From Candidatus Bathyarchaeia archaeon (lineage in GTDB: Archaea > Thermoproteota > Bathyarchaeia > Bathyarchaeales > Bathycorpusculaceae), in assembly GCA_049515895.1 (NCBI GenBank), contig JBEKTQ010000001.1, forward strand, positions 162,535 to 226,534: a stretch of DNA of 64,000 nt, written 5' to 3'. Shown in pieces: positions 1 through 64,000 of this stretch. The notes below the pieces were generated by a model. The model ran no database searches and was not told the origin of the DNA. It saw nothing but the letters and a program-made list of their open reading frames with translations. Positions within the stretch are counted from its first letter, which is position 1; the number at the start of each line of letters is the position of its first letter. Made by a program: the position numbers and the translations under genes.

Positions 1-2
1 CA

Positions 3-1562
3 ATGACGATAAAGCTCAGATTAGATGTGGATTACCCTTACCCTTCAAGGTCTAAAAGTTTTCTTTACATAGCTTTCGGCATCAAAAGGCGAAAAGGCAA
101 AGATTATCTAAAGAACGCTCGAGTCATAGCTAAAATGATTAACGAATCGCCCAAAGACGTAATGGCTTACTGGTTCTTTACCCCGTTCACAATTCCGGAC
201 AAGGAACTGCTTGATCTGCTTAACCCGCAGAGACATGAGGTTGCCTTGCATGTTGCAATAAATCCCTATCGAGAATGGAAGATTCTTGAAAGCGAAACCG
301 ACAGAACCGTGCAGTACTTCACAATCCATGGGACGTCTCGGATTTTTACCCAGCTACTGTGGGGACGCAAATTGGGTGAGAAACAAGCCAAGGTACCTGC
401 TGACTTCCCCGTGAAGTCCTTTCATGAGTTCACTACTTTCAGTCTAGACCGAATATGTTTCCAGTTGGGGTTCGATGGCGGCATAAGAGAAGCTAATGCT
501 TGGATCAGACAAGGTTTCGTCCTTTCCATGCATCCTGAATGGTTATTCAAAAAGGGCAAAAGAAGCCAACGAGGACCATTTTACGAAGTTTTGCAGGAGA
601 TATTAAAAACCTATCAAGAAATGAAAACTTTGAAAATTACATCGAACCATTTCGTAAGAATAGGACGCAATGTGAGTGATTACGGAAAAGGTTTTGTTCC
701 CACTGCCGAGTATCTCGAGAAGGTGATTGAGAGAGGTGTTGACGTTTTCGTTCTTCCAGAACAAAGCTGGCACCGTCTAATTCCAAATCCTCCAAGCTCT
801 TGGAAAAAAAGTAAGGATAATGTTGCTTTGCTCGAGATAAAAAGTTACGACGACTGGTTGAACAAAGTCGGCAAGAAAACTCGTAATATGGTGAAGAAGG
901 CTGAGAAGAGTGACATAAGAGTGGCGGTTGCTGAGCCGAGCGACCGTTTGGCCGAAGGAATATCAAAAATATTTAATGAAACCCCAATAAGGCAAGGAAG
1001 TTTCTTCACTCACTACGGCGAATCATTATCGACAGTAGCTGGCAACATGTATGAGGGTGCCAAGAGCTCCACTTTTATTGTTGCTTACCTGAACGAAGAA
1101 ATGGTTGGTTTCATTCAAATAAATTGGGGTGATATAGCTGTGCTTTCTCAAATATTATCAATGCAGAAGCACTGGGATAAAGCCGTGAACAACGCACTTC
1201 TCGCTAAGGCGGTTGAAGTTTGCGCGTTGAGAGGACAACGATGGCTTGTTTACGGGAGAATAGGAAATCACCCCTCTCTTGACAAGTTTAAGAAAAGCAA
1301 TGGGTTTGAAAGCCGTCCGATAACTAGTTATTATGTGCCATTAACAAGGAGAGGAAAGATTGCTGTCCGCTTAGGATTGCATAGAGAACTGCGAGACGCT
1401 GTACCAAAGCAGTTGAAGGTTTTGATTATTCCCGTCAGAAATTGGGCAAGCAGAGTCAAGGCACGATATCGATTTGGGTCAGAAACGGAATCGGCTGTTG
1501 TGAATAATTCAAACGACGCCCCTGCAACTAACAAAGATTTTGAAGAGAGAAATCTTGATTAG
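3..1562 (+). CDS. Fusion: polysaccharide-deacetylase-like N-domain + FemAB/GNAT-like acyltransferase C-domain
   Basis: N-term LRLDVDY...HEVALH...MHP resembles NodB/CE4-like barrel; C-term KKTRNMVKKAEK...LDKFKKSNGF resembles FemAB-like GNAT; upstream of two GT4 genes. Confidence 0.55.
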   Translation: MTIKLRLDVDYPYPSRSKSFLYIAFGIKRRKGKDYLKNARVIAKMINESPKDVMAYWFFTPFTIPDKELLDLLNPQRHEVALHVAINPYREWKILESETDRTVQYFTIHGTSRIFTQLLWGRKLGEKQAKVPADFPVKSFHEFTTFSLDRICFQLGFDGGIREANAWIRQGFVLSMHPEWLFKKGKRSQRGPFYEVLQEILKTYQEMKTLKITSNHFVRIGRNVSDYGKGFVPTAEYLEKVIERGVDVFVLPEQSWHRLIPNPPSSWKKSKDNVALLEIKSYDDWLNKVGKKTRNMVKKAEKSDIRVAVAEPSDRLAEGISKIFNETPIRQGSFFTHYGESLSTVAGNMYEGAKSSTFIVAYLNEEMVGFIQINWGDIAVLSQILSMQKHWDKAVNNALLAKAVEVCALRGQRWLVYGRIGNHPSLDKFKKSNGFESRPITSYYVPLTRRGKIAVRLGLHRELRDAVPKQLKVLIIPVRNWASRVKARYRFGSETESAVVNNSNDAPATNKDFEERNLD

Positions 1563-1599
1563 ACAAAAAATCGATTGGTAGTCTGAGAGGGACAAGCAG

Positions 1600-2832
1600 C
1601 TGGCAAAATTCCTAGTTATCCATCCGAACTTGGACATTTACGGCGGAGGGGAAAGAGTCTGTCACAACGTAATAAAATCCTTGCTTGAACACGGCGAACA
1701 AGTGGAACTGTTAACTTTTGATTTTGACTCCGTGCGTTACGCCCAAATCATGGGTGAAAAATTGCCAGAGGGCATCGTTGTCCATAGCTTAGGAAAAAGG
1801 GTAGATGTTAAACCACCGTTCACCGTCTACAAGAGACGGAGCAAAATCATCAAGCTAACTAAAAAAATCAAGGATTTAGATTACGATTACGTGTTTTCCA
1901 CTCAAACACTGACGGCTTTTGAGTCAGCGTTGTTCAACGAAAAAAAGGGAAACATCGCCTACGTTCATTTCCCAGAAATACATCACCGCTACATGAACTC
2001 GGGGTTAACCAGAAAAGCGTACTTGTGGCTGTACCAGCGGTGGCTTGACGGAGACATCAGCAAGCTGGATATGGTTTTCTGCAACAGCAACTACACGAAA
2101 GGGATGATTGAAAAATACTGGTCTAAAGATAAAATCCCGGAACCCATCGTAGCCTACCCTCCAGTTGACCTAGATCCCTTCTGGAGCAAAACTCCCCTTA
2201 AGGATAGGCTCAAGCAAGTAATCTACGTTGGACGTTTTATTCCTCAGAAGCGGCACGAGCTGATGAAGAAACTGGCGGTTGACCTTCCAGAGTTCCAGTT
2301 TCTAAGTGTAGGCGGCTTGAGGGATACGGAACAGCTATGGTTTGAAGTCTTCTCAAAGGACCTTCCAGCTAATTACAAGCTTAAACCAAACGTGCCAAGC
2401 CAAGAATTAGTGCAACTTTACGAGCAATCTAGGGTTTACTGCCATTTGATGGAGGGAGAACACTTCGGGATTTCGCCGATGGAAGCCCTGGCAAGCGGGT
2501 GCGCAACCTTGGTCCATAAGAGCGGGGGAACGGGAGAGTTCATTCCAGAGGAGTTCAGGTGGCAAACCTACGATGACCTGAAAGAAAAGATAACCCATTG
2601 GGGAGAGCCATCTGAGAGCGACAACAGCGCTTGGGACCAGCTAAGGGGAGAACTGTGGGAAAAAATCTCAATACTGCAACCTAAAGTTTTTCGAGAAAAA
2701 ATCTGGGCCCACGTGCAGTGGCTGATGCAGCAGACAGAAAATAATATCCAGCCAGAACATAACAGTAAAGGCGATGTTAATACAAAGGGCGACAGAGCCA
2801 ACCTACTGCTTGCGAATCGCTCAGAAGGTTGA
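1600..2832 (+). CDS. GT4 glycosyltransferase (ALG11-like); probable CTG start at 1600
   Basis: IHPNLDIYGGGERV, CNSNYTK, YPPVD, GRF..QKRH, EHFGISPMEALASG; first beta-strand (KFLVIHP) lies upstream of TTG 1630. Confidence 0.85.
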   Translation: MAKFLVIHPNLDIYGGGERVCHNVIKSLLEHGEQVELLTFDFDSVRYAQIMGEKLPEGIVVHSLGKRVDVKPPFTVYKRRSKIIKLTKKIKDLDYDYVFSTQTLTAFESALFNEKKGNIAYVHFPEIHHRYMNSGLTRKAYLWLYQRWLDGDISKLDMVFCNSNYTKGMIEKYWSKDKIPEPIVAYPPVDLDPFWSKTPLKDRLKQVIYVGRFIPQKRHELMKKLAVDLPEFQFLSVGGLRDTEQLWFEVFSKDLPANYKLKPNVPSQELVQLYEQSRVYCHLMEGEHFGISPMEALASGCATLVHKSGGTGEFIPEEFRWQTYDDLKEKITHWGEPSESDNSAWDQLRGELWEKISILQPKVFREKIWAHVQWLMQQTENNIQPEHNSKGDVNTKGDRANLLLANRSEG

Positions 2833-4082
2833 GGACGCGAGGGTTTGATGTGAAAGTTTTGTATTTAGCTAACCCTCTAATGGGTGGAACAGGAGGGGAC
2901 AGGAGAAGTTTCGAAGTTCTCCAGCGGGTTGGGCAGCATCGAATAGAGCCCGTCATTGTTGTGGATGAGTTCGTTCTAGAAAAGATGAAAAGCGAAGGAA
3001 ACCCGTTTTGCCGCCGTTACAAGATTTACAGCATTAAGCGTCCAAACGTTGTCTACGACCGGTATTTTCGAAGTGCCAGCCGAGCAGCGCTTGATTACTT
3101 TTCAATATTCAAAACCGCCAACCTAATAACAAGCATTGCAGGCACCGAACATGTAGACCTCATTGTTTCTCACCATGAAAAAACAGATTTCTTGCTTGAA
3201 GCCTATTTCGCCGCAAAAAAACTTCGCGTTCCATGGACCTGCGTTTTTCAGCTTCCGCTTTTTCCGCCTTATGTATCCAGCGTTTGGCGACCAGTTAGAG
3301 GCGCGCGCAAAATCTATATGTATGCTCTTTACGCTAGGCTGTACGCTCTTGTTTCTCAAGCCTTAGCGTCAACTGTGCCTTTTGCTGTCAGCCCTTCGAT
3401 AGAGCTTGAAACCAAAAGGTACCTGGGCAAAAGCAGCAAAATGCTTGTTTTGCGTCCTGGCGTGGGTGTGGATAACGAGAAAATGCAGCGGGTTTCCGCT
3501 GCGCATGAACCGGTAGATGTCTTTTTCTTTTCACGGCTTGCTCCCGAAAAGGGAATATACGATTTGCCCCAAATTGCTGCGGAGATGGCGAAGGTTAAGC
3601 CAGACTTGAAGTTCTTGTTCGGCGGCCGATTCGGCGCTGTTTTGTTTCGGGATAATTTTGAAGGTTTAGTTGCGAAGAATCAGCTTGGCGACCGCTTAGT
3701 GTATAAGGGGTTTCTTAGGCAGAAAGAACTGTACGCACTTGTGAAGGCAGCCAAAGTCCTGGTTTATCCCAGCAGGCACGACGCGTTTCCTTTGGTTATT
3801 CTCGAAACCTTAGCGTGTGGCACACCCGTCGTAGCCTACGACATCCCAGCTGTAGGGACCAATTTTCCAGCAGACATCGTTAAACCAGTTCCCGTCGGAA
3901 ACACCAAACAAATGGCTGCGGAAGCATTAAAAATCGTTAACAATCAGGACCTTCGAGAGAAGATTTCCCAAAAAGCTACGGCTTTCACGGCTCAATATTC
4001 GTGGGAGAACGTTGCTGTCGCAGAAGTTGAAGCATACAACAGGCTATTTGCCAAATTCAATAATCCGACCGAGCCAGTTTAA
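2829..4082 (+). CDS. GT4 glycosyltransferase (start may be GTG 2850)
   Basis: SRLAPEKG, PSRHDAFPLVILETLACGTPVVAYD, YSWE motifs. Confidence 0.88.
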   Translation: MRTRGFDVKVLYLANPLMGGTGGDRRSFEVLQRVGQHRIEPVIVVDEFVLEKMKSEGNPFCRRYKIYSIKRPNVVYDRYFRSASRAALDYFSIFKTANLITSIAGTEHVDLIVSHHEKTDFLLEAYFAAKKLRVPWTCVFQLPLFPPYVSSVWRPVRGARKIYMYALYARLYALVSQALASTVPFAVSPSIELETKRYLGKSSKMLVLRPGVGVDNEKMQRVSAAHEPVDVFFFSRLAPEKGIYDLPQIAAEMAKVKPDLKFLFGGRFGAVLFRDNFEGLVAKNQLGDRLVYKGFLRQKELYALVKAAKVLVYPSRHDAFPLVILETLACGTPVVAYDIPAVGTNFPADIVKPVPVGNTKQMAAEALKIVNNQDLREKISQKATAFTAQYSWENVAVAEVEAYNRLFAKFNNPTEPV

Positions 4083-4348
4083 AGCAGCATCGCCGCTAAA
4101 ACTCGGTTTAACTCATCTCTGTTTTTGACTCCGCGAAAGATGGCTTTTCCGCTTGTGTAGAGTCGAAAAGAGAAGCCTTCGAATGCTAACTCAAAAATTA
4201 TTCCTGCGATCTTGTTGTTTACTGTGGCTTTCTTTAAGATATTGGCGATAACTTCATCCTTCTTCTCGTACTTGAAAAAAACGATGACGTCTTTCTCCGC
4301 TCCGCAAGTTCCTTCCACCCGTGCCACGTAGTCTTCAAGGGTTGGCAT
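4079..4348 (-). CDS. Small hypothetical protein coupled to sufS (single Cys, TBP-like/MoeB-C-terminal-like motif)
   Basis: ATG overlaps sufS stop (TAATG); FRLYTSGKAIFRG motif. Confidence 0.7.
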   Translation of the reverse strand: MPTLEDYVARVEGTCGAEKDVIVFFKYEKKDEVIANILKKATVNNKIAGIIFELAFEGFSFRLYTSGKAIFRGVKNRDELNRVLAAMLL

Positions 4349-5580
4349 TAAAGTTGCTCAATCTCCTTTAAAACCTCAACAAAGCGGTCAACTTCTTCGG
4401 GTGTGTTGTAAATGTAAAAGCTCGCCCTCGCAGAGGAATGAAGTTTCAGGACCTCTTGGTGCAGGGGTTGCGCACAATGGTAGCCGCTTCTGATCATTAT
4501 GCCATAGTTATCGCAGATAAGGGCAACGTCGTGCGACGATAAGCCTTCAACGCTGAAGGATATTATGCCACATCTTTTGGATAGGTCGCTAGTACCGTGG
4601 ATTGTGATTTTGTTGCATTCATGCATGCGTTCAAAGGCGTGCCGGGTTAACTCTTTCTCGTGGCTTTGAACATTATTCATGCCTACAGCTTGAAGGTACT
4701 TCACGGCTTCGCTTAACCCAATGGCACCACAGATATTCGGAGTGCCTGCTTCAAACTTCCATGGCGGGTCATTCAACGTTATGCTGCAGCCACGACCTTC
4801 GCTGAATTCCACTTCCTTGATCATTTCGCCTCCACCTTGGAACGGCGGCATCCCTTCAAGCAAAGCCTTCTTGCCGTAAAACACGCCTATCCCTGTGGGT
4901 CCGAGCATTTTGTGTCCTGAAAAGGCAAGAAAATCCGCATCTAAATCTTGGACGTCAACAATTAAATGTGGCACTGACTGGGCGCCGTCCACGAGCATTA
5001 AGGAGCCGTTGTCATGGGCAGCCTTCGTGACGCGTTTAACATCGTTAATTACTCCTGTGACGTTTGAAACGTGGCTTAAGCAGGCAATCTTCGTTTTTTT
5101 GGAGAATTTGCCTTCGAAATCTTCATAATCCAGGGTGCCGTCGGCTTTCACGTTGGCGTATTTGATGGTGAACCCTCTAAGTTTAGCGGTGATTTCCCAG
5201 GGCACGATGTTGCTGTGGTGTTCCATCAAGGAAACCAGTACCTCGTCGCCTTTGCACAGGTTGCTTAGTCCCCAGGAGTACGCGACCAAGTTGATGGCTT
5301 CGGTTGTGCCTCTGACAAAAACGACCTCTGAGGGTTCTTTGGCGTTTATGAACTTCGAGATTTTTTCCCGTGACTTTTCGTAAAGGTCAGTGGCTTCTAA
5401 AGATAGAGTGTGGACTGCACGGTGAATGTTGCCATTGTGGTTTTCATAAAAGTTGGCTTCAGCCTCAATTATCTGGCGGGGTTTCTGAGTTGTTGCAGCA
5501 TTATCAAAATAAATCAAAGGATAATTGTTAATCTTGCGCTTCAGTATCGGGAAATCCTGGCGAATCGCTTGTATGTCCAC
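4348..5580 (-). CDS. sufS: Cysteine desulfurase, group II (SufS/CsdA)
   Basis: YFDNAATTQKP, MEHHSN, DGAQS, SGHKMLGPTG, RSGYHCAQP. Confidence 0.95.
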   Translation of the reverse strand: MDIQAIRQDFPILKRKINNYPLIYFDNAATTQKPRQIIEAEANFYENHNGNIHRAVHTLSLEATDLYEKSREKISKFINAKEPSEVVFVRGTTEAINLVAYSWGLSNLCKGDEVLVSLMEHHSNIVPWEITAKLRGFTIKYANVKADGTLDYEDFEGKFSKKTKIACLSHVSNVTGVINDVKRVTKAAHDNGSLMLVDGAQSVPHLIVDVQDLDADFLAFSGHKMLGPTGIGVFYGKKALLEGMPPFQGGGEMIKEVEFSEGRGCSITLNDPPWKFEAGTPNICGAIGLSEAVKYLQAVGMNNVQSHEKELTRHAFERMHECNKITIHGTSDLSKRCGIISFSVEGLSSHDVALICDNYGIMIRSGYHCAQPLHQEVLKLHSSARASFYIYNTPEEVDRFVEVLKEIEQL

Positions 5581-5582
5581 GA

Positions 5583-6095
5583 TTATTTCTCTGCCTTTTC
5601 TTCTGTCTTAAGCCTCTTGGACAGTAGCTTTGCCAGTTCTTCTTCTTCCAGTGCCTGTTTTTCTTCAAAAGTGTTTTCCGCAGGCATCCAATTGGGGATC
5701 GCGACGTCTCTCTGCTTGAAGTACTGTCGTATCGCACGTTTCAAAGCGCCAACGGCGAGTACTCCGCAATGGAATTTGACGCTGGGTAAGCCGCCGATTT
5801 CCTCCGTGACCTTCTTCCAAGTTACGTCTTGCCACGCTTGCTCAAGGCTTAAGCACTTAATCATTTCCGTGACAATACTGGATGTGGCGATATTTGCGGC
5901 GCAGCCGTAGCTTTCGAAGCTTGCCTTCTCTATGATGTCTTTGTCGGTTATTTTTAGGTAGAACGTTATCATGTCTCCGCAAGCTGGGTTCCCAGCCACT
6001 GCCACGACTGTAGCATCATCCATTTTTCCAAGGTTCTTAGGGTTCCTGAATAAATCCATAACTTTAGGGTTGTAAGGTAAAGGTATACGCGACAT
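5583..6095 (-). CDS. iscU: Fe-S scaffold, IscU/NifU-N type
   Basis: GNPACGD, YGCAANIA, KFHC ligands. Confidence 0.92.
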   Translation of the reverse strand: MSRIPLPYNPKVMDLFRNPKNLGKMDDATVVAVAGNPACGDMITFYLKITDKDIIEKASFESYGCAANIATSSIVTEMIKCLSLEQAWQDVTWKKVTEEIGGLPSVKFHCGVLAVGALKRAIRQYFKQRDVAIPNWMPAENTFEEKQALEEEELAKLLSKRLKTEEKAEK

Positions 6096-7319
6096 TTAAT
6101 CAACTCCTGTTGAGCCAACTATTCCCCGAATACGGTTAACTGATGGAGGCAAGACGCTTAAAACGTAATCTATATCCTGTTCTGATTGGTAACGTGTGGT
6201 TTTCATGAGAATACTGCCATGCGCTTCACTGAACCTGCGTCCGATAGCAACGAGAACATGGCTTGGCTGAAGCAGTCTTCGACTGCAGGCGCTGCCGCTA
6301 GAAACGTAAACACCTTTTAAGCTTAGCTCGATAGTTAATGCTTCGCCCTCAGCTCGCAGAATGCTGATGTTAGCATTGTCTGGCGATCGCTTTTCACCTT
6401 TGGGACCATTAAAGCGTAGGTCATCGAGTTCTGCGAATATACCGTCAACAAGTCTATCGCGGAGAGTACGCATCTTTGCGACGTTTGCTTCGAAGTTTTG
6501 GGTTGCCAACTCACAAGCTTTAGTAAAGCCGACGATTAAGGGGGTGTTTTCGACTCCTGGCCAAAGTTTCTGTGTGCCTATTTGCCCTTCAAGAATGCGC
6601 TCCATGTTTATTCCATCTCGAAGGTACATTGCTCCCATTCCGCGTGGACCCAAAATTTTGTAGCTGCTGAATGTTGCTAAGTCAACGTTTAGGTTTTGTA
6701 CATTAATAGGTATTCTGCCGTAGGCGTCGGAGGCGTCTGTGTGAAAGAGGGTTTCATGGTTTTTGGCTTTAACAATGTCAACTGCTTCCTTAATCGGTTG
6801 CACCGTTCCAATCTCGTTGTTTACGGCTGAAACGCTTACGATAACGGTTTCGTTGTCAACTGCTTCTTTGAGCTTCTCGAGGTTTATGAAGCCGTCAGTG
6901 TTAACTGGAATCTTCTGCATTGTGAATCCGAACTTTTGCATCATTTCAGCAACCTGCAACACATTGATTGGTTCAATTTCGGAGATGACAATTTTTTTGC
7001 CCATGCTTTTTCGTGCAAAACATGAACCCATTATCGCAAGGTTGTTTGCTTCTGTTTCGCCTGGGGTGAATGTAATGTCTTCAAGGTTTTTCGCGCCTAT
7101 TGACTTGCTGATTGTCTGGAAAGAGTTCATTATGACTTCAAAGGCTTCCCAGCCTGGCTTGTGGGTAAGCGTCGGGTTACCGTAGGCTTTCTTGTTAAAG
7201 TAAGGCAACATTTCGTCAATGATTTCTTGAGGAACAATGCTAGAGTTCTCGTTGTCCAAGTAGACCTCGTGGGTTATGCCTTCATGTAATTTTAGAAGTT
7301 CCTTCACGTTTTCAACCAT
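6096..7319 (-). CDS. iscS: IscS/NifS-like group I protein with degenerate PLP site
   Basis: NNEIGTVQP, SSYKILGPRG, SSGSACS; several PLP/substrate residues substituted. Confidence 0.85.
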   Translation of the reverse strand: MVENVKELLKLHEGITHEVYLDNENSSIVPQEIIDEMLPYFNKKAYGNPTLTHKPGWEAFEVIMNSFQTISKSIGAKNLEDITFTPGETEANNLAIMGSCFARKSMGKKIVISEIEPINVLQVAEMMQKFGFTMQKIPVNTDGFINLEKLKEAVDNETVIVSVSAVNNEIGTVQPIKEAVDIVKAKNHETLFHTDASDAYGRIPINVQNLNVDLATFSSYKILGPRGMGAMYLRDGINMERILEGQIGTQKLWPGVENTPLIVGFTKACELATQNFEANVAKMRTLRDRLVDGIFAELDDLRFNGPKGEKRSPDNANISILRAEGEALTIELSLKGVYVSSGSACSRRLLQPSHVLVAIGRRFSEAHGSILMKTTRYQSEQDIDYVLSVLPPSVNRIRGIVGSTGVD

Positions 7320-7450
7320 ATAATATCCTTCCTGCCAATGGGGATTAGATAACTCGTCATTTTTAATATCTTAATCAAATAGAAAAATGTAGCTGAAAAT
7401 TAACGCGAAACGCCGCTAACACTATTAAACTAGCAAATTCAATATGCTGT

Positions 7451-9700
7451 TTGAATGGCGAGTTCATGTTGAAGATTGCTGAGTTGCCTGTTCCAGACCA
7501 AGTAAAAGAAATCCTGCAGAACATGGGAATTGTAGAGCTTTTCCCGCCTCAGGAAGACACCATACGGGCAGGTGTGTTGGAAGGCCAAAATATCGTGTTA
7601 GCCAGCCCCACAGCGTCTGGGAAAACGTTGATTGCTGAACTCTGCTCGCTCAAACATGTGTTGGAAAAAAACGGCAAAGTAGTTTATCTCTCGCCGCTTC
7701 GAGCTCTGGCAAGCGAAAAATTCGAAGAATTCAGAAAATACACTTCCATCCGTAAACAGGACGGAAGAAAAGTTTCTGTTGGCATCAGTACAGGTGACTT
7801 TGATACTGCTGACAACTGGCTCGAACGTTACGACATAATCGTCACAACCAACGAGAAGGCTGATTCTCTTCTGCGGCACCGGGCCAAATGGATGAATGAA
7901 ATCTCGCTTGTGGTAGCCGACGAAGTTCACCTTCTCAATGATGCAGGGCGTGGTCCCACTCTTGAAATTGTTTTGGCCAGGCTGCTGCAGGTTAATCCTG
8001 ACATTCAAATCTTAGCGCTGAGCGCCACAATAAACAACGTTGACGAAATAGCGGGCTGGTTAAACGCCAAGTACATTGTCACCGAATGGCGTCCAGTCAG
8101 CCTAAAGGAAGGCGTGCTTCTGCATGATGAAATCCAATTCAAGGACGGCGACGCAAAAAGAATTGAGCGGAAAACACGGTACCCGACAATAAACCTCGTT
8201 CTAAACACTCTGAAGACTGGCGGTCAAGCCTTGGTTTTTGCTTCAACACGAAAAAACGCGGTTTCAGCCGCCAAAACCATTTCTCAGCACACAGGCGAAG
8301 TCTTATCCAAACCCATGAAGAGGTCGCTTGAGCATGAGGCTGAAAAAATCCTCTCCGCTGGCGAGCGAACTCAAATTAGCGACACCTTGGCTGAGCTTGT
8401 TCGATGCGGAACTGCTTTTCACCATGCAGGGTTGGCAGGTGCTCACCGCAAGCTCATTGAAGATTCGTTCAAGGAAGGCAAGATCAAAGTTTTGACGGCA
8501 ACCCCGACTTTGGCTTTCGGCGTTAATCTCCCAGCAAGGACAGTTATTATTCAAGATTACAGGCGTTTTGAGCCGGGCTATGGCAACTACCCCATTAGCG
8601 TGTTAGAGTACAAGCAGATGGCAGGAAGGGCAGGCCGACCAAAATACGACAAGGTAGGCGAATCCATTCTTCTCGCCAAAACTTCGGATGAAGCCGACTA
8701 CTTGATGGAAGGCTACGTTTTGGCTAAACCAGAGCGGATTTGGTCCAGGCTGGCAGTTGAAAAAATCATGCGTGGACATGTGTTGTCAACTGTTGCATCG
8801 GATTTTGCTCATACGGAAAACGGGATTTACGAGTTCTTCGGAAAAACATTTTACGCTTACCAGTACGACGTTAAATCTATCAAGAGTATTATCGGTAAAA
8901 TCTTAAAGTATCTCTACGAAGAGGAAATGATCGGCGTAAACGGAGACGAAATCTACGCTACAATGTTCGGCAAACGAGTAAGTGAACTCTATATCGACCC
9001 CTTGTCGGGCGTTGTTATCCGTGAAGCCCTCAAAAACAAGCCCAAGGAACCAACAGATTTTGGTCTGCTGCATTTGATTTCTCACATGCCTGACATGGGG
9101 CCAGTCATGCGGCCCTACGCACGGGAAGTTGACCCGCTTGCGCTTGCTTTAGAGAAGCATCGCGATGAACTTTTTATTGATGTACCAAATGAGTGGGAGG
9201 ACCGTTTTGGCTTTGAAGAGTTTCTTGGCGAAATCAAAACTGCTCTTGTGATGAAGAGTTGGGTTGAAGAGGTAAGCGAGGAAAACCTGATCCAGCAATT
9301 TAACGTGCAGCCAGGCGACCTGTACCGCACGATTGAAAACGCGAAGTGGCTTCTTCACGCAACGGACGAACTAGCAGGGTTGTTTGGATACAAAGAGGTT
9401 CGCCCCTTAACCAGCGAGTTGGTCGAACGGGTTTCTAAAGGCATAAAGAAAGAACTCCTGCCCCTCGTTCGGCTCGAGGGCGTCGGCAGAGTCCGCGGAC
9501 GCATAATGTTCGACGCAGGCTACCGAACCATCGAAGACATAAAACATGCTTCTGTGGAGGAATTAACTAATCTGCCGCTGATGGGTCCAAGACTTGCCAA
9601 AAAAATTAAGGAACAGGTCGGCGGCTTCGTGAAAAAGGACACTTGGGAAAAACTCAGCAGCGAGCAGGATTTTAAGCAGCGAGCGCTGTCTGAATTTTAA
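7451..9700 (+). CDS. hel308: Ski2-like DNA helicase Hel308/Hjm (ATG 7466 likely start)
   Basis: SPTASGKT, DEVH, LSAT, QMAGRAGRP, C-terminal HhH (GVGRVRGR). Confidence 0.93.
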   Translation: MNGEFMLKIAELPVPDQVKEILQNMGIVELFPPQEDTIRAGVLEGQNIVLASPTASGKTLIAELCSLKHVLEKNGKVVYLSPLRALASEKFEEFRKYTSIRKQDGRKVSVGISTGDFDTADNWLERYDIIVTTNEKADSLLRHRAKWMNEISLVVADEVHLLNDAGRGPTLEIVLARLLQVNPDIQILALSATINNVDEIAGWLNAKYIVTEWRPVSLKEGVLLHDEIQFKDGDAKRIERKTRYPTINLVLNTLKTGGQALVFASTRKNAVSAAKTISQHTGEVLSKPMKRSLEHEAEKILSAGERTQISDTLAELVRCGTAFHHAGLAGAHRKLIEDSFKEGKIKVLTATPTLAFGVNLPARTVIIQDYRRFEPGYGNYPISVLEYKQMAGRAGRPKYDKVGESILLAKTSDEADYLMEGYVLAKPERIWSRLAVEKIMRGHVLSTVASDFAHTENGIYEFFGKTFYAYQYDVKSIKSIIGKILKYLYEEEMIGVNGDEIYATMFGKRVSELYIDPLSGVVIREALKNKPKEPTDFGLLHLISHMPDMGPVMRPYAREVDPLALALEKHRDELFIDVPNEWEDRFGFEEFLGEIKTALVMKSWVEEVSEENLIQQFNVQPGDLYRTIENAKWLLHATDELAGLFGYKEVRPLTSELVERVSKGIKKELLPLVRLEGVGRVRGRIMFDAGYRTIEDIKHASVEELTNLPLMGPRLAKKIKEQVGGFVKKDTWEKLSSEQDFKQRALSEF

Positions 9701-9702
9701 CT

Positions 9703-11037
9703 TTAGCTTTTCGCGAACTTTTCCGCTTGCTCAACTGAAGTGCCCAAGTAGTTTTTCGGGTTCAATGCCTCTTCGATTTCCGCTTCTGAAAGTTTCCCGC
9801 TTACGAATTTATCTTGCAGCAGGACCCGTTTGAAGTCTTTTTTCTCTGCTGTGCTTTGAATCGCTAGTTTACGCAGCAACTCATGGGCTTCTTGCCTGTT
9901 CACGCCTTTCTTTGTCAACGCCATCATTACCGCTTCGGACATAGCACGACCTTGAGTTAAATTTAGATTCTGCAGCATCCGCTGCTGGTCAACTCGCAAG
10001 TTCGCGATAACATCACACATCAAGCTAAGAATGTAGTCGAGGAGAATGTTTGATTCTGGAAAAATAAACCTTTCAGCAGACGACTGCGTTAAGTCTCTTT
10101 CATGCCAAGTTACCATGTTCTCCAACGATGGCGCAGTGAGGCTTCGGACGATTCGTGCCAAACCGCAAATGCGTTCGCATGTTTCTGGGTTCTGCTTGTG
10201 AGGCATAGTGGAGCTGCCGACCTGCTTGCTAGCTTCAAACGCCTCTGAAAGCTCGCCGATTTCTGGTCTCTGCAGTTCGCGGATTTCAGTTGCAAAATTC
10301 TCAAGCGAAGAAGCAACCATGGCGTAAATACATACTAGTTCAGCGTACCGGTCTCTTTGGACAATTTGGGTTGAAATCTCGGCGGGGCGAAGACTTACCT
10401 GTTTCATGACCAGGTCCTGAATTTGCTCTGCATGTTCGCCTAACCCAGCTTGGGTGCCGACTGCGCCGCTTATTTTGCCAATTAAAACCCGCTTTTTGCA
10501 CTCGTTTAAGCGTTCAATGTGCCTGTTGACTTCGTAGCCCCAAACCGCAAACTTGAAACCCAGAGTAATCGGCAAAGCATGTTGCCCATGGGTTCTACCA
10601 ATCATTACTGTTTCTTTGTGCTGACCGGCCTGCATTTGCAGAGTCCCCTTCAAATCCAAAAGCTTCTTCTCGATAAGAGCCATTGCGTCTTTCAGCTGTA
10701 ACGCATTGGCCGTGTCAACTACATCGTAGCTTGTTGCTCCCAAATGCACATATGCACCGCTTGACCCGCAAACCTCGGCGAGCGCTCGGACAAGCGAGGC
10801 GACGTCATGCTTTATTTCTTTTTCAATGGCCTTCACGCGGTCGACTTTAACGTATTTTGTGGAAGCCATTGTTGCGATTTTTTCCGCGTCTTTCTTTGGA
10901 ATGTTGCCTACTTCAGCGTGTGCTAAAGCTAGAGCGGCTTCGACCTGAAGCAGCTTCTGGATACGGTTTTCTTCCTGGAAAATTTTCAGCATTTCTGCAG
11001 TGCCGTAGCGGCCAGTATCTATCGGTAGGATTGGCAA
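9703..11037 (-). CDS. purB: Adenylosuccinate lyase
   Basis: HLGATSYD, GRTHGQHA, GSSTMPHKQNP. Confidence 0.95.
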   Translation of the reverse strand: MPILPIDTGRYGTAEMLKIFQEENRIQKLLQVEAALALAHAEVGNIPKKDAEKIATMASTKYVKVDRVKAIEKEIKHDVASLVRALAEVCGSSGAYVHLGATSYDVVDTANALQLKDAMALIEKKLLDLKGTLQMQAGQHKETVMIGRTHGQHALPITLGFKFAVWGYEVNRHIERLNECKKRVLIGKISGAVGTQAGLGEHAEQIQDLVMKQVSLRPAEISTQIVQRDRYAELVCIYAMVASSLENFATEIRELQRPEIGELSEAFEASKQVGSSTMPHKQNPETCERICGLARIVRSLTAPSLENMVTWHERDLTQSSAERFIFPESNILLDYILSLMCDVIANLRVDQQRMLQNLNLTQGRAMSEAVMMALTKKGVNRQEAHELLRKLAIQSTAEKKDFKRVLLQDKFVSGKLSEAEIEEALNPKNYLGTSVEQAEKFAKS

Positions 11038-11220
11038 GTTAGTGTTCCCTCAGGTTGAAGGATATGCCAGATTAAAGATTAATGTTTTGTCAAGTTAAAG
11101 AGCTGTTTGATGGGCCTTCCACTTTGTGCCACCGTTCAGATATACAAGAAAGGTGGAATGTGTTCCCGCCGCTGGCCGTTAATGGTTTGCTCCGAATGGG
11201 GGCATCTTGGAGTTGGTTCT

Positions 11221-11955
11221 CTACTTCCACTTTGTCAATATCTCTTCACGTCGGAAGGTAGCTATACTGAAGTAGAATAAAGCCAAGTCAACAAATAAAA
11301 TGGCAACGGAAATAATCAAGAGGTTCTCTGGGTTTAGTGTTATCACGCCTATCTCGCCCGCAAGGTAAATGACCATGAACGGAATGAACATAATGCCCCC
11401 AACCGAGTTGGCAGACCGGACATCACTCACTCTTGATGAGGCGATGATGCTCAATTCTATGCTCAATACTGCCGCAATTGGCACAAGCAGAAATATGACC
11501 GCGATGCTCCAGCTAGGATATAAAATGTAACCGAGCTCGCTATAGGTTAATCTGTCCATGAGCACCATGAAGATTGATAACCCAGACCACGATGCCAAGG
11601 CAGGAGGAATGAATGCCGCGATGCTCTTTCCTAGAAGGATCTCCCCGTCAGTCGTAGGCGTAGCAAGAAGTGGCTCAAGACTCTTTTCAACCTTTTCGCC
11701 TACTATGGCATATGAGGCAATCGCGCTGGGAAGCGTAGCTGCTGCAATCACGAAAAAGAAAGCGAATGCGTTCAGCAATCCTGGAAGAAAGGCAGCTGGT
11801 ATTCCTCCAGACTTGCTTTGTGCGTACAAGATGACTAGCGGAAAAAGAACGTCGAGAAGCAGAGGGAAAAATATAGTTCCAAGGATGATACTTCTCTTTC
11901 TCTTGAATATCTTGAGTTCTTTTGTTGCAATAATCCATGATGAGCTCAGGTTCAT
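11221..11955 (-). CDS. ABC-2 type transporter permease
   Basis: ~6 TM, IVGEKVEKSLEPLLATP...ILLGK. Confidence 0.88.
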   Translation of the reverse strand: MNLSSSWIIATKELKIFKRKRSIILGTIFFPLLLDVLFPLVILYAQSKSGGIPAAFLPGLLNAFAFFFVIAAATLPSAIASYAIVGEKVEKSLEPLLATPTTDGEILLGKSIAAFIPPALASWSGLSIFMVLMDRLTYSELGYILYPSWSIAVIFLLVPIAAVLSIELSIIASSRVSDVRSANSVGGIMFIPFMVIYLAGEIGVITLNPENLLIISVAILFVDLALFYFSIATFRREEILTKWK

Positions 11956-12873
11956 TCTTGCTCCCTCACAAGTTTCAAGTAAGCATCTTCAAGACTGCTG
12001 GTGGATACAAAAACAGTTTGAATGTTGCCTCCTGCCTCAACGATTGCTCGGATAATGGCGGGGTTTTCCTTGAATGGATTTGCAAGCTCAATAGTCAGTT
12101 TGCTGTCGTCGCGAGATACGTTTCCAAGGGATAGTTTCTTCACAGAATTTAATATTGAATCGTTTATTTGCTCTAACTGAATCACAGTTCTTCTAGCACC
12201 AACCGAACGCTCAAGTTCTTCGGGGGTGCCAATCGCCATCAGCCTTGTATTGAGTATGCCAATTCTGTCACAGATTCTTTGTGCCTCATCAAGATTGTGC
12301 GTGTTAAGAAAGATTGTCTTCTTCTCTTTTTTCAACTCAAGAATAAATTCCCTCACTGTCTTCGCCGATTCCGGGGTCCAAGTTTGCTGTCGGCTCATCC
12401 ATAAACAGAATTTCAGGGTCGTGAATGAGAGACCGCGCGATTGCGAGCTTTTGCTTCATTCCCTTGGAAAATGTTCCGGCCATCATGTCCCTCTTCTCCC
12501 ACAGCCCCAGCATTACGAGAAAGCGCTTGATGTTTTCCTTTCTCTTAGATTCTGTGCATTTGTATAACTTCCCGTAAAAGTCCAGATTTTCAAACGCTGT
12601 TAGACCTTCGTAGAGGCCTACGTTGTCTGGGACTAATCCAATAATTTTCCTTATTTTTAATGCGTCCTTCTCGTTCCCCACATCGTAATCTGCAACTCTC
12701 GCCGCGCCGCTTGTCTTCGAAATCAAGCAGCACAGCATCCTTACTGTCGTCGTCTTTCCAGCACCATTGGGTCCGAGGAAACCGAAAATCTCGCCGTCAT
12801 TAACGTGCAAAGTGAGACTTTCCACGGCAGTGAGGTCGCCAAATTTTCTGGTCAGGTTTTCAGTTTCAATCAT
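11952..12873 (-). pseudogene. ABC transporter ATPase split by a one-base frameshift near 12372 (pseudogene or sequencing error)
   Basis: GPNGAGKTT, FSKGMKQK, MDEPTANLDP in one frame; continues ESAKTVREF...NTHNLDEA in another; minus strand reads GAC CCC G GAA TCG. Confidence 0.85.
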
Positions 12874-13054
12874 TTGTTCTTGCCTGAAGGGCTGTTTCTG
12901 GCAATGTTTAGTATCTCCTTCTGAATAACCCCGTATATAAGTCTGAATCTTAAAACGTGCCACACTTTATCTTTTTACCTGATTTCCAATTAAGTTGGGC
13001 AGAAAATTAATATTATACGGTTGCCTATGGACTTTGGAAACGTTGGTATAAATT

Positions 13055-13270
13055 ATGAGTTTTGGAACTTCTAAAGCGTTCGGCGGCATTCAGGAAGCGT
13101 TCATCTTAGCCTTAATGCTTGTGTCTGTTTTTGCGGTTTTGTACATTAATATGAGTATCATGTTCAAGGTAAGCATTGTAGCTATTGTGTTCTCAATGAT
13201 TTTCTTGATGACAATTGCCTCTCAAATTCTGCGGGAACAAAAAGAGACACGCAAGCAACAGCAAGCCTAA
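13055..13270 (+). CDS. Small two-TM membrane protein
   Basis: Two hydrophobic helices and a charged tail; upstream TATA-like sequence. Confidence 0.65.
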   Translation: MSFGTSKAFGGIQEAFILALMLVSVFAVLYINMSIMFKVSIVAIVFSMIFLMTIASQILREQKETRKQQQA

Positions 13271-13388
13271 ACTTTTCAAGTTTTTCACTTTCAGTGCCCC
13301 CTTCCCTCTGCCCAAATGTCGTTTGGACGATGCTTTAAAAAGGGTTTAACGCCGTAGTGCCGTCCATGAACAGGAGTGCAAAAGTGGA

Positions 13389-14108
13389 ATGATGCAGAAT
13401 TTAATGACGAAGCCTGCCATGGCGCAACCGCTGCTTTCTTTAAACATGCCCAGTGTAGATGAGCTTTTTCCAGGGTTTGCTCCAGGCGACTTCGCGGTCC
13501 TTTACGGGTCACCGTCAGTTATTTCGTTGACTTCTCTACTTTGCATCCGAGCGCAGCTGCCAGCGCAGCTTGGCGGCTTAGGAAGCAACGTTGTCTTTGT
13601 CGACGGCGGAAACACGTTTAGGCTGTACAAAATTGCCCGTTTAGCTCAGCTTCATCAGCTTGACCCACGGGAAGTGCTTGGACGCATCTTTATTTCACGA
13701 GCATTCACCGCTTACCAGCTGACTTCCCTTATACTTGATAAACTTGAAGAAACCGTGAAAAAATACGATGCTAAACTCGTAGTGATTTCCGACATAGCGG
13801 GATTCTTCTTAGACAACGACGTCGCTCATGAAGAAGCGCAGAGGATTTACAGCCAAATCGTCAGTTACCTTTCAAGCTTTGCTCGAAAACACCGAATAGT
13901 CGTTGTTGCAACTTACCTCCCCTTCTCTGACAGCCGAAGAAACACTTTGCTTCAAGAAATAACCTGCGCCAGAGCAAATACCGTTCTATCTTTCAGCAAA
14001 ACCACATACACGCGGGAAGTAACCCTGGAGAAACACCCGTCCTTTGTCTTAGGCACCGCTGAGCTTCCATCCGAAAATTTAACATTAACCGACTTCATGG
14101 GTGCTTGA
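13389..14108 (+). CDS. RadA/Rad51-like paralog with degenerate Walker A
   Basis: SVDELFPGF, QLPAQLGGL, FVDGGNTF, ISRAFTAYQL; Walker A reads YGSPSVISL. Confidence 0.8.
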   Translation: MMQNLMTKPAMAQPLLSLNMPSVDELFPGFAPGDFAVLYGSPSVISLTSLLCIRAQLPAQLGGLGSNVVFVDGGNTFRLYKIARLAQLHQLDPREVLGRIFISRAFTAYQLTSLILDKLEETVKKYDAKLVVISDIAGFFLDNDVAHEEAQRIYSQIVSYLSSFARKHRIVVVATYLPFSDSRRNTLLQEITCARANTVLSFSKTTYTREVTLEKHPSFVLGTAELPSENLTLTDFMGA

Positions 14109-14451
14109 CAGCCGCCGGTACAAAACCAAGGTTTCAGGCTTGCAGATTTGGGTGGCGATTAGCTGTTAAGGCTATTAAACATGTCTTGAGTGGCCGACTC
14201 CGGCAGTTTGAGTTCTAACTTTATAACTTGAGAGCACAAAAAATTGTAGAATTCGTTAGACATCTCCATTCTGGTTCTTGCTTCTTTCGGCTTCATCAGT
14301 TTCTCACTTTTTCTTGTGTCCTATTGAGTTTAAGAATTTTATCCTCAAGAACTGTCAGTTTGCTACATAGGCTTTCTTGTCGCTTCAGCGTTGGCTTAAT
14401 TTTGTCAGCGTTCAAATACTGCTTTTGCATATTGGGATGGGAGGCATGGAA

Positions 14452-14994
14452 ATGGCTTCATGGATGGAGTACTTCGTTTGGACCATGTTCAGGCTAGCGA
14501 GGAAGCTGCGGCTAATGAGAATCCTCCGTTTCGGGACTTCAACCCATATGTTTCTAGATTATTTCAAGGGATTCGAAAAAAATCAGGCTGTGCGCGGCAT
14601 TTTCGGCGATGCAACAGACGAGGTACTGAAGAACCTGAAAATCCAATTTACCTGGTTCGGGTACATGGGCGTCGACGACAACGACGGGCACTTAATGGTT
14701 AACAAAACTTACTTGAACAAGGGCGATAAAACCGACATTTATCTGGATGTGGTCCATGAACTGTGCCATGTTAAGCAGCATCTGGAGGGGAAAGAACTGT
14801 TTAAGCTTGGATACGATTACGTGGACAGACCCACTGAAGTAGAAGCTTACCGATACACGGTGAAAGAGGCTCGGCGGCTGGGACTAAGCGACAAGAGAAT
14901 TCTCAGTTACTTGCAGACTGAGTGGATGAGCAAAGAAGATTTGGAGCGGCTTGTCAAGAATATAGGAATCGACCTTAATATTGCCAAGAGTTAG
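14452..14994 (+). CDS. Hypothetical zincin-like protein (HExxH); start uncertain (14452 or 14548)
   Basis: VVHELCHVKQ...RPTEVEAY. Confidence 0.65.
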   Translation: MASWMEYFVWTMFRLARKLRLMRILRFGTSTHMFLDYFKGFEKNQAVRGIFGDATDEVLKNLKIQFTWFGYMGVDDNDGHLMVNKTYLNKGDKTDIYLDVVHELCHVKQHLEGKELFKLGYDYVDRPTEVEAYRYTVKEARRLGLSDKRILSYLQTEWMSKEDLERLVKNIGIDLNIAKS

Positions 14995-15063
14995 CGGAAA
15001 CAGTAATGGCTTATTAAGGAAAAACTGAAAACCATTCTTCTTTGTGAATGTTTTGAAAAAGGT

Positions 15064-15864
15064 TTATTGCGAGAATAGTTTCTCGTAGGGTCTTTTTGAA
15101 ACTGGTAGTATCTTCTTGAATTTACGCGACATGATTTCTTTTGGGTCAGCTCCGAAGTGGCTGCAGTACTCTTTGACGAGAGCTTCAATCGTTTTGAGGT
15201 CCCGTTTTCCCGCATCCAATGTTTTGGTTCCGTTGACTGGTTCCAGAATTTCGCCGCGTTCATAGATGACTCCGCCATGCATTCCTGTTCCGACAAATTT
15301 AGCTTTGCATTTTTCGCCTTCTTTGAGGTTCAGTCCGAGAATGACCATTACTCCGCCCGCCATGTACTCCGCTAAGAAATCGCCTGCCGTTTGTCCGACG
15401 ACGATTTGTGGAATTTTGCGTCGGAACTCTTTCATGTGTATGCCGACTCTGTAGCCTACGTAGTCTCTGACAAAGATTTTTCCTCCCCTCATTGAATTTC
15501 CCGTTACGTCTCCAGCGTGTCCATGTATGATGATTTGCCCCTCGTTCATCGTGTTGCCTGAACCATCCTGCGCGTTGCCGTGAATCACCAGTTTGGGTCC
15601 GTTCATGAATGCGCCGAGGTCGTTTCCCGGGGTTCCGTAAACGTCGATTTGGATGTTTGTGTCAAGGTCGGTGCCGATGTACCGTTGTCCGCAGACGTTG
15701 TGTATCTCTATTCTTTCCACACCTATGCAGATTGCCTGTCTAAGCAGGGCGTTTAACTCCCTGTAGTAGAGCCCTTCAGCGTTGATTTTTAGCACGCTGT
15801 CCTCTTGTTTCGTGTATTGAAGGTATTTTGCGTCGATTTCCACTTTGTTTTTTTGTTCAAGCAT
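15064..15864 (-). CDS. gltB3: Glutamate synthase domain 3 (GXGXG) subunit
   Basis: Repeated G.PGNDLGAFM.G, GNAQDG.GNTM..G, GDFLAEYMAGG. Confidence 0.9.
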   Translation of the reverse strand: MLEQKNKVEIDAKYLQYTKQEDSVLKINAEGLYYRELNALLRQAICIGVERIEIHNVCGQRYIGTDLDTNIQIDVYGTPGNDLGAFMNGPKLVIHGNAQDGSGNTMNEGQIIIHGHAGDVTGNSMRGGKIFVRDYVGYRVGIHMKEFRRKIPQIVVGQTAGDFLAEYMAGGVMVILGLNLKEGEKCKAKFVGTGMHGGVIYERGEILEPVNGTKTLDAGKRDLKTIEALVKEYCSHFGADPKEIMSRKFKKILPVSKRPYEKLFSQ

Positions 15865-15868
15865 GTAT

Positions 15869-17380
15869 TTATTCTCCAGCCATTTTTACGCCCAATATCC
15901 TCAGTTCAGTACGGCTTAACCCGACGCCTCTTAGCGCAAGTCGGTTGCCTCGTAAGCTTTCGATGGCGTTAATTCCCATGCCGCCCATCATGTCTTTAAT
16001 CTCAACGCTCCAGCTGTTAAGCAGATTAACGAGCCGTTTGGAGGCAATGTCGGGGTTTATACGTTTACTAATCCATGGGTCACTTGTAGCGATACCCCAT
16101 GGGCACTTGCCCGTATGGCAGCGTTGACAAACGGTGCAACCCATAGCTATCAAAGCAGCAGTGGCAATGTACACTGCGTCAGCGCCAAGAGCTATGGCTT
16201 TGAACACGTCGGCGCTGCTTCTGAAACCACCTGCTGCCACCACGGATGCCTGATTACGGATGCCTTCTTCGCGAAGCCGCTGGTCGACTTGTGCAATTGC
16301 CAACTCTATAGGTATGCCCACGTTGTCCCTGATTACTTTGGGTGCTGCGCCAGTTGCGCCTCTCACACCATCAAGAGCGATGACGTCCGCTCCAGCGCGA
16401 ACCATGCCGCTGGCGATTGCTGCTGAATTGTGAACTGCGGCGATTTTGACTGAAATAGGCTTAGTGTAGTTTGTTGCTTCTTTAAGTGCGTAGATCAACT
16501 GGCGTAGGTCCTCGATTGAGTAGATGTCGTGTTGAGGGTAAGGCGAAAGTGCATCTGTTCCTGTTGGTATCATGCGTGTTCTAGCTACGTGCTCGGTTAC
16601 TTTTTCGCCTGGCAAATGTCCGCCTATGCCTGGTTTTGCGCCTTGACCGATCTTGATTTCCACGGCTGCGCCAGCGTTGAGGTATTTGGGGTGGACTCCA
16701 AACCTTCCCGATGCCACTTGGACGATGGCGTGAGCGCCGTACTTGTAGAGACTCTGGTCTAAGCCGCCTTCTCCTGTGTTAAAGTAGGTGCCGCATTCAG
16801 TAGCCGCCCTCGCGAGGGATTCATGCACGTTTAAGCTTATGGCGCCGTAAGACATGGCTGAGAACATTATCGGAGTGTCGAGGCAAAGCTGCGGAGCAAG
16901 CTTGGTCTTCAGGACTGTTTCCCCATTTTCCATTTCCAACTCAACCTTGTCCGGTTTCGCGCCAAGATAGGTCCTGATCTCCATCGGTTCGCGCAACGGG
17001 TCAATTGACGGGTTAGTGACTTGGCTAGCGTTGAGCAGCAGGCGGTCCCAGTAAGTGTAATCTGGTTTGTCGCAGCCCATGCCTGTCAAGATTACTGCGC
17101 CACTTTCAGCCTGCTTCTTAAGATCCCGTATGGCTTCCAGCGTCCAGTTCGCGTTTTCTCTGTTGGCGTTAGGGTTCTTTCTTACAGTAATTGCATGCGT
17201 TGGGCAGAAGGTTACGCAGCGTTGGCAATTAACGCAGTTCTCCTCCTTGCTGCAAACTGTGTCTGTTTCTTCATCGTAGTAGTGGGTGTCGTATGTGCAT
17301 TGGTTAACGCATACCTTGCAGCGTATGCACCGGTTTTGGTCCCTTTCAACAATGTACTCGGGGATTACGTAAGTTTTCAT
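15869..17380 (-). CDS. gltB2: Glutamate synthase FMN-binding subunit with N-terminal 2x[4Fe-4S] domain
   Basis: AMSYGAIS, NTGEGG, QVASGRFG, KIGQGAKPGIGGHLPG, CTVCQRCHTGKCPWGI. Confidence 0.93.
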   Translation of the reverse strand: MKTYVIPEYIVERDQNRCIRCKVCVNQCTYDTHYYDEETDTVCSKEENCVNCQRCVTFCPTHAITVRKNPNANRENANWTLEAIRDLKKQAESGAVILTGMGCDKPDYTYWDRLLLNASQVTNPSIDPLREPMEIRTYLGAKPDKVELEMENGETVLKTKLAPQLCLDTPIMFSAMSYGAISLNVHESLARAATECGTYFNTGEGGLDQSLYKYGAHAIVQVASGRFGVHPKYLNAGAAVEIKIGQGAKPGIGGHLPGEKVTEHVARTRMIPTGTDALSPYPQHDIYSIEDLRQLIYALKEATNYTKPISVKIAAVHNSAAIASGMVRAGADVIALDGVRGATGAAPKVIRDNVGIPIELAIAQVDQRLREEGIRNQASVVAAGGFRSSADVFKAIALGADAVYIATAALIAMGCTVCQRCHTGKCPWGIATSDPWISKRINPDIASKRLVNLLNSWSVEIKDMMGGMGINAIESLRGNRLALRGVGLSRTELRILGVKMAGE

Positions 17381-18519
17381 TGATTTTGTCCTCCCTCTAA
17401 AACATCAACCGTTTCAGTTTCACCGTTTTTGAGTCTGCACACGACTGGTTCTCCGCCTCTTGGAGCCCAGAACTTGTCGAGCTGCGGAGAAACCAACCGC
17501 ATGGCTGATTCTTCTGACGACAGATAGATGTAGTCGCCGTTTGTGCCAGCTACCAACGGTCGAAGCTTGATTCTGTCGGTCAACCCTATCATCTCCCCGT
17601 GGTGAGCGACGACAATGCTAAATGGTCCATTCATTAGTAAGCTGCCGTAGGTTTGACGCAGAGTTCTGAGTAGCTGAGCTTTTTGGGGCTCCATCTGGTC
17701 GATTTCGTCCCATAGCGGCGCCGCAAGGATTTGGGCTACAAGCTCGATTGGCAGGTTTTGTTTTCGCATGAGCAAGTCTACAGCGTAAGCTAATACTTCG
17801 GTGTCTGTTTGCATGGTGCACTTGTAACCGTACATTTCCAGGTAGCGTCGGTTTATGCCGTAGGATGAGAGTTCACCGTTGTGAATTACTGTCCAGTCCA
17901 GTATGTTAAATGGGTGCGCCCCTCCCCACCAGCCAGGCGTGTTCGTGGGGAACCTGCTGTGGCATGACCAGAGGTATCCTTGGTAATCTTCAAGGCAGAA
18001 GAAGTCTGCTACATCTTCAGGGAAGCCTACACCTTTGAATACACCCATGTCTTTGCCGCTTGAGAAAACAAACGCTTTCCCCGTTTCTGTGTTTATACGC
18101 ATGACAGTTTCAATTATGTAGTCTTCTTCGGTTTGGTTTTTAGGTCTGATTTTTTTGGGTTGAACGAAGTAACGCCAAACCAGCGGCGGATTATGAACAT
18201 CAGCTGGTTTTGTCTGCATTTCTTCATCGTAGATCATGTCAAATTTCGAAGCGAGTATACGGTTGGTTTCTTCTTTCGCGTCTTTGCTTAGGTACATTAT
18301 GTGGAACGCGTAGTAATCTTTGAAGTCTGGGTATATGCCGTAAACCGCGAAGCCGCCGCCTAACCCGTTGCCGCGGTCATGCATGTTCCTAACTGCACGC
18401 ACGGGATCTTTTGAGCTGAAACGTTTGCGTTCTGTGTTCATCATTCCGAAGATGGCGCAGCCTGAGAAGTCCTTGTCGTCACCGAAAGGATTGATCGTTT
18501 TTTGATCTTGCATGTTCAT
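17377..18519 (-). CDS. gltB1: Class II glutamine amidotransferase (glutamate synthase domain 1)
   Basis: GCAIFG, HSRFPTNT, AHPF, HNGE, TDTEV, DRIKLRP. Confidence 0.9.
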   Translation of the reverse strand: MNMQDQKTINPFGDDKDFSGCAIFGMMNTERKRFSSKDPVRAVRNMHDRGNGLGGGFAVYGIYPDFKDYYAFHIMYLSKDAKEETNRILASKFDMIYDEEMQTKPADVHNPPLVWRYFVQPKKIRPKNQTEEDYIIETVMRINTETGKAFVFSSGKDMGVFKGVGFPEDVADFFCLEDYQGYLWSCHSRFPTNTPGWWGGAHPFNILDWTVIHNGELSSYGINRRYLEMYGYKCTMQTDTEVLAYAVDLLMRKQNLPIELVAQILAAPLWDEIDQMEPQKAQLLRTLRQTYGSLLMNGPFSIVVAHHGEMIGLTDRIKLRPLVAGTNGDYIYLSSEESAMRLVSPQLDKFWAPRGGEPVVCRLKNGETETVDVLEGGQNQ

Positions 18520-18520
18520 T

Positions 18521-19801
18521 TTATTGCACCACCTTCATTTTTCTCTGCAGAGTAACTGGCAACGCTGCCCAGCTGAAGTCGTCCGCCAGAAGTTGCAACT
18601 TAAATTTTTTCACGTTTACCGCATTCTTCATCAAATAGAACAGTATGCCTGCTCGTTCAATCGAGTTAACAAGAGTCATGCCCAAGATAACATTGTCCTT
18701 GAGAACCAACTTTTTGTAAATGTTGTGTTCAGAATCAAGTTTAACAAGGACTTCCAACGCGGGGTCATCTTTAGGATTAGCCAAGCCCACGGAGACAACG
18801 GGGATGCCGAAGTACTTGAGGCTGCTCATATTTGTGCCGCCAGCATAGGTGCTTTTTTTGCCCGCCATGTTGCAACCTGCAACCTGACCTTCCAACACCG
18901 CAAGAGGCCAAAGAGGCAAAAGACGGTTCTGGTTGAGAACGAAGTCATAAGCTTCAGCTACGTCGCCGCTGGCGTAAACGTCAGGGACACTTGTCTGCAT
19001 CATACTGTCAACTACGATTCCCCTATTAGTTTTCACGGCTGTTCCCGCAACCAATTCAAGCCGCGGAATGACGCCGATTGCTACAACAACAAGGTCGCAG
19101 GGCACTTGGTCACCTTTGGTTAAGACTACTCCGCCGACTACGCTGTCGTTGCCTGGTTTGCCTATGATTTTCTGAACCGACTGTCCGGTAATGATGTCTA
19201 CGCCTGCTTTTCGAACAACGGCTTCCACAATGTCTGAGCCTTTAGGATCCAAGAGCAGACTTAGAATTTTATCTTGCAATTCAACCATGGTAACCTTTAA
19301 GCCACGTTTCACAAGGGCTTCGGCTACGCTTATACCGATGAGTCCTGCGCCTATAACCACTGCTGATTTAGCGTTTATGCTCGCGATTTTAGCTGCAAGG
19401 AACTGGGCGTCCTTAAGGGTTGTGAAGGTGAAAACGCCATCTTTGTCTGAGCCTTCCATCTTGGGGACGAATGGTTTGCCGCCAGTTGCAATAAGCAGTT
19501 TTTCGTAAGGAATTTTTTCGCCGCTTTCAAGTTGGACGGCTTTTTCCTCAAAGTTTATGGTTGTAACTTTCTTGCCTATGACTGCTTCCACGTTGTTTTC
19601 TTTCCAGAAATCCTCGGTTCGGCAATCAACTTTTTTGATGTCTGCTTTGCCGCTGACAAAATCGCTAATCATTGGACGGCTGTAATGAGAGCATGTTTCC
19701 TCGGTGATTACAGTTAGAGTTCCAACTGCGTCTACTTCTCTTATGGCTTCGACTGCGCCTATGCCTGCCGCGGAAGCGCCTACAATCACGTACTTTGCCA
19801 T
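18521..19801 (-). CDS. FAD/NAD(P)-dependent oxidoreductase (NirB-N/rubredoxin reductase-like)
   Basis: VIVGASAAG, LLIATGG, VIGAGLIG, TSVPDVYASGD. Confidence 0.9.
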   Translation of the reverse strand: MAKYVIVGASAAGIGAVEAIREVDAVGTLTVITEETCSHYSRPMISDFVSGKADIKKVDCRTEDFWKENNVEAVIGKKVTTINFEEKAVQLESGEKIPYEKLLIATGGKPFVPKMEGSDKDGVFTFTTLKDAQFLAAKIASINAKSAVVIGAGLIGISVAEALVKRGLKVTMVELQDKILSLLLDPKGSDIVEAVVRKAGVDIITGQSVQKIIGKPGNDSVVGGVVLTKGDQVPCDLVVVAIGVIPRLELVAGTAVKTNRGIVVDSMMQTSVPDVYASGDVAEAYDFVLNQNRLLPLWPLAVLEGQVAGCNMAGKKSTYAGGTNMSSLKYFGIPVVSVGLANPKDDPALEVLVKLDSEHNIYKKLVLKDNVILGMTLVNSIERAGILFYLMKNAVNVKKFKLQLLADDFSWAALPVTLQRKMKVVQ

Positions 19802-20248
19802 TTAAGGTTTCACCTCTTTGAAAACCAGTGCTTCGTTGGGACAGTTGGCGACGCATGCCGGCTCGTCGAAGCCTTGGCATAAATCGCACTTGGTGACCAC
19901 GTGGCCTTCTTTATCCATTATTATGGCGCCGTATGGGCAAACCATTATGCAAGTCCAGCAGCCCATGCATTTCTGTGGGTCATGAGTGACCAAGCCTGTT
20001 TTCTGGTCTTTCCGCATCGCGCCTGATAGACAGGCGGTTACGCAGGGGGCGTCTTCGCAGTGTCTGCACTGGATAGCGAATGAGACTGGCTTGTTTCGTT
20101 CTACTCTTACTCTGCTTACAGGTTTGGGGCGTTCGCTATTGTAGGCTTTGATTATGTCTTTTGATTTTGAATGTTGGACTGTGCAGTATACTTCGCATAG
20201 GCCGCAGCCCATGCAGTTTTCTTGTTTTGCAACTATTCTTTTAGCCAT
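19802..20248 (-). CDS. 4x[4Fe-4S] electron-transfer protein (CooF/HydN-like)
   Basis: CMGCGLCEVYC, CRHCEDAPCVTAC, CMGCWTCIMVCP, KCDLC...PACVANCP. Confidence 0.92.
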   Translation of the reverse strand: MAKRIVAKQENCMGCGLCEVYCTVQHSKSKDIIKAYNSERPKPVSRVRVERNKPVSFAIQCRHCEDAPCVTACLSGAMRKDQKTGLVTHDPQKCMGCWTCIMVCPYGAIIMDKEGHVVTKCDLCQGFDEPACVANCPNEALVFKEVKP

Positions 20249-20460
20249 AATTTAAACCTCGAGTTTTCAAGTTTAGCGTGGACAAGTGAGCATGAAAATG
20301 TGCAGTTCGACGTCGCTTGTGCATAGGACGCCTTTGGTCGTGGTTGATCGTTTACCACGTTCCATGATTGGTTTGCAGGTGTTTGCCGCCATTTTTACCA
20401 CTTTATGCAAAGAGTTAGCCCATTTAAATAGCATGTATTCTATATAACTTTGTTGGTAAT

Positions 20461-20498
20461 CATTTATATGATAGTTCACGAACTATGTTATCTAAATG
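20461..20498. promoter_or_regulatory. Palindromic operator candidate between divergent glutamate synthase operon and regulator
   Basis: ATAGTTC-AC-GAACTAT (20471-20486) inside outer CATTTA...TAAATG. Confidence 0.5.
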
Positions 20499-20520
20499 AA
20501 ACATATATCAGGCGAGTTTT

Positions 20521-21624
20521 TTGGCTGAAAAAGACTTAGGATATAGAAGAGTCCAATGCACAGGAAGAGGCTCATACATAATATCCCTCCCTAAAGAATG
20601 GGTAACAGACCTCGACCTAAAACGAGGCAGCGAAATAGCATTCAACATAGAGCCAGACTCCACACTAATGCTTGTTCCAAGAAAAGTTCAGGAAAGAGAA
20701 GGCCGCGGCAACGCAGCTAAACCCAAAGAATACTACGTAAACATTGATCCGAAGGAAACGATTCAATCCACATTAAGAATGATAAAATCATTATACGCGA
20801 TAGGAGCCGACATAATCAGAGTCCACATTAAGAACCCGCAAGACGCAGCCAAGTACAAGAATGAAATAAAAACCTTAGCAAGAGACAGCTTTCTGGGTTC
20901 AGAAATAATCGATGAAACATCAGATGAAATCACGATGCAAATCCTAATAAAACATTCAGAGTTTCCCATTGAAAAAGCCGTCCGAAGAATGGCAATAGTA
21001 GCGCTGTCCTCAAACAGAGACGCCATCGCCGCCCTCAAAGACCGAAACACCACTTTGTTTGATGCAGTTATCAACGCACACAACGACGTGAACCGACTGG
21101 GATTGTACGTTGTTCGCCAACTCAAATATGGTATAGAGCGAAACCTCTATCGGGAACTCGGTTTCAAAACACCCAAAGAATTCCTTCTCTACCGCATAGC
21201 TGTCAACGACGTTGAAAGCATAGCCCAAAATGCAATGAATATCATAAATAGCCTGGGTTCACTTCAAAAATTAATTGACGATGAAACGCTCTTCGTTAAA
21301 GATCCCGTGGACGAAGAAATATACAATCAACTCGTAGATTTCAGTTCGCTGGCGCAACAATCATACGATGACGCTATTAAGGCGCTTTTCAAGCGAGATT
21401 ACAAAGACGCGGAAAAGCTCATTTCAAAACGTGACTCCTTCATCACTCTTGAAAACGAATTAGTGATGCTGATGTCCAGCAAGAAACTAGATCCTAACAT
21501 CGCTTCAGCGCTGCGCATGATTTTTGATAGTTCAAGACGAATACTGGATTACAGCAGAAACATGGCAGAGCTAACCCTTAACCGAACAGTAGAAGAACAA
21601 TGCTCAACGCTTGCATACAAATAG
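20521..21624 (+). CDS. AbrB-domain + PhoU-domain transcriptional regulator
   Basis: RRVQCTGRGSYIISLPKEWV AbrB N-terminus; two helical PhoU-like repeats. Confidence 0.88.
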   Translation: MAEKDLGYRRVQCTGRGSYIISLPKEWVTDLDLKRGSEIAFNIEPDSTLMLVPRKVQEREGRGNAAKPKEYYVNIDPKETIQSTLRMIKSLYAIGADIIRVHIKNPQDAAKYKNEIKTLARDSFLGSEIIDETSDEITMQILIKHSEFPIEKAVRRMAIVALSSNRDAIAALKDRNTTLFDAVINAHNDVNRLGLYVVRQLKYGIERNLYRELGFKTPKEFLLYRIAVNDVESIAQNAMNIINSLGSLQKLIDDETLFVKDPVDEEIYNQLVDFSSLAQQSYDDAIKALFKRDYKDAEKLISKRDSFITLENELVMLMSSKKLDPNIASALRMIFDSSRRILDYSRNMAELTLNRTVEEQCSTLAYK

Positions 21625-21659
21625 AGCTAGGAGAAACACATGGAATCAAAATGCAAAGA

Positions 21660-21767
21660 TGGTGCTCCGGCCGGGATTTGGACCCGGGTCCGCGACTCGA
21701 GAGGCCGCTATACTTGGTCCCTTGGGTAGAAGCCTTAGTAGGTTTGACCGGACTATACTACCGGAGC
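21660..21767 (-). tRNA. tRNA-Glu(CUC) with 30-nt D-loop intron (21714-21743), encoded CCA
   Basis: Minus strand GCTCCGG...CCGGAGC-A-CCA acceptor; anticodon arm GCGGC-CT-CTC-GA-GTCGC; BHB-like GGTC-AAA / GACC-AAG flanks intron. Confidence 0.92.
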
Positions 21768-21846
21768 ATTCGCAAAAATGTGTTCTCTAAGAAATAAATA
21801 TGTTTTTATGACTTTGCATTGCAAAAAATTAGGTTTCTTTGGAACG

Positions 21847-22200
21847 CTATGTTTCCTCGTCAACACGCAAAAAAGTCTTGATTGTTACCATCATTTTGGC
21901 CAGCCCTTTCTCTGTTATAGGCGGTTGATAGGGTATTCGCAGAACCTCCCAGCCTTTTGCTTCAAGCAACTCGTCGATTTCATTGTCCCGCTGCTGTTGC
22001 TTATCGCTTGAATGTACGGGTGTACCGTCTAAGTAAACGATTTTGCGTTTGTTCATCCAGCAGAAGTCGGGGATAGTTGATTTTAGGATTATTGGTTTCT
22101 GGGTTACCATGCCACCGGTTAATCCGGCCTTGCTTAGTTCGTTGAATAACGCGATTTCTGCTTGGCTGACTTTAGGATGCATGTTGGCTTTGTAACTCAA
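21847..22200 (-). CDS. DUF559/Vsr-like (PD-(D/E)xK) endonuclease domain protein
   Basis: SQAEIAL, IPDF, YLDG..H, RDNEIDELLEAKGWEVLRI. Confidence 0.8.
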   Translation of the reverse strand: MSYKANMHPKVSQAEIALFNELSKAGLTGGMVTQKPIILKSTIPDFCWMNKRKIVYLDGTPVHSSDKQQQRDNEIDELLEAKGWEVLRIPYQPPITEKGLAKMMVTIKTFLRVDEET

Positions 22201-22561
22201 GTTATTTCCCGAAAAGTAGGATTATATGTTATCCTTAATAAATCATATATAGTAAAACGGTCACTTTCTGCACCGGTGTAACCAAAAGCCGGCTTGGCGG
22301 ATCGCACCTGTTAATCCAAGACGCGAATCAGAATAAGCACCTGTTTTCCCAGGGTTTGACAATCCGCGCCTTGTTCAACCGTGACCCGCCAAGCAATGGG
22401 TGTACCTCTTGGATGGCTATTTCTCGCAAGATAACAATTCCTTGCGCCGTATAAATGGACTTGTGGTTGTACAATTGCAACAACAAGCGTGCAAGCTTCG
22501 ATAGAATTATTTGATTTTCAAAGTTGCAAATGATAGAAATTAGCGTTTGCTTGTTTCAACA

Positions 22562-22765
22562 TCAATTTGCCGTTTGCTTTGTTTCTTCGAAAACTGCTGG
22601 CAAAAAGGTTACGTTCTCTTTTTCCGGTGCTTTTCGGTTTACGCGTCGTGGTCTTTTCTGGTCGCCTATCCAGTACATGCTCCAACCCATGAAGAAAATG
22701 AAAATTAAGGCTGGAAGAAGTAGAAGCGCAATGGTGTTTTTGCGTTTGCGTTTTTTGATTGGCAA
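22562..22765 (-). CDS. Small single-TM protein
   Basis: Basic N-terminus, one TM (LLLLPALIFIFFMGWSMYWIG). Confidence 0.6.
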   Translation of the reverse strand: MPIKKRKRKNTIALLLLPALIFIFFMGWSMYWIGDQKRPRRVNRKAPEKENVTFLPAVFEETKQTAN

Positions 22766-22989
22766 GTTTGCACCTGGCTACCTCTTATGCCGTTGGCAAG
22801 ATAAGCTTTGATAACTTGTAATAATGATTCAGAATCAACAAATGGGCGAAAAAATGAAAATATTTTTTTTAAGATCAAAACCAAATCATGTGTCAGTTTC
22901 CAGTTTGGCGTCTTTAGGGTTTCCGATAGCCTTTGTGATTAGAGGAGATGAAAAAGGAAGGGTTGGACCTTCGTCCGGTAACCATTTGG

Positions 22990-25410
22990 TTAGCTTTCGG
23001 TCTTTTTCTTCACTTCGACAGGTGGATAATCTTTTAGTCTGTCAGCCATTTCGGAAAGTTGTTTGTTAACAAGGTAATTGACTGTTCCTTCTTCGAAAGT
23101 TCCGTCCGAGCGCCTTTCTCCTGCTTTCTTTCCCGTGAGAAACTCTATTCCTTCATCTATCGTTTTGACTGAGTAAATGTTGAATTCGCCTGCTTTCACC
23201 GCTTCAATAACTTCTTCCTTTAACATCAGGTTCTGCACGTTGCTTTCAGGTATCATGACACCCTGCTGCCCCGTTAATCCTTTCAGTTTGCAGACTTCGA
23301 AGAAACCTTCGATTTTTTCATTTACTCCGCCGATGGCTTGAACTTCACCCTTCTGGTTAACTGAGCCGGTGACTGCTACATTCTGCTTTATCGGTAGCCC
23401 AGAGAGCGCTGATAGAATCGAGTATAGTTCAGTGCTTGATGCGCTGTCGCCTTCGACTCCTTCGTAGTTTTGTTCAAATACTAATCTTGCTGAGAGGCTC
23501 AACGGCTTATCTCTGATGTATTTGTCGTTTAAGTATCCGCTGAGAATCAAAACGCCTTTTGTGTGTATGGGTCCACCCATCTTGGCTTCTCTTTCAATGT
23601 CCATGACTCCCTCTCTGCCTAAGCCTATGCTTGCTGTTACGCGCGAAGGGTTTCCGAAGGCGAAATCGCCCATTCCCATAACGGATAAGCCGTTAACTTG
23701 CCCCACCTTTTCTTGAGCAGTGTCTATTAGGAAGAATCCGCGTTTTATCATTTCCTGGATTTTTTCTTGGATGAGTTTTGAACGGTAGACTTTTTCTTCT
23801 ATCGCTTTCTTTATCTGGTCTCCCGTTATGAAATCGGAATTGTTTTGAGTAGCGTAAAAATTTGCTTCCCTAATTATGTCAGCGACATAGGCAAATTGTG
23901 TTGACAATTTGTATTGGTCTTCCACGATTCTTGAGCTGTACTCGACTAGTTTTGCGATGCCTGTTCCATCAAGGTGCTTGAGGCTTTCTTTTTCACAAAG
24001 AGTGCATACCCAGGCGGCGTATTGCTTTACTTCGTTTTCTGTTCTATCCATCACTGTGTCGAATTCTGCTTTAATTTTGAAGAGTTCCTTGAAGTCAGGG
24101 TCCAACTCGAACATCATTTGGTAGAGGTAGGGGGTTCCGATCAAAATAACTTTAGTTGTCAAAGGAATGGGCTGGGGCTTGAGTGTTTTGACGCTGAGGA
24201 ATCCGTAGCGTTCTTCAGGCTCTGCTATAGTCATGGTTTCATCTCTAAGGTCTCTTTTGAGTCCGTCGTAAGAGAATGGGTTTTGCAGTAACTCTTCCAC
24301 GGAGATGATTAGGTATCCACCGTTAGCCTTATGGATTGAACCCGCGCGGATCATGCTAAAGTCGGTTGTTAAAGCGCCGAATTGTGCCTCCTTTTCTGTC
24401 TTGCCTAGAAGGTTAGGGTACGTCGGGTTTGTTTCCATGACCACAGGGGCTCCTTTCGTTTCGGAGTTGTCGATAATAACGTTTACTTCGTATTTCTTGA
24501 AGGGATCTTCTCTCATCCAAGGCATTTGGAAAGGGAACTGCTCCTGCTGTTCAGCACCTCCGCTTCTTCTGATGAACTGCTGCAGGTTATCCAACACGTC
24601 ATTCTCCACGGCTTTAAGATAATCTATCACCGCAGCGTTTTCATTGTATTTCTCTCTAAGTCTTTCCACAAGATTACCAATGGAGTACAGGGCAACTTCC
24701 TTGTTCAGCTTCTTCAAGGCATCGTGGATCTGCCTTTCCATGTCGATAAGCTGCCGCATCGTGTTCCTAAATTCCGTCTCCAACATTTCCCTTTTGGCTT
24801 GCAGTCTTTCCCTCGTTTTTTGAGGCAACGCAAGCATTTCTTCATCGCTGAGTGGTTTACCGTCTAAAACTGGGATAAGTAGCAGCCCGATAGGCGTGGT
24901 TTGAATCACGAAGCCTTCGCGTTGAGCCTTCACGTTTAGCTCTTCAATCAGCTGTTTCCTTTTTTCTTCTAACTCTCGGATGGTGTTTTCTCTTCTTGCT
25001 GCGTAATCTTCACTTTCAAAAGCTTTAGGAAGCGCAGTTTTAGCGTTTTCAATAAAGTTCTTCATGTCATCTCGAAATTCTTTTCCTTTCCCCGCTGGCA
25101 ACTGAATCGCTTTGGGCTCATATTGATTTCCAAAATTGTTAACGTAACACCAGTCAGGTGGTACAGGCCTGGTTCTAGCTTGTGCTTCTACGAAGCTTTT
25201 AACGGTGGATTTTCTCCCTGTTCCGGGATAACCTGCCACGTACATGTTGAAGCCGTGGTTTTTTATTCCCAGACCAAACCTTAAGGCGCGTACGGCTCTT
25301 TCTTGTCCAATGATCTCGTCCAAAGGAGCAAGCTCCTTTGTTGATTCACATCGCATAAGGTTGGGGGGACATATCTTTCTGAGTTTTTCAAGAGGTAACT
25401 TGTTTACCAC
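22990..25410 (-). CDS. lon: Lon-family S16 protease, LonC-type
   Basis: IGQERA, GYPGTGRKS, HKANGGYL, EGDSASS (Ser), GGVNEKIEGF (Lys). Confidence 0.9.
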   Translation of the reverse strand: MVNKLPLEKLRKICPPNLMRCESTKELAPLDEIIGQERAVRALRFGLGIKNHGFNMYVAGYPGTGRKSTVKSFVEAQARTRPVPPDWCYVNNFGNQYEPKAIQLPAGKGKEFRDDMKNFIENAKTALPKAFESEDYAARRENTIRELEEKRKQLIEELNVKAQREGFVIQTTPIGLLLIPVLDGKPLSDEEMLALPQKTRERLQAKREMLETEFRNTMRQLIDMERQIHDALKKLNKEVALYSIGNLVERLREKYNENAAVIDYLKAVENDVLDNLQQFIRRSGGAEQQEQFPFQMPWMREDPFKKYEVNVIIDNSETKGAPVVMETNPTYPNLLGKTEKEAQFGALTTDFSMIRAGSIHKANGGYLIISVEELLQNPFSYDGLKRDLRDETMTIAEPEERYGFLSVKTLKPQPIPLTTKVILIGTPYLYQMMFELDPDFKELFKIKAEFDTVMDRTENEVKQYAAWVCTLCEKESLKHLDGTGIAKLVEYSSRIVEDQYKLSTQFAYVADIIREANFYATQNNSDFITGDQIKKAIEEKVYRSKLIQEKIQEMIKRGFFLIDTAQEKVGQVNGLSVMGMGDFAFGNPSRVTASIGLGREGVMDIEREAKMGGPIHTKGVLILSGYLNDKYIRDKPLSLSARLVFEQNYEGVEGDSASSTELYSILSALSGLPIKQNVAVTGSVNQKGEVQAIGGVNEKIEGFFEVCKLKGLTGQQGVMIPESNVQNLMLKEEVIEAVKAGEFNIYSVKTIDEGIEFLTGKKAGERRSDGTFEEGTVNYLVNKQLSEMADRLKDYPPVEVKKKTES

Positions 25411-25628
25411 GTCAAAGTCACTTCAATAAACAGTCAAAATCAGTTACAGTTTTAATGACGTTTGCTCGGTAATTAAGTTTCTGTTGTCCTACAATTTCAG
25501 GCGCCCAAAATAATTCACAAAAACAAATGATTTTTGCAAACTCGGCGTCTAAAAATAAGTCGGATTTCGGATCAATAAGATGTTTAGTAGAAATTAAGAG
25601 GATTTTTATAGAAACCTTTAACTTCTCA

Positions 25629-25769
25629 GGTCAGCCGAAGCCAAATTCAAGAGTATGAAACCTGCGGCAACTTCAGTCATCCATTAAGAGTCCTCTCAAC
25701 TTCAATCATCAGCAATGCGTTGTGCAGGTGGATACAGCACTAACATACTCTCAGCCGAGACATCAGACC
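25629..25769 (-). ncRNA. Candidate long box C/D-like / multi-K-turn RNA
   Basis: Terminal GG-UCU-GAUG...CUGA-CC; stems AGAGUAUG/CAUACUCU, ACCUGC/GCAGGU, CAAC/GUUG; two GAUGAYUGAAGUUG repeats. Confidence 0.5.
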
Positions 25770-26350
25770 TAAAGGCAACCAGCCCAAATTTTTTTATTCT
25801 TGAGTATTTTGTGTTGAATAAATTTTCTTATGATTTCTTGATTTCTGACTTCCGGATGGAATAGGGTTCCGTAAATGTCTTTACCCTTGTGTTTTATCAT
25901 TTGAACGCAATTTGGGGATTTCGCCCATATCTCAAAATCAGCAGAAGGCTCAACGCAGATGGTGTGAAGTGAATAAGCTTTCAAGCATCCAGAAACGAGC
26001 GGGTTTTCTTGGACAATGTTTACAGGGATCATCCCGATCTCTAAGCACCGTTTCAAGTGCATACCATAAACTACTCCTATTGTTTCCATCCCCGCACATA
26101 TGCCCAGTACAGGCTTTTCCGTTTTCTTGAGCCACTGAAATTTTTCTGGTTGGGATAAGGTCGCATTGTCCTTAAGCGGGGTTCCAGAGAGGATTATTGC
26201 GTCACATGCGGTTAGTTCTTCGCTGCCCACGTCGAGGTAATGTCTAACATCGCACTCGTCTAAGGATTTTACGACTTGAATTATAGGCAAAACAAACTCG
26301 TAATAACCCAGTGAATTGTTCTTGCAGTTCATGTCAACAATTAAGATCAT
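25769..26350 (-). CDS. Class I glutamine amidotransferase (GuaA-like, stand-alone)
   Basis: IILSG, PVLGICAG (Cys), FHPEV (His-Glu). Confidence 0.88.
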   Translation of the reverse strand: MILIVDMNCKNNSLGYYEFVLPIIQVVKSLDECDVRHYLDVGSEELTACDAIILSGTPLKDNATLSQPEKFQWLKKTEKPVLGICAGMETIGVVYGMHLKRCLEIGMIPVNIVQENPLVSGCLKAYSLHTICVEPSADFEIWAKSPNCVQMIKHKGKDIYGTLFHPEVRNQEIIRKFIQHKILKNKKIWAGCL

Positions 26351-27027
26351 TTTTCAACCAGCCGTGCCCTGTTAATCTGGAACACTCCCGAGTTTCCCCT
26401 TGCACTAGAGGTATAATCGAGGATTTCGATTTTCTTCTTGAATCGAGGTGCGTCTAAAACCGTGGTCTCGATTTCCCCACCTTCCCCAGAAGGGCTAATG
26501 CAGTATTTTTGTTGAAGCTCCAACAAGTTGGCTACTACCGTGGTATCGATTTGTTTTCCCAGCCATTTCTCGTCAAGAGGGTAAGCGAAAACTCCCGAAA
26601 TGATCACCTTAAAACATCTTTCAAGAAGCTCCTCCAGAAGGGCTTTTTGGTCATGTTTCCAAAGCGGGTTGAAACACCAAAGGTCTAGTTTGTTACATAT
26701 TCGTTGAACCCGTTCTGCCTGGTAGACCGACTCAACCGCGCCCGTCACCACGCCTTGTATCTTGAATTCCTTCACTGCCGTCACTATTGCTCCTTCTAGG
26801 TCCATGAGTTCTTTCTCCTTTTCACCCAAAGTTGTCTTCGCGACACGGGGCAAATCTAAGGCTTCCGCTTGGAGGGCAGTGATGTCGATGTTTGGCGTAT
26901 GGAACATGTAGCTCTCCTTATTCTCGGACAGCAAAGTTATCAGACAAACAACTTCTTCTCTCTCCTCAGCGTAGTGAAGGGCAAGGGTGGAATCTTTGCC
27001 TCCAGAAAATAGAACTCCTAGTCGCAT
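26347..27027 (-). CDS. dph6: Diphthine--ammonia ligase family PP-loop ATPase
   Basis: LFSGGKDS, SYMFH, GAVESVYQ, PLW, GEGGEIET. Confidence 0.85.
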   Translation of the reverse strand: MRLGVLFSGGKDSTLALHYAEEREEVVCLITLLSENKESYMFHTPNIDITALQAEALDLPRVAKTTLGEKEKELMDLEGAIVTAVKEFKIQGVVTGAVESVYQAERVQRICNKLDLWCFNPLWKHDQKALLEELLERCFKVIISGVFAYPLDEKWLGKQIDTTVVANLLELQQKYCISPSGEGGEIETTVLDAPRFKKKIEILDYTSSARGNSGVFQINRARLVEK

Positions 27028-27080
27028 GGCTACCTTAAAAAAGAAAACTGGTTAATATTCCTGTTTGACGCGGTTGCTGC

Positions 27081-28277
27081 CTAGACTTTTACGTTGCAGA
27101 TGTTAGGAATAGCCTTGAGCTTCTTTATTATGTCGGGGTTGACTTTTTGGTGAAGCACATACACTGATATGGCGAAGCCGCTGTTTCCTATTTGTCTTGA
27201 ATAGTTGGCTCTTATGTTTATGTCGTTATCAGCAAGAACTTTGTCGATGTTGGCGAATACGCCTGGGACATCTCGGTGATGAATGAACAGTGTGTGAACT
27301 GGTTTTTCCTCAAGCTCGATGCTTTCACCTGCGTTCACGGCATTTAAGAAGTCTCCGCCCAGAAGGAAGCTTGAAACTACACGGGCTATTTCGGTTGATG
27401 TTTCCCTTTGTGCTTCAACTGTTGAGGCTCCAAGGTGACTGCTTAGAACCACGTTATCCAGCTCTTTCAGCTTGTTTTTGAATTCGCCGTCTTCAGCTTT
27501 GGGTTCATCAGCGTAAACGTCAAGTGCGGCGCCAGCTATTTTTCCCTCTTTCAACGCTTTGTATAGTGCCTTTTCGTTTACGTTGTTGCCTCTTGAAGTG
27601 TTAACCAGGTAAGCTGTTGGCTTCATCATCCTGAGTTCTTTTTCGCCGATTACTGTTTCCTTTCCGGCTGGAGTATGAACGCTCAAATAATCTGCTTTTG
27701 CAAGAACCTCTTCTTTCGTTACGAATTTTATTCCTGAGTCATAACATGGCTTAATGTCAAAGCCAATGACTTCCATGTCAAAGCCGCGGCGTGCAATTTC
27801 AGCTAGTTTTTGCCCGATTCTTCCGCAGCCTAAAATACCCAAAGTTTTGTAAGATAGCTCGTTACCTTTTAGCTTCGCTTTTTTCCATTTACCGCTTTTT
27901 AGCGACTGGTGGGCTTGGGGAGTTTTTCTGGAGATGGCAAGCATTAAGCCAATGGTTAATTCTGCCACTGCATTAGTGCTTCCGTAAGGCGCAGATTTTA
28001 CAACTATCCCGTTTTCTGACGCTGCTGGCACATCAATATTGTCGAAGCCTACTCCTGCTCTTCCGATAATTTTGAGTTTGCCTCTCGTGCCTGCTTCAAT
28101 AACTTCTCTTGTAACTTTAGTAGCGCTTCGCACAATTAATGCGTCAAAGCCGCCTATGTCAACAACAAGCCTATCCGAGTCTCTTTTCTGGGTATCTGTT
28201 TCTATCCCAGCGTTTAGAAGCAGTTGCAATCCTTCTTTTTCTAAACCATCGTTTAATAATACTTTCATTTCAGCCAA
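27081..28277 (-). CDS. serA: D-3-phosphoglycerate dehydrogenase with ACT domain
   Basis: VRSATKV, RAGVGFDNID, GILGCGRIG, SHLGAST.EAQ, C-terminal HRDVPGV. Confidence 0.88.
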   Translation of the reverse strand: MAEMKVLLNDGLEKEGLQLLLNAGIETDTQKRDSDRLVVDIGGFDALIVRSATKVTREVIEAGTRGKLKIIGRAGVGFDNIDVPAASENGIVVKSAPYGSTNAVAELTIGLMLAISRKTPQAHQSLKSGKWKKAKLKGNELSYKTLGILGCGRIGQKLAEIARRGFDMEVIGFDIKPCYDSGIKFVTKEEVLAKADYLSVHTPAGKETVIGEKELRMMKPTAYLVNTSRGNNVNEKALYKALKEGKIAGAALDVYADEPKAEDGEFKNKLKELDNVVLSSHLGASTVEAQRETSTEIARVVSSFLLGGDFLNAVNAGESIELEEKPVHTLFIHHRDVPGVFANIDKVLADNDINIRANYSRQIGNSGFAISVYVLHQKVNPDIIKKLKAIPNICNVKV

Positions 28278-28381
28278 CTCCCCCTATGCTTAGCAACTTG
28301 GTGATTTAAGCTGATTGGCAAACAGCAATATTAAATATTCCCGATAGCTAACGGTTTTGTATTCCCTTTCAGCTTGAGCCT

Positions 28382-28684
28382 TTATTTTTTCAGGGCGGCG
28401 ACTTGTTGTTTGCTCATTCGCATTGTGGCAATATTGAACGTTGATACTTCGTGGCAGTATGGACATCGCAGTCGACGCGTGTTTCCACGGTAGAGAGAGA
28501 TGAAGCTGGCTCCTGGAACCCAGTGATAGTTGAACTGCTTTTTGCATTTTGGGCATGTTAACCTCGAAACAGCATGAGGACCATACCTGGGAAGCAACAT
28601 AAAAACTGCTATGAAAACTACCGCTGTAACTATAACGTAGATTACGAGAAGATCTACCATGCCTTTTCTGTTTTCAAGATGCAA
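28382..28684 (-). CDS. Membrane-anchored zinc-ribbon protein
   Basis: N-terminal TM; CPKC...CPYC. Confidence 0.7.
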   Translation of the reverse strand: MHLENRKGMVDLLVIYVIVTAVVFIAVFMLLPRYGPHAVSRLTCPKCKKQFNYHWVPGASFISLYRGNTRRLRCPYCHEVSTFNIATMRMSKQQVAALKK

Positions 28685-28773
28685 TCGTTTTGCTTATTAA
28701 TATTTAGCCTTATTTTTTCGTTTTCACAGTCAAGTTTGCGGGGTTTCGTAATTTCTTTAAAAAGAATTGAATG

Positions 28774-30111
28774 CTAGGGCTTTTTTATGTAGCTTAATGT
28801 CTCTTCGATGTTTTGGAAGCCATATTTAACTCCGCTAAACTCCTTCCTCAGAAGTTGCACGTCTTTCTTAACCTCTTCGGGTTTACGCTTACCTTTTATA
28901 ACGTTAATTATAAGGTCGCACAGGTGTTTTATGTCGCCTTCCCTGAAGCCCCTTCGAGTTACATCTTGGAAGCCGATTCTTAGCCCTGAAGGATCCTCTT
29001 TGCTGCTCTGGTCATCGTAGGGCAAGAGGTTCTTGTTGAGAATTATGTTTGCCTCTTCGAGGTCTTGAGCAATCTTGTTGCCGCCGCCGAAACTCCGGAT
29101 ATCAACCGCGATTTGGTGAGATTTAGTGAAGCCTTTTTTCTCAGCGATAACTTTAATCCCATTCTCAAATAGGTATTGCCCAGCAGTCTGAGCGTTTTTC
29201 ACTATCTGCTTTGCGAGATCCACTCCAAAAAGCTTCATTTCTAAAGATGCAACACCGAGCGCTGGCAACCTGCCAAGGTGGGTGTTCGAAGCGGTAAGTG
29301 GGAAAATGGCAAACTGAATTTTCTTCACGGCTTTCTCCAGGCCCGGATTGTTTTGGTTCCCCATTATGACGCCGCCTTGAGGACCAGGAAAAGTTTTGTG
29401 AGTTGAAGAAGTGACAAAATCTGCTCCTTCCCGCAACGGATCTTGGAATTGGCCACCAGCAATTAAGCCTAGAACGTGCGATGCGTCGTAGGCCACGTAC
29501 GCGCCAACTTCGTCACAAACAGCCTTCAACTCTTTAACTGGATGTGGAAACAAGAAGAGGCTTCCGCCGAATGTAACTATGCCGGGTTTGGCGGCACGTA
29601 TGACGTAGGCTGATTTTTCTGGGTCAATGTTGAATTCGTCTACGTTGTAAACGTGGTTAATATTGTCTAAGCCCAATATGTTGCCTGCTAAACCCGTGTA
29701 GTCGTGTGAAATGTGCGCGCCGCAGCTTAGAGGTGTGACAACCATTTTGTTGTTTTTTGAGGCTAACGACAAACCTTTGAAAGTGGCTAGGTTCGCGTGG
29801 GTACCGGAAACTAAACGCACATCTGCCCAGTCAGCCTTAAAGAGGCTCTTCATCAGATCTGTCGCGTAATCTTCAATTTGGGACATGTACTTCTGTCCCT
29901 GGTAGTAACGCTTTTTGACATGACCCTCTCTGTCGTTGTCTCCTTCCGCGTATCTAGCTGCTAAATCACGCGAAAAGCAGAGCATCTGGTTGACTGCTGG
30001 AGACTTCAACCCCTCACTGGCAATCATGTTTATGCATTCTTTTTCGCGGTACTGCTCGTGTTTGCGACTTGCTTCAATCAAGTTTTCGAATAGTTCCGAG
30101 AAGTTGTCCAT
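28774..30111 (-). CDS. glyA: Serine hydroxymethyltransferase (archaeal type)
   Basis: MIASE, RYAEG, GAHISH, YDASH, SSTHKTFPGPQGG, NKNLLP. Confidence 0.95.
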   Translation of the reverse strand: MDNFSELFENLIEASRKHEQYREKECINMIASEGLKSPAVNQMLCFSRDLAARYAEGDNDREGHVKKRYYQGQKYMSQIEDYATDLMKSLFKADWADVRLVSGTHANLATFKGLSLASKNNKMVVTPLSCGAHISHDYTGLAGNILGLDNINHVYNVDEFNIDPEKSAYVIRAAKPGIVTFGGSLFLFPHPVKELKAVCDEVGAYVAYDASHVLGLIAGGQFQDPLREGADFVTSSTHKTFPGPQGGVIMGNQNNPGLEKAVKKIQFAIFPLTASNTHLGRLPALGVASLEMKLFGVDLAKQIVKNAQTAGQYLFENGIKVIAEKKGFTKSHQIAVDIRSFGGGNKIAQDLEEANIILNKNLLPYDDQSSKEDPSGLRIGFQDVTRRGFREGDIKHLCDLIINVIKGKRKPEEVKKDVQLLRKEFSGVKYGFQNIEETLSYIKKP

Positions 30112-30209
30112 TTTCTTAGCTCTTCCCCACGTTGAATAATCAACCGAATTGCACTTTGGACTATTTAGCCGTTACTGGGATCACTTTGGCCTTCAAAGGT
30201 TCATTCTTG

Positions 30210-30638
30210 CTATAGCACATACATGATAATGTAGAATATTTCTCCTGAAAGGAATGCAAACCACCAGATGTAGAAAAGAGGCGAGGTCAGGACACGGTGA
30301 TAGCGATTTGGCTTCTTTGTCCCAAGTGCCCAAAAGCCTGTGATAAGCACTAGGATTTCCAATGTCATGACAATAATCGCAACGGGTATGTGAACCACCA
30401 TGAAGTAAATGTTTAGGAGAGGCGTCATTTGCAGGGTCTCTCCGTTCACTGCTCCGCCGAAAGTTCGATAAAGCATGTAACCTATTGAAACTGAAAGATC
30501 CCACACGACAGCTGCAAAGCCTGTAACAGGGTGAAAACGCTTCTTGCTTTTCCCGCTTAAAAATGCGTGGACAAAGAGAAAAGCCACTGGAATCAAGGCG
30601 ATTGCGACAAATGTGCTTGCAAACGGGGCAGCGGTCAC
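30210..30638 (-). CDS. Four-TM DUF420-like membrane protein
   Basis: Four TM helices with conserved-looking His (RFH, VVH, YHR). Confidence 0.7.
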   Translation of the reverse strand: MTAAPFASTFVAIALIPVAFLFVHAFLSGKSKKRFHPVTGFAAVVWDLSVSIGYMLYRTFGGAVNGETLQMTPLLNIYFMVVHIPVAIIVMTLEILVLITGFWALGTKKPNRYHRVLTSPLFYIWWFAFLSGEIFYIIMYVL

Positions 30639-30701
30639 TAGGTATCACCAATGCTTCAATGGGGTACCTTGCGCTTGCTAATTAAGAGTACGGTTTTTTG
30701 T

Positions 30702-31532
30702 TTAAATTTGGCTTGGAGGCTGAGTTATTTTTGCAATGACCACTCCGCCTGACAGGATGCTGTTGTTCAGGAAAGTTATTTCTTTTCCAGAATCCAAGAG
30801 AATAACAGTGTAGAATGCGGTAATTTCCTTAACTGTGCCCTGCTCGTTCATGAAGGAAGTTGTCACTCGGTCGCCTACATTGTAATGTAACCTGCTGTCT
30901 TTTAGTATTCCATTTTCACGAACAGCCGTTATGATCACTCCACCCGAGGCGATAGCGCTGTTTGGAATGGTGATTTGGCCTATATCTGTTTGTATTCTCA
31001 TGATAAGAGCGCTCATTTCAACGACTTTTCCAGGGATGTTGTTGACTATCACAGTGTCCCCCACCTTAAACTTGTAGTTCGTGAAAACCAGAAACCCTGA
31101 CAGAATGCTGCCCACAAAAGTGGATATGACTAAGCCAGCGGTGATTGAGATTATTCCTGCACCTGTTAAAAGGTCCGTTGAGCGAACCCCAATGGTTTCT
31201 AAAATTCCAAAAGTAGCGAATAAAAGAGCAATCATTAGCATGACATAGTAGATTATGGTTGAAGCTTGGGTGCCCATTCGCTGAGCCATAAAGGGTCTAA
31301 AACGTCGTATGATTCCAATTGCAGCCAACGAAAAACCAACAATTATGATTATACTTACCGCTTCTCCTACTATTTGCGAAAAGCTAACGGGCTTGGGCGC
31401 AATGAACTGGTTAAAAATGTAGAGGGCAGCAACCGTCACAAATAGAGTTACGGCTAAGTAAAAGACGAGTCTTTGCAATGACGGAATAACCTTAGCCATC
31501 TGATCCTGCATAGCCATAAGTTGCAAGCGCAT
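30702..31532 (-). CDS. MscS-family mechanosensitive channel with duplicated beta domain
   Basis: TM region, ILSG...FKVGDTV...G.V.E...ITIPNS; second YNVGDRV...ITFLNN repeat. Confidence 0.8.
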   Translation of the reverse strand: MRLQLMAMQDQMAKVIPSLQRLVFYLAVTLFVTVAALYIFNQFIAPKPVSFSQIVGEAVSIIIIVGFSLAAIGIIRRFRPFMAQRMGTQASTIIYYVMLMIALLFATFGILETIGVRSTDLLTGAGIISITAGLVISTFVGSILSGFLVFTNYKFKVGDTVIVNNIPGKVVEMSALIMRIQTDIGQITIPNSAIASGGVIITAVRENGILKDSRLHYNVGDRVTTSFMNEQGTVKEITAFYTVILLDSGKEITFLNNSILSGGVVIAKITQPPSQI

Positions 31533-31639
31533 TTCTATAGTTTTCCCAAAGATTTTCTGTTGGCAGCCCTTCTCCTAGAATTTAAAGAACTTGAAAGTGT
31601 TCGAAAATATTATATGCGCTTTGACAGAGTAGTTTAGCC

Positions 31640-31753
31640 ATGTCTGCTCCTAATTGTCCTTGCCTAAAGAAAGATTGCCCTCGCCACAGCAGCTGTCAAG
31701 AATGCGTGGATTATCACAAGGCAAAGAACGAACTGCCATTTTGCGCTAGGTAA
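31640..31753 (+). CDS. 37-aa Cys/His-rich metal-binding microprotein (DUF6485-like), absent from ORF track
   Basis: MSAPNCPCLKKDCPRHSSCQECVDYHKAKNELPFCAR; TATA-like TATTATAT upstream. Confidence 0.75.
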   Translation: MSAPNCPCLKKDCPRHSSCQECVDYHKAKNELPFCAR

Positions 31754-31760
31754 TCTGCCG

Positions 31761-32003
31761 ATGACTAAAGAATCAGACAAAGAAGCCCTAAAGAAGAGGA
31801 TAAGAATACAGGAGAAGTTCTGGAGTCAAGTTGGTGCTGTGGAACACGTTAACTTGCCCAAGCTGGAAGACGCCATAAAAAAAGAATTCGGCGCCGTTGA
31901 TACCAGGTTTGTTCAAATGCAGGTTCGGCTGATGCAGTCAGAGGGAAGAATAAGGGTGCAGGACAAGGCGAAGATTTGGATCAAGCAACCAGAGAAAGTT
32001 TAA
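31761..32003 (+). CDS. Small hypothetical protein (possible winged helix)
   Basis: Follows microprotein by 7 nt; LMQSEGRIRV. Confidence 0.65.
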   Translation: MTKESDKEALKKRIRIQEKFWSQVGAVEHVNLPKLEDAIKKEFGAVDTRFVQMQVRLMQSEGRIRVQDKAKIWIKQPEKV

Positions 32004-32169
32004 GGGGTACTTCACTTATCGGGAATATTTCTACACACAGCACTACGAGTTAGTATAGATATCACATATAGACGCAATCCAGCTTATGGTAGCCTACTCT
32101 GCCTCTCTATTTAAAACTAAACTCCTAAAGGTATGTCGGAGGCAAACGGAAAACCAAGCAAATGCAAGT

Positions 32170-33387
32170 TTATTTTTTTTCCAGCCAATTCCTTGATTTC
32201 ATTACCGTTTGCCCCGCTACCTTCAAAGATAGAGCGCCCTCATAGGGACATGCCTCAATGCACCTTGCACATAGCATGCATCTGGACTCTGTCACGTCGC
32301 CGCCTTTCTTCTCATACACCTGCGTTGCCTGAGTTGGGCAAACACGTTTGCAAACGCCGCATTTTGTGCATTTCTTCTCATCCTTCTCTAATTTGGTAAC
32401 TGCTATTTGCTTAAAAGGCGTGTAGCTACTAAACAACGCGGTTATGGCGCCCAACGGACAGATTCTGCAAAAGAACCGCCTGTAAGCCAATGCCAAAGCT
32501 GTGATTGCAATCAGGACGGCGATGTTTATTGATGAGATGTAGCCGCCCCGAATCCCTAATGGTCCATAAATGATTTGGGATACGTAAGAGTACTTCATCG
32601 AACCGACGGCGCACTCAACTAGCACGCATAATGGACGCATCGGGCAAACTAGGCAGAAAGGTTCATTGAGGAACCCGACGTTGCCTGCCTCAGTTCCTTC
32701 GGGACCGCCCGGCGTCGTGCCGGGAATTAGCTGGTGACCAAAAATCTCGTATGAAGCGAAAACAACGCTAAGAATTAAGAAAATAGCTATTATTACCCAC
32801 CGCGATTGACTAAGCGCCTTGTTGGTCTTCTCTGAAAAACTTAGGTGCTTCAGCCTCGTAGCCTTGCGTACACGCGTTAAAACATCCTGATAGAGGCCAA
32901 AGGGGCAAAGCCAACCACAGAAAAACCTTCCTAAAATGATGGCTGCTATAGCAACCAAACCTATTACTATGCCTATCTTCTCAAGACCAGATGTTGAATA
33001 GATGACTTGGTAGCCTCTTGCGTAATTCCAAAATGGGAAAATGTAGGCTTGAATTTGCCAGATTGGACAGGTGACGGTTCTCCCGTTAGGGTAATAGCAA
33101 GCTAAGACTGGAAGGGAAATGCCGTCGGGGAACTGATTGCCAAACAGGTTGCCTCCTAACAGTAGGCTTCGGGGCGCGATTCCAAGAGGCGCATAGATTG
33201 GGACATCGAAGGGACCCAGGATTAACCCCATGAAAAAAGCGAAGACAGCGGCAACTTGGACAAAAAGCCTGAGCGAACTGATGTTCTTGGTTTTGTCTTT
33301 GGTCAAATTGTAAATTAGCAGAATTCCTATGACTACTATTGCTACATATATGGGGAGCACAATGTAGCTTGGGTTCTGCCACGTCAC
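32170..33387 (-). CDS. NapH/MauN-like polytopic 4Fe-4S-binding membrane protein
   Basis: GRFFCGWLCPFG, FCLVCP, RFFCRICPLG, CTKCGVCKRVCP, CMLCARCIEACP. Confidence 0.88.
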   Translation of the reverse strand: MTWQNPSYIVLPIYVAIVVIGILLIYNLTKDKTKNISSLRLFVQVAAVFAFFMGLILGPFDVPIYAPLGIAPRSLLLGGNLFGNQFPDGISLPVLACYYPNGRTVTCPIWQIQAYIFPFWNYARGYQVIYSTSGLEKIGIVIGLVAIAAIILGRFFCGWLCPFGLYQDVLTRVRKATRLKHLSFSEKTNKALSQSRWVIIAIFLILSVVFASYEIFGHQLIPGTTPGGPEGTEAGNVGFLNEPFCLVCPMRPLCVLVECAVGSMKYSYVSQIIYGPLGIRGGYISSINIAVLIAITALALAYRRFFCRICPLGAITALFSSYTPFKQIAVTKLEKDEKKCTKCGVCKRVCPTQATQVYEKKGGDVTESRCMLCARCIEACPYEGALSLKVAGQTVMKSRNWLEKK

Positions 33388-34109
33388 AGGCGAGGCCTCC
33401 GTGGCCTTCCAGACTCCGAAACCGCTAGGACCTGCCTACCATTGTTAGTCAGTTCCCCCTTCTCCGCCTGTCTTTTGGCGGCAACCTTAACAACGACGGT
33501 AGCAGCAACCGTTGCACCCACTGCTACTGTGACGGCGATGGCGACTGAATGTTGCTCATAGAAAGGCAGGTTAGAATTTCCCAAGTCACTCGTGAAGCCA
33601 AAGTATATGACTGTCACGTTCCCAGTTAAGCCCGTCACCGTGACGGTTCCGTTATGCGAAACACTCCAGCCGTTGCTGACAAATGTGCGGTTAGAGAAAA
33701 CAACCCAATTAACGCTGGCTCCCCCGCCCACTCCAACTCCCATGTTTACTGTCTGCTCACCTTCTCCCCGAACGTTGTAACTTATGCGGTCACTGGGGAA
33801 ACCAAGGATTGACGTTTCATAATTGTAGATGGTTACGTTGCAGTTCTTGGCTGAGAATTCAAGATTGGCAAGTGGCTTCGACCCGTTAATGTACAGGTTC
33901 ATGAAGAACCAAGCATTGTCCTCAAACGTAGCCTTTGAATAGTTTCCGCCTTCTGCAAAGCTGAAAACGCCGTTGTAGATAGGAACGGTAAATTTGGTTG
34001 TCGGGTCAAATGCCGTGGTATTTTGTGCTATGGCGTTTGGACAAATCAACGGCACAACGAGAATTGCGATTATTGATGCAAGTTCAATCGCGAAACCACG
34101 CCGATTAAT
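33384..34109 (-). CDS. Secreted, C-terminally anchored surface protein; probable ATT start at 34109
   Basis: Signal peptide INRRGFAIELASIIAILVVPLICPNAIA lies upstream of first GTG (34055); C-terminal TM. Confidence 0.7.
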   Translation of the reverse strand: MNRRGFAIELASIIAILVVPLICPNAIAQNTTAFDPTTKFTVPIYNGVFSFAEGGNYSKATFEDNAWFFMNLYINGSKPLANLEFSAKNCNVTIYNYETSILGFPSDRISYNVRGEGEQTVNMGVGVGGGASVNWVVFSNRTFVSNGWSVSHNGTVTVTGLTGNVTVIYFGFTSDLGNSNLPFYEQHSVAIAVTVAVGATVAATVVVKVAAKRQAEKGELTNNGRQVLAVSESGRPRRPRL

Positions 34110-34296
34110 TGCCGCTCGCCCCTCCCCTTACCAAGTAAGAGAATTTATGGGTCTTTGAGCTATAAGGTTTTTCAGTTTCAGCCCAGTTAAATAAATTTTT
34201 ACGCTTCGGTCGGAACATGTTTAATAGCAAAACGGCTTATTAAGAAAAACATCTGTTGCGACTGCTCAAGTTGGACCGATAAGGCGTGAAATAGCA

Positions 34297-35358
34297 ATGA
34301 ACCGTAAGGGAGTTAGTTATGATGTTGGGCGAGTGATGGGTTTCAATTGGCGCCGCGATTTTGACCCAAAGATAGTGCGTCGAGAGCTTGAGATTATCAA
34401 GAACGATTTGCACTGTAATGCTGTTAGGATTTGCGGATTTGATATTAACCGGTTGATGGTTGCCACAGAAATTGCGTTAGAGCAAGGCTTGGAAGTCTGG
34501 CTTTCCCCTGAAATGTGGGATAAAGCTTCAGAGAAAACGCTCAAATACATTAAAAAAGCTGCCGCGGAAGCGGAGAAGCTGCGACAGCGTTGTGCAGAGC
34601 AGTTGGTTTTCAGTGTCGGTTCCGAATTGACTCTTTTTATGCGGGGAATTGTAGAAGGGAAAAACTTCGCGGCACGAATAAAAAATCCCAACTTGATTTC
34701 TCACTTAAAAGCTGGAGAACACAATAAACCTCTCAACAAATTTCTCTCCAAAACTAATGAGTCCGTAAGAAGAGAGTTTCATGGAAAACTAACCTACGCG
34801 TCGCTTGTCTGGGAGGCGGTAGATTGGAAGCTTTTCGATTTTGTAGGCATTGACCATTACAGAATCAATCGAATTGAAGACAAATACGTCGAAATGCTCC
34901 AGCCGTCTTTCACGCACGATAAGCCAGTCGTGATAACTGAGTTCGGCTACGGCACTTGTACAGGAGGTCTTGGTTCAGAAGGCTTCTTGAGCTCATCGGG
35001 TCTCGGCGGGGATATTATTGACCTCAAGTCGCAGTTCCTACATCAGCTGCCGCTCTTGGGCAGATTAGTTCGGCCTCACACCAAAGGAAATCATGTTCGC
35101 GACGAGGCATGGCAAGCATGCAAGCTGGTCGAAAACCTATGTATTCTCGACAATGCAGGCGTTGATGGAGCCTTCGTATTCCAATTCATTTCACAAATCA
35201 CTCCGTACAGTGATGATCCACTGTATGACCTTGACATGGCGAGCTCCAGCCTTGTAAAATACTACGGCGACGGTAAACACGGCAAAACTTACCCCGATAT
35301 GCCTTGGGAACCAAAGGAGTCATTTAGAGCCGTAGCAGATTATTACGCCAAGCATTAG
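34297..35358 (+). CDS. TIM-barrel glycoside-hydrolase-like protein
   Basis: GVSYDVG, LHCNAVRI, SVGSE, FVGIDHY, VITEFG. Confidence 0.7.
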   Translation: MNRKGVSYDVGRVMGFNWRRDFDPKIVRRELEIIKNDLHCNAVRICGFDINRLMVATEIALEQGLEVWLSPEMWDKASEKTLKYIKKAAAEAEKLRQRCAEQLVFSVGSELTLFMRGIVEGKNFAARIKNPNLISHLKAGEHNKPLNKFLSKTNESVRREFHGKLTYASLVWEAVDWKLFDFVGIDHYRINRIEDKYVEMLQPSFTHDKPVVITEFGYGTCTGGLGSEGFLSSSGLGGDIIDLKSQFLHQLPLLGRLVRPHTKGNHVRDEAWQACKLVENLCILDNAGVDGAFVFQFISQITPYSDDPLYDLDMASSSLVKYYGDGKHGKTYPDMPWEPKESFRAVADYYAKH

Positions 35359-35436
35359 CTGCTTAATGCTGCCGTTCGGATAAGTTTGTCTTAGACTTGT
35401 TTATTACTTTGAACTTGCAGTTTAAGCTAGGAATAG

Positions 35437-35697
35437 TTGATGGTTGCGAGAGCTAAAGCTAATATCCGCTTAAAAATCCGATCCGAAGAACAATTGACCA
35501 CGCTCCTCCAAGCTCTCGATCCCGAATCCAAAGCCACGGTGACAAGACGCGCCAAGGTAAAACTAGAAAAAGACGGTCTGTTTCTCGCGTTGACGGTCGA
35601 TGCGGAAGATGCGGTTGCGTTGCGGTCGACTTTAAATGCATATTTGAGATGGATCGGAACAGCGATCAATGTTATTGACTTGATTGCCGAAGGCTGA
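35437..35697 (+). CDS. pcc1: KEOPS complex subunit Pcc1
   Basis: ALDPE...VDAEDAVALRSTLNAYLRWI. Confidence 0.85.
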   Translation: MMVARAKANIRLKIRSEEQLTTLLQALDPESKATVTRRAKVKLEKDGLFLALTVDAEDAVALRSTLNAYLRWIGTAINVIDLIAEG

Positions 35698-35709
35698 CTT
35701 AGGCAGTTA

Positions 35710-35967
35710 TTATTTGTATTTTGCTTTGAAAATCAGAATTGCAAGTGCTTGGACGAAAGCTAAAGAATTCGCAAGCATGATTGGTAAGTCGTTGAGGTAG
35801 ACCCCGTAGACGAACCACAAGAACACGCCGCTGCAGTACAGCGTGAACATTCCTGTTGAGATATCTCTGGTTGATTTGGTTTTCCAGACTTTCATTAACT
35901 GTGGAAGAAGTGATATTGTGGTGAAGGCTGCGGCTATTAGACCGATGATTGTTATAACGCCTATCAT
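35710..35967 (-). CDS. SemiSWEET/PQ-loop transporter
   Basis: TTISLLPQLMKVWKTKSTRDIS, W..YG, P...AN. Confidence 0.9.
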   Translation of the reverse strand: MIGVITIIGLIAAAFTTISLLPQLMKVWKTKSTRDISTGMFTLYCSGVFLWFVYGVYLNDLPIMLANSLAFVQALAILIFKAKYK

Positions 35968-36145
35968 TCTCTTCCGTTTATAGCTTGCAATTGACCAACA
36001 TTTAGGTTTCGCCGAAGAAGTAAATTACCTCATGAAACTTGGTGGTTGTTGATGTCTCTATACAGTCACAAATGTTCTTAAAACAACGCGGTTCTCTCAA
36101 CCTTGAGAATACAACCTGATCCAAAATCTTAGTTTTCGTGCTTAA

Positions 36146-38464
36146 ATGGTGAATCGAAGAATGAGTCGAAGTTTTCAAATCAAAAAGCAGAAGGACAGCG
36201 ATCCAGCGTTTCTAAACTCTGGGAATAAACCGGTGCCCTCGCCAACAACCAATGAGGCTAGGATAACTCTCAGCGACCAAGGGCTGAATCGAAGGGAATT
36301 CTTGAAATTGACAGCTATAACAGCAGGCGGAGGCTTAGCCACACTTTTCTTGTCAAACTCTCTAAAACCTTTGGCTTTTGTGCCCAAAGTGGCGAATCAG
36401 CTTCTTGAACAGCCAAGACAAACAAAAATAGGGTTAATGGCTACTGTTGCTGCTTCTGTGTCGTCTCTTTTGGATCCGATGAGCATTCCCAAGTTCGAGA
36501 ACCAGCTAGTTAGCCCGCCGCCTATTTACCAGCCGAATGTCGTGACGAGCCAGGGCAAAGTGATTCGACACGACTACACTGTGGCCATGGCGAGTTTTAA
36601 TCAACAAATTCTTCCTCCCTCAATGAATTTGCTTACCCCAGTTTGGGGTTACGCTGGTCCAGCCATTGATGCGATAACTGGTGAGTCTTTAGGTTCTGTT
36701 CAGAGCAGCCCTGGACCTACCTTTGAAGCCACAAGAGGAGTTCCAATCCAAGTTGTGTGGCAAAACAACATCACTTCCCCGTACATGTTTGCAGTTGACC
36801 CTACAATTCACTGGGCTAACCCAATCAACATCCCCATGTCTATACCACCATTTCCGACATATCCACCAGGCTATCCGAACGCGCAATCTCCCGTTCCCCT
36901 CGTCACCCATCTTCATGGCGGTGAAAACCAGTCCTACTCAGACGGAGGCCCAAATCAATGGTTTACATCAGATGGAAAGCATGGTCAAGCATACTACACC
37001 GCTGAAAAGACTGGTTCGAACGCCGCAGTATATTATTACCCTAATACTCAGCAACCGACGACCCTGTGGTATCATGATCACGCCTTAGGTGTCACTCGAC
37101 TGAATGTGATGTCTGGGCTTGCAGGTTTCTATCTGATAAGGGAATCCAATGGAAGTGACAAAGTTGCCGCCATGCTGCCTACAGGAAAATACGAAATGCC
37201 GCTTGTGATTCAAGACAGGTCCTTCAACAGTGACGGTTCCTTAAGTTATACCTCTGTTGGCTCCGTAACTGACACCCATCCTTACTGGGTAAACAGTTTC
37301 GTGGGCAACGCCATAATGGTAAACGGCAAAGTCTGGCCTAACATGAACGTTGACAGAGGGCAATATCGACTCAGACTCTTAAACGGGTCAAACACGCGAT
37401 TTTACAGCCTCAGTTTTTCAAATGCCATGACCTTTATCCAGATTGGAAGCGACGGCGGATACCTAAAAGCGCCAGTCCCCATTACCACCTTGTTTTTGGC
37501 TCCTGCTGAACGCGCGGATATAATAGTGGACTTCTCCATTCTTGCGCCAGGAGAAAAGGTTACACTTCAAAACACAGCACTTATTTCAACCTCGGCCAGC
37601 GAGACACAGACCGTCGGGCAAATAATGCAGTTCACAGCCAACAATGCGCAAGGAACAGTACCTTTTAACATCAATTCAGCGCCAAAACCCTTCAACCCTA
37701 CGCTTGCGGGATCAAACTTTCCGACCTTACCAAAACCGACAAAGCAGCGGGTCTTGACGCTTTACGAGATCGCTGGATCAAACGGCTTAACAGTTGAAGC
37801 TCTACTTGACGGGCAAACTTGGGGTGCCTCAACCTCTGAAACGCCTGAGTTGGGCGCAACCGAGGATTGGGTGATTGTCAATCCAACTATGGATGCCCAC
37901 CCGATTCACATTCACTTGGTGCAGTTTCAACTTGCCCAGCGTCAATCATTAAACGCTCCAGGTTCTTACGTAGATGAATGGTTAAGCGTCAATGGGCAGC
38001 CACCGTTTAATCATCCGACAAGAAATGTTCAGTTGCTTTCATCCTTCATGTTTACCACTGTAAATTATCCTACGCCAGAAGAGCAATGCTGGAAAGACAC
38101 CATTACGGTGAACTCAGGCGAAGTCTTAACGATTCGAGTGAGATTTGCGCAGCAAGACGGCTCAGGCTTTCCGTTTGACGCAACTGCTGGTCCAGGATAC
38201 GTTTGGCATTGCCACCTTCTTGAGCATGAAGATAACGAGATGATGCGTCCTTACAAACTGACAGCCCCAAGTTCAGCAGTCGTTCCAATAGCGGTTTCCT
38301 CAGCTGTAGCAGGCGCCGCCATTCTATCCGCAGCGTATTACTATCAGCGAAGGAGAAAGAAGAAAGCCGCAGGCGACAAAACAGCCGATCACTCAACTCA
38401 ATTTTCGAGTAATCAAAAAATAACTTTGCGTGAGGAAATAACGGATGAAAAAGACGATTATTGA
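36146..38464 (+). CDS. Multicopper oxidase (CotA/bilirubin-oxidase-like), Tat motif and C-terminal anchor
   Basis: THLHGG, WYHDH, HPIHIH, WHCHLLEHEDNEMM; LNRREFLKL. Confidence 0.92.
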   Translation: MVNRRMSRSFQIKKQKDSDPAFLNSGNKPVPSPTTNEARITLSDQGLNRREFLKLTAITAGGGLATLFLSNSLKPLAFVPKVANQLLEQPRQTKIGLMATVAASVSSLLDPMSIPKFENQLVSPPPIYQPNVVTSQGKVIRHDYTVAMASFNQQILPPSMNLLTPVWGYAGPAIDAITGESLGSVQSSPGPTFEATRGVPIQVVWQNNITSPYMFAVDPTIHWANPINIPMSIPPFPTYPPGYPNAQSPVPLVTHLHGGENQSYSDGGPNQWFTSDGKHGQAYYTAEKTGSNAAVYYYPNTQQPTTLWYHDHALGVTRLNVMSGLAGFYLIRESNGSDKVAAMLPTGKYEMPLVIQDRSFNSDGSLSYTSVGSVTDTHPYWVNSFVGNAIMVNGKVWPNMNVDRGQYRLRLLNGSNTRFYSLSFSNAMTFIQIGSDGGYLKAPVPITTLFLAPAERADIIVDFSILAPGEKVTLQNTALISTSASETQTVGQIMQFTANNAQGTVPFNINSAPKPFNPTLAGSNFPTLPKPTKQRVLTLYEIAGSNGLTVEALLDGQTWGASTSETPELGATEDWVIVNPTMDAHPIHIHLVQFQLAQRQSLNAPGSYVDEWLSVNGQPPFNHPTRNVQLLSSFMFTTVNYPTPEEQCWKDTITVNSGEVLTIRVRFAQQDGSGFPFDATAGPGYVWHCHLLEHEDNEMMRPYKLTAPSSAVVPIAVSSAVAGAAILSAAYYYQRRRKKKAAGDKTADHSTQFSSNQKITLREEITDEKDDY

Positions 38465-38579
38465 TTTTCTGAGGATTCTCGTACCTAAATCACAGTTAAG
38501 TTTTCCGAGTCAAAAAGGTTTAAATAAACACTGTCTCATTTCGTATATGCTTTCAATGTAAAACGGATGAAAATTTAGC

Positions 38580-39071
38580 ATGTCACAGGAATATCGTTAT
38601 ATACTTCGTATCATGGGTACAGACGTTCCCGGTACCCTTAAGACTTCTTATGCGATTGCTCAAGTAAAGGGTGTAAGCCTTAGCCTCTCAAACGCAATTT
38701 TAAAGAAGGCGGAAGTGAATCCTGACCTGCGAGTGGGCTTCCTGACAGAGTCGGATATATCAAAGATTGAGAACGTTATTCGGGAGCCTGCGAAGTACGG
38801 CATTCCCACTTGGCTTTTTAACAGGCGAAAAGATACTGACACTGGAAAAGACATGCATCTTCTCAGCGCTGACTTAGTTTTAAGGACAAAGATGGATATT
38901 GACGACGCCAAAAACATTAGATCGTGGCGTGGATACCGTCATGCATACGGTCTCAAAGTCCGTGGTCAAAGAACTAAGACCACTGGAAGAGCTGGCAAGG
39001 CTTTAGGCGTCAAGAAGAAAACCCTCTTGCAGAAGCCTGGTGCAGGCGCATCTGCCGAAGGAGGCAAATAA
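38580..39071 (+). CDS. rps13: 30S ribosomal protein S13
   Basis: [29 protein letters not shown]. Confidence 0.97.
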
Positions 39072-39073
39072 CA

Positions 39074-39664
39074 GTGGGGGATCCAAAGAAGCAGCGTAAA
39101 AAGTTTGATACGCCCAGGTTTCGCTGGCGCAAAGACATCCTTCAAGAAGAACTCAAACTTTTGGGTCAATATGGCCTACGTAACAAGCATGAACTTTGGC
39201 GCTTCAAGACAACCTTGTCTAAGACCAGAGGCATCGCCCGTTCACTCATCAGCAAAACTCCTGAAGAACGAGCAAAAATGGAAAATGAGTTGCTAACAAA
39301 ACTCAAGAAAGTCGGCATCCTTCAAGAAACTGCTGTTTTGGACAACGTGCTCGACTTAAGTATAGAAGACATTTTGGAGCGTAGGCTTCAAACAATCGTT
39401 TTCCGGAAGGGTTTAGCAAGAACAGTTTTCCAGTCACGTCAATTAATCACTCATGGGCACGTAACTGTTGACAATCGCAGGGTAACAATTCCAGGGTACA
39501 TGGTCGCAAAGTTAGATGAGCCCAAAGTTATCTATTCACCTGAAAGCGCTGTCGCAAACCAAGCCCACCCATTACGAGCCGGTTTATCAGTCGTAGCTAA
39601 ACAGCCTGAAATTAGGCAACCTAGCAGAGGAAGAAGAGGCGGAAGAGGAGGCGGCAGATTCTGA
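39074..39664 (+). CDS. rps4: 30S ribosomal protein S4
   Basis: [37 protein letters not shown]. Confidence 0.97.
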
Positions 39665-40065
39665 GCGCCAACAGCAAAAGAAACGAAAAATGGGCCATCG
39701 TCCACATCTTCAGCTCGTATAATAATACTTTGATTCACATTACTGACCTTTCAGGTGCAGAAACAATCGCCCGAACGAGCGGAGGTATGTTCGTTAAAGC
39801 AGACCGCATGGAATCATCACCTTATGCGGCCATGCGAGCGGCAACCGGCGCGGCTGAAGTAGCCCGAGACAAAGGGATAACAGCAATTCACATAAAAGTT
39901 AGAGCTCCCGGCGGTAGTGGACCAAGAACTCCAGGTCCAGGCGCCCAAGCAGCCATACGTGCCTTGGCGAGATTTGGATTCCGTATTGAACGCATTGAAG
40001 AAGTTACACCAATTCCTCACGATGGCACCAGAAGGCCTGGCGGCAGAAGAGGAAGAAGAGTCTAA
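39661..40065 (+). CDS. rps11: 30S ribosomal protein S11 (CTG start overlapping rps4 stop)
   Basis: [53 protein letters not shown]. Confidence 0.96.
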
Positions 40066-40156
40066 ACTCAGTTTCCCTTCTTTATTAACAGAAAAATTGA
40101 AATAATGCACCTATATCTCTATTGAACGCAAAACCTCTTACAGTAATCTTATTGGA

Positions 40157-40984
40157 GTGTCTCAGCACGTGAAAATGGAAATCCTTGAAAAGAACGATAA
40201 CAATCTCCGCATAATCATCAAGGATGCAGACGTTCCGTTAGTAAACGCTCTGCGCCGTATAGCGCTTGCTGAAGTGCCGACCATGGCAATCGAAGAAGTT
40301 GTCATGATTGAGAATAGCTCCATACTGCAGGACGAGATAATCGCCCACAGGTTGGGTCTCACTCCGCTGAAAACTGACTTGGATGCCTATAACCTTCCTG
40401 AAGAATGTGAATGCCAAAGTGAATTCGGTTGTCCGCAATGTCGAGTAACCCTCACGATTGACGCTGAAGCGAAGGAAGGAACAAGAACGGTTTATTCAGG
40501 CGAAATTGTATCTGAAAACCCTGAAATTATACCTGTGTCAGACAAAATCCCTATAATCAAACTCGCAAAAAACCAGAAACTGAAACTTGAGGCCTACGCT
40601 CGTTTGGGAAGAGGCAAGACCCATGCGAAGTGGCAGCCAGTTTCAATGTGCGCTTACAAGTATTACCCAAAGATAACTGTTCCAGTAGAAAAATGCGAAG
40701 AATGTTCAAAATGCGTTGATATCTGCCCCAACAAAGTCCTGGCTTTTAAAGAGGAAAAAGTCGACGTGCGAGACCTCTTAGCATGCAACCTCTGTATGGA
40801 CTGCGTTGAAGCTTGCCCAAAAAAGCCTTCACCTCTCACAGTTGAATGGGAAAAGAACGCTTTTATTATGAACCTCGAGTCAACTGGTGCGCTTCCACCC
40901 GGACGTATCCTACAAGAAGCTACCAAAGTGCTAGGCAAACAACTTGATGAAATTGAAGAATTGTTAAAGGCTGAATTGCAATGA
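40157..40984 (+). CDS. rpoD: RNA polymerase subunit D/Rpo3 with ferredoxin-like insert
   Basis: NALRR...EVPTMAI, DEIIAHRLGL, HAKWQP; CxxCxxCxxxCP x2. Confidence 0.95.
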   Translation: MSQHVKMEILEKNDNNLRIIIKDADVPLVNALRRIALAEVPTMAIEEVVMIENSSILQDEIIAHRLGLTPLKTDLDAYNLPEECECQSEFGCPQCRVTLTIDAEAKEGTRTVYSGEIVSENPEIIPVSDKIPIIKLAKNQKLKLEAYARLGRGKTHAKWQPVSMCAYKYYPKITVPVEKCEECSKCVDICPNKVLAFKEEKVDVRDLLACNLCMDCVEACPKKPSPLTVEWEKNAFIMNLESTGALPPGRILQEATKVLGKQLDEIEELLKAELQ

Positions 40985-41343
40985 AAGAGTCAAAATCAAC
41001 CAATCCTGAATTAATCCAGCTTATAAGTTTGCTCAAAAAGGAGAGCAGAGAAAAGCAAGCAGGCATCTGGCTAGACTTGGCTGAATACCTTTCCAAGACA
41101 CGCAGTCAGCGAATCTCTGTTAACCTGAGCACAATAAACAGGAACACAAAGCGCGCAGACACAGTGGTCGTTCCAGGCAAAATCTTAGGTTCAGGCAGCA
41201 TAAACCACGCTTTGACTGTCGCATCGTTTGCTGCTTCTGAAAAAGCCAAAGCAAAACTTGTTGCTGCAAAAGCAAAATGGATTTCAATTCCTGAGCTCTT
41301 GGAGAAGAATCCTAAAGGCTCAAAAATCAGAATTATTCGGTGA
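40981..41343 (+). CDS. rpl18e: 50S ribosomal protein L18e
   Basis: STNP, VNLSTINR, VVPGKILGSG, NPKGSKIRII. Confidence 0.95.
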   Translation: MKESKSTNPELIQLISLLKKESREKQAGIWLDLAEYLSKTRSQRISVNLSTINRNTKRADTVVVPGKILGSGSINHALTVASFAASEKAKAKLVAAKAKWISIPELLEKNPKGSKIRIIR

Positions 41344-41792
41344 AAAACATGCAAACCACGAAAGCTCCAGTTACCCTCGTTGACGCTGAAGGATTAATAG
41401 TTGGCAGATTGTGCAGTAAAGTTGCCAAACGACTTCTAAACGGGGAAGAAGTAATCATTCTTAACGCTGAAAAAGCGGTGTTTTCTGGTAAAAAGAAGAG
41501 CAAAGTTGCAGAGGCCAAACAGTTTCTCGAGGTAGGTGCTCCTGAGCGCGGTCCATTCCATTATCGGAGACCCGACAAGTATCTGCGAAAAACCGTGCGA
41601 GGCATGGTTCCATTCAAGCAGCCTAAAGGCAAAAGCGCCTATAAACGACTCAAAGTTTTCATGGGCATACCCATGGAGCTTAAAGGTAAAGAAATGATAA
41701 CGTTCACGGAAGCCTCATCTGCCAATCTGAAAGGGCCGCATTTCACCCTTGCAGAACTGGCAAAAGAAATAGGCTGGAGTAAAGGTGAATAG
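41340..41792 (+). CDS. rpl13: 50S ribosomal protein L13
   Basis: VDAEGLIVGRL, GPFHYRRPD...VRGM, RLKVFMGIP. Confidence 0.96.
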   Translation: MKNMQTTKAPVTLVDAEGLIVGRLCSKVAKRLLNGEEVIILNAEKAVFSGKKKSKVAEAKQFLEVGAPERGPFHYRRPDKYLRKTVRGMVPFKQPKGKSAYKRLKVFMGIPMELKGKEMITFTEASSANLKGPHFTLAELAKEIGWSKGE

Positions 41793-41794
41793 TT

Positions 41795-42205
41795 ATGCCA
41801 GCGAAGAAAGTTTTAGTAGTCAGTGGAAAAAGAAAAACCGCAGTGGCCCGAGCAGTAGTTAAACAAGGCAATGGGAAAGTGCGGATAAACAAGACACCGG
41901 TTGAAATTTACGAACCCGACATCGCAAAAGCAAAAATCATGGAGCCATTACTGCAGGCGGGCCGAGAAGTCTGGGAACAACTAGATATGGATATCCAAAC
42001 CAGCGGAGGAGGCTACATGGGTCAAGCAGAAGCAGCGCGCGTTGCAGTCGCAAACGCACTTTTGAAATGGACAAAAAGCACTCACCTGCGTACTGTGTTC
42101 AGCGAATACGACCGCACTATGATTGTAGGTGACAGCAGGGCTAAGGAAACCAAAAAGTTCGGTGGAGCCGGCGCACGATCTAAAGAACAGAAGAGTTACA
42201 GGTAA
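41795..42205 (+). CDS. rps9: 30S ribosomal protein S9
   Basis: GKRKTAVARA, GGGYMGQAEA, KKFGGAGAR..QKSYR. Confidence 0.97.
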   Translation: MPAKKVLVVSGKRKTAVARAVVKQGNGKVRINKTPVEIYEPDIAKAKIMEPLLQAGREVWEQLDMDIQTSGGGYMGQAEAARVAVANALLKWTKSTHLRTVFSEYDRTMIVGDSRAKETKKFGGAGARSKEQKSYR

Positions 42206-42217
42206 GGAGAGAAAAAC

Positions 42218-42448
42218 ATGATCATTCCAGTCAGATGTTTCACCTGCGGCAAACTCGTCGGCGATCAATGGGATGAGTTCACACGCCGAATCAAAACAGG
42301 CGAAAACGCCAGCGACATTCTTGACAGCCTCGGCATAAAAAGATACTGCTGCAGACGAATGCTGCTCTCAAACGTTGAAATAATCGACGAAGTTCTGCGC
42401 TTCTACGAGGAAGCAGAGAAAAGGAAAGAGGCACGCAACTTCTACTAA
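42218..42448 (+). CDS. rpoN: RNA polymerase subunit N/Rpo10
   Basis: [21 protein letters not shown]. Confidence 0.97.
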
Positions 42449-42555
42449 ATCCCTGTTTTAACTCCGAGCGCTAGAAGATTTTAGTCGCTGAAAGGGTTAC
42501 AGTAGCTTGCAACACGAAAATGTTAATTTTTTCTTAGAAATTTCCGACTCTTTTT

Positions 42556-43254
42556 TTATACGTGAATTATCGCATTTACTAATGCTACTATCCCAAGCAG
42601 AATCAGCACTGCCGCGCCCCCGATTGAGATCCACATCCGAAGTAACGGTGCCTTGTTAAGAAGCCAACCTGTGACGCCTCCCAGCAAAAGCATCGGGGAC
42701 AGGGCGGTTCCTAAACCGAACAGAAAAGCTAATCCAACGCTGCCAAGCGGTGTTGAAAACGGGAGGGAATAAACCAGAAGAGCCACCAATGGTGGACACA
42801 AGATTAACCCTCTGCTTAACCCCAACGTAAAAGCTTTAGAATCAAACCCAAACCTGCCCATTTTCGTCGGTGCTGCCAAGTTTTGACCGTTCAGCGTTTT
42901 CAATTCGCATGGGGACCTTGACTTCAGAATGATGCTTATGCCTATTACCATGGTCAAAATGCCAAAGGCAATGGAGGAGTAAGTCTGGAACGGGGAAGTT
43001 ACGGAGTTAGAAACGAACAGTCTGAATATACCGCTAAATAAACCAACTAAACATCCGATAAAAGAATAAGCCACTATTCGCCCACTATTAAAAATCATTG
43101 TTATGGTTACACTCTTGCGGAAACCGGCGCCAACACCTGCAATGTAGCTTGCTATATAGGGTAGACATGAGGCAGTGCAGACAGCTAATCCGTAAAGTAA
43201 TCCGCCAGCAAACGCCGCCAGAAATGGGTTAGAGACTTCGGGTATCAATGACAT
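42556..43254 (-). CDS. DsbD_2/TauE-like membrane protein
   Basis: CTASCLP, FNSGRI..Y, LGL..GL.LCPP, FGLGT. Confidence 0.8.
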   Translation of the reverse strand: MSLIPEVSNPFLAAFAGGLLYGLAVCTASCLPYIASYIAGVGAGFRKSVTITMIFNSGRIVAYSFIGCLVGLFSGIFRLFVSNSVTSPFQTYSSIAFGILTMVIGISIILKSRSPCELKTLNGQNLAAPTKMGRFGFDSKAFTLGLSRGLILCPPLVALLVYSLPFSTPLGSVGLAFLFGLGTALSPMLLLGGVTGWLLNKAPLLRMWISIGGAAVLILLGIVALVNAIIHV

Positions 43255-43583
43255 GGAGGAGCGCTCGGCAAGTTTTAACAAAGCAAATAATATGGGAAGC
43301 ATTTTTAAAGCTTACATTAGTTTGCTGCAACATCTTAATCTTGGCCTAATGAGCAGTTATTTTGTAAGCGACTTAGAAATATGACCCTTTGGCTCTTCTC
43401 TCGGTCATTTTCACAAAAAATTGCGCTCTTCATGTCAAATTGCGTAGTTCATGTCAAAAGCTGCCTGTTCCATTATGCAGAATGGTTGAAGTATCTTTCA
43501 GCAGAACCAACAATTTAGATAGAAAAGAATTCTTTTATTTGTTTAAGCAAGGAGTTTATTGCTTCAAGACTGTTAAAAACATG

Positions 43584-43591
43584 ATTTATAG
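43584..43591 (+). promoter_or_regulatory. TATA box for the candidate triple-domain ncRNA
   Basis: ATTTATAG preceded by purine-rich AAAAACATG, ~23 nt upstream of the closing-stem 5' arm. Confidence 0.5.
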
Positions 43592-43612
43592 AACCTAAGC
43601 CTATCTAACTTT

Positions 43613-43928
43613 GCAGGTTGGGAAGCACGCTTTAAATGCGATGCATCGAGACAAAGAGTGTACCAGTTAAAACAGCGGAAAACTGGTATGCGACTAAGAC
43701 TCTGTTTCGATGGGCTGAACATTGGACGCAGTGCATTGAGGCAATGAGCGTGTCAATTGAAACAGCGAAAGATTGATGCGCGGCAAAGACAAGGCTTCAA
43801 TGGGCTGAACATCACTATATGTTGCAGTGAGGCCATGAGCAGCACAGTCAAAACGGTGAAAGACTGTGCAACGACAAAGACATAGCCTCAGTGGACCGCG
43901 AACATGTTAAGGCTTAGACCCAACCTGT
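43613..43928 (+). ncRNA. Candidate structured ncRNA with three tandem pseudoknotted ~90-nt domains
   Basis: Closing stem CAGGTTGGG/CCCAACCTG; three units with covarying P1/P2 stems, 12-nt loops and loop-tail pairing; many G-U pairs on + strand. Confidence 0.8.
43642..43905 (+). repeat. Three diverged tandem repeats, period 90-91 nt
   Basis: Units start 43642, 43732, 43823; conserved TGCA.yGAG, RAAAC.G.GRAA, CWAAGAC, GAACAT. Confidence 0.9.
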
Positions 43929-44006
43929 TTAATTTTACTCAAACAAGAGATTTTGAATCTGTTACCAGCCACGTTGTTGTTTTCTCGCCGGAATGCTTGA
44001 TTTCAT

Positions 44007-44216
44007 TCATATCCTGTTGAAGTATTCTAGAGGAGCATACCAGAAAACGGTAATTGTCCTTTTGCATTCTGGATTTTCACATTTTACCTTGATTTTCATA
44101 ACATTACCATGAAAGCTATTTCGTATTGGTTTTGCTGATGAGAAGGCATTGTGAAGTTTATCCGGCGGTTCAACTTCAAAGGGTTTGTAACAATAAGGGC
44201 ATTCGAGAACAGCCAT
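44007..44216 (-). CDS. Small zinc-ribbon protein
   Basis: CPYC...CENPEC. Confidence 0.75.
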   Translation of the reverse strand: MAVLECPYCYKPFEVEPPDKLHNAFSSAKPIRNSFHGNVMKIKVKCENPECKRTITVFWYAPLEYFNRI

Positions 44217-44295
44217 AATTAACCCTCAAACTAATAATACGTAGATCAATGTTAAAAACTTCGCGATTCACCAAAGCGGGGCTCTTGGGACGAGT

Positions 44296-44958
44296 TCATT
44301 TTTGGATTATCGCTTTGGATACCTCTGAAGCGATAAGAGCTGCTCCTTCGCTGTTAGGATGTACGCCATCCACGAAGTAATCTGAATGTGTACCAAAAGC
44401 ATTGTACACGTCGATTATTGGTAGATTCATTTTGTTCGCGAGTTCCTCGATTTTTGGAATTATAACCCCGCTGAAATAGGGGACACTTAGGTCCGAACTG
44501 TTGCTGAAAATCGGCGGGGGCGTTACAATCCAGATTTGTGGCTTACTCCCAAGCTGCTGGAATGCGCTGATTAGTTTAGCGTAATCTTCTTCGAAACTTG
44601 CGTTGGATGGACGAAGCATCTCAAGATCGTCGTTAGTTCCAAGCATAATAATGACGATGCCGGGCTTGAAATCCAAGGCTTTTTGAAATTCAGACTGGTA
44701 CATGTACGGTTTCCAAGAATTAAGCATCACAGTAGATCCGTTGACCCCGAAGTTACCTACTAAGTAGCCAGGGCCAAGCAGCGATTGGAGATCAGAAGGG
44801 TACCCTGTAATCGCAGTTATGCTGTCGCCAACACACGCCACCCGAATCGGAGATGCTTTAACTGTGATGTTCGGACTTAACGGTTGAAATCTGACGACTA
44901 AAGTCGCCAATATAGCTATTGTAATCACGATTGCCGCCCACATCATTTTCTTTTTCAT
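44296..44958 (-). CDS. Secreted SGNH/GDSL esterase
   Basis: GDSIT, NFGVNG, LGTND, DGVHP. Confidence 0.92.
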   Translation of the reverse strand: MKKKMMWAAIVITIAILATLVVRFQPLSPNITVKASPIRVACVGDSITAITGYPSDLQSLLGPGYLVGNFGVNGSTVMLNSWKPYMYQSEFQKALDFKPGIVIIMLGTNDDLEMLRPSNASFEEDYAKLISAFQQLGSKPQIWIVTPPPIFSNSSDLSVPYFSGVIIPKIEELANKMNLPIIDVYNAFGTHSDYFVDGVHPNSEGAALIASEVSKAIIQK

Positions 44959-45122
44959 TTATGCTTTTCAACCGAATTCCATCTTCTTTTGTTGACTTCT
45001 TTAGCTCAGGTCGCCAACTTAAATGGAGTTAATCAAAAAATGCGGCCCTCCTTTAAAAGATATGTGTAAGTCATCAACTAACTTTGAAGAGGTTTTACCA
45101 AAAATGAGCAATTTTTAAAAGC

Positions 45123-47090
45123 ATGTCTTACAAGTTTATGGGAGGTGAGTTGATTCCCCGTTCACGATTAGCAATTACCAAGATCCAAACAGTAATTATC
45201 ATTGTAATAATGTTGATAGCGGCTGGAGATACTGTTGCTTATCTTTACGAAAATAATTATCTTGGTTCCCAACAGCCGACTCCTTCGCCTACGCCTCTCG
45301 TTCCTTCTTCGCCTCCGAAACCTACTGCTGCTCCTCCTCCAACGGCTTTGCCTGCCTCGTTTAAAGTTTCAAATTTGCTCATAAACCCGATTGAAGCTTG
45401 GCCCAACCAAACGATAACTATTTCAGTTGACGTTAGAAATGCTGGAAATGAAAATGTTAGTTATCTGTTTCCTTTCTCGGTGAACGGGGAAATCGTACAG
45501 GATGTTCTAGTTCAGCTCGCGGGAGGAGCTTCAACTAACGTGACTGCTTCGTTAAACGAGAGTAGCGTTGGAAGTTACAACTTGAATGCGGGCGGGCAAG
45601 CTAACACATTTACTGTTGTGCCGACAGGTAAGCATACTTTGAACATTATTTTAAACCAAGCAGGGACTACCTTCACTTTGGACGGGGTTTCCTACTCCAC
45701 CAGATTTTCAGGGCTGGTGTCTGTTGGACCCCACATCGTTACGGTTCCAGCTTCGGAGAAGGTTGAGAATAGTGAGTGGGGGTTGGTTACATACTCGTTT
45801 TCAGGCTGGAATGACGGATCCACAAGTCTTTCAGAAACAGTTAACGTTCAGGGTTTAACGTACGAAGTGGGAAATTTTGTAAGGACAGCGCCGACTTCGT
45901 GCCCTGAACTTTACGTTTGGAATGGAACTGGTTACAGTTATGCTGCCGATGTAAACGATGGCACAGGATGGCTAGGGTTCCTTGAATACTTTAACCCTGA
46001 TGGCTCAATGGTTTTCTCCTACAACTACCCGTATGGCTACATAAAATTGGATCCGGCTCAGCTGCAGCCTCTCAACGGGTTTTACAGCATTAATATCGCT
46101 GAAGATACAAACGAAATCTTTTATCTGGACTCGGCTAAACTGCTAGCCGTGGATCACCCCGCGGGTACGGATGTTTTCTCGACAAAAAGCACCTTTGTCT
46201 ACAACCTCGCTGGTCAAGGAACAATTTATTCCTTAAAGAATGATTATTCTACTCCCGTCTCGGCTGTAAACGGGCAGGGACAAAATGTTCTTCCGTTAAT
46301 CTCCAAATTTGACGGTGACTTTACAACTGCTAACAGGTGGACATGGAATAACTTAACGCTTAACCTTGGCAACTTAGCCGGCGCAAAGAACATAAATTTG
46401 TTAGTTGCCGCTCGCACTGAATGGCCAAGCACCAGCGCCGGAGGCGCGAACTTCTTGAGTTATGCTAGCAAACCGGGAGTGATGCCGTCGCCGCCGCCGA
46501 CAATGCAGGTGATGGCGGAAAACGGAAGCTGGGTAAACGTTCCTGAGGACCGGGAGTTTCCAATTCCCGCGACTACGGACCAGTACTTTGACGTTAACTT
46601 AACAGGCTTGTTCCCAACTAACAATTTCATGTTGAGAATAAACTATTACCAAATGATTCAGTTCGATTACATAGGAGTAAGCACTTCTACTCAGCAGGAC
46701 ATGAACTTTTACACGCTGACCCCTTCAGCAGCCGACTTATCACAGACATATGTACCGAATTCAACTTCCGCTGGAGCCTTCACAAGATATGGCGATGTCA
46801 CGTCGCTCGTGCAGTCCGCTGACGACGAATTCGTAGTTGGGCGACAAGGCGACGTAGTTTCAATCCAGTTTCCAGCAGATTTGCCTCCTGTTCCCCAAGG
46901 CTGGGTAAGAGACTATTTCGTCGTTGCAAACTGCTGGTTTAAAGGCAGCGGGTTACCGTATGTTCCGTTCACTGTTGACCCGCTTCCATTCCAAACCATG
47001 ACAAGCTTCCCATACCCGTCAAACGAAACTTATCCATACGATGCTCAACACCAAGCTTACCTGAAAACTTACAACACGCGAATAATTTAA
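45123..47090 (+). CDS. Membrane-anchored extracellular protein: Pro/Thr linker, CARDB/Ig-like domains, SCP-motif C-terminal domain (start likely TTG 45150)
   Basis: N-terminal TM, PTPSPTP linker, V.N.G Ig-like repeats, TSCPELYVWNG, FTRYGDV..L. Confidence 0.75.
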   Translation: MSYKFMGGELIPRSRLAITKIQTVIIIVIMLIAAGDTVAYLYENNYLGSQQPTPSPTPLVPSSPPKPTAAPPPTALPASFKVSNLLINPIEAWPNQTITISVDVRNAGNENVSYLFPFSVNGEIVQDVLVQLAGGASTNVTASLNESSVGSYNLNAGGQANTFTVVPTGKHTLNIILNQAGTTFTLDGVSYSTRFSGLVSVGPHIVTVPASEKVENSEWGLVTYSFSGWNDGSTSLSETVNVQGLTYEVGNFVRTAPTSCPELYVWNGTGYSYAADVNDGTGWLGFLEYFNPDGSMVFSYNYPYGYIKLDPAQLQPLNGFYSINIAEDTNEIFYLDSAKLLAVDHPAGTDVFSTKSTFVYNLAGQGTIYSLKNDYSTPVSAVNGQGQNVLPLISKFDGDFTTANRWTWNNLTLNLGNLAGAKNINLLVAARTEWPSTSAGGANFLSYASKPGVMPSPPPTMQVMAENGSWVNVPEDREFPIPATTDQYFDVNLTGLFPTNNFMLRINYYQMIQFDYIGVSTSTQQDMNFYTLTPSAADLSQTYVPNSTSAGAFTRYGDVTSLVQSADDEFVVGRQGDVVSIQFPADLPPVPQGWVRDYFVVANCWFKGSGLPYVPFTVDPLPFQTMTSFPYPSNETYPYDAQHQAYLKTYNTRII

Positions 47091-47283
47091 AACGTCTTAA
47101 ACCGCTTTTTCACGCAAACTGTAGACTGCGAGTTTTCTATCCTCATGAAAATCAATTAAGACTTTTTGAAAAATCCTTGTCAGTTTTTCGCTTTTGTTGA
47201 GTCATCAGCGGTACTCTTCGTGGATAAAGAATTATCGAACAAGCTGCAATTCAGAAATCCAAAAAAAGAAAAAAGTCAAAGCG

Positions 47284-47769
47284 TCAGAGCATTAGCCTCA
47301 TTTCGGTTGTGGGCTTGAAACCGAATCTTTCGTAAAGCGGGATCCCAGCGCCTGAAGCATGAAGGCTAATCGTTTTGTAGCCGTGCTCCCTAGACCATTC
47401 GATTGCACATTGCACAATCATTCTTGCAACCCCGGCCCGCCTGAAGCCTTCTTCCGTGTAAATTGACATTAGGTAGGGTGCCTCCAAGCATGGATTGAAA
47501 GGTCGCGGGGCATCATCTCTGAGCCAAATACAACCGCTTCCAGCTACGACCCCGGTTTGTGTTCTGGCTATAAACCCGATGAGTTTGCCTTCGGATAGTT
47601 TAGTTTTAATCCAATCGCGCGTTAAGTCTTCCATTTCTTTTGCTTTTTCGCAAAGTTCGGGACGTATATCTTTCCACATGCCTCCCCTATGCTTTACCAA
47701 GAACTCGGTGTCTTCAGGGTCTGCAAGGGAGATTTTGAACTCAGTCATTTTGTGACACCATTTATCCAT
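47284..47769 (-). CDS. GNAT acetyltransferase
   Basis: YT...FRRAGVA, LHAS..G..LYERFGF. Confidence 0.88.
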   Translation of the reverse strand: MDKWCHKMTEFKISLADPEDTEFLVKHRGGMWKDIRPELCEKAKEMEDLTRDWIKTKLSEGKLIGFIARTQTGVVAGSGCIWLRDDAPRPFNPCLEAPYLMSIYTEEGFRRAGVARMIVQCAIEWSREHGYKTISLHASGAGIPLYERFGFKPTTEMRLML

Positions 47770-48982
47770 TAACTTTTTCTTCCGGCATTTTCGTTTTTCG
47801 GAAAAAATACCAGAATAAGCCGATAGAGATTAGGTACAACAGGGCTGCAAAAAAGAATGGGGCGGCTAAAAATCCCATGCCTATCAACCAGGCACCGACG
47901 AACGAACTCAACGCGTTGGGCAATCTCCAAAGTGCAGAGCTAATGCCTGAAGCTGCCCCACGTTCATCCTCCGGAACCAGCCCCATTATCATTGACTGCG
48001 CCAGCGGGCTTGACATGTTCATAAGAAACGCTCTTGAAGTGTAAACGACGCTTGCGATAAGGTAATTCGGGGAAAACGGCGTTGCAAACATGAACAGTGT
48101 TGAAACAGCTTCCGTAATGACTATGGCATTAACGACTCCAAACTTCTTTGCAAGTGAAGGAGCGGCAAGCGTGGCTACGCCTATTACGATGCTTGAAATG
48201 CCCAGAATTGGACCGCTCAGCGAGTCAGGTATGCCGTATTGGGCTTTCATCCAAGCAGTCATCAGGGGAACGATTAATCCTGCGCCTACAGCGATAACTG
48301 CGCCTGTCAGGACGTATTTCGCCAAAACATTTTTTGACTTTCTGGGAAGCAATTCGTTTAAGGTTGCTTTAGCTTTGCTGGATTTTGACTCGTTGACTTT
48401 CAAGATTATTACTGTTGAAGCTAGGCTGAGTGCGGCAAGTATAACGTAGAGAAGAACATGGCTTTCCTTATTTGAGAATCCAGCCATAGTTGATGTCGCC
48501 AAGATCGCAACAGCGCCGACGCCGAAGGCCGTGCTTTGGGCAAAGCCAAACATGGAAAAGACACTGTTTCTCTTCGTGTCTTCGGCTTTCGCAGCAAGCA
48601 ATGCGCTGATTGACGCCGAAGAAGCTGCTTCTGAAACGCCTTCGAAAATAGCGGCTGTTATTAACAATGCTGTGTTTGTGGTTAGGGCGAAGACGGCGAT
48701 GATTATGCTTGCTATAATGTTGCTTAATATCAGAATTCGTTTTTTGCCGTATTTGTCTGCTGCGATTCCCATGGGAATGCTCGTGGCAAAAGTGGATACT
48801 CCCATAATCGTCACGATTATTCCCATGAGGTTGAAGCTTAATCCCTGAACTGTTGTGAGGAAATAGGCTATGTCGGTGTAGAACATGCCGTAAGCTACTG
48901 CAGGCAAAACGGACGAGTAGATTATGTATTTTGCTTCTGTCGACATTCCCTTGTAAGCGCTAAACATTAGATGACCCGTCAA
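47762..48982 (-). CDS. MFS transporter
   Basis: ~12 TM, G.AADKYGKK motif A. Confidence 0.9.
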   Translation of the reverse strand: MTGHLMFSAYKGMSTEAKYIIYSSVLPAVAYGMFYTDIAYFLTTVQGLSFNLMGIIVTIMGVSTFATSIPMGIAADKYGKKRILILSNIIASIIIAVFALTTNTALLITAAIFEGVSEAASSASISALLAAKAEDTKRNSVFSMFGFAQSTAFGVGAVAILATSTMAGFSNKESHVLLYVILAALSLASTVIILKVNESKSSKAKATLNELLPRKSKNVLAKYVLTGAVIAVGAGLIVPLMTAWMKAQYGIPDSLSGPILGISSIVIGVATLAAPSLAKKFGVVNAIVITEAVSTLFMFATPFSPNYLIASVVYTSRAFLMNMSSPLAQSMIMGLVPEDERGAASGISSALWRLPNALSSFVGAWLIGMGFLAAPFFFAALLYLISIGLFWYFFRKTKMPEEKVNG

Positions 48983-49094
48983 CTGGTTAGAATTGGTTTC
49001 ACCACTTGCGGTTTTAAGGTTTTCTCACCCGCTTGCTTGATTAGTAAATACTTTATGAGAATTTTCTTTTTCAATTTGTTCTGGTGCGTTATGT

Positions 49095-50159
49095 TTACTT
49101 CTTGGGGCACAGTTCCTTTGCTATTTTGTCGACTGCATTGATTGCTTTTTCGATATGGTCTTTTTCTATTCCACGGTGGGTTACCATTCTTACGCTTTTC
49201 TCTGCTATGGTTGAGGCTAAAATGTTGTTCTCCTTTAGCTTTTGAACAAACACTTCATCTGGTACACCTAAACCGGTTATGTCGAAACGAACCATGTTCG
49301 TTTGAACTGCAATGAGGTCGACTTTGATTCCATTTATCTTTGCTAACCCTTCTGCCAGGCGCTTAGCGTTTTTGTGGTCTACTTCCAACCTATCGATCAT
49401 TGTTTCAAGGGCAACAATTCCCGCTGCAGCGATTATCCCAGCTTGCCGCATCCCTCCGCCTAAAACTTTGCGGGTCTTTCTGGCTTTCTCGATGAATTGT
49501 TGATCCCCCACGACCATTGAGCCGATTGGGCAGCTCAAACTTTTTGATAGGCAGAACATCAGGTTGTCAACATGCTTTGTGAACTCTTTCACGTTAACCT
49601 TTGAGGCTACGGCCGCGTTGAATATTCTTGCGCCATCCATATAGAATTTTAAGTTACGCCTTTTTGCCACTTCGCTTATCGCTTGCATCTGGCTGGGAGT
49701 GACTATGGTTCCGCCGTACCTGTTATGAGTGTTCTCAATGCATATTAGAGCGGGTTCGGGAAAATGGATGTTCTTAGGTCTTAATGCTGCTTCAATATCT
49801 TCTGGGGCGATTGCTCCAAAGTGACCTCTAATAAGCCAAGGCAGTAGTCCAGCAACTCCAGATATTCCGCCTCCCTCATACCAGTAAATGTGAGACTCCG
49901 CCTCCAAGAATACGAGATCTCCACGTTTCGTATTATTTATCAAAGACACCAGGTTTGCCTGCGTACCGCTTGTGACTAAAAGAGCTGCGTCTTTCCCCAT
50001 CTTCTGGGCCGCCATTTCTTCAAGTTTCTCAACCGTTGGGTCCTCCCGATAAACGTCGTCACCCAACGCCGCATGCCTTATCGCTTCCAACATTTCGTCC
50101 GTAGGCAGCGTCACGGTATCGCTTCTCAAGTCGATTTTTTCTTCAGCTGCAATTTCCAT
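49095..50159 (-). CDS. ltaE: Low-specificity L-threonine aldolase
   Basis: DLRSDTVT, SGTQAN, ENTHN, DGARIFNA, CLSKSL, GGGMRQAG. Confidence 0.93.
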   Translation of the reverse strand: MEIAAEEKIDLRSDTVTLPTDEMLEAIRHAALGDDVYREDPTVEKLEEMAAQKMGKDAALLVTSGTQANLVSLINNTKRGDLVFLEAESHIYWYEGGGISGVAGLLPWLIRGHFGAIAPEDIEAALRPKNIHFPEPALICIENTHNRYGGTIVTPSQMQAISEVAKRRNLKFYMDGARIFNAAVASKVNVKEFTKHVDNLMFCLSKSLSCPIGSMVVGDQQFIEKARKTRKVLGGGMRQAGIIAAAGIVALETMIDRLEVDHKNAKRLAEGLAKINGIKVDLIAVQTNMVRFDITGLGVPDEVFVQKLKENNILASTIAEKSVRMVTHRGIEKDHIEKAINAVDKIAKELCPKK

Positions 50160-50330
50160 TGTTCTTCCCCAAAGTGAAGAGTTTCACTCTTGAGAAAAGC
50201 AAGCTTTTCTTGCTTTAAAGTCTTCTTTTAGATGCTATTTGAAAAAAATGGCTGCATCTAGCATTGATAATGCAACTGCAGCGAACTATTAATTAGCAAG
50301 CAAAAATAAAGTAACCTTAAGGGGATAAAA

Positions 50331-51266
50331 TTGGAACCCATTTTCAAAAACATTCTCTTACCGATTGACGGCTCAGTCCAAAATAGGGTTGCGCAGGACA
50401 TGGCGATTTTTCTGTCCAAGCCGTTCGAATCGCAAGTCACTCTAATGCATGTTTTCCCCAATGAGCCTATTAGTCTCCCAGCAAAGAACTACGCCGTGAG
50501 AGAAAACTATGCACCTATCAGCAATGCGATAGGTCAATTCCCAAGAACGTTGCCAGTTCCCACAACCAAGGAGTACGCGATTCCCGATGAAGTGACTGCA
50601 GAAATAAGAGAAAGCTACCTGACGGAAGGTCGAGAGTTGCTTTCGCAGGCTACCCTTCGATTTAGGCAGGCAAAGATCGCGACGAGGGAACGGCTTCTTG
50701 AAGGAGTTGATATTACCGACGTCATAATCACCGAAGCTGACGCTGGAGACTACGATCTTGTCGTAATAGGCAACAGCGAAGGCGAAGGCAAAGAACTTGA
50801 CTTTCATCTCGGCAGCGTAGCCGAAAAAGTTTCATCAGCAATCAAAACTCCAATCCTAATAGTTAGGCAAAAAGCAGAAATCACCCAAATCCTTGTTCCG
50901 GTTGAAGGTTCCGAGAAGGATGAACACTCCTTAGAGAAAGCCGCTATAATTTCTAAGGCGGTTGGAGCCAAAATGGTTTTGCTTCATGTTCAAGAGCCGC
51001 GGCTTTTGAGATTGAAGCCTGAAACTAAAGAAATTGGGGTTCGCATTCTGAAAGATGCAGCGGCAAAACTTTTGGGAATACAGGTTGAGCAGAAACTGGA
51101 GCTAGGTGATCCTGCAAAGGTTATAATTCAAACGGCCGAACAAGACGGTGCCGACCTCATCGTCATGAGCAGGGGCGGGTATAGTTCGCTGAGAAACTTA
51201 TTTCTCGGAAGCGTGAGCAGCCACGTCTTGCACTACGCCAAGGTTCCTCTGTTGCTCGTAAAATAA
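50331..51266 (+). CDS. Tandem universal stress protein
   Basis: ILLPIDGS...LGSVAEKV and ILVPVEGS...LGSVSSHV. Confidence 0.9.
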   Translation: MEPIFKNILLPIDGSVQNRVAQDMAIFLSKPFESQVTLMHVFPNEPISLPAKNYAVRENYAPISNAIGQFPRTLPVPTTKEYAIPDEVTAEIRESYLTEGRELLSQATLRFRQAKIATRERLLEGVDITDVIITEADAGDYDLVVIGNSEGEGKELDFHLGSVAEKVSSAIKTPILIVRQKAEITQILVPVEGSEKDEHSLEKAAIISKAVGAKMVLLHVQEPRLLRLKPETKEIGVRILKDAAAKLLGIQVEQKLELGDPAKVIIQTAEQDGADLIVMSRGGYSSLRNLFLGSVSSHVLHYAKVPLLLVK

Positions 51267-51350
51267 ATCTGCCCAAATCTGCTCAGAACCGAAATTACTT
51301 GAAAGATAGTGATAATTATTAAGCAACGGGCTAAATATAAACTGAAAAAT

Positions 51351-51707
51351 ATGGTGGATTCATACTGGCAGAAAAGTTTCATCTGGGTTCTGAAGGCAAA
51401 CTTGGTTGTTTGGGCAATCAACTTAATCCTATTCGCCGTTTTCGTTTGGTCTGGTTTTAGCTGGGCCAATTCAGGTTATTTCTCAAAAACTGCGTTGCTT
51501 GAAGCTGGTGTTTCTTTTCTGGTGGGTGGCGCATTTGCTTTTTCAGGTTCTGCTTTGCCAAGCAAGGCTAAGGAGCAGATTCGTAAGTCAGATGATAAGT
51601 GGTCGGTTGAAAATCTTCGGAGCAGCGAGAAAAGAGCTAACAAATACCTGATTTTAGCCGTTATACTGTTTGTCGAATGTTTGATAGCGTCATTTCTCGG
51701 GGCTTAA
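51351..51707 (+). CDS. Three-TM hypothetical membrane protein
   Basis: Hydrophobic helices; similar layout to 58137-58547. Confidence 0.65.
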   Translation: MVDSYWQKSFIWVLKANLVVWAINLILFAVFVWSGFSWANSGYFSKTALLEAGVSFLVGGAFAFSGSALPSKAKEQIRKSDDKWSVENLRSSEKRANKYLILAVILFVECLIASFLGA

Positions 51708-51737
51708 AAAAAAATAAAAAAAGGTTGGAAGATGTAT

Positions 51738-53978
51738 TTACTTATGTCTTCTTCTCGTCATCAAAACAACTGCAGCTATAATTACTACAACGACAACCAC
51801 TACGGCTGCTATCAATATTATTGTGTTGCTGCTCAATGTTGAAGATGCTGCTACGTTGACGCTTTGTAAGTAGGTGTAAACCGGTGTTCCTGAGGTGTCA
51901 TCCATCAGATAATAGTAATATTTTCCAGCTGCTGTCGGGTTGACTGTGAAGCTGTAGAAGCCGTTGATGTCTGTTGTGAAGTGCGATACCCCGGTTAGTC
52001 CGCTTGGGTAAGTCGAGTTGTTAGTCGTCTGCTCCAAGGTGATTGTCTCGTTTGCCAGCGGATTTCCACTGCTGTCGTTGTAGGTGCCTTGCAAGTTCAC
52101 TATGCCAACTCCGTTGACTGTCGGCGGCGAGTATCCCGCTAATTCCAAGTAATGCCTAGCTTGGTTAAGATCGAAGGGTCTTGCTTTTATCGAATTGTCG
52201 TAGTATGGCTGTGTAGGCAACATTGGTGTTTCACCTGCTGTTCCGTATCCGGCAAGTAAATTGTTTATTATTAGCTGCCTAGGTACTGCGTAGTCAAAAG
52301 CGATGCGAATGTCTGCAGCTGCTTGGGCTGCTTGGGCTGAATTAGATTGGCCGAGTGGAGTGTTGACCCCTGTGCCGAAGATTGGGCTCTCCATGTTGTA
52401 TCCAAATTCTTGTCTGCCTACGCCTTGCAGGATAATCACTTTACCCCACGATGGATTGATTGATGGGATATCGGTCTGCATCTGGTAGTTATAATCAAGC
52501 ATGTCGACTTGGCCGTTCTTTAATGCTGCTAAGGCAGAGGTCTTGTCAGCGATGAATTGAATGTAGTAGTCTTTTATCTTGAAGTCACCCATGCTTTCTA
52601 AGCCTGTTGCATTCCAATAGTTGTCATATTTCTGAAGGTGTACAACTTGAGCCACTGGGTCATAGCTTACCCATTTGTAGGGTCCAGTGCCAACTGGGCC
52701 AGTGTATTTTATGCCGTTTATGGTCGTTGATCCCTGCCCTGTATTGAAGCATGAGGTTGACCAGTCCGCTGGAGCAATGTGTGAGAAGATGTGCATCGGT
52801 ATTATGTTGTTGGCAAAAGATAGCAGGTACGGTTCAAAGTATCCGTAAGGCTTTCCATCAGCGCAAACTGGGAGATGCGCGACGACTGTGTACTTGTCAG
52901 TTGCCTGTATTGTGCCCGTTCTGGAGCCGGTTCCTAATGTTACAGATGTGCCATCTGAGTATGTGAATTTGACATTGTCACCGTATACGCTCTGGTAGTA
53001 GCCCGCGAATTGGCTGCCTGTGTCTGGGTTCATTAACGCCCACAACGAGTACAGTACGTCGTCTGCTGTGAAAGGTGCGCCGTCTTGCCAAGTTACGCCT
53101 TGCCTGCAGTTAAATGTCCATGTGAAGCCATCTGTGCTGTGACTCCAAGTTGTCAATAGGGCTGGAGCTTCAAGGGCACTTAATCCATTCAGTGTCGGCC
53201 ACGTTTCTGCAAGTCCGTCAAAGATTGGTGCAGCCACAATAACGTCGTACCAGCTGTCAGATTCAGGTGGGTTCAAAGCATCGATTGAACCAGTGGAGCA
53301 GTAAGTTATTGAAGTTTTGCCATCGCTGCGAGTGAGTAGCTGCGGGTAAGGTTGCGCGTTAAAGTAAAGCCATCCTTCGCCGCCTCCCGTGACAGGTGTG
53401 TACAAGTTGCCTATGGCTGGGTTGACTACGACAGGTGCTTCCTGGTACATTATTTGTGAGGCAGGTACTTGGTTGTAGTAGACTTGTTGCCACTGTGTTA
53501 GTGCGCTTGCCCTATCGCTGTCACTTGTGGAGGTGATGAACTGGTCGAGCAAGCTGTTGGATTGCGAGTCATTCCAGAGATAGTAGTTTTGTCCAGTTGG
53601 AGCGAAGAATGCTGCCGCTCCGCCATAGTAGGTTTCTCTTGGTTCTGGTATCAATCCCGGCGTCCATCCGAGTGCTAATATGTCGTATCCGCCTTGGTCA
53701 TAGGTTTTACCGACCATGTCAGGGCTGGGTGTTAATGCGCGGCTGTACACGCTAGTCCAGTCTAAATAAACTACGTTGGCATCAATGCCAAGTTGTTGGA
53801 GGTTGCTAGCGAAGACTTGGGACCATTGGCGTCTCAGAAGATTAGCGTTTCCAGGTGCTATAATAGTGACTTTGAATAGCCCATTGTGTTGCGCTTTTAC
53901 AAAAGTCATTGGTGTCATCATCGAAGCTGCTAGAGCGAAGATCAGAACTATTGTTAGAGTTTTTTTGCTAATACCCAT
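51738..53978 (-). CDS. oppA: Peptide ABC transporter substrate-binding protein (family 5), permuted domain order, C-terminal anchor
   Basis: WTFNCRQGVTWQDGAPFTADDV, PVGTGPYK; signal peptide and C-terminal TM. Confidence 0.85.
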   Translation of the reverse strand: MGISKKTLTIVLIFALAASMMTPMTFVKAQHNGLFKVTIIAPGNANLLRRQWSQVFASNLQQLGIDANVVYLDWTSVYSRALTPSPDMVGKTYDQGGYDILALGWTPGLIPEPRETYYGGAAAFFAPTGQNYYLWNDSQSNSLLDQFITSTSDSDRASALTQWQQVYYNQVPASQIMYQEAPVVVNPAIGNLYTPVTGGGEGWLYFNAQPYPQLLTRSDGKTSITYCSTGSIDALNPPESDSWYDVIVAAPIFDGLAETWPTLNGLSALEAPALLTTWSHSTDGFTWTFNCRQGVTWQDGAPFTADDVLYSLWALMNPDTGSQFAGYYQSVYGDNVKFTYSDGTSVTLGTGSRTGTIQATDKYTVVAHLPVCADGKPYGYFEPYLLSFANNIIPMHIFSHIAPADWSTSCFNTGQGSTTINGIKYTGPVGTGPYKWVSYDPVAQVVHLQKYDNYWNATGLESMGDFKIKDYYIQFIADKTSALAALKNGQVDMLDYNYQMQTDIPSINPSWGKVIILQGVGRQEFGYNMESPIFGTGVNTPLGQSNSAQAAQAAADIRIAFDYAVPRQLIINNLLAGYGTAGETPMLPTQPYYDNSIKARPFDLNQARHYLELAGYSPPTVNGVGIVNLQGTYNDSSGNPLANETITLEQTTNNSTYPSGLTGVSHFTTDINGFYSFTVNPTAAGKYYYYLMDDTSGTPVYTYLQSVNVAASSTLSSNTIILIAAVVVVVVVIIAAVVLMTRRRHK

Positions 53979-54162
53979 ACTTATTTTACCCCTAAGTTCG
54001 CTGGTTCCTTCTTGGATGCTATAAATATATTAAACTTGCTATTCCTTCAAGAAACCCAACATTACTTTTATAATGTTAACTTGTTTGCTATGGAGGGCAT
54101 CAATCGAAAAGCCTTAAGTATAAAAAACATCGATAGAATCAGGAGTTAGGAGAAGCGAAGAT

Positions 54163-55164
54163 TTGGCAAACAGGCTGAAAGCACTTGCCCAAAGCTCAAT
54201 GTTCAGGTACATAATTCGAAGGCTTCTTTACATGATTCCCGTGGCAGTGGGAATCTCAATCATCGCCTTCATAACTATGTATGCAGCAGGAAACCCTCTT
54301 GACCTCATCCGAATCGGCAAACCGAACATTGACCAAACAACCATAAACGCCTTGAGCGCCTATTATGGTTTAAACAAGCCGATTCCCATTCAATACTTGA
54401 ATTGGGTAAGTAACCTCTTGCATTTGAACTTCGGTAAGTCACTCTATGGTGGGCAACCTGTCCTTACCCTGATTGGACCCGAAATCTTGCCGACTATGGA
54501 ACTCCAAATCGTTTCACTTATAATTGCCTTCGCAATTTCAATCCCAATTGCTGTTCATTCAGCAAGAAAACCATATTCCAAGCAGGACCTAACAGTTACC
54601 TCATTCTCGCTTTTCGGGGTTTCAATGCCGACCTTCTGGTTTGGATTGCTTCTCATAATCTTTTTTTCCTTCGATTTGGGCTGGCTTCCCTCTGCAGGCG
54701 CAAAAGGCAGCACGCAATTTCTCTGGTGGGGCAACCCAGCATTGGACGTTATTGCTCACTTTATTTTGCCAGTTATTGTTCTTGTCTACGTTTCCTTGGC
54801 TCAAAACATACGTCTAATTAGAGCAAACATGCTGGAAGTTTTAAGGTCAGATTACATCCTTGCAGCGAGAGCAAGCGGCATAAGCGACAGAAAAGTAGTC
54901 TACCGATACGCCCTCAGAAACGCCGTCACCCCCGCCATAACGTTCCTCGCAATTGCGTTAGGCGGCATGTTGGCCGGCGCCCCAATGACTGAATACGTTT
55001 TCAGTTGGCCAGGGCTTGGACGCCAGTATGTGACGTCGACACTTAACTTGGATTTTCCAGTAATCATGGCAATTACTATGTTGATCACCGTCATGACGTT
55101 GATAGCTAATCTAATGATGGATATTCTCTACGTTTACATTGACCCGCGGGTCAGGATTAGGTAG
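54163..55164 (+). CDS. oppB: Peptide ABC permease
   Basis: YIIRRLL, YGLNKP..IQY, SMPTFW, DYILAARASG. Confidence 0.9.
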   Translation: MANRLKALAQSSMFRYIIRRLLYMIPVAVGISIIAFITMYAAGNPLDLIRIGKPNIDQTTINALSAYYGLNKPIPIQYLNWVSNLLHLNFGKSLYGGQPVLTLIGPEILPTMELQIVSLIIAFAISIPIAVHSARKPYSKQDLTVTSFSLFGVSMPTFWFGLLLIIFFSFDLGWLPSAGAKGSTQFLWWGNPALDVIAHFILPVIVLVYVSLAQNIRLIRANMLEVLRSDYILAARASGISDRKVVYRYALRNAVTPAITFLAIALGGMLAGAPMTEYVFSWPGLGRQYVTSTLNLDFPVIMAITMLITVMTLIANLMMDILYVYIDPRVRIR

Positions 55165-55169
55165 AAGGC

Positions 55170-56129
55170 ATGACAACCCAATCAAGCGACAAAGCGAATC
55201 CGGCAGTAAGGAGAAGATCAGCTAGTCAATGGGCTGTTGCTTGGCGCAGGTTCAAGAGAAACAAGGCAGGCGTTGTCGGCTTAATCATTGTGTTAGGCGT
55301 CGTTTTCATCGGAATTTTTGGAGATGTTCTTGCGCCCTATCCAGCTTTCCCAAACGCTAAAGCTCTTGCACCCTTCTACAATGGGGATGTTCGAACGCCC
55401 CCGAATTCCCATTACCTTTTGGGCACAGATGTTTTAGGAACTGACGTTTTGAGCGATATTCTTCACGGAACAAAATTTGCCCTTTACGTAGGAGTTGTAG
55501 TGACTTTGATAACGATGGCCATTGCGATTCTCGTGGGAGCTGTCGCTGGCTATTTTGGGTCATGGACCGACAACGTTTTGATGAGAATAACCGAGATATT
55601 CCTTGTCTTTCCGTCACTTTTGTTCATACTAATTTTTGTCAGAGTATTCACATTGGGCGCCGGTGTTGGTACATCAATCAATTTTCTTGGGATTTCTATA
55701 CCATTGGGGCTGAGCATAGTCGTTCTAGTCTTAGCTGTGTTCAACTGGCCGGGAGACGCTAGGATGGTAAGAGGAGAATTCCTAAGAGTCAGAGAACTTG
55801 AATTCGTTGAAGCAGAGAAAGCTTTAGGCGCAAGCAACAAAAGAATAATTTTCAGACACATACTTCCAAATATCCTCTCATCCATCATAGTAGTCGCCAG
55901 CCTCACAATCGCCTATGCAATCCTTCTAGAAGCAGGGGTGAGTTTCTTAGGTTTTGGAGACCCTAACACGATGACTTGGGGGCAAATACTAGAAAACAAC
56001 TTCGCGGATATGAGAGTGGTCTGGTGGGCTGAACTGTATCCTGGCTTGGCTATTCTCATAACGGTTTTTGGGTTTAACCTTTTAGGAGATGGGTTGTCGG
56101 ACGCTTTGAACCCAAGGTTAAGGGATTAA
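55170..56129 (+). CDS. oppC: Peptide ABC permease
   Basis: LLGTD.LG.D, EFVEAEKALGAS, RHILPN, LGDGLSDALNPR. Confidence 0.9.
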   Translation: MTTQSSDKANPAVRRRSASQWAVAWRRFKRNKAGVVGLIIVLGVVFIGIFGDVLAPYPAFPNAKALAPFYNGDVRTPPNSHYLLGTDVLGTDVLSDILHGTKFALYVGVVVTLITMAIAILVGAVAGYFGSWTDNVLMRITEIFLVFPSLLFILIFVRVFTLGAGVGTSINFLGISIPLGLSIVVLVLAVFNWPGDARMVRGEFLRVRELEFVEAEKALGASNKRIIFRHILPNILSSIIVVASLTIAYAILLEAGVSFLGFGDPNTMTWGQILENNFADMRVVWWAELYPGLAILITVFGFNLLGDGLSDALNPRLRD

Positions 56130-56156
56130 TGGAGGGAAAGCCAAGCGGAAACACTA

Positions 56157-57137
56157 CTGAAGATTGAAGGTTTAAAGACCCATTTCTACACTGAAGCAGG
56201 AATCGTAAAAGCTGTTGACGATGTTTCATTCGATGTTAGAAAAGGCGAGTCACTGGGTATTGTGGGCGAATCAGGATCCGGCAAAACGGTTACTGCTCTT
56301 TCGGTGCTTAAGATTGTTCCCAAACCGGGAAGGATAGTGCAAGGCAAAATCTTGTTCAAAGACCAAGACCTTTTGTTGAAATCTGAAAAGGAAATGCAGC
56401 CTATTCGGGGAAGCGAGATAGCCATGATATTCCAAGACCCCTCTTCCTCATTAAACCCTCTCTACAAAGTTGAAACTCAGCTCAAAGATGTTTTATTAGC
56501 TCACCAATCAGTTTCCAAAGAGGAAAGCCACAGGAAAATCGTTGAGCTTTTAAGCTTAGTCGGTATTCCTGACCCTGAAATTCGTATGCGTGAATTCCCC
56601 CACCAGTTCAGCGGAGGCATGAAACAGCGAGTGGCAATTGCACGTGCTCTGGCTCTTCAGCCAACACTTCTGTTTGCAGATGAACCTACAACAGCTTTGG
56701 ATGTGACAATTCAAGCGCAAGTTTTGGAATTGCTTGAGGATTTGAAGAGAAAAATGGGTATGTCACTGGTCATGATCACGCATGATATGGGAGTAATAGC
56801 TAAAATGACGACAAGAGTTGTTGTCATGTACGCGGGAAACGTCTACGAAATAGCGAAGACTGAGGACCTTTATGAGCATCCAAGGCACCCCTACACCGCG
56901 CTGCTTTTGGCGGCTGTCCCTCGGCTCGATAGAAGAAAAACGTTAAGCATAATTCCGGGAAACATTCCTAACTTAATTGAGCCGCCGTCCGGATGCCGTT
57001 TTCATCCAAGATGCAAATATGCCATTGACCAATGTGCTGAGTCACCGCCCACGCTTGAGCAAGTTGACACGGACCATTATGTAGCCTGCTACCGATGGAG
57101 TTTTCTAACGTTGAAAGGAGAGACGAGCAGAAAGTGA
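56157..57137 (+). CDS. oppD: Peptide ABC ATPase; start anomalous (CTG 56157 or frameshifted ATG 56129)
   Basis: [10 protein letters not shown] upstream of GESGSGKT; [24 protein letters not shown]. Confidence 0.88.
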
Positions 57138-58123
57138 CATTTGAAAGCTTCATCCAAGTCAGAGACCTCGTAAAGTACTTTCCTGTTTACTCGACAGGCG
57201 TGTTAACTAAGAAGCAAGTGGGAGTAGTCCACGCAGTCGACCACATAAGTTTCGACATCAAAAAGCAAGAAACCTTTGCTTTAGTCGGGGAAAGCGGATG
57301 CGGAAAAACAACGACCGCGCGAGTAATACTTAACCTGATCGAACCCACTTCAGGTGAGGTTATCGTTGACGGCGAAAATATTTTTGAAAAATTTGCTGTT
57401 GCCTCGAAAGAAGAAAAAATGAAGCTACGACGAAAAATGCAGATGATTTTCCAAAATCCTTACGGCTCTCTTGATCCGAGAATGACGGTTAGCGACATCA
57501 TTTCGGAGCCTTTTGTTATTCATGGGCACGTCCCGAAAGAAAAGCGGGCTGACCGAGTTTACGAACTTTTGGAACTCGTAGGTCTAGAAGAATACCACGC
57601 AGAAAGATACCCACATGAATTCAGCGGCGGACAACGGCAGAGAATATGCATTGCCAGAGCCTTAGCTGTCGAGCCGGAATTCATCGTTGCCGACGAACCA
57701 GTTTCATCTTTGGACGTTTCGATTCGAGCGCAGATTCTTAATTTGCTTGGAAACTTGCAGAAAACTATTGGGTTATCGTTTTTGTATATATCCCATGATT
57801 TGAGTTCGGTTCGTCAGATTAGCCAGCGTGTAGGCGTTATGTACTTGGGCGAAATAGTTGAGTTAGCGGACACGGATGAATTGTATGATAATCCACTTCA
57901 TCCATACACTCAAGCGCTAATTGAAGCTGTGCCCATACCTGATCCCCAAGTCAAAAACATCAGGGCACGTTTAAGAGGGGAGGTCCCAAGCCCGATTACG
58001 CCTCCGGCAGGCTGCCGCTTCAACCCAAGATGCCCCCGTGCCACTGCGTACTGCACAGGAAGAGAGCCTGAACTGAATGAGGTTAAGAAAGGGCATTTCT
58101 TGGCTTGCTCTTCGCCGTCTTAA
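57134..58123 (+). CDS. oppF: Peptide ABC ATPase
   Basis: GTG overlaps oppD stop; [24 protein letters not shown]. Confidence 0.9.
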
Positions 58124-58136
58124 AAGATAAACTTGC

Positions 58137-58547
58137 CTACGCCAAAAGCACAATGAAAGAAGCTATAAGGATAGGTCCCCCTGCCAGCATAAGAATCTTT
58201 CCAACCGCGTTTTCCTGTTGTATCTCATCCTTACGTTGTTTCCAGTCTTCCCCATGATAGTACGGGTTAGTTTTGATGTTGCCCCATTGAAACTGGGTTT
58301 CCATCGAACCTGAAGCCCAAATAGCGCCTAAAGCAAGTATTGCGGCGCCTTCAATGAACATTAACACTCCAAAAGTAACTTGGATGTCGCTTCCAAAAAG
58401 ATATGCTGCGTTAGACCAGAACCATGAACCATAGAAATAGACGGCAAGGTAATCTGCAACCAGCAGAGCAAACCAGAAAAATCCAGCTCTAATCAAAACC
58501 TTTCTCCAAACCGAAACACGGTTGATTTGGTCAGGCAAGACGGTCAT
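58137..58547 (-). CDS. Three-TM hypothetical membrane protein
   Basis: Hydrophobic helices. Confidence 0.65.
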   Translation of the reverse strand: MTVLPDQINRVSVWRKVLIRAGFFWFALLVADYLAVYFYGSWFWSNAAYLFGSDIQVTFGVLMFIEGAAILALGAIWASGSMETQFQWGNIKTNPYYHGEDWKQRKDEIQQENAVGKILMLAGGPILIASFIVLLA

Positions 58548-58586
58548 CCAGTAGTTGAGGCTAATTCTGTTGTGGGAGGTCTTGCC

Positions 58587-58805
58587 TTATTTATTTTTGC
58601 CTTCCGACATGCCCCATTTTATTCTGCCCCAAATCCTTTCATGAAAATAGTACAGCACCATGGTTATGGCGTTATAGATCGTTCCCACAGCTGCCGCGAT
58701 GTCCCAGTTGCGCGTCAAGAAAAAAGTCGTTAAAACACTCACAACTATGCAGACTATTCTCCAAATTATAGATTTGACAACAGTTCTTTTTCTTGTCCCT
58801 TCCAT
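58587..58805 (-). CDS. DUF2061-like small membrane protein
   Basis: RTVVKSIIWR...LYYFHERIW. Confidence 0.85.
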   Translation of the reverse strand: MEGTRKRTVVKSIIWRIVCIVVSVLTTFFLTRNWDIAAAVGTIYNAITMVLYYFHERIWGRIKWGMSEGKNK

Positions 58806-58864
58806 AAATTGCTATTGTTTCTAATAAAATTAAAAGGCTTCGCAAACCAGAGTCACAGAAAGAA

Positions 58865-59104
58865 TTATTTGATTATTTCGCCAATTGCAGCTTTTTCGCC
58901 GACTTGTGTTACCTTTATTTTGACGCGGTCTCTGGGTTTGGCGTTTGGCACCATTATGACGTAGCCTTGAATTTTTGACATTCCGTCTCCACTGGGACAA
59001 ACGTCTGTGATGTTCACTTCCAATTCGTCATCCACAGCGACTGGGGGTTGCTTCTCAACATGTTTAATCTTGCATTTTCCCCCTCGCACTCTTCTATGAA
59101 CCAT
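58865..59104 (-). CDS. Single TRAM-domain RNA-binding protein
   Basis: PPV...LEVNI....SGDG...IQGYVIMVP. Confidence 0.85.
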   Translation of the reverse strand: MVHRRVRGGKCKIKHVEKQPPVAVDDELEVNITDVCPSGDGMSKIQGYVIMVPNAKPRDRVKIKVTQVGEKAAIGEIIK

Positions 59105-59512
59105 GCAAAAACCTTGCCTTCTTTTTGTGTTAGTGGAAATGAGTGCTTAAGTCTTTCTTAGCTCCTTCATAATTTATCAAGATAGTCTTTTCACTTTTGG
59201 TTTAAATTAAAGCCTTTAGTGCAGGAGTGGATTTTTACCCTCAACAAAGTGGAGCCGTCGTCCCCAAAACCTCCTTTTTTCCTTCGGAGGTCAGAATCAT
59301 TTTGGTGAAACATCATTTTTATGAAGTAAAACCCTACTTCACATTTAATTTTTTATCCTTTTTAAGTGAATAATGGCGCTTATTCGCTTTAAATCGCGCC
59401 GAGGAAATTAGGTAAATTATTTATGCTAAAATCGAGCAAAGGAGCTTAGGTTGAGAAAGGCTTCTATTCTGCTTCTTCTCAACCAAAATAAAATATAGGA
59501 GAAAAAAGAAAA

Positions 59513-62170
59513 ATGCAAATAAGAAACAATAAAAAAATAGCTGTTACAATCGCTATACTTTTGACAATTTCAATGTTAGCTTCGATGACACTATCACCCT
59601 TGGCACTAGCTCAAGTTTACCCACCGAAAGGAACTCACATTCCGTCTTATTCCTTCATTAACGTCGCTCCTAACCCTGTAGGCATCGGTCAAACAGTGAA
59701 CGTTAACTTTTTCCTTTCTGCACCTCTACCGAGCGTCGAAGATGCTAAAAATATGACAGTTGTAGAAACAACACCTGCTGGCACATCTAAGACCCTAGGT
59801 CCGTATACATCAGACCTCACCGGAGGCACATTTTTCAACTTCGTTCCCGACACAATTGGCAATTACACATTCAAATTGATCTACGGCGGACAAACACTTT
59901 CAGGAACTGGCCCTTTTTCAGGACTTATTAGCGATCCCAGCCAAAGTCAAGTAGAAACTCTTGTAGTGCAGCAACAGCCGATAATACACACGGCATACCC
60001 GTTTACTCCACTTCCAACATCCTACTGGCAAACCCCGGTCTCTGCAGAAAACGTTCAAAACTGGTACCCTCTCACTGGACCATGGCTAGGATATGGAGCA
60101 GTCACATTTGCAACAACAGGAGGCTACAACGTTTCCTGCAACTATAATCCCTACACTCTGTCAGTAAAAAGTGGTCATGTTCTCTGGACAAAACCATGGG
60201 CGGCGGGTGGTGTAGTTGGCGGAGACTTAGGAGGCAATGAGCAAGACAGCTCCTACTGGTCAACAAGTCAGTATGAACCGAAATATGCGCCAGTCGTTAT
60301 GAACGGCATAATGTACTCAACATGGTATACAACGAGCACTGCCTATTCAAACGGTATCGCAGCAGTAAACCTCTACAATGGACAAACAATGTGGGTCATA
60401 AACACTACTAATGCGCTTCGCTGCGGAATGAATGTGAACGAAAAAACGATCAATCAATATGGCGTTGTAGGTCCCTACATCTGGACTACAGGAACACTGC
60501 CGCCATCCGACACGGGAGGAACTCTAATCGCTGAGCAAGCATTTGCAACCCAATGGAACATGTATGATGCTCTGACTGGAAAGTACGTTCTTAGCGTTGC
60601 CAATGGGTCAGCTTTGACGCTTAGGACGGATGCTATTGGTGATATGATAGGATACTTCATTAACAATACAGCTGGCACCGAAGTGACACATCCAGTTCCA
60701 GGAACTAATGTGCTCGTCAAGAATACCGCGCCTCACTTGACCATGGTTAACATGACGATGGCTATCGGACAGGGAACGAATCAGCAATGGACACCTAGAG
60801 TCAATTCAGTGTATTCAATGAGTACCGGGTATATGTGGTCTGTACAAGTGCCTAACAACATTTCGGGAGTGCCCCTCAGTCCAGCCCTCGCACTAAACTC
60901 CATAACAGGAAACGCGGTGATAATGACGGCGGGATTCTCTAATGGGCAAGGAGTTGGAGGTGATCAGGAAGGCTGGCTTGTCGTAGCAACCATGGACCAG
61001 GATTCGGGCCAAGTATTAATGCTTTCGAACATAACTTACTCTCAGACAGCAGCTCTATTGCCTTGGACAAGAACAACTGAAGTATACGGAGAAGGCTTAA
61101 TCGTCATCGCCAACGACGTAAGTTACGACACCGTAGCCTACAATGTGCGCACAGGCACCAAAGTGTGGGAACAAACTCTGACAGGTGAAAACGGAGCCGC
61201 ACCAAACGCCTACGATCTCTTCAGTCTTAAGCCCTACTTTGGACCCGGAGTTATCTTGTGGGAAGGCTTGGGAGGCGACCTCTGGTGTCAAAGTGCCACA
61301 AATGGAAAGATCTTATGGTACACCAATACAACCACACTCATTGGTCCCTCTGGAATTGAAACTCCATACAACGTTTGGCCGCTATGGGTTTTTACCAGCT
61401 CATGTGTCTCCAACGACATTGCTTACTTAGCGATCGGTCACGAATACAATCCACCCCTATTCCATGGAGCCCAGCTGCTTGCAATAAACATCACTAACGG
61501 AAACCTTGTTTGGAGCGAACTTGACACGAGCGTTACATCCACAGAAATTTCATACGGAATCGTACTGTCACTCAACGCCTACGACAACCAAGTATATGCT
61601 TTCGGCCAAGGTCCCACTGCAACAACAATTTCAGCTCCCAACATCGGCGTCACAACCGCTACTCCAATAACAATAACGGGTACGGTTATAGACGTGTCTG
61701 CAGGCACAAAACAACAGGCAGTCGCAGCAAATTTCCCCAACGGCGTTCCAGCAGTGTCTGACGCAAGCATGAGCATATTTATGGCAGCCGTATACCAGCA
61801 ACAGCCGATGCCACACGACATAACTGGTGTTCCGGTGACGTTCTCGGTTATAGATTCTAACGGCAACTACCGAACGATCGGGTCGACAACCACGAACGGT
61901 TTAGGCGACTACTCGTTCACTTGGAAACCGGACATACCAGGCAACTACACAGTCTACGCTACCTTCGCAGGCACACAATCCTACTACGGATCCACCGCCT
62001 CAACAGGATTCTATGCCAGCACACCAGCAGCAACACCCGCACCAACAGCAACACCACTTAGCGGCGTCGCCACACAAACCACACTCGAATACATAGGCAT
62101 CGCGATCATCATCGTCATAATCATAATCGGCGCGGTACTCGCACTTTTAGTCACAAGAAAACGGCCATGA
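59513..62170 (+). CDS. Large secreted PQQ-like beta-propeller surface protein with Ig-like domains and C-terminal anchor
   Basis: Signal peptide, APNPVGIGQ, repeated A.N..TG..W motifs, W.P..PG.YTV.ATF.G, TM plus RKRP. Confidence 0.82.
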   Translation: MQIRNNKKIAVTIAILLTISMLASMTLSPLALAQVYPPKGTHIPSYSFINVAPNPVGIGQTVNVNFFLSAPLPSVEDAKNMTVVETTPAGTSKTLGPYTSDLTGGTFFNFVPDTIGNYTFKLIYGGQTLSGTGPFSGLISDPSQSQVETLVVQQQPIIHTAYPFTPLPTSYWQTPVSAENVQNWYPLTGPWLGYGAVTFATTGGYNVSCNYNPYTLSVKSGHVLWTKPWAAGGVVGGDLGGNEQDSSYWSTSQYEPKYAPVVMNGIMYSTWYTTSTAYSNGIAAVNLYNGQTMWVINTTNALRCGMNVNEKTINQYGVVGPYIWTTGTLPPSDTGGTLIAEQAFATQWNMYDALTGKYVLSVANGSALTLRTDAIGDMIGYFINNTAGTEVTHPVPGTNVLVKNTAPHLTMVNMTMAIGQGTNQQWTPRVNSVYSMSTGYMWSVQVPNNISGVPLSPALALNSITGNAVIMTAGFSNGQGVGGDQEGWLVVATMDQDSGQVLMLSNITYSQTAALLPWTRTTEVYGEGLIVIANDVSYDTVAYNVRTGTKVWEQTLTGENGAAPNAYDLFSLKPYFGPGVILWEGLGGDLWCQSATNGKILWYTNTTTLIGPSGIETPYNVWPLWVFTSSCVSNDIAYLAIGHEYNPPLFHGAQLLAINITNGNLVWSELDTSVTSTEISYGIVLSLNAYDNQVYAFGQGPTATTISAPNIGVTTATPITITGTVIDVSAGTKQQAVAANFPNGVPAVSDASMSIFMAAVYQQQPMPHDITGVPVTFSVIDSNGNYRTIGSTTTNGLGDYSFTWKPDIPGNYTVYATFAGTQSYYGSTASTGFYASTPAATPAPTATPLSGVATQTTLEYIGIAIIIVIIIIGAVLALLVTRKRP

Positions 62171-62473
62171 GCTAAAGTCGCAAAACAAAAAATCTATCCC
62201 CCTTTTTTAGTTCCTAAAAAGCAATGAGAAGAGATGAAAAAGAGAAAAATATGGGCGCTGAGAAGGCTCTGGCTCAATTCACGCATTCTCAATAGATACG
62301 GATTAGTCATTTGCATGTGGTCCTTTTCTCCTTTAGGACCAGTGGTTCAGCAAACCCTAAATGATCAAAGATGTTCACCAATCTCCAAGTTTTTTTTGAG
62401 AAACCTGATTTCAGAAGACGCAAGCTTCAGCAAAACCATAACCCAAACGGACCCGCTATGGCTTTGCTTATGT

Positions 62474-62498
62474 TGGTGCAGGGGGTGGGATTTGAACC
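62474..62498 (-). mobile_element. tRNA 3'-end fragment (T-arm, acceptor strand, CCA): probable att-site remnant
   Basis: Minus strand GGTTCAAATCCCACCCCCTGCACCA with no matching 5' half upstream. Confidence 0.65.
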
Positions 62499-62845
62499 AC
62501 TTACTAGTGGCGATGTCACCAGCTTCCCTTTTTTATAACTTTTTATCGTTCGATTCTGAAATCTGAATACGGCTAAACCTTTCTCTTTGAGTTTTTGAAA
62601 TAAACAGCTCTAAGAATGTTAACGCAATTTCCTGGTAAAACTATTTTTTTATGTTCATTTTTCTTCACTTTTATTACCGCTGTTTCCACTCCTTTTTTCC
62701 TTTGTTTTTTGTTTTGCCTTTTACTTCGTTTTTCGGTTTGTTTTTTGTTTTGTTTTTAATTTTGATTGCACCCCCGCTCTTCTCTTCAACTGTTCAATTG
62801 TCACGCACCCTTATTCGTTTTGCCTCGATTGAAGAATTGATAGCT

Positions 62846-63379
62846 TTATTTGGCAATTAGTACGGCGCATCTTGCTCGGTGGGCGACTCTTTCGCTTGTG
62901 CTGCCCAGAAATAGTTCTTTGATTTGGCTGTCCCCTCTGTGACCTATAACTATTAAGTCGAATTCTCCGTTCGCAGCAGTCTCAACTATCTGTGATGATG
63001 CGTCTCCTTCCTTGAGTTCGGCGGTGATTTTAAGGGCAGGCTTTAGTTTGGTCGCTCTTTCAGTGGCTCTGGACAAAACTGCCTCATGCACCTTTCTAAA
63101 TTCCTTGATAATTGACTGGTAACCTATTGACTCTGGGGAATATCCAGACGATGAAGGCTGCTGAAACATGTTAAGTTGATTTCCAATCTCTGGAGGCAAC
63201 TGAAAAACGTTGAGTATTAGAACAGAGGCGGAAAACTTGTCAGCTATTTCAAGAGCGTAATCCACAGCTTTTTCAGAGTTTTCAGAACCGTCTGCGCCTA
63301 CAAGAATTTTCGTTATCAAACGTGTATCCCTTGTGTTTAATTTGCGAGTGAAGCTCATAGACTTTTCGTCATTGCTCAA
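62846..63379 (-). CDS. Universal stress protein
   Basis: ILVGADGSENS, DLIVIGHRG, LGSTSERV. Confidence 0.9.
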   Translation of the reverse strand: MSNDEKSMSFTRKLNTRDTRLITKILVGADGSENSEKAVDYALEIADKFSASVLILNVFQLPPEIGNQLNMFQQPSSSGYSPESIGYQSIIKEFRKVHEAVLSRATERATKLKPALKITAELKEGDASSQIVETAANGEFDLIVIGHRGDSQIKELFLGSTSERVAHRARCAVLIAK

Positions 63380-63740
63380 AATGCAATATTCACTTTTGTT
63401 ACATTAGTATGGTTGAATCTGTCCTATGTGTGGTGGAAAAACTCACAAACGTTTGAAAAGAGGTTAGACGACTCTTCATATGAAACCACAAATCATAAAA
63501 AAACAACAAACCTATGATGCTCGATATCTTTTTACGGCATAACTGCTATTCTCCACATTGATTAACGCTTGCGGGTAAGTTACGTTTTCTTCTTTGTATC
63601 TTTCGGGGTGTCTGCGCTTATCACTTATCCAAGTTACTTTGCTTTCCATTACGTTTCGCCCAAAGGGCTCAAAGTTCTTAACTGCCCGATATTTGTCTTC
63701 ATTACATTAGATTTTGAATATATGGTTTGTGAACTATAGA

Positions 63741-63998
63741 TTAGTCCGTCAACTTCATTTCTATGATAGAAAAGCCCAATTTATCGAACGTCCGATAATG
63801 GACGAATAATTCATAAATCCTAATTAGATGAAGCCTCAAAATGATAATCATGTGCAATTTACCAAATTTCCAAACTAAAGATTTAGAAGAAAATTTGCAA
63901 CAAAGAAAAAAGCAAACGAAAAAAATTGACGCTGAAACGATTGAAATAATCGTGCCTCCCACAATCTCGTTAAGTTGCAAATAAATGAAACGTTTCAT
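63741..63998 (-). CDS. Possible membrane protein or 3' part of a gene crossing the window edge
   Basis: One hydrophobic segment; AT-rich; no motifs. Confidence 0.3.
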   Translation of the reverse strand: MKRFIYLQLNEIVGGTIISIVSASIFFVCFFLCCKFSSKSLVWKFGKLHMIIILRLHLIRIYELFVHYRTFDKLGFSIIEMKLTD

Positions 63999-64000
63999 CC

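Follow-up and report, generated by a model that had tools for sequence, protein, structure and literature searches.

The locus at positions 43613-43928 (+) of the window (the whole 64,000-nucleotide stretch of Bathyarchaeia DNA that was analysed) raised the question of which RNA is made there and what that RNA does. The results supported the element as a stand-alone non-coding RNA gene on the + strand, built of covarying pseudoknotted modules: three ~90-nt units were present, each with two stems that covary and a loop-to-tail pseudoknot of 4 bp. [quoted passage not shown] The features of the locus are shown in Table 1.

Table 1. Features of the RNA gene in window coordinates; module coordinates are those of locus L001 plus 42112.
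Feature	Coordinates	Strand	Remarks
Promoter region	43561-43591	+	Conserved upstream element, then TATA-like ATTTATAG at 43584-43591, ~25 nt ahead of the start of helix h
BHB outer helix h, 5' strand CAGGUUGGG	43614-43622	+	Pairs with 43919-43927; precursor only
BHB central 4-bp helix H, 5' strand AAGC	43623-43626	+	Pairs with GCUU 43912-15
BHB bulge 1, ACG	43627-43629	+	Cut between 43628 and 43629
Mature product, 289-nt circular RNA	43629-43917	+	Metatranscriptome contigs
Inner helix h' (scaffold stem), 5' strand CUUUAAAUG	43630-43638	+	Pairs with 43903-43911, with bulge
Module 1	43641-43723	+	Covariance model R1, 93.5 bits
Module 1, P1	43644-53/43703-12	+
Module 1, P2	43658-68/43681-91	+
Module 1, P2 loop	43669-80	+
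Module 1, junction	43656-57; 43692-43700	+	GA; GACUAAGAC
Module 1, pseudoknot	43673-76/43714-17	+	CAGC with GCUG
Module 2	43731-43813	+	R1, 90.1 bits; pattern match; near-duplicate of module 1
Module 2, pseudoknot	43763-66/43804-07	+	CAGC with GCUG
Module 3 (B-type unit)	43822-43904	+	R1, 91.2 bits; G-G mismatch in P1
Module 3, pseudoknot	43854-57/43895-98	+	CGGU with ACCG
Inner helix h', 3' strand	43903-43911	+
Helix H 3' strand GCUU (43912-15) and bulge 2 AGA (43916-18)	43912-43918	+	Cut between 43917 and 43918
BHB outer helix h, 3' strand CCCAACCUG	43919-43927	+	Precursor only
T-rich run TTTAATTTT	43928-43936	+	Likely archaeal transcription stop

Modules, promoter and tests of known identities

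The three units, with their P1 and P2 stems and 12-nt loops, were found where the initial annotation had placed them. The modules were ~83 nt in size, with a P1 of 10-12 bp, a P2 of 11 bp and a P2 loop of 12 nt, and the two stems were joined by a conserved asymmetric junction in which GA stood opposite GAYNAAGAC. The minimum free energy of the + strand was -121.4 kcal/mol (z = -8.1), with none of the shuffles (0/100) folding equally well; the folding z of the - strand was -5.3. Thermodynamic folding of the linear or circular sequence mis-nested units 2 and 3, and a comparative model was therefore used instead.

Across 112 homologous units, 93.8% of cells were paired, against at most 36.8% when partners were slid by 1-3 columns. 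Changes on both sides were seen in 24 of the 25 pairs; pairing kept in diverging stems had been claimed from the three units alone. The pseudoknot was 99.3% paired in the same 112 units, with covariation in 3 of its 4 pairs. Its first pair was CG in 108 units and AU in 2, the second GC in 57, AU in 50 and GU in 4, the third GC in 105 and GU in 5, and the fourth CG in 78, UA in 25 and UG in 7. The pseudoknot letters also differed between units within one RNA (CAGC/GCUG versus CGGU/ACCG), and the loop-tail pairing proposed earlier, including the compensatory CGGT/ACCG change in unit 3, was upheld. On this comparison of sequences, the pseudoknot pairing is shown by its covariation. Four base pairs join the P2 loop to the tail immediately 3' of P1, and P2 must therefore fold back along P1 in the predicted 3-D fold of the modules.

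The bases G17, A19, A33, A34, A43, A45, A63, A64 and A66 were each kept in 111-112 of the 112 units. In B-type units the third P1 pair (columns 6-71, alignment A2) was a purine-purine mismatch, unpaired in 9 of 21 units. The GAACAT said to end each unit was present in the units of the window but was conserved just loosely across the family.

A K-turn consists of a C-stem, a 3-nt bulge and tandem G-A/A-G pairs that open the NC-stem. The initial annotation had called the P1/P2 junction K-turn-like. Each base of the junction GA was present in 111 of the 112 units, the opposite strand was the 9-nt GAYNAAGAC, and the A partner at column 60 was present in just 87 of the 112. Columns 16-68 were paired in 99 of the 112 units, followed by G21-C58, so that paired columns directly flanked the GA, no 3-nt bulge preceded it, and the canonical K-turn was rejected. 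A non-canonical K-turn variant is possible.

No match at gathering score was obtained from Rfam 15 over the 64-kb window. At E <= 10 over 43400-44100, no match overlapped the element, ribozyme families included; the search listed just a 19-bit snoU30-like match on the - strand (43463-43549) and an lncRNA fragment, both far below the cut-off. These searches agreed with the earlier statement that no known family was recognised, and the likeness to c-di-GMP-II aptamers, raised at the same time, found no Rfam match at either threshold. Identity with RNase P RNA (RF00373) was rejected because the RNase P RNA of the genome lies on contig C6, and identity with SRP RNA (RF01857) because 28 of 31 relatives had RF01857 at another site, among them carriers of the present RNA. 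RF01857 was not found in the window's own genome. The searched literature contained no description of the present RNA, and the supplements of those papers could list it among unnamed circular RNAs.

At its flanks, the TATA box at 43584 and the T-rich tail were both confirmed. A TATA-like hexamer lay 36-52 nt upstream of the central BHB helix in 49 of 62 homologous loci, a TTTGTnCAAAA-type upstream element was kept in many of the loci, and T-rich tracts followed helix h in most; the T-rich run is listed as a probable transcription stop. The locus had no downstream gene and no expression platform, and the view that a cis riboswitch was unlikely was borne out, no downstream cis target being present.

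The BHB frame and the circular product

The hBHBh' motif is defined, in a footnote of PMC7714728, by helices h and h' with at least 2 Watson-Crick pairs each. At the base of the element, two 3-nt bulges (ACG and AGA) lay on opposite strands, with a 4-bp helix between them and helices h and h' on their flanks. In helix h of the window, CAGGTTGGG (43614-22) paired with CCCAACCTG (43919-27). This helix was 96.8% paired in 38 two-unit RNAs, with covariation in 7 of 9 pairs, and 98.3% paired in 20 one-unit RNAs, with covariation in 10 of 12 pairs. Helix H was 100% paired in both sets (38/38 and 20/20). Helix h' was 93.3% paired in the one-unit RNAs (covariation in 7 of 9 pairs) and 79.5% paired in the two-unit RNAs. 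The letters GGCUYAG were present in all two-unit (38/38), one-unit (20/20) and type-2 (9/9) RNAs.

Metatranscriptome cover, given by assembled contigs that hold no information on strand, transcription start or circular/linear ratio, was confined to 43629-43917 in 4/4 runs, and no RNA contig reached 43613-43628 or 43918-43927. The lack of RNA contig cover on the flanks of this span is by itself no evidence of silence. A back-join from 43917 to 43629 was seen in two runs from two studies, with no shared letters at the joint: in run X2 it had a depth of 44.9 with 30 nt on the shorter side, and in run X8 it had 69 and 97 nt on its two sides. The search of metatranscriptomes for circles, which the initial annotation had proposed, was decisive, and since the contigs cover 43629-43917 and join 43917 to 43629, the product is a 289-nt circle. 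The observed junction places the cut in each bulge after its second base. In the contigs of relatives, from the other runs, the junctions had the form ..AAGGCUUAG joined to GCUUUAA.. In DNA, no head-to-tail junction was found in the 4.0 Mb searched, and a loose search for junction-type DNA gave 20 matches, all unrelated.

The tRNA-Met intron of the same genome (ARAGORN) shares this geometry, its cuts also falling after base 2 in both bulges, and the genome carries two EndA-family genes (PF01974) and one RtcB gene (PF01139). A loose BHB scan of this genome gave 32 candidates, among which just the two known RNA genes had the family letters and a perfect helix h; the remaining candidates were judged to be chance. 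Biogenesis of the circle via the BHB is well supported, and the cut positions and the joined junction were observed. From the geometry and the presence of the genes, EndA is the probable cleaving enzyme and RtcB the probable ligase.

The proposed pathway would begin with transcription from ~25 nt past the TATA box, giving a hairpin-like precursor. The base of this hairpin is a canonical BHB with a 9-bp helix h, AAGC/GCUU and the 3-nt bulges ACG and AGA. The archaeal splicing endonuclease would cut between 43628 and 43629 and between 43917 and 43918, after the second base of each bulge, and RtcB would ligate the ends of the excised piece. The resulting 289-nt circle comprises a scaffold stem and three ~83-nt modules.

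The 9-bp closing stem of the initial annotation is thus real and covarying, but it is the exon-side helix of the BHB and lies outside the mature RNA, being absent from the RNA contigs. Cutting into monomers, also suggested there, was contradicted by contigs that show one circle with all three units; the RNA is plausibly both trans-acting and multivalent, but not a precursor of monomers. That annotation mentioned neither the BHB motif nor the wider family, nor a link to a protein gene.

The RNA family, the linked protein and competing explanations

The proposal to search for homologs with a covariance model was rewarded, as the unit was found across Bathyarchaeia: 94 of 120 genomes of the genus, 74 of 151 genomes of the order and 25 of 151 genomes of the class carried it, and none (0/131) of the genomes from the other classes of the phylum. 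The 65 loci held one unit (22), two units (39) or three units (4), and the window's genome had two RNA copies, on contigs C1 and C21. Pattern-matched viral loci (16 with the refined pattern) did not score with the model at E <= 0.1 (0/19 for the two scans together). In other Bathyarchaeia the same BHB frame and promoter carried unrelated inner RNAs, with the BHB letters RAGY-ANG ... GGCUYAGRC kept across the unrelated cargos. The exact type-2 pattern matched 12 of the 151 class genomes; just 4 matches adjoin the protein gene, and several others were chance-like.

BHB-framed RNA genes were usually divergent to the gene of an uncharacterised protein with a putative PD-(D/E)xK nuclease fold. The protein was present in 70 of 74 RNA-positive genomes of the order sample (4 without a match) and in 23 of 25 of the class sample (2 without a match), counts that come from related genomes and are hence non-independent evidence. 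The protein is far more widespread than the RNA, as 51 class genomes had it without type-1 RNA; in one family it was present in 27/27 genomes and the RNA in 1/27, with no adjacent BHB RNA in the 8/8 loci examined. Of 80 named Bathyarchaeia loci, 33 had a BHB RNA gene immediately upstream of the protein gene and in divergent orientation, as had 6 of 17 further loci; 47 of the 80 had no BHB RNA within 2.5 kb. In the window's genome the single-copy protein gene (contig C7) was far from the RNA copies and had no BHB RNA beside it. The RNA and protein pair was inherited vertically across the class, with conserved synteny.

The protein family comprised 212 clusters among 1.84 billion representatives and had no match in Pfam, NCBIfam or PADLOC. 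The PD-(D/E)xK superfamily is marked by an alpha/beta core like that of restriction endonucleases, in which acidic residues and a lysine are conserved. The predicted model of the protein (pLDDT 96.8) suggested a PD-(D/E)xK-like fold, and residues H53, E74, D83, E96 and K121 were invariant. Structural matches over residues ~49-205 had Z scores of 9.4 (3dnx), 8.8 (2okf, XisH) and 8.4 (1y88), near the background of 7-8 stated for the tool. Foldseek E-values were all at least 1.7e-3, the best row being a weak match to a CdiA-CT toxin domain (E = 1.7e-3).

The circle may resist nucleases and, as a multivalent RNA, bind or regulate a protein, the number of modules setting its valency, and the linked PD-(D/E)xK-fold protein would be the first candidate partner. 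A more specific reading is offered tentatively: a so far unknown RNP system of Bathyarchaeia, in which a conserved BHB cassette circularises interchangeable cargos and either the conserved hairpin that ligation leaves at the junction (..AAGGCUUAG joined to GCUUU..) or the cargo recruits, activates or restrains the co-inherited protein. The cargos of such a system would be the type-1 pseudoknot modules, the type-2 RNA and at least two further types, and the circle would be the RNA subunit or the regulator of the nuclease, with the module number setting stoichiometry.

A function without a protein partner was considered unlikely. In this explanation the RNA would be an array of aptamers for small molecules or ions that serves in trans as a circular sensor or buffer. 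The conservation is aptamer-like, with covarying stems and near-invariant junction and loop bases, and the tandem copies resemble tandem aptamers; the missing expression platform and downstream gene, the absence of any Rfam aptamer family match, and the unrelated cargos with the same frame and the same neighbour gene all speak against it. Unrelated cargos with a common frame and neighbour gene suggest a protein context rather than one ligand.

The model of the initial annotation, a linear trans-acting RNA whose ends are held in the 9-bp closing stem, is very unlikely. Its stem is real and covarying, the linear molecule of 316 nt also folds well, and the contigs are compatible with a linear precursor pool. 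In 4/4 runs, however, the contigs miss 43613-43628 and 43918-43927, 43917 joins 43629, and the stem sits exactly at the position of the BHB exon-side helix.

In type III systems, the antitoxin RNA consists of tandem repeats that precede the toxin gene in the same direction and are cut into monomers by the toxin. Identity with such RNA was rejected, since the present RNA gene and the protein gene diverge and the whole array forms one circle. An antitoxin-like RNA resembling ToxI, whose tandem pseudoknots would inactivate the PD-(D/E)xK-fold nuclease, was rated highly improbable. The tandem pseudoknot units, the genetic link to a nuclease-fold protein and the weak CdiA-CT row (E = 1.7e-3) would fit it; the divergent genes with no RNA-then-toxin operon, the vertical inheritance with conserved synteny across the class, the distant single-copy protein gene of the window's genome, the lack of a PADLOC match and the common one-unit forms would not.

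It is extremely improbable that the circle is an artefact, whether through misassembly over the repeats or because the RNA is a self-cleaving or viroid-like replicon and no BHB product. With 78% likeness, the three units are able to confuse assemblers, and the evidence comes from contigs and not from reads. Set against this, the joint lies outside the repeated units with no shared letters on its sides, recurs in two studies, matches the BHB cut sites to the base, and has the same sequence in relatives; no ribozyme family matched at E <= 10, the gene is chromosomal (65 loci) with a conserved promoter, and 0/19 pattern-matched viral loci scored with the model.

In archaeal H/ACA sRNAs the pseudouridylation pocket is two-sided, the upper stem holds a K-turn or K-loop, and the lower stem is directly followed by ACA. 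A guide for RNA modification (archaeal H/ACA or C/D box sRNA, with 1-3 hairpins and an L7Ae-bound K-turn) is scarcely credible here: archaeal H/ACA RNAs do have 1-3 hairpins each followed by ACA, circular C/D RNAs exist, the window's units end in GAACAU and a GA/GA motif is present, but the pairing of columns 16-68 (99/112) leaves only GA on the 5' side of the internal loop and so no two-sided pocket, the ACA-like letters lie 7-9 nt past P1 and are variable and poorly conserved (H/ACA was rejected on these two points), CUGA is absent from B-type units, the loop-to-tail pseudoknot is foreign to both families, and the internal-loop sequence is identical in all units, so that every unit would have one target.

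Comparison with known systems

The new point is a whole gene family apparently devoted to making a structured circle; it is conserved in a major class of uncultivated archaea, and RNA libraries of several studies contain it. To a domain with few known structured RNAs it contributes a new class that combines strong covariation with a pseudoknot, and it offers the first clue to the function of an uncharacterised family of nuclease-fold proteins. As the cut sites, the fold and the candidate partner are precisely stated, the function is directly testable in vitro.

The c-di-GMP-II riboswitch has a K-turn plus a pseudoknot and, like the present RNA, a helix folded back so that its loop pairs with the 3' tail; the present RNA differs in having no Rfam match, no canonical K-turn, an archaeal host and no regulated gene. 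ToxI and tandem riboswitch aptamers likewise repeat a small pseudoknotted fold in tandem at variable copy number, whereas the present RNA is not processed to monomers, does not share its direction with a toxin gene, lacks an expression platform and is vertically inherited.

The circularly permuted SRP RNA of Thermoproteus reportedly matures through a BHB circle. This RNA and circular C/D box sRNAs resemble the present one as functional stand-alone non-coding RNAs that arise via, or persist as, a BHB- or ligase-made circle; the present RNA differs from them, as it is not SRP RNA and has no C and D boxes. Circular C/D box sRNAs are recorded in the available part of PMC12558985.

Archaeal circles excised at a BHB include tRNA introns, 16S/23S rRNA processing circles and a Haloferax 5'-UTR intron (PMC7714728 and PMC12558985, in the parts available). 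As those parts describe them, they share with the present RNA the hBHBh' motif, cuts in two 3-nt bulges, circularisation of the excised piece, and EndA and RtcB genes. The known circles described there are each an intron or intermediate of another gene, whereas the present gene appears to be circle-only. Its 'exons' are ~15-nt stubs, and its circle is conserved, modular and highly structured.

A parallel in design is engineered, and the present family would be its natural counterpart. Circular-aptamer cassettes such as tricRNA and Tornado place a cargo in a processing frame, and host tRNA-splicing enzymes excise and ligate it into a stable circle with folded modules, as proposed here. HARBOR is a further one, according to the available part of its report (10.64898/2026.10.12.758436). 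The present system differs from these cassettes in being natural, conserved class-wide, furnished with interchangeable natural cargos and driven by its own promoter.

Fold and family of the three-unit RNA

The TATA-like box, stem, three units and T-rich run described for window 43613-43928 in the initial annotation were all confirmed, and the coordinates of all features are collected in the table. The element (type-1 RNA) had a folding energy of -121.4 kcal/mol on the + strand (z = -8.1, equalled by 0 of 100 shuffles) and a fold z of -5.3 on the - strand, and the mutual identity of its three units was 78%. No ORF longer than 46 aa overlapped it on the + strand, and no + strand gene lies 3' of it. 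Its neighbours were a DsbD_2 gene, a 69-aa ORF and a GDSL lipase gene, all on the - strand, with rpl13/rps9/rpoN upstream. The 69-aa ORF (44007-44216, -) adjoins the RNA gene downstream on the opposite strand and has CxxC...CxxC spacing (MAVLECPYCYKPF...VKCENPECKR); it looks like a small zinc ribbon, with a faint Pfam hint (DUF7410, E = 0.047).

Features of the RNA gene, its second copy and the type 2 RNAs (window coordinates unless a contig, locus or genome is named)
Feature	Position	Strand	Basis
TATA-like ATTTATAG	43584-91	+	sequence
Outer pairing, CAGGTTGGG with CCCAACCTG	43614-22 / 43919-27	+	sequence
Three tandem units (a T-rich run follows)	within 43613-43928	+	sequence
BHB helix h	43614-22/43919-27	+	alignment frame
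BHB helix H, AAGC/GCUU	43623-26/43912-15	+	alignment frame
BHB bulges ACG and AGA	43627-29 and 43916-18	+	alignment frame
Second three-unit copy, same genome (G000)	contig C21:13700-14011 (= locus L002 1501-1812)	+	94% identical to window copy
Type 2 RNA	L118, L130, L133, L143, L148, L153, L163, L164, L166, L170; ~200-450 nt upstream of protein match	opposite to protein gene	BHB frame, promoter
Type 2 RNA, further genomes	G190, G137, G172		BHB frame

Rfam 15 was searched over all 64 kb of the window without a match at the gathering score, and at E <= 10 nothing overlapped the element. A snoU30-like (C/D box) row upstream of the RNA gene (43463-43549, -) reached 19.4 bits, below its gathering score of 45 (E = 0.93), and is probably due to chance. 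RNase P RNA was found elsewhere in the window's genome, and archaeal SRP RNA (RF01857) was present at other sites in 28 of 31 relatives, including carriers of the element, which is therefore neither of these two RNAs. SRP RNA was not found in the window's genome itself (100% complete, 53 contigs), probably because the assembly has a gap or because the first-look filter missed it.

BLAST revealed the second copy on contig C21 and homologues in relatives; because two old loci are so alike (94%), gene conversion or recent copying is suggested. R1, a single-unit covariance model based on 21 units, detected the unit in 94 of 120 genus genomes (63 of the 73 high-quality ones), 74 of 151 order genomes and 25 of 151 class genomes, and in 0 of 131 genomes from other classes in the phylum sample. 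Loci (n = 65) carried one unit (22), two units (39) or three units (4), and the one-unit form was that found in the other orders.

The fold was established by covariation. In the alignment of 112 units, 93.8% of cells were paired versus at most 36.8% with slid partners, and both-sided changes occurred at 24 of 25 pairs. The pseudoknot of the P2 loop with the tail 3' of stem P1 was 99.3% paired, with the pair types GC 57/AU 50/GU 4 and CG 78/UA 25/UG 7 at two of its pairs and CG 108/AU 2 at another. The two units of two-unit RNAs differ in their pseudoknot letters (CAGC/GCUG versus CGGU/ACCG), which argues that every loop pairs with its own tail. The proposal of covarying pseudoknotted units was thus upheld by the homologues and their pairing, and the element represents a new structured RNA family that is real and well supported.

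The P1/P2 junction had been likened to a K-turn, a reading that, in its canonical form, the alignment did not bear out. Columns 16-68 lengthen P1, pairing in 99 of 112 units (UA 46, AU 30, CG 9, GU 8, UG 5, GC 1), and columns 15-69 do so partly (73 of 112), so that only G-A, each base present in 111 of 112 units, parts P1 from P2 on the 5' strand, opposite GAYNAAGAC on the 3' strand. A canonical K-turn was rejected, as the junction lacks a 3-nt bulge ahead of the GA and only 87 of 112 units keep an A at column 60. P1 (10-12 bp) and P2 (11 bp) differ little in length, and the tail that pairs with the P2 loop starts one base after P1; geometry would demand a sharp fold-back, within a 3-D shape that is itself predicted.

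Bulge-helix-bulge frame and circular product

When 20 one-unit RNAs and 38 with two units were aligned, a conserved bulge-helix-bulge (BHB) frame emerged, in the order outer helix h, RAGY, 3-nt bulge ANG, inner helix h', cargo (the RNA inside the frame), h', GCUY, 3-nt bulge AGR and h. The central 4-bp helix H was paired in 58 of 58 RNAs. In the two-unit and one-unit RNAs, respectively, helix h was 96.8% and 98.3% paired (covarying pairs, 7 of 9 and 10 of 12) and helix h' 79.5% and 93.3% paired. As a control, the ARAGORN-called tRNA-Met intron of the same genome showed the same layout (CUCA/UGAG, bulges UA-A and AC-A) and began with base 3 of the first bulge, ending with base 2 of the second.

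Contigs of four metatranscriptome runs were compared with window 43400-44100. RNA contig cover was confined to 43629-43917 in all four, with none over the flanks or the outer helix; the 9-bp stem taken earlier as the closing element is this outer BHB helix. Contigs joining 43917 back to 43629 were found in two runs from two studies (depths 44.9 and 4.07), one of them with 69 nt on one side and 97 nt on the other, and the two sides of the joint share no letters. Loose contig ends before 43629 read ..CUUAAGGCUUAG, and contigs of relatives in the other runs had a junction of the same type, ..AAGGCUUAG-GCUUUAA... The joint coincides exactly with the pair of BHB cut sites, and the head-to-tail junction was absent from the DNA of the genome and the compared loci (4.0 Mb in total). 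The RNA therefore matures into a circle of 289 nt; strand, ends and circular-to-linear ratio lie outside this evidence because the RNA data are contigs. Circles had been anticipated as one outcome of the metatranscriptome check, and the alternative of a precursor cut into monomers fails, since the circle holds all three units.

The window's genome encodes two EndA-family proteins and a single RtcB, which would be the cleaving and joining enzymes, respectively. ARAGORN also gave introns in 11 of 47 tRNA predictions in this genome, several of which are long (188, 444 and 1998 nt) or non-canonically placed, some of these being likely false; together with the two EndA-family genes, the tRNA introns fit a heavy reliance on BHB splicing.

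Linked protein gene, promoter and other cargos

In several families the RNA gene is divergent to an ORF of ~215 aa, for which no Pfam, NCBIfam or PADLOC family was found and which belongs to a small family of 212 clusters (E <= 1e-3, in a search of 1.84 billion representatives). Its model (pLDDT 96.8) combines an N-terminal helical hairpin with a putative PD-(D/E)xK-like core, matching 3dnx (Z 9.4), XisH (8.8) and AF1548 (8.4), with weak Foldseek rows; H53, E74, D83, E96 and K121 are invariant. The protein was present in 70 of 74 RNA-positive genomes of the order sample (n = 151; protein only 19, neither 58) and in 23 of 25 of the class sample (protein only 51), the two exceptions being 85% and 68% complete; these counts are suggestive only, since related genomes are not independent. 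Of 80 named Bathyarchaeia copies of the protein gene, 23 had an R1-detected RNA immediately upstream in divergent orientation, and the named metagenome-assembled genomes with both were labelled Candidatus Bathyarchaeota or Bathyarchaeia. The protein gene of the window's genome (contig C7) lies apart from both RNA genes. In several families (L053, L058, L070, L047 and other loci), the RNA gene is flanked on one side by the PD-(D/E)xK-fold gene and on the other by a gene for an ATP-dependent DNA ligase, each on the strand opposite to it, with a rhomboid-like membrane protein gene beyond, a synteny conserved across families.

A TATA-like hexamer lay 36-52 nt upstream of helix H at 49 of 62 loci, often behind a conserved element of the TTTGTnCAAAA type, and T-rich tracts lay 3' of helix h; the transcription start and stop of the RNA gene are putative. 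The C21 copy sits behind the common promoter of the family (TTTTTTGTACAAAATTTGTTATATTTTA), and the window copy has a different upstream element, common to two other loci (L034 and L036).

At 10 further of the 80 protein loci, the same promoter and BHB letters enclosed, in the same place, an unrelated inner RNA of ~140 nt (type 2) with conserved GGCAAAGAACAGYUG and GCGAUNNCAUCAAA and a consensus fold of 37 pairs, 20 with compensatory changes. Three genomes from sister genera without type 1 likewise have type 2 beside the protein gene. More distinct cargos in the same frame beside the protein gene were seen at 6 of 17 loci examined in four other families, and none at 8 loci of a family with the protein in 27 of 27 genomes. 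Apart from types 1 and 2, this setting holds at least two other unrelated cargos, at L212/L223 (one family), L216/L224 (another), L213, L219 and L195; L212/L223 and L216/L224 have GGCGARCGAACCGAUCGUCC and GGAGGAGGCMAAUAGGG in common, and L213 is very GC-rich. The splicing endonuclease is structure-specific and needs far less letter conservation than these frames show, which suggests that some factor recognises the frame itself or the hairpin that ligation leaves.

Possible role and comparison with known circles

The RNA family comes with a concrete protein lead. More tentatively, the circle may be stable and multivalent and act as a protein's partner or regulator, the PD-(D/E)xK-fold protein being the first candidate. 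Among five rival explanations, an array of small-ligand aptamers has the best odds, followed by a linear RNA and then by an inhibitor resembling an antitoxin; an artefact or replicon is less probable than these. A modification guide is the least probable.

A full-text literature search, with supplements outside its reach, found no description of type-1 RNA, and the available part of bioRxiv 10.64898/2026.10.21.760802 did not mention it. According to the accessible portions of PMC7714728 and PMC12558985, known BHB circles comprise tRNA introns, rRNA circles and a 5'-UTR intron, other circles being without a BHB motif; the Bathyarchaeia circles in the corresponding portion of PMC12918454 are rRNA circles only. 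The biogenesis route of type-1 RNA is known in kind and new in use.
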